DNA of 40,385 bases from a virus (IMGVR_UViG_3300033487_000226:1-40385), one strand, 5' to 3'; shown: positions 1 to 40,385, counted from the stretch's first letter. The notes: generated from the letters alone by a model not told the origin. Numbers and translations are program-made.

Positions 1-15
1 GTGGGGGGAGCGGGG

Positions 16-137
16 GGGGGGGTGTTCCCTCCCCTCCCTCCCGTCCCTATCCCGTGTGTCCCCGTCAGGTGTACCCGCCTAGCCCCGCCCTCGTAGGTGA
101 TTGGGTGTCCCAATCAATCCCACCCTACGCCCTGGGT
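16..137. repeat. Terminal direct repeat, left copy (122 nt)
   Basis: 16-137 is identical to 40264-40385 (G7 then tgttccctcccc...ctacgccctgggt); the G-tract further upstream differs between the ends. Confidence 0.95.
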
Positions 138-414
138 TGGACGAAACCCCGCCCTCCACCCGACCCAGACAACGCGCGCGCCCGGTTCCACAGGTGCCCG
201 CGCACGGGTGCGCGGGGGCCCTCCGGAGGCCCAAAGGCCCCCCGGGCACACCCCCCCGGGGGGTGCGCGTGGGTCCCATCCCTGTCCCCACGGCTGAACC
301 GTCGAACCCCCTGGGAGTGACCGCAAGTGCGCGGAATCGTTGAGGGAAATCAGTTTCGGAGGCGTCGTCATTGACGACGGGAGGAAGGGTCTTTATTATC
401 ACCCCCCCGCCCAT

Positions 415-439
415 GGAGACCCCCCTTAAGGGGGTCTCC
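415..439. promoter_or_regulatory. Inverted repeat upstream of the first + strand gene (possible operator or hairpin)
   Basis: ggagaccccc-cttaa-gggggtctcc, 10-bp perfect arms. Confidence 0.35.
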
Positions 440-466
440 TACGCGAGAATAGGATGGGAAAAAGCA

Positions 467-997
467 ATGGCGAACATGCCGGTTGGGTATGTGAAGCAGT
501 ACAGGGAATTGAGTGGTGGAGCGCCGTGCTGCGTGTGGACGGTGAAGCGGCTCGGCAGGGTGGTGGCGGAGGGGAGCGAGCCGACGAAGGCCAGGGCTGA
601 GGTGGAGGCCAACAAGGCAATCATTTCGCACATGGATAAGCAGGGAGGCTCTGCCAAGGCCAAGCGCGACTCCATGCGCTGGCTGAGGGAGAAGGTGCAG
701 CAACGCCCCTACCTCATGCTCGGGATGTTGCAGCTCATGCTGCACGGGGTGGGCAAGGCCGGCGTGGTGGCCCAGGCGCGAAAGCTGGAGGCCGAGCTGT
801 GGAAGTCGGACAAGGCGAAGAACAAGCCAGCGCTCCCCACCCACCATCTGGCCCTGTCCCCGGAGGACTGTGCTGCGCGGGCCTGGGGGGAGATGGCCAA
901 CGCTGGCATGCTCGACGCTGGCGAGGACGGACCCAAGCCGAATCATCGGTTGCGCAAGTTCGCGGTGGACCTGTACGGAGAGGAGGCGTTCAAGTGA
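467..997 (+). CDS. Hypothetical protein
   Basis: ORF 371..997; ATG 467 follows a purine-rich tract (413 is an alternative start); stop overlaps the next GTG start. Confidence 0.65.
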   Translation: MANMPVGYVKQYRELSGGAPCCVWTVKRLGRVVAEGSEPTKARAEVEANKAIISHMDKQGGSAKAKRDSMRWLREKVQQRPYLMLGMLQLMLHGVGKAGVVAQARKLEAELWKSDKAKNKPALPTHHLALSPEDCAARAWGEMANAGMLDAGEDGPKPNHRLRKFAVDLYGEEAFK

Positions 998-1233
998 GCC
1001 TGGACCTGCCGATGATGAAGAAGCTTCTCCAAGCCATGCATGCGGACGCAGAGGAAGCCTACAAAGTTGCATGTTCGGCACGGAATGCAGTGGACGCCAT
1101 GAATGCGCCGGAACACTGGCGCAAGTTGCACTCGCTGGCGCTGCTACACTACGAGCTGTGCGCGGGGCTGGAAAACGCAATCGAAGCTACATTGGAGCTA
1201 ACACGACGTGCGAAGTCAGGCGGTGAACCGTGA
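994..1233 (+). CDS. Hypothetical helical protein (79 aa)
   Basis: GTG at 994 after GAGGAGG; GTGA overlaps at both ends suggest translational coupling. Confidence 0.7.
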   Translation: MSLDLPMMKKLLQAMHADAEEAYKVACSARNAVDAMNAPEHWRKLHSLALLHYELCAGLENAIEATLELTRRAKSGGEP

Positions 1234-1724
1234 CCAAGGCCAAGACGCAGGACAATATCCCCCCGCGTGCCCCCAAGAAGGGACCCAAGCCCACGGTGGA
1301 CTCCGTGCCCGTGCCGGACGTGGAGCTGAGCGGACCTACAAGTCCGCTGGCCGCCTACATGGACATACGCGACCTGTCCATGGGCAGCATGTGCAAGGTG
1401 ACGGGAATCGACCACAAGACGCTCAAGGCGTTGAAGGATGGCCACGCGGTGCCCTCCCTCGTCACCGCATACCTGATTGAGCTGTCTACGAAGGGGGCGG
1501 TGCCCATGGAGAGCTGGATGGGCACTCCGAGGGCTAGAATCACGCTCCAGCAAATGATGGAGCGGATGCCCGAGGAAGTCCAGGAATCCCTGCGTCCCGG
1601 GTTTGGCGGGGGTTTCGCGTCCCCGCTGGAGAAACAGAGCGGGGGTCGGGGGAAGCGCAAGCAGCCTGTCACGAAGACGGAAGACGACAACGAGGAGTCG
1701 GGCGATGAAGACGTGGCACCTTGA
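1230..1724 (+). CDS. XRE/Cro-like helix-turn-helix protein
   Basis: PLAAYMDIRDLSMGSMCKVTGIDHKTLKALKDGHAVPSLVTAYLIELSTKGAVPMESW fits an XRE/Cro-type HTH pattern; disordered termini. Confidence 0.6.
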   Translation: MTKAKTQDNIPPRAPKKGPKPTVDSVPVPDVELSGPTSPLAAYMDIRDLSMGSMCKVTGIDHKTLKALKDGHAVPSLVTAYLIELSTKGAVPMESWMGTPRARITLQQMMERMPEEVQESLRPGFGGGFASPLEKQSGGRGKRKQPVTKTEDDNEESGDEDVAP

Positions 1725-2073
1725 GGCGGCGGCGGTGTACGCAGTGCTGATTGCCGTCAACGTCATCAACGACGCGCACCCGCGCGAGTGGCTGGGCGCA
1801 GTGGCCGTAGCCCTGAGCTTCCACCACGCCAGCATTGCCAGCCGGCTGGCCGAAGCGGAGGAGAGGCGCATGGCTGGCGACGTGGAGTGCGTGAATCATC
1901 TCGGCTACTACTGGACTGGCAAGGAAGTGCTATGGGCAATCTACTTCCTCCTCTCCGGCACCTACTCAGCGCTGGCAGGGTGCGCCGTGTTCATGGTGCA
2001 TCCACTCTGGCGGCGATGGTACAGGCGTCACTACCCAATCAACAGGCATGCATCCGTGCAGCACGAGCAGTGA
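1705..2073 (+). CDS. Hypothetical membrane protein (122 aa)
   Basis: ATG 1705 after GAGGAG; several hydrophobic segments and a basic C-terminus (LWRRWYRR). Confidence 0.7.
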   Translation: MKTWHLEAAAVYAVLIAVNVINDAHPREWLGAVAVALSFHHASIASRLAEAEERRMAGDVECVNHLGYYWTGKEVLWAIYFLLSGTYSALAGCAVFMVHPLWRRWYRRHYPINRHASVQHEQ

Positions 2074-2100
2074 ACTACCAGCATCTCGGAGGTAGCAATC

Positions 2101-2595
2101 ATGAAGGTTGAGAACTTGAATGATTTGGTGGACTTCCTGAACGGAATCAAGCATCACATCAACTGCAACATTGTACCCACTAGCAAGTGTGATTGCGGAC
2201 TGACGAGCGCCAAGCTCTTGGCAACCACTCATGCACTGGAGGCGGTGTTCAAGCAGCCCACCACACTGGACGGCTACCAGGAAGCGGCTTCTCGCACTGC
2301 GCCTATGGCCCTGACCCAGGAAATGAGGCTGGCCACGTTCGCCATGGGCCTCGCCGGGGAGGCTGGGGAGGTGGTGGACCTGCTGAAGAAGCATCTCGGG
2401 CACGGCCATCCGCTGGACACGGAGAAGCTGTGCAAGGAGCTGGGGGATGTGCTGTGGTACGTCGCGGCGCTCGCCGGCTTCTTCGAGCTGAAGCTCTCCG
2501 AGGTGGCCCAAGCCAACGTGGAAAAGTTGAAGGCGCGCTACCCCGCCGGCTTCAGCCCCGAGGCGAGTCAGCAGCGAGACAAGGTGCAATCGTGA
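2101..2595 (+). CDS. mazG: MazG-like nucleotide pyrophosphohydrolase
   Basis: YQEAASRT...GLAGEAGEVVDLLKK...KELGDVLWYVA...NVEKLKARYP, the EAGE/ELGD acidic motifs of all-alpha NTP-PPases; GGAGG RBS. Confidence 0.92.
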   Translation: MKVENLNDLVDFLNGIKHHINCNIVPTSKCDCGLTSAKLLATTHALEAVFKQPTTLDGYQEAASRTAPMALTQEMRLATFAMGLAGEAGEVVDLLKKHLGHGHPLDTEKLCKELGDVLWYVAALAGFFELKLSEVAQANVEKLKARYPAGFSPEASQQRDKVQS

Positions 2596-3368
2596 GCAAC
2601 AGGAAGCTGATTGCGGACATGATGCCGGACACGGAGGACACGCTGCGCGCCATGCGTGGCACGGCTCCGCAAATCATGTTCTGTCCAAACCGGCACCCGT
2701 TGCCGCACCGGATGACCTGGGGGCGGTGCTCCCCGGTGCTGTGCGCCGACTTCGGGGAGCGGGGCACGGTCAACGTGACGGGCCGCGACAGCGCGAGCCG
2801 CACCACCCCGTACCACCAGGAGATGGACGCCTTGCCTCGCGGAGCCGAGAGCGAAGCGTACAAGCCGGCGTCCGACGAAGGCGAGGCGGAGGAAATCAAG
2901 GCACGCAGCAAGGAGGGCTTGGCAATCATGCGTGCCCGTGGTATCAACGCGGCGCGCTACGCGGTGTTTGATTTCCCGGACATTCCCAAGGCTCCGCCCA
3001 TCGAGCCCGGGAAGGAGAAAGAGTATGTCGAGCGCCGCCTCGACCAAGCCACACCGCTGGCAGCGGCAGAGCTGATTTATCAGCTCCAGTACGGTCCAGC
3101 CGAAGTCAGGCGCGAGATGGCCCGGGACATTCTGGAGCGGCGTGGACACCCGAAGCGAACCGAAGCGATGCCGGAGACTCGCGGCCCGGTTGTCATCTTG
3201 CAACTCTCCGGTGGCAACCCTTACGATGTGCAGCGGCAGCAAACCCTCAAGCGAGTACAGGAGAAGGTCAATCATGGACAACCAGAACAATCAGGGCAGC
3301 AACAACGGCGACAATCACCCCAGCTCGCCCACCTCCTCGGAGAAGCAGAGCACGAAGCAGAGCGGTGA
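2592..3368 (+). CDS. Probable terminase small subunit
   Basis: GTG 2592 overlaps the mazG stop; AAAELIYQL...VRREMARDILERRG resembles TerS oligomerisation helices; lies upstream of terL. Confidence 0.5.
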   Translation: MSNRKLIADMMPDTEDTLRAMRGTAPQIMFCPNRHPLPHRMTWGRCSPVLCADFGERGTVNVTGRDSASRTTPYHQEMDALPRGAESEAYKPASDEGEAEEIKARSKEGLAIMRARGINAARYAVFDFPDIPKAPPIEPGKEKEYVERRLDQATPLAAAELIYQLQYGPAEVRREMARDILERRGHPKRTEAMPETRGPVVILQLSGGNPYDVQRQQTLKRVQEKVNHGQPEQSGQQQRRQSPQLAHLLGEAEHEAER

Positions 3369-3981
3369 CGACGGGTACAGGAACTACGTCCCGGTCACGG
3401 AGGGCATCCCCGGCATCTCCACCACGACGGCGCAGGGCCAGCCGCTCGGCGCGCTCGGGCCCAAGTCCAGGCCCCGCCTGGGAGGCGATGCCCGCGACCT
3501 GCCGGGCCCCAACGAGGCCATGCTGAGCACCATGCGGCCACTGCTCACCGAGCCCAAGTTCCGCACCCAGGTGCGGACCATGCTGGAGCAGGCGGAGCAG
3601 CAGGCCCCCATGCCCATGCCCTACGCGCTCACCCTGACGGGCTCCAGGTCCAACGTGCGCAGCACGCTGGCTCGCATCACCGAGGAGGTGCATGCCCAGT
3701 ACGGGCATGACCCGGCGGCGCGCAAGGTGTTCGCCACCCTGGGCACCGTGTACGGCATGCTGGACGAGCGGCCCAGCATCGACAACGAGCGGCTGATGCT
3801 CACCATCTACGTCGCCCACAACAAGCTGGACGCGACCCTGACCGCCACGGCGGTGGAGCTGCCGCCGGGCTTCAAGAGCCTGGAGTCGCTGGAGGCGTTC
3901 GAGCTGGCGCAGGCCCGACAGGGCACGATTGGGATGCCGTACGCCCTGGACGCCGGCTCCTTCGGTGCCCTGAAGGATTGA
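3274..3981 (+). CDS. Hypothetical protein (235 aa)
   Basis: ATG 3274 after GGAGAAGG; strong GC3 codon bias; overlaps the previous gene by 95 nt. Confidence 0.75.
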   Translation: MDNQNNQGSNNGDNHPSSPTSSEKQSTKQSGDDGYRNYVPVTEGIPGISTTTAQGQPLGALGPKSRPRLGGDARDLPGPNEAMLSTMRPLLTEPKFRTQVRTMLEQAEQQAPMPMPYALTLTGSRSNVRSTLARITEEVHAQYGHDPAARKVFATLGTVYGMLDERPSIDNERLMLTIYVAHNKLDATLTATAVELPPGFKSLESLEAFELAQARQGTIGMPYALDAGSFGALKD

Positions 3982-3983
3982 TT

Positions 3984-4145
3984 CATCCGTAGGACCCCGG
4001 GGCAAAGCATCGCCCCGGGTAGCAGGACCCACGGTGCTGCGCCGTGGGATGCAACAGCGATAGCAAAAGCGGATGCTTCGGTAGTACCGTAGTTGAGGTT
4101 TGCCGGCTCCCTGGTTGAGCAGTCCAGGGAGCCAATGGCAACTTC
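3984..4145 (+). ncRNA. Candidate structured RNA / terL leader
   Basis: Stems 3996-4003/4012-4019, 4028-4034/4042-4048 and 4105-4114/4124-4133, plus long-range complementarities (see findings). Confidence 0.4.
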
Positions 4146-4160
4146 CCTCCGGAGCCTCCC

Positions 4161-5648
4161 ATGCCCAGCAGCCGACGTGCACGATTGGAACTACAACGAG
4201 AGGAGCGAGAGAAGCGCAAAGGCACGCGCCCCGCTCCAGTGCATGCGAACACGATTGACGAGCTGGTCCGCATCTATGTTAGCGGGCAAGCCGGCCGCAT
4301 CCTTCCTACTCAGCGTGATTTCATTCTCTCCCCGGAGAGAATCAAATGGTACAAGGGCCCGGTGGGTTGCGCCAAGACCAGCTCGCTGGTGGCGTCTATC
4401 GTGATTCCATGCATGCTCTATCCCGGCAGCAGGGCCATGCTGGCGCGGTGGACGTACAGCGCCCTTGAGCAAACCACGCTGAAGCGATTTGATGACCTTG
4501 CCAAGCATCTACCCGGTTTGATTGTGGAGGACCAAGTAGGGCCTCCGCGCACGGTGTGGATTGCTTCTGCCTTCCCGGGGGAGGAGCCGTCAGAACTCCT
4601 CTTCAGGAGCCTAGACGAAGAATCAAAGCTGGGCTCCACGGAGTTCAACTTCATTGGGGTGGATGAAGCGAACGAAATCACCAAGGAAATGGTCAACATG
4701 CTGAATGACCGCTTGCGCCACAAGCTGCCAAATCAGCAACGCCCAGAGGGGCCATTCTTCCTAAACCTCGTATCCAACCCGGTGACGCACTCGCACTTCC
4801 TGCACAATCAATTCTGCACAAGCGCGACGTGTGGCGGGCAGGTGGAGCGTGACGGTCAGCCCATGGGTACGGTGTTCAAGCCTCGCGCGAAGGAGAACGA
4901 GGACAACCTCCCGCCCGGCTACTACGAGGACATTGCTGTCGGTAAATCAGCTCAGGAAATCGCCCGCTTCATCCACGGTGAGTGCGGCCCGGACCCGAGC
5001 GGCAAGCCGGTCTACTCGCAATTCAACATGAGCCTGCATGTCGGCAAGCTGCATTACCTGCCCTACGGCAGGATGTGTCGCTTCTGGGACTTCGGCTACC
5101 GGCGCCCAGCATGCGTCTTCATGCAGCCCACCAAGGAGGGCTGGCACAACTACCTCCACGCAGTGATTGGGGAGAATGAAACCACTGAGGCATTCGTGGA
5201 GCGGATGAAGCTCCAGAGCAGCCTGCTCTACCCAAGCACTGATTCATGGATTGATATTTGCGACCCAGCCGGTGCGCAGAAGAAATCAAACAGTGAAGAG
5301 TCCGACATTGATATTATGCGCCGGTTGGGAATCAACCCGTTTTCCAGGGAGACTCTAATCAAGAGCGGCATGGAGGCGGTGGGGCGCAGCCTCTCCACCA
5401 TCGTCAAGGGTCGTCCCAGGTTGATGGTTGATTCTTCGTGCCGGTTGCTGATTGATGCCTTCAGCAGCGGGTACAAGTTCCCGGAGGCCCGCCCTGATAA
5501 GCCCATTTCCGACAAGCCCAGGAAGGACGGTTACTACGAGCACGTCATGGACGCGCTCCGCTACGGTGAGATAAACCTGGGGATGGTGGGCAACTCGACT
5601 CAGCAGCAGCACGCACATTCGCTTCGGTACAAGGGGAATCGTTCATGA
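4161..5648 (+). CDS. terL: Terminase large subunit
   Basis: Walker A GPVGCAKT, Walker B FIGVDEA, motif III LVSNP, RNase H-like nuclease motifs FWDFGY, DPAG and HVMDALRY. Confidence 0.95.
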   Translation: MPSSRRARLELQREEREKRKGTRPAPVHANTIDELVRIYVSGQAGRILPTQRDFILSPERIKWYKGPVGCAKTSSLVASIVIPCMLYPGSRAMLARWTYSALEQTTLKRFDDLAKHLPGLIVEDQVGPPRTVWIASAFPGEEPSELLFRSLDEESKLGSTEFNFIGVDEANEITKEMVNMLNDRLRHKLPNQQRPEGPFFLNLVSNPVTHSHFLHNQFCTSATCGGQVERDGQPMGTVFKPRAKENEDNLPPGYYEDIAVGKSAQEIARFIHGECGPDPSGKPVYSQFNMSLHVGKLHYLPYGRMCRFWDFGYRRPACVFMQPTKEGWHNYLHAVIGENETTEAFVERMKLQSSLLYPSTDSWIDICDPAGAQKKSNSEESDIDIMRRLGINPFSRETLIKSGMEAVGRSLSTIVKGRPRLMVDSSCRLLIDAFSSGYKFPEARPDKPISDKPRKDGYYEHVMDALRYGEINLGMVGNSTQQQHAHSLRYKGNRS

Positions 5649-7621
5649 ACAGCGATGGATTGACGCCGCACGTTGAGCCGGTTCAACCGCGCTTTGAGCT
5701 GTTGGGGGCTCCGCCAGAGCTGGCCCGTCCACGCAGTGAAGTCGTGGTGAACTACGCTTCTGACGCGCGGGTGGTGGAGCGCATTAAGCGGGAAATCATC
5801 CCGGCGGTGGGGAGCATCCGGGATTCCCGCCAGACGCTCAATGATTTGTGGAACTCGCTGCACAAGGTCTGGACCTTGCAGCACGACGAGAACAAATCAT
5901 ACACGGGGGTTTCCGATATCTACATGCCAGCGGGCAAGCGCGGTACGGAAACCATCGTGACCCAGCTCGTCAGCGCCACCATGCCGGGCGATGACAATTT
6001 CGGGGTGGAAGCCTACAACCCGGCGCGGGCTCAGCAGGCCAACGAGCTGAAGGAGGTGTTGAAGTACCGGATTGATTCAACGGCCAAGGTGCGCGTCATG
6101 CTGGAGCGCTACTACAGGCAGCTTGCAATCACCGGGAACAGCCCAATCAAAATCTACTACCAGCGCAAGGTCATTAACGCGCTGGGGCGGGGGATGAACG
6201 GCGGGCCGACCCCACGTCCTCATGTGGTGTTTGACAGCCCGGTGGTGCAGAGCGTGGACGTCAACAACTTTTACGTTTGGCCCGAAACGGTGAATGACCC
6301 CCAGGATGCTCAAATCATCTTCGAGGATATCACCACGGACTACGCCGGCCTCCTCGCCAAGGCGCGGGCTGGGGTCTACGACAAGGCGGCGGTGCTGGCT
6401 GCTGGCAGGTCGTCCCTGGATTCGTCAAAGACGAACACGGACAACATGCGCCTGTCGTCCCAGGGGTTGTCCTCGCCGCACAACATGACGGCGGATGGGT
6501 GGCGTCGGGTCGATGTGACCGAGGTATGGCTTGATTTCGACCCCATGGCGGCCAGCCGGGAGGAGGAGGAGAACCCAGAGCCGTTCCTGGTCACAATCAC
6601 TTCCACGGGAGAGGTGTTGCGGGCCATCCCCAACCCGTTCTGGCACAAGCGTCCTCCGTACCTGCTGGGGCGCATGGGGACGACGGTGGGCCGGGTTTAC
6701 GGGACTGGCTTCGTTGAGTCTATCCGCGAGCTGAATCGGCTGCTCAATGACCAGACGAATCAGGCCATGGATTGCGCGACCTATGTGCTCAACCCGATTG
6801 TGCTCACCAACCCCAACCTGACGGCAGGCCCGCTTGCTTCGCTGGAGCCCGGGGTGCAGTGGTTGGTGCACGACGTCAACGCGGCGGTGCGCTTCGAGCG
6901 TCCCCCTGTCGAGATGATTCAGGCAGGGTCCATCCTCACCACTGGCACTCAGTCCTGGATTGCGGACTTCATTGGGGCGCCTCCAGTGCTCAGCGGCGGG
7001 AGTTCTCCGGGTCGGGCCTTCCGCACGGCGACGGGAGTAGGGGCTGCGCAGACGAACGCCAAGATGCCGCTTCAGGAAATCGTGCGGCTCAACGAGGCAG
7101 AAGTCTGGGAGCCCATGCTCCACATGATTTGGAGCCTAGACCAGCAATTTGCCAGCGGTGACATTTTCGTCCCAATCATCGGAAAGGACATGCTGCGCGT
7201 GGACGTCAACGCGCTGTCCGGTGATTGGTTGTTCCGGTGGCTTGCCTCCTCACAGACGTCCAATCAGGCAATCAAGGGCTCCCAGATTGCCGAAGCCCTG
7301 CGCATCCTGTCCGACCCGCGCATCATCGACCTGTTCAAGCAGCAGGGTATCCAGGTGAACCCCGAGCCGTTGGTGCGGAGGATGTACCTGGAAGTCTTCG
7401 GCTTCCGGGACGTGGACGAAGTGCTGGTGCGCGGCACCTTGGGCCTGCCACCTGGAGGCCCGGCTGTCCCTGACGTGCGGACGGGACGTCAGCCGTCGTC
7501 GGGTGCTCCCACGGTCCCTGACTTGCCGCCGGAATTGCAGGACAACGAGCCCTTCCAGGAAGTGCGCGGCGAAGCGGACGCTATTGCAGCCCTCATGGGG
7601 GGCGCCGTACCTATCACTTGA
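5645..7621 (+). CDS. Portal protein
   Basis: 658 aa directly after terL (ATGA overlap); VYGTGFVESIRELNRLLNDQTNQAMD and RTATG segments resemble P22-like podophage portals. Confidence 0.85.
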   Translation: MNSDGLTPHVEPVQPRFELLGAPPELARPRSEVVVNYASDARVVERIKREIIPAVGSIRDSRQTLNDLWNSLHKVWTLQHDENKSYTGVSDIYMPAGKRGTETIVTQLVSATMPGDDNFGVEAYNPARAQQANELKEVLKYRIDSTAKVRVMLERYYRQLAITGNSPIKIYYQRKVINALGRGMNGGPTPRPHVVFDSPVVQSVDVNNFYVWPETVNDPQDAQIIFEDITTDYAGLLAKARAGVYDKAAVLAAGRSSLDSSKTNTDNMRLSSQGLSSPHNMTADGWRRVDVTEVWLDFDPMAASREEEENPEPFLVTITSTGEVLRAIPNPFWHKRPPYLLGRMGTTVGRVYGTGFVESIRELNRLLNDQTNQAMDCATYVLNPIVLTNPNLTAGPLASLEPGVQWLVHDVNAAVRFERPPVEMIQAGSILTTGTQSWIADFIGAPPVLSGGSSPGRAFRTATGVGAAQTNAKMPLQEIVRLNEAEVWEPMLHMIWSLDQQFASGDIFVPIIGKDMLRVDVNALSGDWLFRWLASSQTSNQAIKGSQIAEALRILSDPRIIDLFKQQGIQVNPEPLVRRMYLEVFGFRDVDEVLVRGTLGLPPGGPAVPDVRTGRQPSSGAPTVPDLPPELQDNEPFQEVRGEADAIAALMGGAVPIT

Positions 7622-7653
7622 CGCAGGCACATGCATGCATGCAGGCTAGATGC

Positions 7654-7932
7654 ATGCAAAAGGGCCAGCCCAAGATTGATGTGGAGAAGGTGCTGCAAAT
7701 CAAAAGTAGCCTGGAGGAGTTGATGCGCTCCCCGGGCTACAAGTACCTGGAGGCGTTCATTGACGGCCAAATCATGGTGGCTGAAAATGAATTGAAGACG
7801 ACTACCAAGGCGTCCAAGATGTTTCGGGCTGCTGGTCGCCTCCAGGGACTTCAGCTCACGAAGAATTGGATGCGCATGCAGATTCAGGCGTTCGAGCAGC
7901 AAATCATTCAAGCACGGGAGAAGACGCGATGA
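7654..7932 (+). CDS. Small helical head-module protein
   Basis: ORF 7618..7932 between portal and scaffold; start uncertain; stop overlaps the next ATG. Confidence 0.65.
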   Translation: MQKGQPKIDVEKVLQIKSSLEELMRSPGYKYLEAFIDGQIMVAENELKTTTKASKMFRAAGRLQGLQLTKNWMRMQIQAFEQQIIQAREKTR

Positions 7933-8660
7933 AGAACTTCGGTAAGGTCATGGTGTTGATGAACGCGGCGGCGGACCAGGGTTCGGGCGGGGGACAGGCC
8001 CCGGACGCGGGCCAGCAGACCCAGCAGCCTCCGACACAGGACCCCATCTCGGCCAAGTTGGAACAGCTCGCCCAGCTCATGCAGCAGCAGCAGCAGCACA
8101 CGGTGCAGCTCGCGCAGCGGCTCGAATCGCTTCAGCAGGGGACCCAGCAGCCTGCTCACCAGCAGCCCCCGGCGGGCCATGAGGACCCGGGCCAGTTCGT
8201 GGATGACAGCGTGAAGGAGTACATCCGGCAGCAGAACATGAAGCTGGCCGCCCAGCAGCATCAGCTCGCGGACAGTCTGGACATGCAGAAGTTCAGCATC
8301 GCGGCACAGCAGCTCCACCTCACGCAGGACGAACTCAGCCGCACCAACGCGACCTTCGATGCGTGGAACAAGGCGGGGACGCTGTTCTATGTGAACGGCG
8401 TCCCGGTGCGTCCGACGCGACTCGACGCACTTCAGCAGGTCATCGGCGCCGTCAACATCGAAGCTCGATTCAACGGGAAGAACCTCCCCGGGCAGGCGGC
8501 GGGCGAGGCGCAGCGCAACGCGGGCAACGTCCACGCGCAGCTCGAAGTGGGTGGCCGCGCGGCGCCGCTCTCCGGGCTCCCCACCAACTTTGACAAGATG
8601 CCGCTCAAGCAGCAGAACGACGAGCTGGGCAAGTTCCTGGACTCCCAGGGCGGGTTCTAG
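7929..8660 (+). CDS. Capsid scaffolding protein
   Basis: ATGA-coupled start; Q/P-rich disordered N-terminus then coiled coil; directly upstream of the capsid gene. Confidence 0.7.
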   Translation: MKNFGKVMVLMNAAADQGSGGGQAPDAGQQTQQPPTQDPISAKLEQLAQLMQQQQQHTVQLAQRLESLQQGTQQPAHQQPPAGHEDPGQFVDDSVKEYIRQQNMKLAAQQHQLADSLDMQKFSIAAQQLHLTQDELSRTNATFDAWNKAGTLFYVNGVPVRPTRLDALQQVIGAVNIEARFNGKNLPGQAAGEAQRNAGNVHAQLEVGGRAAPLSGLPTNFDKMPLKQQNDELGKFLDSQGGF

Positions 8661-8707
8661 CTACGCTGCATTGCCCCTGGCCAACATCAACCTGAAAAGG
8701 ATGCACC

Positions 8708-9946
8708 ATGCCCGTCAAGAGTACCGACCTTTCCGTTCATCAGCGCAAGTGGATTAGCGGCACGCTGATTGAGCGTTCCGCTCTTCAGTTGCGTCTGGCC
8801 CAGTTCGCCAGCCCCAACAGCCTGGACGACGGCAACGGCACCACGGCCACCTTCGTCGGCTACCGGCGGACGGATGTGGTAGTGGACAAGCTGGCCGAGG
8901 GCGTCACCCCCTCGGAGACCGCGTTCACCAACTTCTCGCAGACCATCACCGTGGACCACTGGGGCATGTTCATCGCCTTGACGGACGTGTCCACCGTCAC
9001 CACCGCGCACCCGGTCCTCAACGAGGCCCTGGACTTGGTGGCCGACGCCACGGCTCGCACGGTGGACTACAACCATGCCGAGGTGCTGAACGGCGGCACC
9101 AACGTGCAGTTCTGGGACGGCACCCGGGCCAACCGTGGAGCAATCACCGCCACGGACGTCTTCAACAAGAACGTGGCCACCAAGGCGCGCGTGGACCTGA
9201 ACAACGCGGCGGCCCCGGCCTGGAAGGGCGACTTCTACGCGGCGGTGTGCAGCGCCAGCGTGGAGGGTGACGTGCTGGCCGAGACCGCCACGGTGGGTGG
9301 CTTCACGGCGGCGGCCCAGATGCAGGACATGGCCAAGCTGGAGGCCGGGACGCTGGGCAACTGGTTGGGCTTCCAGTGGATTCGCTCCAACTTCCTGCCG
9401 CGCTTCACCCGGCTGGCGTCCGTTCCCGTCGTCACCCCCGGTGGCGGCGGCTCGCTCACCGGCACGGTCTACTACAAGCTCACCCGCAAGAACCTCACGC
9501 GCGGCTTCGAGGAGGACATTGGCGTGGAGGCGTCCGTGGCCATGGGCGCGGACACGTCCCTGGCCTTCACCTTCCCCAACACGACGGGCTACGTCTTCAA
9601 CCTCTACATCGGCGCGGCCACTGGGGACAGCAACCTCTACCTCGCCACGGAGAACCGCGCCGCCGGTTCCAGCGTGACTATCACCCTTCAGCCGGGCAGT
9701 GGCCGCAACCCGGGCCAGACGCCCGCCGTGGGCGTCACGGTGCACCCCATCTACATCTTCGGGGCCAAGTCCTTCGACAACGTGTCCATGAACTCGCTGA
9801 ACATGAAGGGCACCGTGACCCCGCCCGGGTCCTCCGATTCGGACCCCCTGGAGCAGCGGCGCAAGGTGGGCGCCAAGTGGGCCAACAAGTCCGGCATCCG
9901 TGACGCCACTCGCCTGAAGCGTATCGAGCTGGCCAGCAACTTCTGA
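8708..9946 (+). CDS. Major capsid protein, N4-gp56-like family
   Basis: LAEGVTPS near the N-terminus and DPLEQRRKVGAK near the C-terminus are characteristic; very strong codon bias; position after scaffold. Confidence 0.9.
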   Translation: MPVKSTDLSVHQRKWISGTLIERSALQLRLAQFASPNSLDDGNGTTATFVGYRRTDVVVDKLAEGVTPSETAFTNFSQTITVDHWGMFIALTDVSTVTTAHPVLNEALDLVADATARTVDYNHAEVLNGGTNVQFWDGTRANRGAITATDVFNKNVATKARVDLNNAAAPAWKGDFYAAVCSASVEGDVLAETATVGGFTAAAQMQDMAKLEAGTLGNWLGFQWIRSNFLPRFTRLASVPVVTPGGGGSLTGTVYYKLTRKNLTRGFEEDIGVEASVAMGADTSLAFTFPNTTGYVFNLYIGAATGDSNLYLATENRAAGSSVTITLQPGSGRNPGQTPAVGVTVHPIYIFGAKSFDNVSMNSLNMKGTVTPPGSSDSDPLEQRRKVGAKWANKSGIRDATRLKRIELASNF

Positions 9947-9958
9947 GCCTGCTGATTC

Positions 9959-9994
9959 GCCGCGCAAGCGGCCGGCTGGCCCACGAAACGGGCC
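9959..9994 (+). terminator. Tandem hairpins after the capsid gene (terminator or mRNA-stabilising)
   Basis: gccgc-GCAA-gcggc (GNRA loop) and ggccc-acgaaac-gggcc; only a weak U-tract. Confidence 0.4.
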
Positions 9995-10025
9995 GTTCCC
10001 CTCGCTGCACCACAAGGAATCACCA

Positions 10026-10697
10026 ATGGCACCAACCCCCGAGCAAGCCCGTGCGGCTGCCCTGAAGAGTCATGAAGCGCGGCGCCTCAAGAAGATGGCC
10101 ACGATGAAGTCTGGAGACAGCGCCCGGCAGGATGCGCAGGAGGCCATCCTCGCTGACCGTACCAACGTGACGCCTGACGTGCGCGAGCTGCCAGCGCTCC
10201 TTCAGGGTGCGGTGGACGAGAAGAAGGAGCAGGGCGCGTCCACTGAAGCTCTTGCTCTCGCCAGGGCCCAAATCGAGAAGCTGACCATCATCGTCGAGGG
10301 CCTGAGCAAGCAGGTCATCGACCTGGGCAAGAATCGGGAAGTCGTCAACCTGATTCGTCCTGAGCCTCTGATGAAGTGCCCAACCTGTGGACAGGTCGCG
10401 CTCAACCCGTCTACCAAGCGCGGCGTCTGTGACGGCAACCACCGCGCTACGCTCGTGCTCCCCAAGCAGCGTGACCTTGTGGCCCAGTTCCAGGGCGTCA
10501 CGGTCAACGGCAAGTGCTACTTCGGCATGTGCATGCTCCCGGTGGCCATCATTGACGGGGTGCTCTCGGAAATCTCCCACTGGGAGACTAACGAGCGGGC
10601 GAAGTTCATCAAGTCTGGCCGCATCTTCGGCAGCGAGCACCGGGCCTACACGTCCAACAACACCGCCTCCATTGGCGGTACGCCAATCATCGGGTGA
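10026..10697 (+). CDS. Hypothetical protein with coiled coil and CxxC...C..H motif
   Basis: AAGGA RBS; CPTC...CDGNH; basic N-terminus TPEQARAAALKSHEARR. Confidence 0.8.
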   Translation: MAPTPEQARAAALKSHEARRLKKMATMKSGDSARQDAQEAILADRTNVTPDVRELPALLQGAVDEKKEQGASTEALALARAQIEKLTIIVEGLSKQVIDLGKNREVVNLIRPEPLMKCPTCGQVALNPSTKRGVCDGNHRATLVLPKQRDLVAQFQGVTVNGKCYFGMCMLPVAIIDGVLSEISHWETNERAKFIKSGRIFGSEHRAYTSNNTASIGGTPIIG

Positions 10698-10701
10698 CAC
10701 C

Positions 10702-11421
10702 ATGGGGTCCATGACTCGTAGCACCCTGATTTCAGAGGCGCTGGAGCTGGCGGGTGATACGAGCCTGACCCCTCGTGCCGTTCAGTGGTTCAACGCGGCG
10801 CTGGCGGAGCTGTACGCCGCCGCGCCGTGGTCGTTCGTCTGTCGGTGGTTTGGTCCACACAACGTCCCTGCTGGCAGCACGAGCCTGATTGCAGGCACGG
10901 CTATTGGGGATGACGCGGACAGCTTCGTCCCGGTGCGCATCCACTCCATAATCAAGCTCCAGTGCGCTGACGGGGCCAACGAGCCGCTGGAGGTGGCGCT
11001 CGACGCCACGGACTTGCTGCCCGCGTCGTCCAACCCGTTGCTTCCGCTGGCGCCACGTCAAGGGCAGCCTCCGAAGCGGGCATACGTTGCGGAGCCCGGC
11101 AACGCGGGCGCCTGGACGGTGACGTTCGAGTACCCCACCGACCGTGCCTACAGCTTCGCGGTCTACGCGCACATCATTCCAAATGATTTGACGTCAGATA
11201 GCGACCGCCCGGCCTACCCTAACGATGATACAATCATGGCCGCCATCCGCGCGAAGGCGTATGAGCACCAGAAGGACGGGCTCGGCTTCAATGAAGTCTA
11301 TCGGGCCAAGGTGGCAGCCGACAGATTGCTGTACTTGAAGACTACCAACGCGCATGCGGCGCTGCGCCTGTCCCCCAGGTTCAGTCCCGCCCCCCGGAGA
11401 TTGAGACAATGGCCACCCTGA
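10702..11421 (+). CDS. Head-tail adaptor (podophage type)
   Basis: MTRSTLISEALELAG...WFNAALAELYAAAPWSF helical N-terminus typical of adaptors; position; 10711 is an alternative start. Confidence 0.65.
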   Translation: MGSMTRSTLISEALELAGDTSLTPRAVQWFNAALAELYAAAPWSFVCRWFGPHNVPAGSTSLIAGTAIGDDADSFVPVRIHSIIKLQCADGANEPLEVALDATDLLPASSNPLLPLAPRQGQPPKRAYVAEPGNAGAWTVTFEYPTDRAYSFAVYAHIIPNDLTSDSDRPAYPNDDTIMAAIRAKAYEHQKDGLGFNEVYRAKVAADRLLYLKTTNAHAALRLSPRFSPAPRRLRQWPP

Positions 11422-13106
11422 TTTTCAAGAAGTTTGCTGGCGTCAATCGGTCAGTGGACCCCGCCGAGCTGGACAAGCGCCAGCTCACGGGGTCCGTCAA
11501 TTTCTACCCCGAGAAAGTGGGCGGTGATTTGATTATCCGTCCACAGATGACCCACATCCAATATCTTGGGCTGGAATTGGACTTGGCCGACAAGCTTCAA
11601 TTGGTCAGCTTCAACGACGGTCGCCGTGAAATCATACTGTTGTTGATTGTGTGCGAGTCCAACCAGGAAGTGAATTTCACCATGTACGAGGTATTCACGG
11701 AGCAGCCTCCGTACATCTCGCCCGTGGTGGGCGTCACCAACAATAAAAACTACAGCAGCGACGTGAAGCCCTCCACGGTGCAGTGGAACAATCGCCTTTA
11801 CATCCTGACCGGGAGTGATTTCTACGGGTACGTCGTTGTCAACGAAAGTGCCGGCGGTACACCTGGGCCGGTGGGAGGCACAGGACTCCGCGTGGTGACG
11901 TTGACAGAGCGGTGGCTGAACGCGGAAAGCCCGGTGTCCCCGACCGTGGGCACCGTCTACAAGGGCACGATGGTGTTGTCCGGCTTCGTACCTCCCTACG
12001 GTTCGCTGATTCGTTGGACTGAGGTGGGCGACCCGGACACACTGCTTGGCCTTGACAAATCAATCTACGTTGGACGGAACGACGCCGGCCACATCGTGGC
12101 GATGACTGAGGTGGCGGTGGAGGGTGGTGCGGTCATGATTGAACCGTACCTGTTGGTGCTGAAGTCAACGGCGGCGTACATGCTGCGCGGACTTCCGCCG
12201 ACGTCGGCCACGGACGGCGACTTGGTGATTACGCCAATCAACGTCAGCGAAGGCTGCATCAGCAAGGAAACGGTGGTCAAGACAGAGCATGGAGTGATTT
12301 GGTGTTCTGGGCAGAGCGTGTGGCTGGTGCAGGGGAACGGCAAGCCGGTGGAGATTGGACAAGCGGTGCGTGGGCACTTGTCCAATTTGCCCAGGTCTCC
12401 GAATCATTGGCACGCGACCTACCACGATGGGTTCTACAAGCTGAATGTGCCCTCCACGGACGCAACCGATATTTACACCCCAACGGAGCAGTGGTGGTGT
12501 GACATGCGGGACTTCCCCAGGAGCATTTCGTGGTGGGGGCCTCAGACAATCAAAAGCGACACTGCAATCATCGCCAACATCAATGGGTCCAAGTTGTACC
12601 TCTCGGCGGTATTGGCCGGCACGGGTGTCCATGCCGATGCTCGGCTGGAAACGCTCGGACGTGACGTGGCAAACGACTTGGACCACTACGCTCCAATCCT
12701 TTCGCCCGGTGACGAAGCTTCGTTTATTGGCGAGCTGACCTTCAAAGAAGTTGATTTTGACGACGTATCCACGAAGAAAATCATTCAGGCCACGGAAATC
12801 GTGTTTCAGCACGAAAGCGATTTGACGGTGGAAATCTTCCACAACGGCGACGTTGGTGCAGGCGGAGTTGTGGATGGAGCCGACGCGATTCCAGAAGGCT
12901 TCATGCTGGACACGACAACTCTGGACAACGCAGGGTCCACGCTGAGCCTCAAGCACAAAACTGTTACGCTCAAGCACGGAGCTTCCAGGGTGTTGGTGAA
13001 CAGCGTTCAGCCGCGAATCAGGTTCCTGTCCCTGGGCAACGGCAGGATGAATGTGCGCTTCAAGCAGCTTGTGGTACACTACTCGCAAATCAACCGTCGT
13101 CCATGA
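11409..13106 (+). CDS. Tail nozzle / stabilisation protein (P22 gp10 or T7 gp12-like)
   Basis: 565 aa, beta-rich; FAGVN N-terminus, IRWTEVGDP and EGCISKETV segments; follows the adaptor. Confidence 0.7.
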   Translation: MATLIFKKFAGVNRSVDPAELDKRQLTGSVNFYPEKVGGDLIIRPQMTHIQYLGLELDLADKLQLVSFNDGRREIILLLIVCESNQEVNFTMYEVFTEQPPYISPVVGVTNNKNYSSDVKPSTVQWNNRLYILTGSDFYGYVVVNESAGGTPGPVGGTGLRVVTLTERWLNAESPVSPTVGTVYKGTMVLSGFVPPYGSLIRWTEVGDPDTLLGLDKSIYVGRNDAGHIVAMTEVAVEGGAVMIEPYLLVLKSTAAYMLRGLPPTSATDGDLVITPINVSEGCISKETVVKTEHGVIWCSGQSVWLVQGNGKPVEIGQAVRGHLSNLPRSPNHWHATYHDGFYKLNVPSTDATDIYTPTEQWWCDMRDFPRSISWWGPQTIKSDTAIIANINGSKLYLSAVLAGTGVHADARLETLGRDVANDLDHYAPILSPGDEASFIGELTFKEVDFDDVSTKKIIQATEIVFQHESDLTVEIFHNGDVGAGGVVDGADAIPEGFMLDTTTLDNAGSTLSLKHKTVTLKHGASRVLVNSVQPRIRFLSLGNGRMNVRFKQLVVHYSQINRRP

Positions 13107-13117
13107 GGAGCTGAATC

Positions 13118-13675
13118 ATGAAGCGCACCTTTGCCGTATTCATGGCCGTGGTGTTCGGGGTCGCGGTCGCCGTCTACACCAACGCCTCCGCGCACACGTC
13201 GTCCCCCAGTACGTTCACCACCTTTTCCAACGGGCAGGTGTTGACCGCCTCGACACTCAACGCCAACTTCGCGCACCTGCATAACACGCTGACGGGCTCA
13301 ATCACCGACGCCAATATCAGCGCGCTGGCGGCCATTCAGCACGGCAAGTTGGCCATGCCGTTGCTGGTGGCCAAGGCGTTCGCCGTGGTGGGCACCAACA
13401 CCTCGCCCTGCACGGGCGTTGGGGGCACACTGTGCTCTGTCCCGATGGGTCAGAACGTGGTGAGCGCCAGGACCGGGACGAACGCTGGTGAATACATCGT
13501 CACGCTGTCCTTTTCGATTGGTGGACTGACTGGGCCATTGGTGACGCCCTTCACCCCCACTCGAATGTGCGCCGCGTCCAGGTTCACCGATACGGAAGTG
13601 CTGGTGACGTGCCAGAATGCGTCTGGCGCCGGAGCGGCTACTTCGTTCACGTTCGTCATATACGACATGACCTGA
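13118..13675 (+). CDS. Short fibre-like protein with N-terminal signal peptide
   Basis: MKR + hydrophobic core + ASA; then FSNGQVLTASTLNANF fibre-anchor-like motif; four Cys in the C-terminal beta domain; GAGGAG RBS. Confidence 0.6.
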   Translation: MKRTFAVFMAVVFGVAVAVYTNASAHTSSPSTFTTFSNGQVLTASTLNANFAHLHNTLTGSITDANISALAAIQHGKLAMPLLVAKAFAVVGTNTSPCTGVGGTLCSVPMGQNVVSARTGTNAGEYIVTLSFSIGGLTGPLVTPFTPTRMCAASRFTDTEVLVTCQNASGAGAATSFTFVIYDMT

Positions 13676-13684
13676 TTTAGTGAG

Positions 13685-14347
13685 GTGATTCAAATGGCAT
13701 CCAATCCGTATTTTCCCGGCATGTCCCTGGGGGTGGTGCCGGTGAGCGGGCCCGGGGGCGGCTCTACTACGATGCAGCCTCCGCCCAATCTGACGTACCT
13801 GCCGGTGGGGTGGCAGGCCACGCTGGGACAGGGCACCAGCCCCACCGCCAACTGGCAGAAGGCGAGCCAGCTCCCCTACGCGGAAAACCTCTACTCCGAC
13901 ATGGAGTACCTGCAACGGGCCATCGAGGAGCTGATGACGACGCAGGCCCCGGAGTACCTGCTGTCCGGTGCCCTCAACGGCGCTCGGCAGGAGGCGTATT
14001 CGCGCGGACTGGACGGACCCTTGGCCGCCGCCGTGGCTGCCAACGCGCGCACCAACGCGCTCAATCAGTGGAATCAGCAGAAGTTCGGACGGCTCCAGGA
14101 GATGGTGGCGCTCAGTGGCAATCTGGCGCTCACCACCCAGCAGCAGGAGTGGCAGCGACGGATGGCGGAGTATGCACGCAAGCTCGCCGCTGCTCAGGCT
14201 GAGGCTGGAAAGAACGCGGACATTGGCGCCATGATTGGCACTGGAGCTGGTGGCGCGCTGGGAGGCTACTTCGGCGGCCCGGCCGGCGCGGGGGCCGGCG
14301 CGAACATTGGTGGCGGTATCGGTAGCGCGGTGGGAGGTGGCCTGTGA
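13685..14347 (+). CDS. Putative DNA ejection / pilot protein
   Basis: Q/A-rich coiled coil followed by a C-terminal glycine zipper (GAMIGTGAGGALGGYFGGPAGAG); 13694 is an alternative start. Confidence 0.6.
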   Translation: MIQMASNPYFPGMSLGVVPVSGPGGGSTTMQPPPNLTYLPVGWQATLGQGTSPTANWQKASQLPYAENLYSDMEYLQRAIEELMTTQAPEYLLSGALNGARQEAYSRGLDGPLAAAVAANARTNALNQWNQQKFGRLQEMVALSGNLALTTQQQEWQRRMAEYARKLAAAQAEAGKNADIGAMIGTGAGGALGGYFGGPAGAGAGANIGGGIGSAVGGGL

Positions 14348-15612
14348 ACGAAGCGTGGCCCATCTACACGACAGGTGACAACGGACGCGGCGTTCAGATG
14401 CTACGCGAAGGCATCGCGCAGCTCGCGGGTGTGTGGCAGCAACGTCAGCAGGAGGCCGCACAACGTGCGGCCTTGGCCTCGCCTGCCCTCAATCAAATGC
14501 TGGGAACGGTGCTGAACCTCAACGCGCAGCAAGGCCAGTCGATGCAGCCCGGGGGTGTCCATGGGGTGGCGGACATGGCCGCCGCCGCCAACCTGGGGGC
14601 GGGCATCATGGCGCCGCAAATCAACGCCATGATGGCGCAGAACATGCCAGCCTACCTCCGAGGCGCGCTGGCTACGCCTCCGGTTCAGTCCCCCGGGCAG
14701 GGCCCGTCCGGCATCCCCCCCTTCCTGGCACGGCCCCCTGAGCCGGGCGCTCCGGAAACGCGGGGGCCTGTCTCGGCTCCAATCGGCAACATGCCGTCCA
14801 TCTACATGCAGGGCACGGGGCTGCCCGGCTCCACCACGTTCACCGAAGAGATGACCCTCACCGCTCCGCGCCGGGACATGACGCCGCGTGGGCCGATGAT
14901 GGGTCAGCCCTCCGTGGAGCCCCGGCAATACTTCCGCACTCCTGCCGAGTGGGACATGGCCCGAACCGTGCTTCCCTACGTCACCCAGGCGCAGGTCACG
15001 CGGATGCAGTCCGACAGCGCCAATGCCCGCGCCAACGAGAAGGTTCAGGCCGACGTGGTGAAGACGCAGACCCGGACGGCGGTGGAGCTGCTCAAGCTGA
15101 TGGACAAGGGCCTCGCCCGCGCCCAGCAGTGGGACCTGAAGGTCAAGCAGCTCAACAAGATGGGCAAGGGGGTGGACAAAATCAAAATCATGCGCGACGC
15201 CACCAACGATGCCTTGGCCGCTGTGCGACACGCGGAGCAGATTCTCTCCACCATGGACGGTATGGGGGGCTCTGCCGCTGAAGCAAATAGCGAGCTGCGC
15301 AACAATTACGACGCGGCTCGCCAGAAGGTGGAGGAGGCCCGTGCTCGCTACAATTCATGGAACGCCATCTACAGCCAGCTCCTCAACGAGCGGATGGGGG
15401 CGGACGACTCCGGGGTCCAGATGGAAGGCCCTCCCCAGATTCGGATGGGCACCCCGCGCACCCGTGAAATCACGGTGGAGGTGACGGACGCGCAGGGCAA
15501 CACGCGGCCGGGCAAGGCCACTCTCACCCTGCCTCCGACCATCGATGACAAGACGGATTTGTCCAAGCTGAGCACGGAGGAGTTGCAACAGTGGATGGCC
15601 ACTAACCAGTAA
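14344..15612 (+). CDS. Putative internal virion / ejection protein
   Basis: GTGA-coupled; P/Q/M-rich region then coiled coil; position in the ejection module. Confidence 0.55.
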   Translation: MNEAWPIYTTGDNGRGVQMLREGIAQLAGVWQQRQQEAAQRAALASPALNQMLGTVLNLNAQQGQSMQPGGVHGVADMAAAANLGAGIMAPQINAMMAQNMPAYLRGALATPPVQSPGQGPSGIPPFLARPPEPGAPETRGPVSAPIGNMPSIYMQGTGLPGSTTFTEEMTLTAPRRDMTPRGPMMGQPSVEPRQYFRTPAEWDMARTVLPYVTQAQVTRMQSDSANARANEKVQADVVKTQTRTAVELLKLMDKGLARAQQWDLKVKQLNKMGKGVDKIKIMRDATNDALAAVRHAEQILSTMDGMGGSAAEANSELRNNYDAARQKVEEARARYNSWNAIYSQLLNERMGADDSGVQMEGPPQIRMGTPRTREITVEVTDAQGNTRPGKATLTLPPTIDDKTDLSKLSTEELQQWMATNQ

Positions 15613-15630
15613 TGCTAGCTTGTCGTCACT

Positions 15631-18600
15631 ATGGCCGACGACAAGCTGAAGCAGCGCGTGATGGAAGAGTTGAGGCGGCGAGGCGCCGTGGCTGCACCCC
15701 CCGCGCCCGCCCCTCAACCCCTGCCCCCTCCGCCCTCTTCCCCGGGCGTGCTTTCCAGGGCGGCTGACCTGCTGAACCAGGGCGTGACGGCAGCGCAGAA
15801 GAACGCCCAGCTCGTGCTTGGCAACGTCCTGGACCCGAGCTACTTCCAGAACTTCACCATCCCCTTCACCGACAACGCCAGCCTCCCGCTGACGAGCCTC
15901 CCCGGTGGCGCGCTGCTGGCCACGGACGCGGGCCGCCTGCTCGCCGCCCGCGCCTACCAGAGCGTCAACCCGTTCGCGTCCGGTGCGGTGGGCGAGGGCA
16001 CAGTGGAGGCCAACCCCTACGCCCAGCGTGGCGCGGTGCAGCTCGCGGACATGCTGGGGGACGTCCCGGCCGCCGCGCTCCAGGCAGGGGCGCAGATTGT
16101 CCCGGGCGCGCTCGTCGAGGCTGGAGCCGGCGCAGTGGCCCGCGCTCCCCAGGTGGCTCGGACGGGCTACACCGCGCTGTCCCAGGCCCTTCCTCGGATG
16201 GCCCAGCAGGCAGCTCGCACGGGCGGAGTCTCCATGGGGGTGAACGCGGCCCAGGCTGCGCTGGGTGCCGCCGAAGGTCAGCGCGCCGACACCTTCACCC
16301 AGGCGATGACCGACCCGGCGCAGGCTGTCCCGTCCTTCTTGCTGGGGGCCCTCCCTGCCACGGCGGTCGAGGGGCTGGCTCTCCGTCGAGCGAACGCCGC
16401 CGCCCTGGCGGACATTGCCGGCCCGCCCCCGGCGCGTGCTCCGGAGACTTCGACTCCGGCACCTGACCCGGTGACGCAGCAACACATGATTGCTGCCGCA
16501 CAGGAGCCCGTCACCCTGCCGGCCATGGAGGAGTTGACCCAGTTGACGCAGCTTGGCAGGAATCAGCTCCCAGAGCTTCCGGCGCCGATGCAGCGGAGTG
16601 TCCTGGCTCCGATTCCTGCGCGACGTGAAGCCGGGGCGATGCTCTACGGAGCTGGCGGGGAGCGTCCCCCTGCGTTCAACGAGCTGCCCACCCGCAACAT
16701 TGCGGTCGAGGCCACCGTGCCGCCCGTGGTGCCCCCCGGTGCGCGCACCCCGCCTGTGGACGCTCCTACCCGGGCCTATGCTGACCTGCCCCTCGCCATG
16801 CAGCGGGACATGGACCCCCAGGCACGCGCGCAGTACATCATTGACGCGGCCAATCAGCTTCAGGCGGAAGCGCCTGGCTTCTCGCCGGCCGTGGGAGTGG
16901 CTGCTCCGCGCGCGTCCGCGCCCGCTGCTGGGACGGTCGTGGCCCGCGCGCCGGCTACGCCGCTGCCCTCGCGCATCCAGGACGTGGACCCGGCTTTCGT
17001 TGGGACGCAATTGGCTGCTCCATCCGAGCTGCCCAATCCGAAGTCCGCCGCGCAGCGTGGCAACTGGAAGACGTATGTGGGTACGCCCCAGGGTATGCGC
17101 GAGACCTTCAGCGCCCCGGCTGAGGTGCCGTCGCCGCCTCCTGCCCAGGCTGCCGCCAATCCGTTGGTGTCCGACATGGACGTCACCAACGCCATGGACC
17201 TGATTGACGTGGCCAAGGCCACCGGGGAGAACCCGGCCAAAGCGCGGGAAGTCCTCTACGGTCCCGGCGCAAAGAACATGGGCGCCGCTGGCCGAGGGGA
17301 CGATACCCAAATCAAGTGGAACCGGGACATTCTGCGCGAGCAGCAGCGCAAGGCCGACAAGCCGATGGTGGAGCAGACCCAACAGCTCACTGACCCCCAG
17401 GTCATCGCTGAAATCAACGCCAGCAAGGACAAGCGGACGGTGGAGATGCCCGGGGACCCGATTCCGCCCGGGGGGCTCCCTCCGGACGTGGACGTGCCGG
17501 GCGCGGCTGCCGATGACGCCGCCCACGCCCTGCGTCGAATCAGGGAGGAGCGCAACCCCAACCTTCTCCAGGAGGTTGCCAAGAAGTGGGGGCTTCCAGA
17601 ACACCGGGCCTTCCCGCTGGAGCAGGCGGCCATCCGTGGATACAAGGCCGCCGGGCACATTCAGAACGTCCAGTTCGGCAAGGTGTTTCCGATGCTGCGC
17701 GCGGCCTACACCAACGCAGGCAAGGATGGGCGGCGCCTGATTGACAACTTCGTGCGCCAGAACCTCAACCGGCAGACTCCCACCATCCCCGTGGAGGCGC
17801 TGCCCCGGGAGTTCCGCGAGCTGTTCCAGGCGGGGGTGGAGCAAAACCGCTTCTACCGGGACGAGCTGGTCAAGGCCGGCTACTTCTCCCCACAGCAAAT
17901 CAAAGCCATCATGGAGCAGGAGAAGGCCGGGCTCGTCTGGCTCCACCGTGATTACAAGGCATACCTGGACAACAGCTACCTGCCCGACCGTGGGTTGATG
18001 GACCGTGCCATCCGCTGGACGGTGAAGAAGTCTGAGGGCCGGCTGAACTACGGCACGGCGGCCAACGAGCTGATTGCTCTCATGTCCGGGACGGGCGACA
18101 TGCAGAACAGGTTTCGTCAGTCCAGGCTCAACCGTGAAATCCTGAAGGAGCGCGCCAACATCCCGCCCATCATCCGTGACCTGCTGGGAGAGGTTCACAA
18201 CCCGGCCTATGTCACCGCCGCGTCCATGTCCGAGGTGGAGCGGCTGTGGCGCCAGCACAAGGTGAGCCAGACCTTCACCTCGCCCGAGTACAAGGGGGTG
18301 CTGTGGGACAATCAGCCCAACGCTGCCATGCACGAAGCACGGGTGTGGAACGACAACATGAGCGCCTTCGAGAACAAGCGCTCCTTCGGGGAGTTCGCGG
18401 GCAAGTACGTCAGCCCTCAGCTCTACGAAGCAATCATGCAGGCACCCAGCCCGGTCATGCGCTCCACCCTCCAGCGGGTGGGAGCGTTCGTCACCGGCAT
18501 GTTCAAGACGGCCAAGGTGGCGCTGAGCCCGGTCTCGTACATGAACAACTGGATTTCCAACAGCGCCAACGCGGCGGCGGCGGGCCTCCCGGTGTGGAAC

Positions 18601-19992
18601 CGCCGCTTCGCTCCCCGGCTGATGCAGAGCGCCCGCGCACTGGAGGCGTACAACAAGACGTTCACCACCCAGCGTCAGGGAGTCATGGCGCCGGAGAGCG
18701 GTGACGGGCAGTGGGCGCAGTGGGCCTTGGAAGACGGGGCACTGATTCCCGGCACGGGTGCGGAGTTCGGTGGTAGTCAGGCACGCATGATTGCTCAGCG
18801 CTTCCTCCAGGAGCCGGAGGACGGCTTGGTGGGCTTGCTCCAGGCTGGGTGGAATCAGCTCCAGCAGGGCAAGGCCAAGCTGGGTGGAATCTATGACGCG
18901 CTTGATTCGCACTGGCGCCTCGCGGTCTACATTGAACAGGTCAGCAAGGGGGTGGACCGGCTGGGCCTGCCACTACCCGAGGCCAGAAGCCGTGCGTCGC
19001 GCATCATCAACGAGAACTTCGCCAGCTCGGGCAGCGTGGGGCAGGCGGTGCGCGAAATGTCCAATCAATACGGCTTCCTGGCGCCGTTCATGACGTGGCA
19101 CGCGGACAACATCCGGGTCCACCTCAACTGGCTGCGCAATTCGGGCAAGGGGTTCAAGCCCACGAGCCTGAACGGTCAGCCGGTTCCAGGAGCGGCGAAC
19201 TCGCCCATGTCCGGGGAGGGGAGCGCGCAGGCGTTCAATGTGGCGATGCACTACGGCTTGATTGCTGGTCTCTTCGAGTTGACTCGCCGGCTGGCCGGCT
19301 TCACGGACCAGGACGTGGCGGTGGCCGAAGCGAGCACCAAGGGGAGCTTCAAGGCGTACAGCCCCGCCCCGGTGCGGGAGTGGCTGCCCTGGCGTGACGC
19401 CAAGGGACGGGCACAGGTGATTTCGTTGGTGCCGCTGTTCCCCAGCGCCGCGTTCCTCAAGGGCGACCCCAAGCAATTCCTGCTGTCGCGCATCATGCAG
19501 AACATCGTGCTGGGCTTCGTGCAGTCCGGCGCCGCCGAGGACAGCGTGAAGCGCAAGCTTGAGCTGCTGGGCTTGAGCGAGCGGGACTTCACCCCGGAGG
19601 TACTGCCGGGACAGGAGGGGCGCGCGGCTCTGGAGGCGGCCTGGAACTACATCGAGCCGGGCCTCATTCGGGACGTGCGCAACGTGGCCCGTCGCACCCA
19701 GCTTGCCGGGCAGCTCCGGCGCTTCGAGGAGCCGTACACCACCGGGCAAGCCCTGGCCGCGTTCACCCCGTTCAAAGCCGAGCCTGTGGGGCGTCAGTCC
19801 CAGGAGAGCGAGCGCGTCCGTGAAATCGCCCAGCGGAAGGACGTGCAAGGTGATTTGCGCACCGTCAACCGCATGGCTGCTCCGTTCAGCGAGAAGCAGC
19901 GTATGAGGGCTGCAATCAGGGCCGAGCTGGAGAAGCGGGTCCGTGAAGCTAGCCAGCGCAGCCAGCAGATTCGAGGCGACACCAACCCGTAG
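15631..19992 (+). CDS. Large internal virion / ejection protein (1453 aa)
   Basis: A/P-rich N-terminal half, helical C-terminal half; last large gene of the virion arm; no catalytic motif recognised. Confidence 0.7.
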   Translation: MADDKLKQRVMEELRRRGAVAAPPAPAPQPLPPPPSSPGVLSRAADLLNQGVTAAQKNAQLVLGNVLDPSYFQNFTIPFTDNASLPLTSLPGGALLATDAGRLLAARAYQSVNPFASGAVGEGTVEANPYAQRGAVQLADMLGDVPAAALQAGAQIVPGALVEAGAGAVARAPQVARTGYTALSQALPRMAQQAARTGGVSMGVNAAQAALGAAEGQRADTFTQAMTDPAQAVPSFLLGALPATAVEGLALRRANAAALADIAGPPPARAPETSTPAPDPVTQQHMIAAAQEPVTLPAMEELTQLTQLGRNQLPELPAPMQRSVLAPIPARREAGAMLYGAGGERPPAFNELPTRNIAVEATVPPVVPPGARTPPVDAPTRAYADLPLAMQRDMDPQARAQYIIDAANQLQAEAPGFSPAVGVAAPRASAPAAGTVVARAPATPLPSRIQDVDPAFVGTQLAAPSELPNPKSAAQRGNWKTYVGTPQGMRETFSAPAEVPSPPPAQAAANPLVSDMDVTNAMDLIDVAKATGENPAKAREVLYGPGAKNMGAAGRGDDTQIKWNRDILREQQRKADKPMVEQTQQLTDPQVIAEINASKDKRTVEMPGDPIPPGGLPPDVDVPGAAADDAAHALRRIREERNPNLLQEVAKKWGLPEHRAFPLEQAAIRGYKAAGHIQNVQFGKVFPMLRAAYTNAGKDGRRLIDNFVRQNLNRQTPTIPVEALPREFRELFQAGVEQNRFYRDELVKAGYFSPQQIKAIMEQEKAGLVWLHRDYKAYLDNSYLPDRGLMDRAIRWTVKKSEGRLNYGTAANELIALMSGTGDMQNRFRQSRLNREILKERANIPPIIRDLLGEVHNPAYVTAASMSEVERLWRQHKVSQTFTSPEYKGVLWDNQPNAAMHEARVWNDNMSAFENKRSFGEFAGKYVSPQLYEAIMQAPSPVMRSTLQRVGAFVTGMFKTAKVALSPVSYMNNWISNSANAAAAGLPVWNRRFAPRLMQSARALEAYNKTFTTQRQGVMAPESGDGQWAQWALEDGALIPGTGAEFGGSQARMIAQRFLQEPEDGLVGLLQAGWNQLQQGKAKLGGIYDALDSHWRLAVYIEQVSKGVDRLGLPLPEARSRASRIINENFASSGSVGQAVREMSNQYGFLAPFMTWHADNIRVHLNWLRNSGKGFKPTSLNGQPVPGAANSPMSGEGSAQAFNVAMHYGLIAGLFELTRRLAGFTDQDVAVAEASTKGSFKAYSPAPVREWLPWRDAKGRAQVISLVPLFPSAAFLKGDPKQFLLSRIMQNIVLGFVQSGAAEDSVKRKLELLGLSERDFTPEVLPGQEGRAALEAAWNYIEPGLIRDVRNVARRTQLAGQLRRFEEPYTTGQALAAFTPFKAEPVGRQSQESERVREIAQRKDVQGDLRTVNRMAAPFSEKQRMRAAIRAELEKRVREASQRSQQIRGDTNP

Positions 19993-20006
19993 CGAAGGAG
20001 GTACGC

Positions 20007-20180
20007 ATGAAGTTCAATCAGTTCAAGGTGTGGATGGCTGGCGTGGTGGGGGCGGCTACCGCCATTCTCCCCACGGCGGCCCCGGGCAGCCTGGAGTTCA
20101 AGGTGTGCCTGGGCATCATCGGCGCTGGAGCGGCGTGGGGCATCGTGTCCAGCGGCCTGCGACGGGACACCCAGAAGTGA
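20007..20180 (+). CDS. Small two-TM membrane protein, holin candidate (57 aa, absent from the ORF track)
   Basis: AAGGAGGT RBS; MKFNQFKVWMAGVVGAATAILPTAAPGSLEFKVCLGIIGAGAAWGIVSSGLRRDTQK. Confidence 0.75.
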   Translation: MKFNQFKVWMAGVVGAATAILPTAAPGSLEFKVCLGIIGAGAAWGIVSSGLRRDTQK

Positions 20181-20189
20181 GCTGGTGCG

Positions 20190-20220
20190 GCCACCTCCGC
20201 TCTTGTTCAGCGGAGGTGGC
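20190..20220. terminator. Hairpin at the convergence of the two arms (probable bidirectional terminator)
   Basis: gccacctccgct-cttgttc-agcggaggtggc, 12-bp perfect stem between converging stops at 20180 and 20231. Confidence 0.7.
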
Positions 20221-20230
20221 TGTGAATCAT

Positions 20231-20590
20231 CTACGAGTTGGGGGTGTCGTCGTTGACGACGTTTTGCAGCGCGGCTCCAGCCTTGACCACGGGATTGGTC
20301 GGCGGAACACGGACATGCTGCATGAGCCAGTCAAGCTGACGATTGATGGCCTCCATGTCTTTGGTAATCATGGCAATGGCCATTTTGTGCGTGTCCAGTA
20401 GCTCAAGCTTGGAGTTGATTGCTTCCACTCCCTTGACGAGGGCGTTGAGCTGCTGCTGCATCAACGGGAATTGGTCCACCGTGTGCGCGCTGCGCTCGAA
20501 GAAGCGCCCCCCGAGCAGCTTGAGGGTTGGCACCAGGATTTCCTTGGCCACCCAGACGTAAATCAATGTCTTGATATCTTCGGGGGACAT
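20231..20590 (-). CDS. Membrane-anchored coiled-coil protein (possible lysis accessory)
   Basis: Hydrophobic N-terminal segment followed by heptad-like repeats. Confidence 0.6.
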   Translation of the reverse strand: MSPEDIKTLIYVWVAKEILVPTLKLLGGRFFERSAHTVDQFPLMQQQLNALVKGVEAINSKLELLDTHKMAIAMITKDMEAINRQLDWLMQHVRVPPTNPVVKAGAALQNVVNDDTPNS

Positions 20591-20600
20591 TAGGCACCAA

Positions 20601-21365
20601 TCAAGTCATGGCAACCCAGGTGGAACCGTTGCAGAAGTAGAGCGCGTTCGTGCCCGCACCCACATCCACAATGTATCTGATTTGCCCGGCGAACGTGCCA
20701 CTGCACGTTGGTAGGGAGGTAGCACTGGTTAGCTTGACAATGCTGGATGTAATGGTGCCCGAGACATTGACCGTACCAAATGCACCTGTGCTCCCAGTCA
20801 CCGTGCCAGAAGCCGTGAAGCTGCCAGTGCTCATGCTGCCGCTAGAGTTGATTGCGGTGCCTGCTGTTACCGTGCCTCCGAAGCTGGCGTTGCAGGATGC
20901 GTTGGTGCAAGCCACACCCACGCCGCCCGACTTGCTCAGGGTGATTGATACCGCCGTCAAGTCGTGTGCGGCGTGTTCCGTGGCAATGGGCGTGTAGCTG
21001 CCTCCGCTTCCGCCACGGCGGGCTACGCCGCCCTGAACACGGAACACCTTGCACGTCGCACTACCGCTCTTTGGGATGACGGCCACCACGCGAAACCTGT
21101 CCGTGGTGGACGTGTCGTAGAGTGCAGTGGCGCTCACCTCCAAGCCGGTAGCGGACGTGACAGTGACGTCGGCGCTGGAGCCCACCGCGATGTATGCCGC
21201 CGCGTTGCACTGCACCACGATAGGCCCCACCGGCACCTGGAACGGAGCCGCCGTGGTGAGATTGTTGGTGCTGGCCCCGGCGGACACGATGGACCCCTGC
21301 AAGACGTCCAGGGCGAAGGCGGGCAGGGACAGGCACATGAACAACAGGAAGATGATTGAACGCAT
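20601..21365 (-). CDS. Secreted spike/fibre-like protein with signal peptide
   Basis: MRSIIFLLFMCLSLPAFA signal; beta domain, GGSGG linker, G/S/T beta repeats, C-terminal LPTC...IRY...YFCNGSTW knob-like motif; GGAGG RBS. Confidence 0.7.
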   Translation of the reverse strand: MRSIIFLLFMCLSLPAFALDVLQGSIVSAGASTNNLTTAAPFQVPVGPIVVQCNAAAYIAVGSSADVTVTSATGLEVSATALYDTSTTDRFRVVAVIPKSGSATCKVFRVQGGVARRGGSGGSYTPIATEHAAHDLTAVSITLSKSGGVGVACTNASCNASFGGTVTAGTAINSSGSMSTGSFTASGTVTGSTGAFGTVNVSGTITSSIVKLTSATSLPTCSGTFAGQIRYIVDVGAGTNALYFCNGSTWVAMT

Positions 21366-21437
21366 GAAACAGCCTCCAGGGTGGGGTGCTAGGGGGAGGC
21401 TGTCATATCAGCGCCAGGGCCTCAAGCGCTATGCCGT

Positions 21438-21467
21438 GAGCCCGCCGTGCGTCAACACGGCGGGCTC
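21438..21467. terminator. Perfect hairpin between the replication operon and the spike gene
   Basis: gagcccgccgtg-cgtcaa-cacggcgggctc, 12-bp stem; no clear U-tract. Confidence 0.5.
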
Positions 21468-21586
21468 TAGGACTTCCTCCGTTGCGCACCGGGGAGGCGC
21501 CAGCTCGCAAACTGGAGGTGGACCGCATTGACGTGTGGAGAGTGGTACACGCCCGGGTCAACACCATCCAGCCCACGCTAAATCAA

Positions 21587-22243
21587 CTACGCGGCAGCCT
21601 TCTTCTTGGCCACCTTCTTGGCGGGCTTGCTCGCCGGGGCGGGCTTCACCGGCTTCCCGTCCACCATCTCGACCGTGGACAGCTTCTCCAGGACCGACGC
21701 AGGCAGCTCCAGGCGGGTGCTCTCCCCCTTCATGTACTTGGTGGCGTCCAGGCCCAGCGCCTTGAGCTTCAGCGCGGTGGTGGAGGGCTTGCCCCGGTAG
21801 GTCAGATGGTGGGCCACCTCGCCCTTCTTCGCCCGCTTCTCGTACTGCACGAGGTTGTACTTCTGCTGCGCCTTGCGCGACACGGTGTTGCAGGCATCGC
21901 ACCGCCGCGAGCGGGGGGTGCGCAGCTTCACCTTGCATCCGGACTTGAGGGCCTTCAGGTCCACGCCCTGCTTGACGAGGCGCGCCTCCATGGCGGCCGG
22001 CATGCCCATGGCCGTCACGCACTGGCGCTCCTGCTTCTCCGGCTTGATTTCCTTCTTCACCTTCGCCCTGGGCTGCTTATTCTCGGCGGGCTTCACCGGC
22101 TTGCGCAGCTCCTTCGTCTTCTTCGGCTTCTCCGCCTTGGGCTTGCGCGCGGCCTTGGGCGGCTTGGTCGGCTGACCCTCCAAGGGCAGCTCGGGGGCCT
22201 TCGCGTTGTCGGGGTTCACGGCGTTCAGCGCATCGTTCGACAT
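21587..22243 (-). CDS. Lys/Pro/Ala-rich basic protein with CxxC (histone H1-like tails)
   Basis: ATG 22243 after AGGAGG; KPPKAARKPKAEKPKK and KPAKKVAKKKAAA tracts; CDAC. Confidence 0.8.
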   Translation of the reverse strand: MSNDALNAVNPDNAKAPELPLEGQPTKPPKAARKPKAEKPKKTKELRKPVKPAENKQPRAKVKKEIKPEKQERQCVTAMGMPAAMEARLVKQGVDLKALKSGCKVKLRTPRSRRCDACNTVSRKAQQKYNLVQYEKRAKKGEVAHHLTYRGKPSTTALKLKALGLDATKYMKGESTRLELPASVLEKLSTVEMVDGKPVKPAPASKPAKKVAKKKAAA

Positions 22244-22259
22244 GGTGTTTCCTCCTGAA

Positions 22260-24437
22260 TCAGACTTGACTCCACCGCTCTGCAATCTTCGAGTCCGCTG
22301 GGTAGCTGCGCGGCTTCGGTCCAATCTTCCTGGGCCGCCGGATGATATCCTCCATCATCCGGTGGACGCTCTGCGCTTCCTTCTTCGGACAAATCACATC
22401 GAATGAATCGTAGGTGTGCATGGCCAGCCACGCCTTGGGGAAGTAGTGTTTGATGTGGTAGTCCAGGGACTTATTGTAATCACGTTCGTCCGAGCCCACA
22501 AGGATATCGTTGGCCAAATCGGCTGCCCCGGACTGGACTTCGTAGTTGCTGGTCTCCGTGTCCGGGATGGGGTTCCCGGGTGGGTAGTACCGGCGCCGCT
22601 GCATGATGGGGCTCTCGTTGTAGCCATGCAGGTTGGCGAACTCCAGGCTGCGCACCCAATGGGCCGCAATGCCGGGGTGCTGCTCCGGGAAGAGATGGTA
22701 CAGCGTGCTGATTTCGTCAAATGGCGCGTCCGGAATCTGGGCCAGGACTTGGATGTAAACCACCTCCAGTCCGGCATGGTACTGGCAGGCCAGCCCCACC
22801 ACCTTGCCCTGACGGCGAATCATCTTCGGTACCGGGACGTCACTGGGGATGTTGAACCACTGCCGGGCCCTGGCGGTGTGGACGTCCCCGGTGTCCAGCG
22901 CGGCGCGCAGGGCCATGTCCCCCGTCACGTCCGCCATGACTTGCAGCTCGCACCCGCTCAAGTCGAAGTGGACGATGACGTAGCCCTTGGGCGCCACGAA
23001 CATATCGCGGAGATTGGGCAAATCACCTTGAAGCGCCCCGTCCTCCTCCTTCTTCTGCTCGGAGAGGTTATACATATTGGGGTCTTTGCAGGCGAAGCGG
23101 CCGGTCTCCGTGCCGCACGAGTTGTGCGCCGGGTGAATCCGTCCGTCCGAGCCAATCCGCGTCAACACCTTGTCCGAATCAACATGGGTGCTGCGTGCTT
23201 TGAACGGCGCGTCAACCTTCCACACCGTGCGGATGATGCGCTTCAGCTCCGGCGGCGTGTTGGGCTGGGCCATGAGGTAGAGCAGGGCGTTGCGGTTGAC
23301 GGACGCCTTACCCGTTTCCGTGCGGCACTTGTCCACCATCGGCACGTCCAGGTTGAAGCTGTCGATGCCCTTGACGCGACACTCGCCGTAAATCAATGCC
23401 GCAAGGTCCCCGTCGTTGACTCCGCCCTGCGTAGAGATGCGGAAGCCGTGGCCCCGCTCGGCCTTCACCTTCAGTCCGGAGTCCAGGTCCTTGCCGTCGT
23501 TGTGGATGACGACGTTGGCGTAGGGCTTGAGCATGACCGCCAGCTCCTTGGCCCGGGAGATGCCTAGCTCGGTCAGCTCGCGGGACAGCGCCACGCGGCG
23601 CTTCTCGTCCACCGGGAAGCCGTTGATGCTCATGCCGGCTGCCACCTTGGCCAGCCGGAGCTGCTGTTTGTAGAGGCGGAGGACGCGCGGCTTGTCGGCT
23701 GGGTCCTCGTTGAAGTCACGGAGCTGGCCGGTACGGACACGGGCCGCGTAGACCGTATCCTTGCCGTTGTAAATCAGGGCCCGCTCACGGGGAATCCGTG
23801 CCGCGTTGACGAAGCCCTTTTCGTCGCCGTCCTCGCTCTCCGTGGCCTCGGCCTTCCACGGCTCAACGGCGAGGTAGAGGCCGGCTTGGTGCGCAAGCGA
23901 CACCCGCGAGGTGGAGGAGAGCGCGCGGCGGAAGTCGCGCACGTCTTCAATCTCCCCGGCGAACGTGCAGCCATAGCGCTCCAGAATCGGGGCGTCATAG
24001 GCGAAGCCGTTGACGAACAACTTCCCAATGGACGGGTCCGCCATCAACTCTTTGATGCGCTCCCAGATGATGCGCTTCATCGGGAAGAACCAGCTCAACC
24101 CGATGCCATGGTAGAGCTGATTGTCAACCTTGACCTTGCAATCAATGCCGATGCCCACCACGCGCAGCTTGGCGTACATCGGCAGCTTGGCCCACTCGTC
24201 TGGGCCGTTGTCCGGCGGGGCGCTCTCGACGTCCACACTCAGCGGGAGACCGTGCTTGCGCGCGATTCTCTCCAACCACTCCAAGCGCTCCAACGGAGGG
24301 TCGCTGTAAATCAGCGGCGGCAAATCAAAGCCGCTGAGTCCCCGCTTGACGAACCCAACGATGTGAGCTTGAAGCGGGCCAAGCTGCTCGGGCTGCCTGA
24401 AGGTGAACGCTGGATGGATGACGGGAACGCCCCACAT
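22260..24437 (-). CDS. polA: DNA polymerase family A with 3'-5' exonuclease
   Basis: Exo I DVES, Exo II NGFAYD, Exo III YNGKD; TGRF, motif A DLSGCELQ, motif B RRQGKVVGLACQY, motif C YDS; ATG 24437 after GAGG. Confidence 0.93.
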   Translation of the reverse strand: MWGVPVIHPAFTFRQPEQLGPLQAHIVGFVKRGLSGFDLPPLIYSDPPLERLEWLERIARKHGLPLSVDVESAPPDNGPDEWAKLPMYAKLRVVGIGIDCKVKVDNQLYHGIGLSWFFPMKRIIWERIKELMADPSIGKLFVNGFAYDAPILERYGCTFAGEIEDVRDFRRALSSTSRVSLAHQAGLYLAVEPWKAEATESEDGDEKGFVNAARIPRERALIYNGKDTVYAARVRTGQLRDFNEDPADKPRVLRLYKQQLRLAKVAAGMSINGFPVDEKRRVALSRELTELGISRAKELAVMLKPYANVVIHNDGKDLDSGLKVKAERGHGFRISTQGGVNDGDLAALIYGECRVKGIDSFNLDVPMVDKCRTETGKASVNRNALLYLMAQPNTPPELKRIIRTVWKVDAPFKARSTHVDSDKVLTRIGSDGRIHPAHNSCGTETGRFACKDPNMYNLSEQKKEEDGALQGDLPNLRDMFVAPKGYVIVHFDLSGCELQVMADVTGDMALRAALDTGDVHTARARQWFNIPSDVPVPKMIRRQGKVVGLACQYHAGLEVVYIQVLAQIPDAPFDEISTLYHLFPEQHPGIAAHWVRSLEFANLHGYNESPIMQRRRYYPPGNPIPDTETSNYEVQSGAADLANDILVGSDERDYNKSLDYHIKHYFPKAWLAMHTYDSFDVICPKKEAQSVHRMMEDIIRRPRKIGPKPRSYPADSKIAERWSQV

Positions 24438-24439
24438 GA

Positions 24440-24628
24440 TTACTTGCCCTCGTTCTGCTTGATTGCAGTGTGGAGCTGACGCACGCGCTCCATGCACACG
24501 AGCATCTTGTCCACGAGCTGGTCCTCGCGGGCGTCATCCGCGTCGGGATGGAGGAAGCGCTTCAGCGTGTCCTCAAAGAGGAAGAGTTCAGTCAGCCGTT
24601 CGTTCCGGTTCTCGTCGTCGCGTTTCAC
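24440..24628 (-). CDS. Small hypothetical protein (62 aa) between the UDG-like gene and polA
   Basis: GTG start after GGGA; fills the gap almost exactly; charged helical sequence. Confidence 0.6.
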   Translation of the reverse strand: MKRDDENRNERLTELFLFEDTLKRFLHPDADDAREDQLVDKMLVCMERVRQLHTAIKQNEGK

Positions 24629-24641
24629 GGTTGTCCCATCG

Positions 24642-25169
24642 CTAGAATGGAATGTCGTCCTCCACCGGCTCCATGGCGGCGGAGGCTTCCACCGCTTCCC
24701 GTTGAGCGGCTTCGATGTTGATTGGAATGTGAAACCCCTGATACTTCCCCATCCCCTTCACCTCGCCCGTGAGCGCATGCAGCGCCCACTTGCCCATGAC
24801 CAGGACGCCAGCCTCCGGGTCGGCCTGCTTCAGCTCACGCAGCAACCGGGGCCGGCAAGCGGTCATCGCGGCCTTGGCCTCGCTCTCGCTCTTGGAGAGC
24901 GGAGCGCACAGGGCCGCGTTGGTGATGAAGATTTCAGCGCGGGGAACAGGGGGCTTACCCAGCTCACGGAAGGCAGCCTCCCAGAGGTGAGCCAGCCGAG
25001 CGCCCGTGGGTCCGACGAATGGGCGCCCCTTCTTCACCTCGGTGTTGCCCGGGTCCTGGCCGAGCCACACCCAGCGCGCGCCCTTTGGTCCCTCCGGCGG
25101 GACAGGCGTGCTGCCCCGCCGGGGGCAGGCGTCACAGTTTGCTCCGTGCTTGCGCGGGTCGTAGCTCAT
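24642..25169 (-). CDS. Family-4 uracil-DNA glycosylase-like protein lacking the C-terminal HPA motif
   Basis: CDAC, GQDPGNTEVKKGRPFVG, ITNAALC, ACRPRL (four Fe-S-type Cys); ends EDDIPF. Confidence 0.85.
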   Translation of the reverse strand: MSYDPRKHGANCDACPRRGSTPVPPEGPKGARWVWLGQDPGNTEVKKGRPFVGPTGARLAHLWEAAFRELGKPPVPRAEIFITNAALCAPLSKSESEAKAAMTACRPRLLRELKQADPEAGVLVMGKWALHALTGEVKGMGKYQGFHIPINIEAAQREAVEASAAMEPVEDDIPF

Positions 25170-25172
25170 GCG

Positions 25173-25238
25173 TCAAAACCTCCAGCAGAGGAAGGCAATC
25201 ACCAGTAGTGGCACCAGCCACTCGACAAGCCGGCGCAT
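25173..25238 (-). CDS. 21-aa hydrophobic peptide
   Basis: MRRLVEWLVPLLVIAFLCWRF fills the gap between a stop at 25240 and a start at 25169. Confidence 0.45.
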   Translation of the reverse strand: MRRLVEWLVPLLVIAFLCWRF

Positions 25239-25239
25239 C

Positions 25240-26142
25240 TCACAGCTTCTCGACGTGCAGCGACTCCTGGTGCACCGGTTTGCAGGCGTCCAGCTCCGCC
25301 TGGGTGAGCTGACCGGCCTCCACCAGCGCGCGGGCGTCCTGCTCGCTGTACTTGTAGACGATTTCCTTGATGCAAGCGTCGTCCGGGCTGATTCCCTTGC
25401 CAATCACCAACGCAAGGTAGTTCGCGTCGCTGGGCTGCTTGCGGAAGGTGACGCGGTGCTCGATGGTGTAGCGGGTGCCGTTGAAGCTGGTCTCCAGCTT
25501 CCCGCCCGCGTCCTTGGCCGCCGTCTTCAGAACTTCCTTCATGGTGGCCACGTTGGCCGCCAGCGGCTTGACCAGCTCGGCGTCCACCAGCTTGTAGACG
25601 TGGGCCAGATACTCGGGCCGGGAGTCCGCGCTGATGCTCTGCGCGAGGATGGTCAGTCCTTCCTTGAACTTCGCCTCCGCTTCGCGCACCGCACGCAAAC
25701 CGGAGAGGGCCTTGGACTCAGACTGCTTGGTGATTGCTGCCGTCGTCTTCTTGGTAACCATGCGCTGCTCCTTTACACGCTGATAGCGTGCCTTGATTTT
25801 GCACTTCTCGCTACATGATTTCTTGGGCGACCCGTGTTTCCCTGGCGTCAAGATGACGCCGCACGCGCACTTCTCGAACGCGGGGCTGCGCTGCTTGTGG
25901 CCGCCTTGACGGTGGAGCTTCGCGCACCCGTGCGAGCAGAACGCTGGCAGGTAGCCGGTGCGCTTGATTTCAAATTCATTGTTGCACTGCTTGCAAACAG
26001 CGGCGGCGGGACGGGTGCTCACCTGCCGCACTCTGTAGTCAACTTGAGCTTGATTGTAGCCTTGACCGTTCAGCAGCATGTCTGGCACTACCAGATTGGC
26101 GAACAGGCCAGCTAAATCAGCTTCTAGGTTTGTCCAGGCCAT
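25240..26142 (-). CDS. Two CxxC...CSxxC-type zinc fingers fused to a helical domain; possible internal start at 25761
   Basis: CKQC..FCSHGC and CAC..SCSEKC; AAGGAG precedes the in-frame ATG at 25761. Confidence 0.6.
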   Translation of the reverse strand: MAWTNLEADLAGLFANLVVPDMLLNGQGYNQAQVDYRVRQVSTRPAAAVCKQCNNEFEIKRTGYLPAFCSHGCAKLHRQGGHKQRSPAFEKCACGVILTPGKHGSPKKSCSEKCKIKARYQRVKEQRMVTKKTTAAITKQSESKALSGLRAVREAEAKFKEGLTILAQSISADSRPEYLAHVYKLVDAELVKPLAANVATMKEVLKTAAKDAGGKLETSFNGTRYTIEHRVTFRKQPSDANYLALVIGKGISPDDACIKEIVYKYSEQDARALVEAGQLTQAELDACKPVHQESLHVEKL

Positions 26143-26147
26143 CAACG

Positions 26148-26178
26148 AAAAGGCCGCCCGGCTTGTCACCGGGCGGCC
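26148..26178 (-). terminator. Rho-independent terminator after the SSB-like gene
   Basis: Minus strand ggccgcccgg-tgacaag-ccgggcggcc-TTTT. Confidence 0.8.
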
Positions 26179-26206
26179 CTCCTCACGCAGCTACTTCACG
26201 AGCGGA

Positions 26207-26827
26207 CTACCACTTCTTGCCCTTGCCCTTGCCCTTGGCGGGGGCCGGCTTCGGCTTCTCCTCCACCTCCTCCGCCTCCGGCTCCTCCTCGCCCGCGCTC
26301 GCGTCGGAGGACCCGTCCTCCGAGTCCGGCGGGGGGAGGTACTTCTTCACCCGGTTGACAGGCTCGCCCTTGTACTCCTCCGTGCTCAGCTCCACGCGCA
26401 GGATGCGGTCGTTCTCGTGGGCCCAGAAGACGATGCTGTCCACCACGTCCATGTACTCGCGCACCTTGGGGGTGTCGAGCGCATGCTCGGGCGTGGGCAG
26501 GTCCACGTCATCGGGGTAGCCCACCGCCTTGGCGAAGTCCCAGATGGTGAAGTACGCCTTGGGGTTGGTGCTCAGAATCATCATGAGCTGCTTGCACTCC
26601 CCGGCCCGGGTCTCGGACTCCGTGCCGAGAATGTCCAGGAACAGGGTGCGGTAGGGGAAGGCGTCCTTCTTGCCCTGCCCGCCGGCCCTCACCTTGTAGC
26701 CCTTGATTCCGCGCTCCCCGACCTTGCCCAGCGACAGCGTGTACTCGCCGTCCTCCGCCGGGGTGTCCCGGGGCCTGGAGTCCCGGGGGTTGAACTTGAT
26801 GCGACCAGCCTCGCCAGTGGCGCCCAT
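26207..26827 (-). CDS. Single-stranded DNA-binding protein (DUF669-like)
   Basis: EDGEYTL...EEYKGEPVNRVKKY followed by an acidic linker; adjacent to the Sak4-like gene. Confidence 0.65.
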   Translation of the reverse strand: MGATGEAGRIKFNPRDSRPRDTPAEDGEYTLSLGKVGERGIKGYKVRAGGQGKKDAFPYRTLFLDILGTESETRAGECKQLMMILSTNPKAYFTIWDFAKAVGYPDDVDLPTPEHALDTPKVREYMDVVDSIVFWAHENDRILRVELSTEEYKGEPVNRVKKYLPPPDSEDGSSDASAGEEEPEAEEVEEKPKPAPAKGKGKGKKW

Positions 26828-26925
26828 GGTGCTGCTCCTTCGGTTGGTCCCTTGCGGGATGAAAGCCGACGCAGTTGATTCTGCGCCGGTACTGCGAAAC
26901 CCTACAACGACGGTCTGACGCGGTG

Positions 26926-27744
26926 CTACTTCTTCACCGGGGCCTTGGCGGCCACGTCGATTTCCTTCGCGCCGAGGTTCACCGCGTCCAGCATCTTACG
27001 CAGGTCGGCGGGGAACGGATTGGGCAGGGGCCAGCGCGTCTTGGCGTGCCACTCCTCGGAAGCAAACAGGTGCAGCTCGGCGCTGAAAACCTGCTTCGCC
27101 TTCCCGCCCACGTCCATCTTCTTGAAGCGGCTCGTCATGCGCGCCACCACGTCACAGTTGCCGGGGAGCCAGCGCTGACCCTGGCCGGGAATCATCGCCC
27201 GGCCCTGCTGGTCGAGTACCGACGTCCCAGCCACCTCACGATAGGTGGGGTCCTTCGGCCACGCGGTGTAAATGACGCTCTTACCGGCACGGGTGGCCGC
27301 CTCACACTCGGCCTCCAGGTTGCGGAACTTGCTCAGCAGCTCGCCCCACCCCTCGTAGCCCATGTCCTTATCCGTGCCGCCGTCCGTGAAGAAACGCACA
27401 AAGGCGCCGGCCAGTCCGGTCACGTTGTCCAGGCAGAGCACCCGGATGGACTTGTCGGCGGTGAAGTCACGCACCGCCCGGATTGCGCCGGGGAAGGGGT
27501 CCGCCTTCCCGTCCAGGACTTCGCACGGGATGTTGGGTGAGTAGCCGGCGGAGATGACCGACGTGGGCCCCCCGGAGTCCGCCGTGATGTAGGCCACGTC
27601 CAGCCCACGAAGGTGCTGGGCCTTGTCCGTCTTGCCGTAGTCCTCGGACAGGGACATGGCCAGCAACGTCTTGCCGCACCCCTCGTTGCCGTAGACCATC
27701 ACGTAGAGGTTGCCGCGCTTCAACTCTCCAATCTTCTTTCGCAT
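26926..27744 (-). CDS. Sak4-like / AAA_24 ATPase (ssDNA-annealing recombinase)
   Basis: Walker A YGNEGCGKT, Walker B LCLDN, GYEGWG, CDVVARM, AKTRW. Confidence 0.8.
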   Translation of the reverse strand: MRKKIGELKRGNLYVMVYGNEGCGKTLLAMSLSEDYGKTDKAQHLRGLDVAYITADSGGPTSVISAGYSPNIPCEVLDGKADPFPGAIRAVRDFTADKSIRVLCLDNVTGLAGAFVRFFTDGGTDKDMGYEGWGELLSKFRNLEAECEAATRAGKSVIYTAWPKDPTYREVAGTSVLDQQGRAMIPGQGQRWLPGNCDVVARMTSRFKKMDVGGKAKQVFSAELHLFASEEWHAKTRWPLPNPFPADLRKMLDAVNLGAKEIDVAAKAPVKK

Positions 27745-27748
27745 TGCG

Positions 27749-28684
27749 TCACTCCCATGGAGGGGTCTCTTTGCCCTCGCTCGGTTTCCAGTTGATTAGC
27801 GGCGTGCCGTCCTTGAACCTGTAGGAAAGCGCACCGTCACGCCCCCGCGAACACAGGTCCTTGTAGATGCACGTCCCGCAAGCGCTCACTCGGCGCTCCA
27901 CCTTGGCGTTCCACGTCACCAGCCGGCTCTGCTCCACCCAGGTGTCAAAGTCACGGCGGAACCATTGCAGCGCGTGCTTGATTGACTGGAGTAGCACCTT
28001 CGTCCGGGGCGCGCCAGTGGGCTTCTTCTCCGTGCTGCCCTTCACCATCGGGTCCAGCATGATTCCGGCAAGCGGCCCGAATTTCTTGGTCTCCTCCTCA
28101 CCCCAGAGCGAGGCTTGCAGGAGGAGCTGCCCGTGCAGCTCGTAGGTGGAAGTCACCCGCGAGGCGCCACCCGCGTAGACGCTCTTGGCCTCGCCAATCC
28201 ACGTCTTGCCGTGTTCATGCTCGATGCTGTCCAGGCGCGTGGTGCGCCAGTTTTCCTTGGGCGAGGTGGGGGTGACGCCACGGGGCCCAATCGGGTACTC
28301 CACCGCCAGAACTTCCGTGGTGGGGCGGACTCGCCAGTAGTTGATGTACCCCTCGAAAGTCGTCAGCGACTTGTCCACCGCGCCGAGCGCCAGCTTCGGT
28401 CCAGGTTCGCTGTTCATCTTGGCGGCGTGCGCAGTGATTTGCTTGCGCCACAGCTCGCCTTGCCTGCCGTCATGAAACCACTGCGCACGTCCGGCGTGGA
28501 GCAGGCTGCCCACGCTCAAGGCGTCCGTCAGATAGAGGCCAGCACGCTCAATACCACGCACCTTGGAGAATTGGTACTTCTTTGGGCACTCCACCAGCGG
28601 GGAAATCTGACTCCACCCCACGCCACTGGGGCCGGTTGGCAAATCAAGCAACTGCTCGGGCTTCGGCTTCAGCTTCGGGGGCAC
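27749..28684 (-). CDS. PD-(D/E)xK Cas4/RecB-like exonuclease
   Basis: ECPKKY, GSLLH, RLD, EAK and C-terminal CGTCIYKDLC (1+3 Cys pattern). Confidence 0.85.
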   Translation of the reverse strand: MPPKLKPKPEQLLDLPTGPSGVGWSQISPLVECPKKYQFSKVRGIERAGLYLTDALSVGSLLHAGRAQWFHDGRQGELWRKQITAHAAKMNSEPGPKLALGAVDKSLTTFEGYINYWRVRPTTEVLAVEYPIGPRGVTPTSPKENWRTTRLDSIEHEHGKTWIGEAKSVYAGGASRVTSTYELHGQLLLQASLWGEEETKKFGPLAGIMLDPMVKGSTEKKPTGAPRTKVLLQSIKHALQWFRRDFDTWVEQSRLVTWNAKVERRVSACGTCIYKDLCSRGRDGALSYRFKDGTPLINWKPSEGKETPPWE

Positions 28685-28707
28685 GATGATTCTCCTTCTG
28701 AAAGCAC

Positions 28708-28736
28708 CAGCCCCCCACGAGTAGCATGGGGGGCTG
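28708..28736 (-). terminator. Hairpin downstream of the lipoprotein gene
   Basis: cagcccccca...tggggggctg 10-bp stem; short T-run on the minus strand. Confidence 0.5.
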
Positions 28737-28750
28737 ACACGGTTGGCGAA

Positions 28751-29149
28751 CTACTGCTGCCGCACTCCCATCATGATGCCCACCGCGCCCGTGCCGTACT
28801 TGGCGGTCTCCTTCGGGTCGGTGTGGAAGTTGTACCCGAGCCAGTAGTCACAGGGCGCGACGCTGAACGCCGTGCACAGGGTGTTGTCCACGACGTAGCG
28901 CGACGTGTCCTTGCGCAGGCAGTAGAGGACGGTGCGGAAGGTGTGCGTCCAGTTGTCGCTCACCTCGCACGGCTCGCCCAGCGCCTCCTCGATGGCCGCC
29001 CGCTGCTCCCCCAGACCGAGGCGGTCCAGGTGGTTGATGCTGATGGGGGGCTCGTTGTCCGGAGGGTTGGGCTTGTCGTCCGGGCCGCACGCGATGAAGC
29101 CGAAGACGAACAGGACGGCGATGCTGCACAGCTTGAAGATGTGATTCAT
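28751..29149 (-). CDS. Lipoprotein (132 aa)
   Basis: MNHIFKLCSIAVLFVFGFIA-C lipobox-like signal, Pro-rich tether, four more Cys; GGAG RBS. Confidence 0.75.
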   Translation of the reverse strand: MNHIFKLCSIAVLFVFGFIACGPDDKPNPPDNEPPISINHLDRLGLGEQRAAIEEALGEPCEVSDNWTHTFRTVLYCLRKDTSRYVVDNTLCTAFSVAPCDYWLGYNFHTDPKETAKYGTGAVGIMMGVRQQ

Positions 29150-29189
29150 GTTGATTGACTCCGTTGGTACTGCATGGTTGGTGCTGCTG

Positions 29190-30869
29190 CTACGCATCCT
29201 CCCCAATATTCTTGTACTTCTCAAGCATCTTGGAGAGGAATCCTTTGACGTCCCCGGCGCCCGGAGAGATGGCCTCGCGCAGCTCGACCTTGGAGGGCTC
29301 GGCCCGTCCGTCCCGCTTCTGCTGCTGCATGAGGCGTGGCACGAGGAGCACCTTGCCGTAGTATTCATCCACGGTGTGGTGGCACATGAAGATGCGCGTC
29401 ACCACCGTACCCTCCTGCCCCATGCGAGCCGAGCGTCCAATGGCCTGAATGATTTTGTCCGGCTCAGCGGTGAGCGCGGCGAGGTTCACCACCTTGAACG
29501 CCTGGAGGTTGCCGCCCACCCCCAACCCATCGTAGGTGGTAACGAGCTGTGGAACCTGATTCAGCCCCTTGCACCGCGCAACGTAGTCATAGACCAGTGG
29601 CAGGCGCTTGCTGGATGGGATGCCCCCATGCGCAATCAGCGCACCGGGCACCGCCGCCGCGATTTGCTCCGCGTGGCGGCGCGTCCAGGTGAAGGTGATA
29701 CCGGGGATACCGGAGGCCACATCGCTCTTGATTTGCTCGGCCACTGCGCCCACCTTGAACTCCTCAACGGCGCGGATGTGCGGCCAGTCCTGCACCACCT
29801 CACCGCTGGAGCTGAGGGTAGCCTCAATCACCTTGGCGTTGCCGGGCGGCGCGTCGAGCCAGACGCTCTGATACTTCACGTCAAACGGAAGCTGGTCAGC
29901 CACGTCCGACTTGATTCGCCGGAAACCGTGCATGGTCCCACGCAGGTACAGCTCGGTATCATGACTGAGTGCCCCCGTCACCAGCCCGTGCTCACCCCGG
30001 TAGGCGGAGGCGTAGCGCGTGGCCCACTGCTCGAAGTTGCCCCAGTAGCCAGGGCTGGTGATGTTGAGCATGGGGTACATTTGCGCCGCGTGACTCCACA
30101 ACGGCGAAGCGGTGAGGCTGACGCAGCCGTGCGCCAGCAACCGCTGCTGCTGCACCTGGGCCAGCCGCTTGGAGCCGAAGTGCTGGAAGTTGTGGATTTC
30201 GTCCACAATCATGTAGTAGGGCCGCTTGTCCACCAGCGCCAGGGCCCGGTCAGCGTCCAGGTAGTAGGCAATCACCCACGACGGACTGCGCGGCGGCGCC
30301 TTCTTGCTGCGCTTGTCCCCCTTGGGGTAGATGACCGCAATCATTTCGTCGTAGTGTGCATCCTGCACCGGAGGACCCCCGTGCAGCTCGCACCACTTGG
30401 CGATTTCGTCACGCCACTGGCGCCGGAGCGAAGCTGGACAGAGCACCACCTTGACCGTGCGGAAGTCCAGAATGCTCATGGCCGCGATGGTCTGAAACGT
30501 CTTGCCCAGGCCGACGTCATCGTTGACCATGACCCCGGAGCTGATTCGGTCAGCAATGAATGCCGCGCCGAGCCGCTGATACTCAGGCATCCAGCCCCAC
30601 GGCGCGATGGACATGCCGAGGATTTTCGGGTCCGACTTCCACCCACGCCAGCCGTTGTTCCAGATGCGGGCCGCATCCTCCGACTGGCCCGCCAGCTCCA
30701 GGCAAGCCGCCAGTGCGGAGTCAGCGCCGTCCACCTCACCCGAGCCGTCCCAGCGGGCGCCGGGAATGGTGACCGCCACCTTGTTGCACTGCGCAATGTG
30801 CTGCTCGCTGAATGCGGCGGGCAGCAGCTTGAAGCTCCCAGCGCGCGTAACCAGCTTCCAGAGTTTCAT
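29190..30869 (-). CDS. SNF2-family (SF2) helicase/ATPase
   Basis: DDVGLGKT, CPASL, DEIH, LTASP, GGNLQ, QAIGRSARMGQ; ATGA-coupled start. Confidence 0.92.
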   Translation of the reverse strand: MKLWKLVTRAGSFKLLPAAFSEQHIAQCNKVAVTIPGARWDGSGEVDGADSALAACLELAGQSEDAARIWNNGWRGWKSDPKILGMSIAPWGWMPEYQRLGAAFIADRISSGVMVNDDVGLGKTFQTIAAMSILDFRTVKVVLCPASLRRQWRDEIAKWCELHGGPPVQDAHYDEMIAVIYPKGDKRSKKAPPRSPSWVIAYYLDADRALALVDKRPYYMIVDEIHNFQHFGSKRLAQVQQQRLLAHGCVSLTASPLWSHAAQMYPMLNITSPGYWGNFEQWATRYASAYRGEHGLVTGALSHDTELYLRGTMHGFRRIKSDVADQLPFDVKYQSVWLDAPPGNAKVIEATLSSSGEVVQDWPHIRAVEEFKVGAVAEQIKSDVASGIPGITFTWTRRHAEQIAAAVPGALIAHGGIPSSKRLPLVYDYVARCKGLNQVPQLVTTYDGLGVGGNLQAFKVVNLAALTAEPDKIIQAIGRSARMGQEGTVVTRIFMCHHTVDEYYGKVLLVPRLMQQQKRDGRAEPSKVELREAISPGAGDVKGFLSKMLEKYKNIGEDA

Positions 30870-31669
30870 GGCACCGTCCAGACCCACTCAAGCGAGGGGT
30901 GAGTTTTGAATTCGGAAAAGACCTTCATGCGTCCGGCGCCAGCCTTGGAAAGCATGGTGCCCCCGTCCGCCAGGGCCCAGAGCGCGGACGTGCCGCGCAT
31001 CTTGTTCCAGTTGCCACTTTGATTGCTGGCGCCGTTGTTCTGCGAGGATTCCTTGCGCTCGTGGTGCACTACCACCAGCGCCCCACCATGCTTTTTGATT
31101 GCCTTGGTGGGTTTGATTAGCAGCCGCGCGACATGCGGGTCGTTCTCTTCCATGTGGTGGAAGTGGTAGAACGGGTCCAGAATCACCATGGCCGGCTTCG
31201 CCTTTTCGATGAAGCGCGTTAGGTCATGGTCGCTGTCGTGTTCGTCAAGCGCCCACTCCATGACGTCCTTCGCCACAGCGAAGTCCCAGGACACTGGACC
31301 CTTGTTCCACTTGCGCTTAATGATTCGTTCTTCATAGATGTGCTTCAGGTCGTACACGCTCTGCTCGGCGGCGAAGTACATGCACGCGCCACGCTGGCGC
31401 GGCTTCATCGCCGCGTCACCACCTACACCATGACTGTGACCAATCATGGTCGCAATCAACTCCAGGATGTAGGTGGACTTGAAGTGCTTGGGCGGCGCCA
31501 CCACGAAGTTGAGGCCCGGGACAATCGCGTTACGGATGACCCAATCCGGTTTGATTGCCCGAACCTCAGACATGGCGATGAAGTGCTGCCGCCACTCATG
31601 GAGGGCATCGGACGCCGCTGAACTCTCGAACTCCTCACTCTCGATGTAATCAACCGGCGCCCGTGCCAT
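30866..31669 (-). CDS. AAA_25 / RepA-like SF4 helicase without a primase domain
   Basis: Walker A variant APPKHFKST, AEQ, Walker B VILDP, VHHERK, RGTSA. Confidence 0.8.
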   Translation of the reverse strand: MARAPVDYIESEEFESSAASDALHEWRQHFIAMSEVRAIKPDWVIRNAIVPGLNFVVAPPKHFKSTYILELIATMIGHSHGVGGDAAMKPRQRGACMYFAAEQSVYDLKHIYEERIIKRKWNKGPVSWDFAVAKDVMEWALDEHDSDHDLTRFIEKAKPAMVILDPFYHFHHMEENDPHVARLLIKPTKAIKKHGGALVVVHHERKESSQNNGASNQSGNWNKMRGTSALWALADGGTMLSKAGAGRMKVFSEFKTHPSLEWVWTVP

Positions 31670-31675
31670 GTGCGT

Positions 31676-32251
31676 CTACTCCTTGTCAGCGTGCTTCGGG
31701 CAGAGCGTGGGGTCCTCGGGCGAAGCGCCGATGTTCCAGCCGGCGGCCCGGGCTTCGTCGCGGCGCAGCCTGCCCCTGAACTCCTGCTCCTTGTCGCAGT
31801 CCGCCACGTCACACGTCAGCGTCATGGTGTGCCCCTGCTCGATGATGGCCTGCACGGGCTGCTCAGCCGGCGGGCTCGCCAGATTCTCGCCCGGGGTGAA
31901 GCCCGCCTCGCGCAGGGCGTTCATGACAGCGCCCTCCTCGCTCGTCTTCTTCAGGGCGTTCATGAGCCCCTGGTTGTAGACCTGCTTGACGATGTGCTCC
32001 GACAGCCGGTCCACGAGGATGAACTCCTCGCGGTTGTCGCTGGGCACCAGCCCGGAGATGACCTGGATGGTCTCCCCCTTCCGGGTGGGGTGCTCCATGG
32101 TGACGGTCTCCATCTGCCCGGCGAGGATGTTGGCCTCCCTGACGTGGGTGGTGACGAACTCGCCGCGCTCGTTGATGGTCAGCTCGGCCTCAGTGAAGAG
32201 GACCACCCGCATGGTGCGCAACGTGGCCCGCTGCTTGTCCTGCTCGCTCAT
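31676..32251 (-). CDS. Hypothetical protein with C-terminal C-x4-C...CPKH motif
   Basis: GGGAG RBS; strong codon bias; CDVADC...AGW...LCPKH. Confidence 0.75.
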   Translation of the reverse strand: MSEQDKQRATLRTMRVVLFTEAELTINERGEFVTTHVREANILAGQMETVTMEHPTRKGETIQVISGLVPSDNREEFILVDRLSEHIVKQVYNQGLMNALKKTSEEGAVMNALREAGFTPGENLASPPAEQPVQAIIEQGHTMTLTCDVADCDKEQEFRGRLRRDEARAAGWNIGASPEDPTLCPKHADKE

Positions 32252-32613
32252 GTGCAATTACTCCCGGTTGGTGCTGCGTGGTGAAAAGGAGGAGTGAGCC
32301 GGGCGCTCCCTTCCGCGCCCTGGCAGGTTAGAGTTGGGCACAGCACGCCCGGCTCACCCCATAAACCGATTGACGGAACTCTCGCAACTCGAAGGCGTAG
32401 CACTCGCGCACCAACACCGTCAAGTTGGGTTTCCAACAACCAATCATAGCGGTTGGCTGCTCGAAACCAGGAGCCTGGGGTGCAATCTCTCCCGTGACTG
32501 CACCCCAGGCTGTCCAATCAGACACAGGCACAATGCCTGCCCGGCCGGCGGGATTTGAACCCGGCGCAGTAGCGCTACGCCAGGAAGGACCAACCCCCGC
32601 CCCACTTGAAGCT

Positions 32614-33078
32614 TCAGAAGGGTACATCATCCACCGCTTGCGGTGGAAGCTGCTCGTCAGCCATGACGTCTTCCTCGTCACGGTGATTATAGTGGTCGCT
32701 GAGCCGGGCGTTGCAGTGCTCACCCACCACCCGGAGGCGCACACCAGCCTTGAACTCAGCAATCATAATGTCGATGCGCTCCTCTTGACCGTAGCTGCGC
32801 AGGGGTTTGCGCCACAGCTCAGAGCGCCCGTCCATGTGGTCGATGCTCGGCTTGCCACACTCCCTCCCACCCGGGCAGGTTGGCGCCGTGCAGGACGGGC
32901 CGCCAAGCTGCTCAATCAACCATGCTCGCTTCTCGCGAATGCGCCGCTTGCGCAACAGATGCGTCTTCCGGTTGAGGTGCTTGCGGTACAGCGCACGAAT
33001 CAGCAGCGCATACCATGCCCGCTTGAGGCCCGGCAGCTTGAGAAACAGCAGGTAGAGAGGGAGCGGGCGCTTCACCAC
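32614..33078 (-). CDS. HNH endonuclease-like protein with acidic DDVPF tail
   Basis: LGGPSC..C...IDH...LRVVGEHCN (Gly where CxxCN usually has its first Cys). Confidence 0.6.
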   Translation of the reverse strand: MVKRPLPLYLLFLKLPGLKRAWYALLIRALYRKHLNRKTHLLRKRRIREKRAWLIEQLGGPSCTAPTCPGGRECGKPSIDHMDGRSELWRKPLRSYGQEERIDIMIAEFKAGVRLRVVGEHCNARLSDHYNHRDEEDVMADEQLPPQAVDDVPF

Positions 33079-33566
33079 GGCACGTCATCCTCCAGCTTGT
33101 GGTCGCGTCGCAGGTTGGTGGCCAGCTCCTCCTCCAGCTCGTCAGCGCTGTAGACCGGCCCAGCAGCGTCAGCCTGTTCAATCAGCTCCAACAGCTCCGC
33201 CTTGTCGGCCTCGCTGTAGTCACCGCCCATGACAGCCTCGGACGGCGGGCTGCCCTGGTGCAGAGCCTCGGCCTGCCAGAGCCAGAGCTGATTCAACGCA
33301 GCCCACAAATCAGCGGTGCTGGAGAAGCACCGCAAGCCAGCCTCCAACTCCTCCACCTCTCTCCAGTAGATGCTCCAGCCGCGCGCCACATCCGCCGTGT
33401 CCAGGCAGCACACCAGCCGCATGCTCTTAAAGATGACGCCGTGACGTGAGTTGTACTCACGGCGGCCCGCTTCCGTCAAAGCGCCTAGCGGCCCCTCGTG
33501 AGCAGTCAACGGAACAGGAGCCAGCTTCACGGTTCGCCAAGTGAATCGGAACTGAGACAGGCTCAC
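33072..33566 (-). CDS. Hypothetical protein with acidic DDVPW tail
   Basis: GTG 33566 after GGAGG, overlapping the upstream stop. Confidence 0.65.
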   Translation of the reverse strand: MSLSQFRFTWRTVKLAPVPLTAHEGPLGALTEAGRREYNSRHGVIFKSMRLVCCLDTADVARGWSIYWREVEELEAGLRCFSSTADLWAALNQLWLWQAEALHQGSPPSEAVMGGDYSEADKAELLELIEQADAAGPVYSADELEEELATNLRRDHKLEDDVPW

Positions 33567-33892
33567 CGCCGCACCTCCAACTTGTCCAACACGCCCGACT
33601 TCTTGAGCAGCTCGGCCACCCCCCACGCCTGCATGTGGATGGGCCGGTGGATGAACGGGGTGAGCGGCAACAGCGTCCACTCACCATTGAGCCAGCCGTT
33701 GACGTACTCCACGAACGCCAGCTCCGCCTGCCCCTCCGCCCACTCCGTGTAGTAGAGAGTCCTGTGAAGGTTGCTATCAATCATGATGTGGTCACGCTCG
33801 GCACAGACAGCACGCTTGATATGCCCGATGAAATCAGAGTTGGCGGCGCGTACCAGCACCATGAGATGGTTGAAATCACGAATCGGCTTCAT
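33563..33892 (-). CDS. Hypothetical protein (109 aa)
   Basis: ATG 33892 after AAAGGA; coupled to the downstream gene. Confidence 0.65.
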   Translation of the reverse strand: MKPIRDFNHLMVLVRAANSDFIGHIKRAVCAERDHIMIDSNLHRTLYYTEWAEGQAELAFVEYVNGWLNGEWTLLPLTPFIHRPIHMQAWGVAELLKKSGVLDKLEVRR

Positions 33893-34148
33893 GCAGTTGT
33901 GTCCTTTCTGATTGTTGCAATGAGATAGGTTGGAATTGAACCAACTTAGAGGTACGCCCCAGCCTAAGTGCTGACCTGTCCGGCTGGTACTTTTCCCCAG
34001 GTGTACCCGGCTCACTGTTCATGAGCAGGAGCAGCCCACCGCAAATCGTGCAGGCGTCCTCAACTTCGCGTGTCACCGTCCACGCCGCTACCTCGGACTG
34101 CACCCGTGGCACCGCTCTGCTGCCACCGGCTTGCCGCAAGCCCACGGG

Positions 34149-34499
34149 TCATGCACCAGCGCATAAAGGCTGGGAGAGAACTTGTCGTGGGTACTTCAAC
34201 CATGAGTAGCAAGTGGCCCCGGTGCCCATGACGCCAATGGAGGGATGACAAGTTCCAGTCTGGTGTGACCACGACTTGTCTTTCAGGAGCCGGCGACCAT
34301 TACACATGGAATCTGAGCCGTTGAATAGCCGCGCACGGACGTATCCAACTACTTCCTTTCCATGCTTACATGAACCGCACTGTACCCTCTTGCTACTCAA
34401 CTGCGCCCTGGTCTCGAAACCAGGGCCGTCCAATAGCTCCACACATCTCGACCTATTGACGTGGGCCCACCCACGCAGGGTGCTACAGGAGCGGCGCAA
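34149..34499 (-). CDS. Possible hypothetical protein
   Basis: Longest minus-strand ORF in a less GC-rich stretch; start unclear. Confidence 0.3.
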   Translation of the reverse strand: MRRSCSTLRGWAHVNRSRCVELLDGPGFETRAQLSSKRVQCGSCKHGKEVVGYVRARLFNGSDSMCNGRRLLKDKSWSHQTGTCHPSIGVMGTGATCYSWLKYPRQVLSQPLCAGA

Positions 34500-34517
34500 C
34501 GCCGCTCCCTTGCTGCT

Positions 34518-34820
34518 CTACTTCTCGCTGCTGTCCGCCGCCGGGACCGGCACCCCGGGGAACACCTCCTCCCAGCAGTCCGGCACTTTCTTCATGAGCG
34601 GGTAGCTGTGCTGACTGTACGGCTCCAGACAGACGGCCCACATGCCCGCGTAGCGGAGGGTGCCGTCAGGTTGCACCAGCCTGTGAGCCAGTGACTTGAT
34701 GAAGGCGGAATGAATGTCGCCTAACCACCCGATGAAGCTGATTGCTTCAGTGGCGCTCCACTTGCCGGTGGCCTTGAAGAAGTCCACGCGGACGTGGGAA
34801 GGGTCCTCGCTGTAGCCCAT
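34518..34820 (-). CDS. Hypothetical phage protein (100 aa)
   Basis: VRVDFFKATGKW...AVCLEPY globular-looking sequence; starts 3 nt after the upstream stop. Confidence 0.75.
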   Translation of the reverse strand: MGYSEDPSHVRVDFFKATGKWSATEAISFIGWLGDIHSAFIKSLAHRLVQPDGTLRYAGMWAVCLEPYSQHSYPLMKKVPDCWEEVFPGVPVPAADSSEK

Positions 34821-34823
34821 GGG

Positions 34824-36071
34824 TCAGCTCGCCTTCCGTTCCAGCGCGTTCCAGCCCACCGCCACCAGCCGGCCGGCGGCCCGCTCCACGTCCCCCGCCA
34901 CGTCCATGTCGAGCTGCTGGCTGCCACGGGTGAGCGCGTTGACGAGCCCGGCCAGCGTGTCCCCCGCCGACTTGTTGCCATCCGCGTCCCAGAGCTTGGC
35001 GGTCAGCTCCATGGTGGAGTCGGCCAGCTCGAACACCTTCTGCACCTTGCCCAGCACCTCGCCCCGGGTGGCGGGCAGCGGGTTCTTGTAGGCGTCCCCG
35101 AACATGATGGCGAACGGCTCGATGCGCTCCAGCGCCCGACGCACCGCCTGCACCAGCTTGTAGCGCAGGTCTCCGACGTGCTTCAGGCTGATTTCCTCCT
35201 CCTTCGCGTCCGAGGTGAAGGCCGTCGTGAAGTTGGCGCACAGCACGCGGAGCAGGAACGCCTCGACCTTCAGCGCCCCGGCCTTGGTCTCGCTGTTGCT
35301 GATTCGCACGCCGCCCATGGCCACGTCGCCCACCACCAGGGGCCGGTTAATCATCGGCCAAATCAGCTCCATCTGCGAACGGCTCAGCTCCCTGGTGTAG
35401 CGCACCTTCGCCTGACGCAGGGAGTCCGGCATCTTCTCCTCCATGACGGCGACGACGGCGGAATCGTCGCCCGTCACGAGGCTGTGCTTGCTGGAGGTGA
35501 CAGCGCGGATGACGCGCGCCCCGGAGTGCGGCTCCACCACGGTGCGCAGCGTCATGGAGTCGCTGTCCCGGCGCTGCTGCGCGTGGTAGTTGAAGGCGTC
35601 GGCCCGGATGTGATTGGGCAGAGAGAGCAGGGTGCTCTGGTAGCCCTGGCGCACGGAGTCCGGGCGGATGAAGGTCGTCACCTGGGAGAAGCCGTCCCCG
35701 GTGTAGCCCAGCGCGTCGTCCGGGTTGGTGTCCGGGGCGTCCTGGTAGAGCCGGCCCGTCCGGGGGTTCATCCGCACGGTTTGAATCGGGATGTTGCCGT
35801 AGTCCTCCGGGCGCTCCTGCTCCAGGCGCAGCTTGATGGCGGGCAAGGCGTCCATGAAGTACGGCAGGCGCTCCAGCTCCGTGGCCAGCGCGCGCTTGTT
35901 GGTCTCGCCCACGTCCCAGAGGGCGTGACCCTCGGGGAGGATGGTCTTGGGGAGGCGGAGGCCCTGCGCCTCGCACAGGGCCTTCAGCAGGTCGTTGCGC
36001 TGCTCGAAGCTCATTTCGCTGGCATGGCTGGGGCGGGCCCCCCGGCCGGTAATGCTGGTGACGTTGCTCAT
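34824..36071 (-). CDS. DUF932-like early protein (415 aa)
   Basis: GVRISNSETKAGALKVEAFLLRVLCAN resembles the DUF932 NS...R..C.N motif; strong codon bias. Confidence 0.65.
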   Translation of the reverse strand: MSNVTSITGRGARPSHASEMSFEQRNDLLKALCEAQGLRLPKTILPEGHALWDVGETNKRALATELERLPYFMDALPAIKLRLEQERPEDYGNIPIQTVRMNPRTGRLYQDAPDTNPDDALGYTGDGFSQVTTFIRPDSVRQGYQSTLLSLPNHIRADAFNYHAQQRRDSDSMTLRTVVEPHSGARVIRAVTSSKHSLVTGDDSAVVAVMEEKMPDSLRQAKVRYTRELSRSQMELIWPMINRPLVVGDVAMGGVRISNSETKAGALKVEAFLLRVLCANFTTAFTSDAKEEEISLKHVGDLRYKLVQAVRRALERIEPFAIMFGDAYKNPLPATRGEVLGKVQKVFELADSTMELTAKLWDADGNKSAGDTLAGLVNALTRGSQQLDMDVAGDVERAAGRLVAVGWNALERKAS

Positions 36072-36156
36072 GTGGATGGTCCTGATTGAAATGCCGGAGC
36101 GGACCCGGCGTTGCGCTTGGTGACGGGCAGGTCAAAGGCCCTGCCCAATCAGCGGC

Positions 36157-36585
36157 CTACATTCGTGAAGCGGGACACGGCGACGGATGGTCCTCCCTGT
36201 CAGTGCTATACCGCATCGGAGTACAGGTGCAGCTCATGAGTCGCAGGAAACGCTCGGCATCCGCTGCACTCGCGAGCTGTCGAAGGGACGTCCCATCCCA
36301 GGCGTAGATGCCCTTGGCCGCTTCCGGAAACGACTCCACCACGTTGTGCGGGTAGCGAAATGAACTGTCCCCGTCGCGCTTCACCACCGGGCCAGCGTGG
36401 AGCAAATGCGTTCCGTCTGGATGCACCATCCAGACGAACGGAATCCCGGGCCCTCGCTCACGCAGGGTGTCCATATCATGCTGCGTCAAGTCTCGGTGGT
36501 AGACTTCACGAGGCATCCCGCGCGAGTCAGCTACATGCTTGATTGCCTTGTAGTGCCGCATCGAGTCCAGTTTGGGCAAGCTCAT
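36157..36585 (-). CDS. Hypothetical early protein
   Basis: ATG 36585 after GAGGAG; FVWMVHPDGTHL core. Confidence 0.7.
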   Translation of the reverse strand: MSLPKLDSMRHYKAIKHVADSRGMPREVYHRDLTQHDMDTLRERGPGIPFVWMVHPDGTHLLHAGPVVKRDGDSSFRYPHNVVESFPEAAKGIYAWDGTSLRQLASAADAERFLRLMSCTCTPMRYSTDREDHPSPCPASRM

Positions 36586-36598
36586 TGACGCAATCTCC

Positions 36599-36901
36599 TC
36601 ACCACACATCCCGAGTGGACGGCATCCCCACCCGCTTCAGGTTGGCCGCCGCGATGCGCCGGTACTTCAGCATGGGGTCGGCCTCCAACTCTTCCGCCGT
36701 CCAATACCCCAAGTCGGAGCGCACTTCGTCCACGGTAATCACGGGGAAATCCCCCGTGCTGACCTGCAACACCTTCCACTTCTTCGGCTCCTCACCACCA
36801 GCAGTCTGCCCGGTGCTCTTGAGAAACTTCCCGGTGAGCTGCACCACGTCACCCACGGCGAAGTCATGCACGCCGCGCGTCTTCACCTGCGTTCCTGCCA
36901 T
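36599..36901 (-). CDS. Small SH3-like early protein (100 aa)
   Basis: ATG 36901 after GGAGG; FAVGDVVQL...WKVLQV pattern. Confidence 0.65.
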   Translation of the reverse strand: MAGTQVKTRGVHDFAVGDVVQLTGKFLKSTGQTAGGEEPKKWKVLQVSTGDFPVITVDEVRSDLGYWTAEELEADPMLKYRRIAAANLKRVGMPSTRDVW

Positions 36902-36992
36902 CGGTTCAACCTCCATCATGCCAAGCCCCAAGCTCAGTGATTGGGGCCTCGCGTGACGGGCCTCCCTTGGCGGGAGGCACGGCACTGCCGGG

Positions 36993-37355
36993 CTAGAAGC
37001 TGGACAAAGAGCCGGGGCTGGGCAGCCCGCTCCCGGCGATGAACCCCTCAATCTCCCCGACCAGGGCGGGGGGTTCCGAGTGCAGCTCCGTGGCCATGTC
37101 GCGCAGCTTCTCCTTGGCCTTGTGGAGTAGCGTGTCCGTCCGCTCAGGGTAAATCTGGTGATTGACGGCGACGGTGGCGACCTTGCCGAACAGCTTGGCG
37201 TACACCTGTGGCAGGTCGGCCATGAGCTTGAGCTTCTGCCTGTCAGACAGCCGCGCGAACGCCCAGAGCGCGAAGGCATCCTTCTCCCAGTTGTCGAGCT
37301 GAGAGAGGCCCAGCGGCGGGCCCTGGTAGAAGTCCTGTGGAAGCGGTTGAGTCAC
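36993..37355 (-). CDS. Hypothetical early protein (120 aa)
   Basis: GTG 37355 after AAAGGGA; coding-like codon bias. Confidence 0.65.
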   Translation of the reverse strand: MTQPLPQDFYQGPPLGLSQLDNWEKDAFALWAFARLSDRQKLKLMADLPQVYAKLFGKVATVAVNHQIYPERTDTLLHKAKEKLRDMATELHSEPPALVGEIEGFIAGSGLPSPGSLSSF

Positions 37356-37425
37356 GTTGATTCCCTTTCGTTGTGCTGCGTGGTGCTGCAAGGCACGCCC
37401 CGGTTTCGAGCCGGGGAACTTGGGC

Positions 37426-37635
37426 CTACTCACCCGTGCTGCTACACCCGTCCGGGGCATGCCCGATACAGTCAAAGCAGTCGTTGCAGTGCTCCAACTC
37501 TTCCAGGTCAGAGTCAAATACCGGGCCGCCGTGGCCTGAGTCAGGAGTGGTCTTGCTCAAGTCCAGCCCGGCACGCTTAGCGCAGTTGAGGCACAGCCTT
37601 GCCCCGTCGTTGTCGTATGCTATGAGCTTGGGCAC
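37426..37635 (-). CDS. Small CxxC...CxxC protein
   Basis: GTG 37635 just after the upstream stop; CLNC...CNDC. Confidence 0.6.
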   Translation of the reverse strand: MPKLIAYDNDGARLCLNCAKRAGLDLSKTTPDSGHGGPVFDSDLEELEHCNDCFDCIGHAPDGCSSTGE

Positions 37636-37637
37636 GG

Positions 37638-37850
37638 CTAATCCGCCTCGCTGAGCTTCACACCCTTGTGGATTCTCGGGCGCGGGGCGCGGCTCAAGAT
37701 TGCTTGGGCCTCGCTGTAGTGCCCCTCCCGCTCCAGCCTCAACGCCTTGGGTGACAGGACGTAGCACTCGTGATTGACGGGCACGCCGTCACTTGTGCGG
37801 TGCGGTTTGTTGCAATACGATGCGGTGAACATATCCATACCAATCACCAC
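37638..37850 (-). CDS. Small hypothetical protein
   Basis: Tightly packed between neighbours; C..H...HEC residues. Confidence 0.55.
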   Translation of the reverse strand: MVIGMDMFTASYCNKPHRTSDGVPVNHECYVLSPKALRLEREGHYSEAQAILSRAPRPRIHKGVKLSEAD

Positions 37851-38149
37851 GCCAGCTTGTCGTACATGCTGCGCTTGGTGCGGGTGGGCAGCTCGTCAAA
37901 CGCCACCTCACGCAGGCTGCGCAGCTTGGGCGCCGGACCCTTGCGCTGGGTGTAGTGGCGCACCACGCGCCACGACTTGCGCGCATGCTTACCGGACACG
38001 GACTGCCGCCGGGCCTGCGCATCCTCCCGCTCCAGCTTGGCGTGCTTCTTCACCGCCATGTCAATCAGGTTCAACACCCCCAAGCTCGTCAACAGCCGAG
38101 TCCTGAACGCGCTGTCCCACACCACGACGTAGCTCCCGTGACGCTGCAT
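37844..38149 (-). CDS. Basic hypothetical protein (101 aa)
   Basis: ATG after GAGGG; R/K-rich. Confidence 0.6.
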   Translation of the reverse strand: MQRHGSYVVVWDSAFRTRLLTSLGVLNLIDMAVKKHAKLEREDAQARRQSVSGKHARKSWRVVRHYTQRKGPAPKLRSLREVAFDELPTRTKRSMYDKLAW

Positions 38150-38235
38150 GTACTTGCCCTCTAGTCTATGGTTGGCACTTCAAGTTGCAGGGCCCACAAC
38201 CTCACGGCTTGGGCCCAGCCTTGACTTACCAATCA

Positions 38236-38550
38236 CTACGCACCCATGACCAGCTCGCACAGGTAGGCGGCCGAGAGCGCGACGTCGCCCTGCGCAGGGT
38301 GCGCTCCCATGATGACGCCGTAGGTGTAGCTCGCCATGTCCTGCATCGCCAACTTGCGGAAGTAGATGCACGCCGAACAGGTGCATGTCCTCAAGTGGCG
38401 CGGCTCGCAGCCCGCCTGAACACCATACAGCCGTGAATACGCACAGCAGCGCACAAGGTCTATGCACGCATAGAATCCATAGAACCGCATGGTCTGTGCT
38501 GATGCAATCACGCCGCACGTTGAGCACTCAACCTGTACTTCGCTGTTCAT
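38236..38550 (-). CDS. Cys-rich hypothetical protein
   Basis: CSTC...C...CC...C...CTCSAC; AAGGGG upstream. Confidence 0.5.
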   Translation of the reverse strand: MNSEVQVECSTCGVIASAQTMRFYGFYACIDLVRCCAYSRLYGVQAGCEPRHLRTCTCSACIYFRKLAMQDMASYTYGVIMGAHPAQGDVALSAAYLCELVMGA

Positions 38551-38649
38551 ACACTTCACCCCTTGATTGGCACGTCAACTTGAGGCACGGATGGGTACAC
38601 CCCTCCCGTGCCTCGCATTCGCATGTCAATCAGCGTGCAGGAGGACGCA

Positions 38650-39099
38650 CTACCCCTCGGACGTGACGCCCGACTCCTGCTCCACCTCCCCCACGGGGGC
38701 CTTCTCCGCCAGCAGGTGGGCGTTGTCCTTCATGAACTGGCGGATGCTGTCCGCGTACCCCAGCAGGCGGTCCCACTGCCCCTTGTAGAGGGTGACGGGG
38801 AAGCGGGAGTTCAGGCCGTAGATGGACAGCCCGCCCTTGGCGGACACCTTGCACGACAGCTTGCGCTCCGGCTTGGCCGTGGCCGTGGCGACGGACTTCC
38901 AGATGGCGGACTTCGTGGCCATGTCCAAGCCCGCCCACACCTTGGGGTCGAAGCCGGGCGGAATCACCTCGGACTTGCCAGTGGGCACGGTGAGCTGGGC
39001 CTGGACGGGCACGGGGGACAGCTTGCCCTGCTCCACTCCGGCCCGCTTCAGGGTGGGCTGGACGCGGGCGGTGCTGGACTTGGAAGAGAACGCAGACAT
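38650..39099 (-). CDS. Hypothetical protein with possible small nucleic-acid-binding domain
   Basis: AAAGGA RBS; KVSAKGGLSIYGLNSRFPVTLYKGQWDRLL beta-beta-helix core (a PC4-like fold is inference). Confidence 0.75.
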   Translation of the reverse strand: MSAFSSKSSTARVQPTLKRAGVEQGKLSPVPVQAQLTVPTGKSEVIPPGFDPKVWAGLDMATKSAIWKSVATATAKPERKLSCKVSAKGGLSIYGLNSRFPVTLYKGQWDRLLGYADSIRQFMKDNAHLLAEKAPVGEVEQESGVTSEG

Positions 39100-39194
39100 G
39101 ATTGGTCCTTTCGGCTACGGTGCTACGGGTTGAACTGCATGGGTCCAGTTTGAGGGGGCACGTTCATGCCCCCCAGGCCATGGTCATTTCCTGA

Positions 39195-39395
39195 TTACTT
39201 CAGTCCCAGCTCGGCACCCAGCACGGAGAACACCCCCTCCGTGTCCTGGCAGGCCATGTCCATCCACAGGGCAGCCGCCGGCTTGGTGTCACACTGCATG
39301 ATGACCGGGGCCGGAGTGAAGGCGCCCTCGTCACGGTGCATGAAGACGGCAACGACGGCGAGCGAGGCCCACGCAAAACGGTTGCTGATAACCAT
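39195..39395 (-). CDS. First early gene, small hypothetical protein (66 aa)
   Basis: aaaggaccaacaatcATG, nearly the same leader as the next gene (aaaggaccaatcATG). Confidence 0.6.
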   Translation of the reverse strand: MVISNRFAWASLAVVAVFMHRDEGAFTPAPVIMQCDTKPAAALWMDMACQDTEGVFSVLGAELGLK

Positions 39396-39433
39396 GATTG
39401 TTGGTCCTTTGTTCAGCCGGGACTTGAGCGCCC

Positions 39434-39566
39434 CGTGCTGGCAGAAAGTAGGCAAGGCCAATCAGCCCTCCTACGCTCTGCCAGCACGCTGAGGTTGCAT
39501 CCTGAATCACTGTCCAGGGTAGTCCTCAGCGTGCTGAGTGGTGCGCCTTCATCGCTAGCGGCGCAC
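39434..39566 (-). promoter_or_regulatory. Structured 5' leader of the early operon
   Basis: Stems 39434-39445/39477-39488, 39482-39494/39524-39536 and 39541-39547/39560-39566. Confidence 0.5.
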
Positions 39567-40263
39567 TCCGCCCCCATCATGCCTTGTCAGGGGTGCGGCT
39601 ATTCGGTTGTCAGAGAACGGCACACGCACGGGCGCCCCTTCGGATGGCGCTTCTAGGCTGGCGTGTGTGCTGCCCGGCTCATGCCGGCACTACGGGTGGC
39701 GCAATCGTCGCGGGGCCTTGGGGCGCCATTGCCCCCGCCTCGCTCGCGCTGGACCGCTCGTATTCCGAGCGGCGCATGTCCCTTGCACCGTGCTGCCAAT
39801 CAACTTCGGTGCTGCATACTGCCCACCTCCCCGCCCGCCGTCAACTGATTTGCCGCTACTGCCTGCAATCAACTTCGTACCGTGCTGAACACCGCCGCAA
39901 TCGCGTCTGACTCGGACGTCTGTGCAGCACGCTGCACAGCTCCAGCCGCCCTCTCCCCGTCCCCGGGGCCCGCCTCGACCGTCCTCCCCGCCGCGCCGAA
40001 GTCGTCGCGTCGAAGTGAAGCAATCATCCCCGAAGATGATTGCGTTTGCAAGCCCTCGGAAGCAATCACCGAAATCCCCAACGATTCCGTGACGTTACGC
40101 AAGCGCCCCGCCACGGCACCCAGCGAAGTGGGGCGGACCCGGCAATCCCGGGTCGATTCCGGCGATGTGGAATCGCGCGCACGCGCGTAGAGCGGGGCGC
40201 TACCAGGGCGCCTCTCAGAGGGAGCCGTGCGGTTGGGTGCATCGTGGAGAGGGGGGAGAGGGT

Positions 40264-40385
40264 GGGGGGGTGTTCCCTCCCCTCCCTCCCGTCCCTATCC
40301 CGTGTGTCCCCGTCAGGTGTACCCGCCTAGCCCCGCCCTCGTAGGTGATTGGGTGTCCCAATCAATCCCACCCTACGCCCTGGGT
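40264..40385. repeat. Terminal direct repeat, right copy
   Basis: Identical to 16-137. Confidence 0.95.

Follow-up and report, generated by a model that had tools for sequence, protein, structure and literature searches.

A conserved gene fission inside the uracil-DNA glycosylase domain in a phage UDG-PolA DNA polymerase

The DNA analysed here (IMGVR_UViG_3300033487_000226:1-40385; "the window" refers to the whole stretch of 40,385 nucleotides) is the ~40-kb genome of an uncultured tailed phage, in which genes for terminase, portal and capsid are found on the plus strand and those for an SNF2 helicase, a PD-(D/E)XK nuclease, an AAA ATPase, a uracil-DNA glycosylase (UDG) and a family-A DNA polymerase (PolA) on the minus strand. 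A scan of a genome contig collection revealed no relative and thus gave no clue to the host, and viral contigs scanned with single proteins yielded almost no matches. No base-modification (modified-thymine) genes were detected among the 33 and 29 window ORFs scanned, many of which lacked annotation. The features of the UDG-polymerase region are listed in Table 1.

Table 1. Features of the split UDG-polymerase locus in the window
Feature	Position	Strand
Shine-Dalgarno-like GGAGG ahead of the UDG-N ATG	25179..25183	-
UDG-N gene, 175 aa: family-4 UDG (residues ~1-149) plus 25-aa tail	24642..25169	-
Motif A GQDPG, family-1-type Gln-Asp doublet on a family-4 scaffold	25047..25061	-
Non-UDG tail of UDG-N, predicted helix 152-164, end EDDIPF	24642..24719	-
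62-aa filler gene, no assigned family	24440..24628	-
Shine-Dalgarno-like GAGGG, 9 nt ahead of the polymerase ATG	24447..24451	-
Family-A DNA polymerase, 725 aa: UDG-C + 3'-5' exonuclease + polymerase	22260..24437	-
UDG-C (polymerase residues 1-37): last UDG strand, His8-Pro-Ala (motif B), closing helix	24327..24437	-
Motif B His8-Pro-Ala codons	24416-24408	-
8-nt direct repeat, chance level, no role in the mechanism	24648-24655, 24723-24730	.

The original prediction held that a family-4 UDG at this locus lacks its end, and that the missing part lies at the start of the separately encoded polymerase. The product of the upstream gene (UDG-N) carries motif A (GQDPG, residues 37-41), E44, F51 and N84, together with four cysteines (C12, C15, C88 and C105), which fall at the positions of C13, C16, C84 and C100 of Thermus thermophilus UDG and are kept in 30-33 of 33 homologues, the remainder being gaps. 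In family 4 these cysteines have an Fe-S role, and cluster binding by UDG-N is putative. The fold is nearest to that of family 4, the best structural matches being 1vk2, UdgX, 4zbx and 1ui0 (Z 12-13), followed by family 5 (9.9) and MUG/TDG (~8). Within motif A, the family-4 EG/EA doublet is replaced by QD, which is typical of family 1, and the other motif positions are family-4-like. As anticipated, UDG similarity is lost before the end of the protein: the Pfam UDG profile (E 2e-18) matched at positions 1-101 of 141 only, the structural alignment of the predicted model with T. thermophilus UDG (Z 12.3, rmsd 3.0, 140 aligned) covers 1ui0 residues 4-148 and ends short of His155, that with phiLo (9qhs residues 34-171; Z 7.6, rmsd 3.3, 123 aligned) ends short of His178, and no HP motif is present in the ORF.

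The downstream gene encodes a family-A polymerase with a Klenow-like fold and 3'-5' exonuclease catalytic motifs (PF00476, E 1e-29; exonuclease, E 1e-4; Foldseek match to Klenow, E 1e-23). The exonuclease motif residues D69/E71, N143/D148 and Y223/D227 and the polymerase motif residues D492, K545, Y553 and D677 were invariant in 21 aligned rows. The protein opens with MWGVPVIHPA, that is, with the missing strand and HPA motif, followed by the final helix, as had been proposed. The same start was called for an identical 725-aa entry in the protein collection; an upstream in-frame GTG at 24497 would add 20 codons with a GC3 of 0.35, compared with 0.83-0.96 in neighbouring genes. In the profile comparison that had been suggested for both pieces, UDG-N matched Pfam UDG and polymerase residues 1-45 alone had no Pfam match; the assignment of the polymerase N-terminus as the end of the UDG domain (UDG-C) relies on fused relatives.

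Such relatives occur in nature. One locus (L011) encodes an 873-aa protein, 54% identical to the window polymerase, in which both UDG pieces are present in one chain with a linker of ~9 aa, and its residues 1-212 align to 1ui0 residues 12-192 (E 3e-9), through motif B, the position of His155 being counted from the printed alignment. Both pieces are likewise contained in one chain in L009, L014, P0218, P0226, P0230 and L008, with linkers of 6-100 aa. Pfam UDG coverage reaches position 127 of 141 in L011 and L009, compared with 101 in UDG-N. A separate search for longer proteins turned up just 2 fused proteins, both distant, and overlooked the close fused ones. In the window, UDG, exonuclease and polymerase are not in one polypeptide, as they are in L011 and L008: four stops and a separate gene intervene.

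To see how widely the break occurs, we compared homologues of both proteins. The polymerase had 26 close homologues at 45-57% identity, below which scores dropped to ~25%; among the 21 that were aligned, the N-terminal strand was found in 18 and HP in 16 of these 18, the other three having been called further downstream (the loci of two show an upstream start). For UDG-N, 35 matches were obtained and 33 aligned, the two set aside being a fragment of 111 aa and a distant protein of 199 aa, which likewise stops short of motif B. None of the 33 short homologues has motif B in the same chain, and this search, limited to proteins of 96-307 aa, cannot count fusions but would have shown an intact stand-alone enzyme. 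The 32 further UDG-N proteins (46-66% identity) keep the catalytic residues and stop at the same point. After duplicates were merged and five loci without the region set aside, 16 distinct arrangements in the clade of the window and in its sister clade were evaluable. The break that the original prediction suggested looking for in related phages is present in 10 of them (the window, which is L019, and L002, L003, L004, L006, L007, L012, L023, L024 and L027), always with UDG-N upstream; the UDG is whole in L008, L011, L009, L014, L026 and L030. Two of the nine other split loci come from GenBank records. Fused relatives in the same clade and the same break in many phages demonstrate a fission inside the UDG domain, and the conserved fission of a UDG-PolA gene is real. 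A profile search of 1.84 billion representatives recovered many more fused and split forms. Polymerases scored as split in the database start 6-7 residues ahead of the His position in 29 of 36 cases; since these 36 were picked for starts near the strand, the informative point is just the precision of that position, and split labels of database proteins without loci rest on called starts. A second break site, inside the exonuclease, was found in L009 and L014, and there are apparent three-piece members (L023; P0233, P0235 and P0275).

Between the two genes of the window lies the 62-aa ORF noticed earlier, with a gene-like GC3 of 0.83 as in its neighbours; the polymerase ATG begins 2 nt beyond its stop. 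Its product had no Pfam or PHROG match, only Atlas matches below 0.9 and no homologue among the ORFs of the other loci. UDG-N and polymerase share one frame with 4 stops in between, and each gene is preceded by a plausible ribosome-binding site, all as originally described. The gaps in the 10 split loci measure -4, -4, 106, 195, 204, 304, 484, 877, 1048 and 1307 nt (that of L023 adjusted by one codon), fall in all three frames, and have fillers that include small genes without assigned function, a dATP/dGTP diphosphohydrolase and an annotated RNA ligase. Because lengths, fillers and frames differ in this way, bypass or splicing is unlikely, and the shared frame of the window, seen in only 2 of the 10 split loci, is a matter of chance and not a sign of readthrough. 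The same applies to the 8-nt repeat (TGGAATGT) bracketing the UDG tail. It does exist as reported, but it is one of 16 repeated 8-mers in the junction kilobase, compared with 20-43 in 18 other kilobases, and was rejected as an insertion scar or bypass signal. A search for an intron or bypass RNA was also negative, with no Rfam match in 7 sources, folding of the gap RNA no better than that of shuffles (z -0.95) and no promoter or terminator match. No Pfam intein match was found, and a split intein was rejected as well, in that the polymerase opens directly at the UDG strand and the UDG-N tails (5-50 aa, unrelated) leave no room for intein parts. Separate initiation is indicated at the split loci by an SD-like motif at 7/10 polymerase starts and overlap of the upstream stop at 3/10. 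The two genes of L024, and likewise those of L027, have a 4-nt overlap with the polymerase frame open upstream, and the breaks in these two loci could be sequencing indels; L024 has a further frameshift and may be of low quality.

The history of the break was examined on polymerase trees (a 92-row FastTree and a 40-row IQ-TREE subset with 29 split and 11 intact rows, consisting largely of full-length sequences from both clades). On them, split forms are intermingled with intact ones; for instance, the fused L011 is the sister of the split P0004 with support of 100. At least 8 state changes are needed, and as few were needed in 42 of 500 label shuffles, so the split or intact state shows hardly any clustering. 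When all split rows were forced together, the trees were rejected (p-AU 8e-14), as were those forcing together the 23 split rows of the close clade (p-AU 3e-49), and a single origin of the split is therefore rejected on the polymerase tree: the split is not one event, and recurs or reverts along the tree. The distant fused UDG-PolAs suggest that the fusion was the ancestral state, and the interleaving may have arisen from repeated fission, re-fusion or recombination.

The uracil pocket of T. thermophilus UDGa consists of E41, G42, E47, F54, N80 and H155 (Xia 2017, PMC5387724). All six positions are retained across the two pieces, as Q38, D39, E44, F51 and N84 of UDG-N and H8 of the polymerase. 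Among UDG-N homologues, Q, D, E and N are each found in 32/33 and F in 33/33, and the position of N89, which positions the water, holds Lys in 22/33. His is kept in 24 of 26 split polymerases of the close clade. Over all rows, which include near-duplicates, it is lost in 8/42 split and 4/45 intact ones; L012 retains UDG-N next to a polymerase without the His, and motif A is decayed in many sister-clade UDG domains. In the T. thermophilus enzyme, H155S lowers k2 more than 1000-fold, and E41Q and G42D are each damaging alone, yet the double mutant reaches 4.5e4 against 2.4e5 for the wild type, about a fifth of its efficiency (PMC5387724). Among the UDG-N homologues the N89 position mostly carries Lys, and activation of the water may fall to Asp39, as it does in family 1.

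Structure prediction of the UDG fragment with the polymerase, one of the checks originally proposed, gave a complex score of 0.90, with 0.00 for the best of 3 controls; for the mark applied, 116 of 157 solved complexes pass, against 2 of 215 mismatched pairs. This pass is to be read as compatibility and not as binding, because the two parts of one split gene tend to pass by likeness when one-chain relatives have been solved. At least 98% of contacts were common to the runs, and the partner pLDDT was at least 87. In the model, polymerase residues 2-6 pair with UDG-N 121-125 and 146-148, the polymerase helix formed by residues 21-34 lies against UDG-N 54-75, and contact is also predicted for exonuclease residues 182-199. 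When the polymerase was folded alone, the mean pLDDT was 86 and residues 1-24 were below 50.

It is probable, in our opinion, that the locus encodes a two-gene UDG-PolA whose pieces dock non-covalently and whose glycosylase is active only on the polymerase. In this view, a UDG-PolA fusion has been divided between two genes at the loop ahead of the last UDG strand, with the two proteins likely made separately and predicted to reassemble without a covalent link. The first strand of the polymerase would slot into the UDG sheet and bring His8 to the uracil pocket, and the docked pair, by analogy with the fused phiLo and YerA41 enzymes, which excise dU ahead of the fork (PMC13697223), may excise template uracil there. 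The loop appears to tolerate breakage, being repeatedly cut or rejoined, after which the gap may take in unrelated genes. Reassembly in itself is likely, as suggested by the presence of both pieces in 10/10 split loci and by the complex model.

Several other explanations were weighed. That the arrangement is a misassembly or decaying pseudogene peculiar to this contig is scarcely tenable: the half or so of run X1 that was read gave no cover of the junction and so does not bear on the matter, and the nine other distinct loci with the same break, among them the GenBank records, and the further UDG-N proteins with intact catalytic residues and the same end largely refute it. It is also very improbable that one chain is produced through ribosomal bypass, frameshift, RNA splicing or a split intein. 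The shared frame in the window agrees with such a mechanism, as do the 4-nt overlaps of L024 and L027, where a frameshift, or a sequencing indel, could join the genes; against it stand the range of gaps over three frames with whole unrelated genes inside, the start signals of the split polymerases, and the lack of Rfam matches, unusual gap folding, intein families and room for intein parts.

Improbable, to a slightly lesser degree, is a UDG-N that acts alone via Asp39 without any His, the N-terminal segment of the polymerase being a remnant. UDG-N alone does give a confident model (pLDDT 92), and families 2 and 6 have no motif-2 His (PMC5387724). On the other hand, the polymerase conserves both the His and the precise point at which it starts, UDG-N alone lacks a core strand and helix, and the His is worth ~1000-fold in family 4 (PMC5387724). 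The live rival, which has a real though minor chance of being correct, accepts that the pieces dock and gives the rebuilt domain a mainly structural role in processivity or strand displacement. Such a role has already been proposed for UDG-PolAs without catalytic residues (PMC10201439, PMC13697223), some relatives have lost the His and keep both genes (L012), and many sister-clade proteins have a decayed motif A. In the window's clade, however, the pocket residues on both pieces are nearly invariant against a mean column identity of 34%, and Gln-Asp is a co-adapted, active pair (PMC5387724).

An extension of the polymerase-docked glycosylase concerns the tail of UDG-N, whose last residues (EDDIPF) resemble the C-terminal motif of SSB (DDDIPF), which binds more than 14 DNA-metabolism proteins (PMC5872125). 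Ends of the type [DE][IV][PS]F were found in 11/33 UDG-N proteins compared with 3/1845 other reading frames of at least 100 aa in the loci, many of these frames being spurious and two of the three matching ones being UDG-N itself. On the tree of UDG-N, the DIPF-type tail shows at least 6 changes; since the other tails are Lys-rich or only 5-6 aa long, the tail is not needed for docking. It lies outside the confident part of the modelled interface, which says nothing on whether it binds. Elsewhere in the window, one ORF ends in DDVPW and another in DDVPF. We consider it rather doubtful that all elements combine into a detachable glycosylase gated by the polymerase, an SSB-mimic tail recruiting repair and a break site acting as a reversible switch. 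Under such a scheme, a catalytic His on the replicase would restrict uracil excision to the phage's own fork and leave free UDG-N harmless, the C-terminus made by the split would recruit SSB-binding repair proteins to the new abasic site through its DIPF tail, and the break site would switch reversibly between one-chain and two-chain polymerases.

If the docked, two-gene UDG-PolA is correct, it would be a natural case of the active site of one enzyme being finished by the N-terminus of another, with repair tied to the replicase without a fusion. Whether the UDG domain of UDG-PolAs serves repair or processivity, a point raised in the UDG-PolA papers, would become directly testable, as the domain could be added or omitted as a subunit. 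Some "stand-alone UDG" genes beside PolA in phages may be half-enzymes and call for caution, the break could offer a switchable UDG a split site already found in nature, and the natural Gln-Asp family-4 enzyme would match an engineered mutant (E41Q-G42D).

In the accessible literature surveyed, in which subscription papers are thinly represented, no description was found of a UDG divided between a gene of its own and a polymerase. PMC13697223 gave 0 matches to "split" or "fission", and the main text of Yutin 2024 (PMC11348598), which is cited for UDG in trans, contains no occurrence of UDG, uracil or glycosylase. T. thermophilus UDGa (1ui0; PMC5387724) has in common with the present enzyme the fold, the four Cys and the equivalents of E47, F54, N80 and H155, and differs in that the present enzyme consists of two chains, with Lys at the position of N89 and a Gln-Asp doublet of natural origin. 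In the single-chain UDG-PolAs (SPO1-like; SP15-like phiLo/YerA41, PDB 9qhs; N4-like cluster 17), as described in PMC10201439 and PMC13697223, a family-4 UDG precedes exonuclease and polymerase and the Glu and His are conserved (phiLo E53, H178), as here. In contrast to them, the UDG domain is cut internally into two genes and motif A has Gln-Asp; the large inserts of the SP15 type are missing (725 + 175 aa vs 1142-1306), and, unlike in SP15/SPO1-type phages, no base-modification genes were found in the ORFs scanned.

Separately encoded UDG on a replicative polymerase is known from poxvirus E4, as described in PMC13697223; E4 is a separate UDG protein on a polymerase of family B, whereas in the present pair part of the UDG active site is provided by the polymerase itself. 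The T7-like PolA of S-SBP1, split into exonuclease and polymerase (PMC10201439), is also a family-A fission with predicted reassociation, but it is cut between domains and not inside one with separation of active-site residues. A further parallel is offered by phage genes-in-pieces, namely Aeh1 NrdA-a/b split by mobE and gp43A/gp43B of Aeromonas phages 25 and 44RR, in which the break also lies inside a functional domain, with foreign genes in the gap and new tails at the break (PMC3045599, PMC2988022). Both the split NrdA (PMC2988022) and gp43A/B (PMC3045599) assemble non-covalently into active enzymes; for our pair, docking is predicted by the model. A gene contiguous in relatives is likewise encoded in separate parts at the split loci. 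The present case differs in that no conserved homing endonuclease occupies the gap, the fillers being variable or absent (in the window only the 62-aa protein of no family, with no mobE-type gene; in L007 a weak HNH match, E 0.18), and in that some relatives can dispense with the tail (5-6 aa). Moreover, the break described here recurs over a broad tree, and through it one enzyme is completed at another's N-terminus.

The exonuclease domain is a second recurring break site in the polymerase, located between the motifs around residues 158 and 163, and in some phages the polymerase appears to be in three pieces. In the sister clade (next to the window's own polymerase clade), proteins in which UDG and exonuclease are fused are 560-630 aa long and stop within the polymerase domain, and a third break site is probable here in these fusions. 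The UDG break seen in the window was also observed in distant lineages (P0156, P0276 and P0185), including one 199-aa UDG that stops before motif B and polymerases that begin at the last UDG strand. Two fused forms, from locus L008 and protein P0240, contain long low-complexity linkers (100 aa and about 55 aa, respectively), whose starts resemble the tails of split forms. It is possible that both are re-fusions.

Break sites, gap genes and other features
Feature	Source	Position	Strand	Remark
Exonuclease break	L009	5939/7202		
Exonuclease break	L014	5438/6389		
Exonuclease break	L023			
Exonuclease break	P0019, P0024, P0026, P0028, P0233, P0235, P0275			
Stop inside polymerase domain	P0201, P0207, P0209, P0210, P0213, P0215, P0219-P0221, P0223			
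Fused, long linker	L008	4836-7856		
dATP/dGTP diphosphohydrolase (PF18909)	L006	5857-6300		between UDG and polymerase pieces, in gap
dATP/dGTP diphosphohydrolase (PF18909)	L007	5857-6321		between UDG and polymerase pieces, in gap
154-aa protein, HNH-like	window	32614-33078	-	ends DDVPF
154-aa protein homologue	L009	6135-6626		E 0.008
154-aa protein homologue	L002	7038-7550		E 2e-4
Adjoining ORF	window	33072-33680	-	ends EDDVPW
Candidate SSB	window	26207-26827		
DUF932-like protein, 415 aa	window	34824-36071	-	early region
Polymerase	window	22260-24437	-	

The 154-aa protein had no Pfam match and looks HNH-like by its motif. One homologue lies within the exonuclease-splitting gap of L009/L025, and another downstream of the L002 polymerase. 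The C-termini of the window's 154-aa protein and of the adjoining ORF are SSB-tail-like; with the UDG piece, three proteins in the window genome have such ends. We could only guess at a candidate SSB from its position; it had no family match and lacks an SSB-tail-like end. A DUF932-like protein was also noticed (weak Pfam match, PHROG 1362).

In the window polymerase, residue 549, four residues past motif-B Lys545, is Leu, and most relatives have Phe at the corresponding position, the site known as PolA 762.
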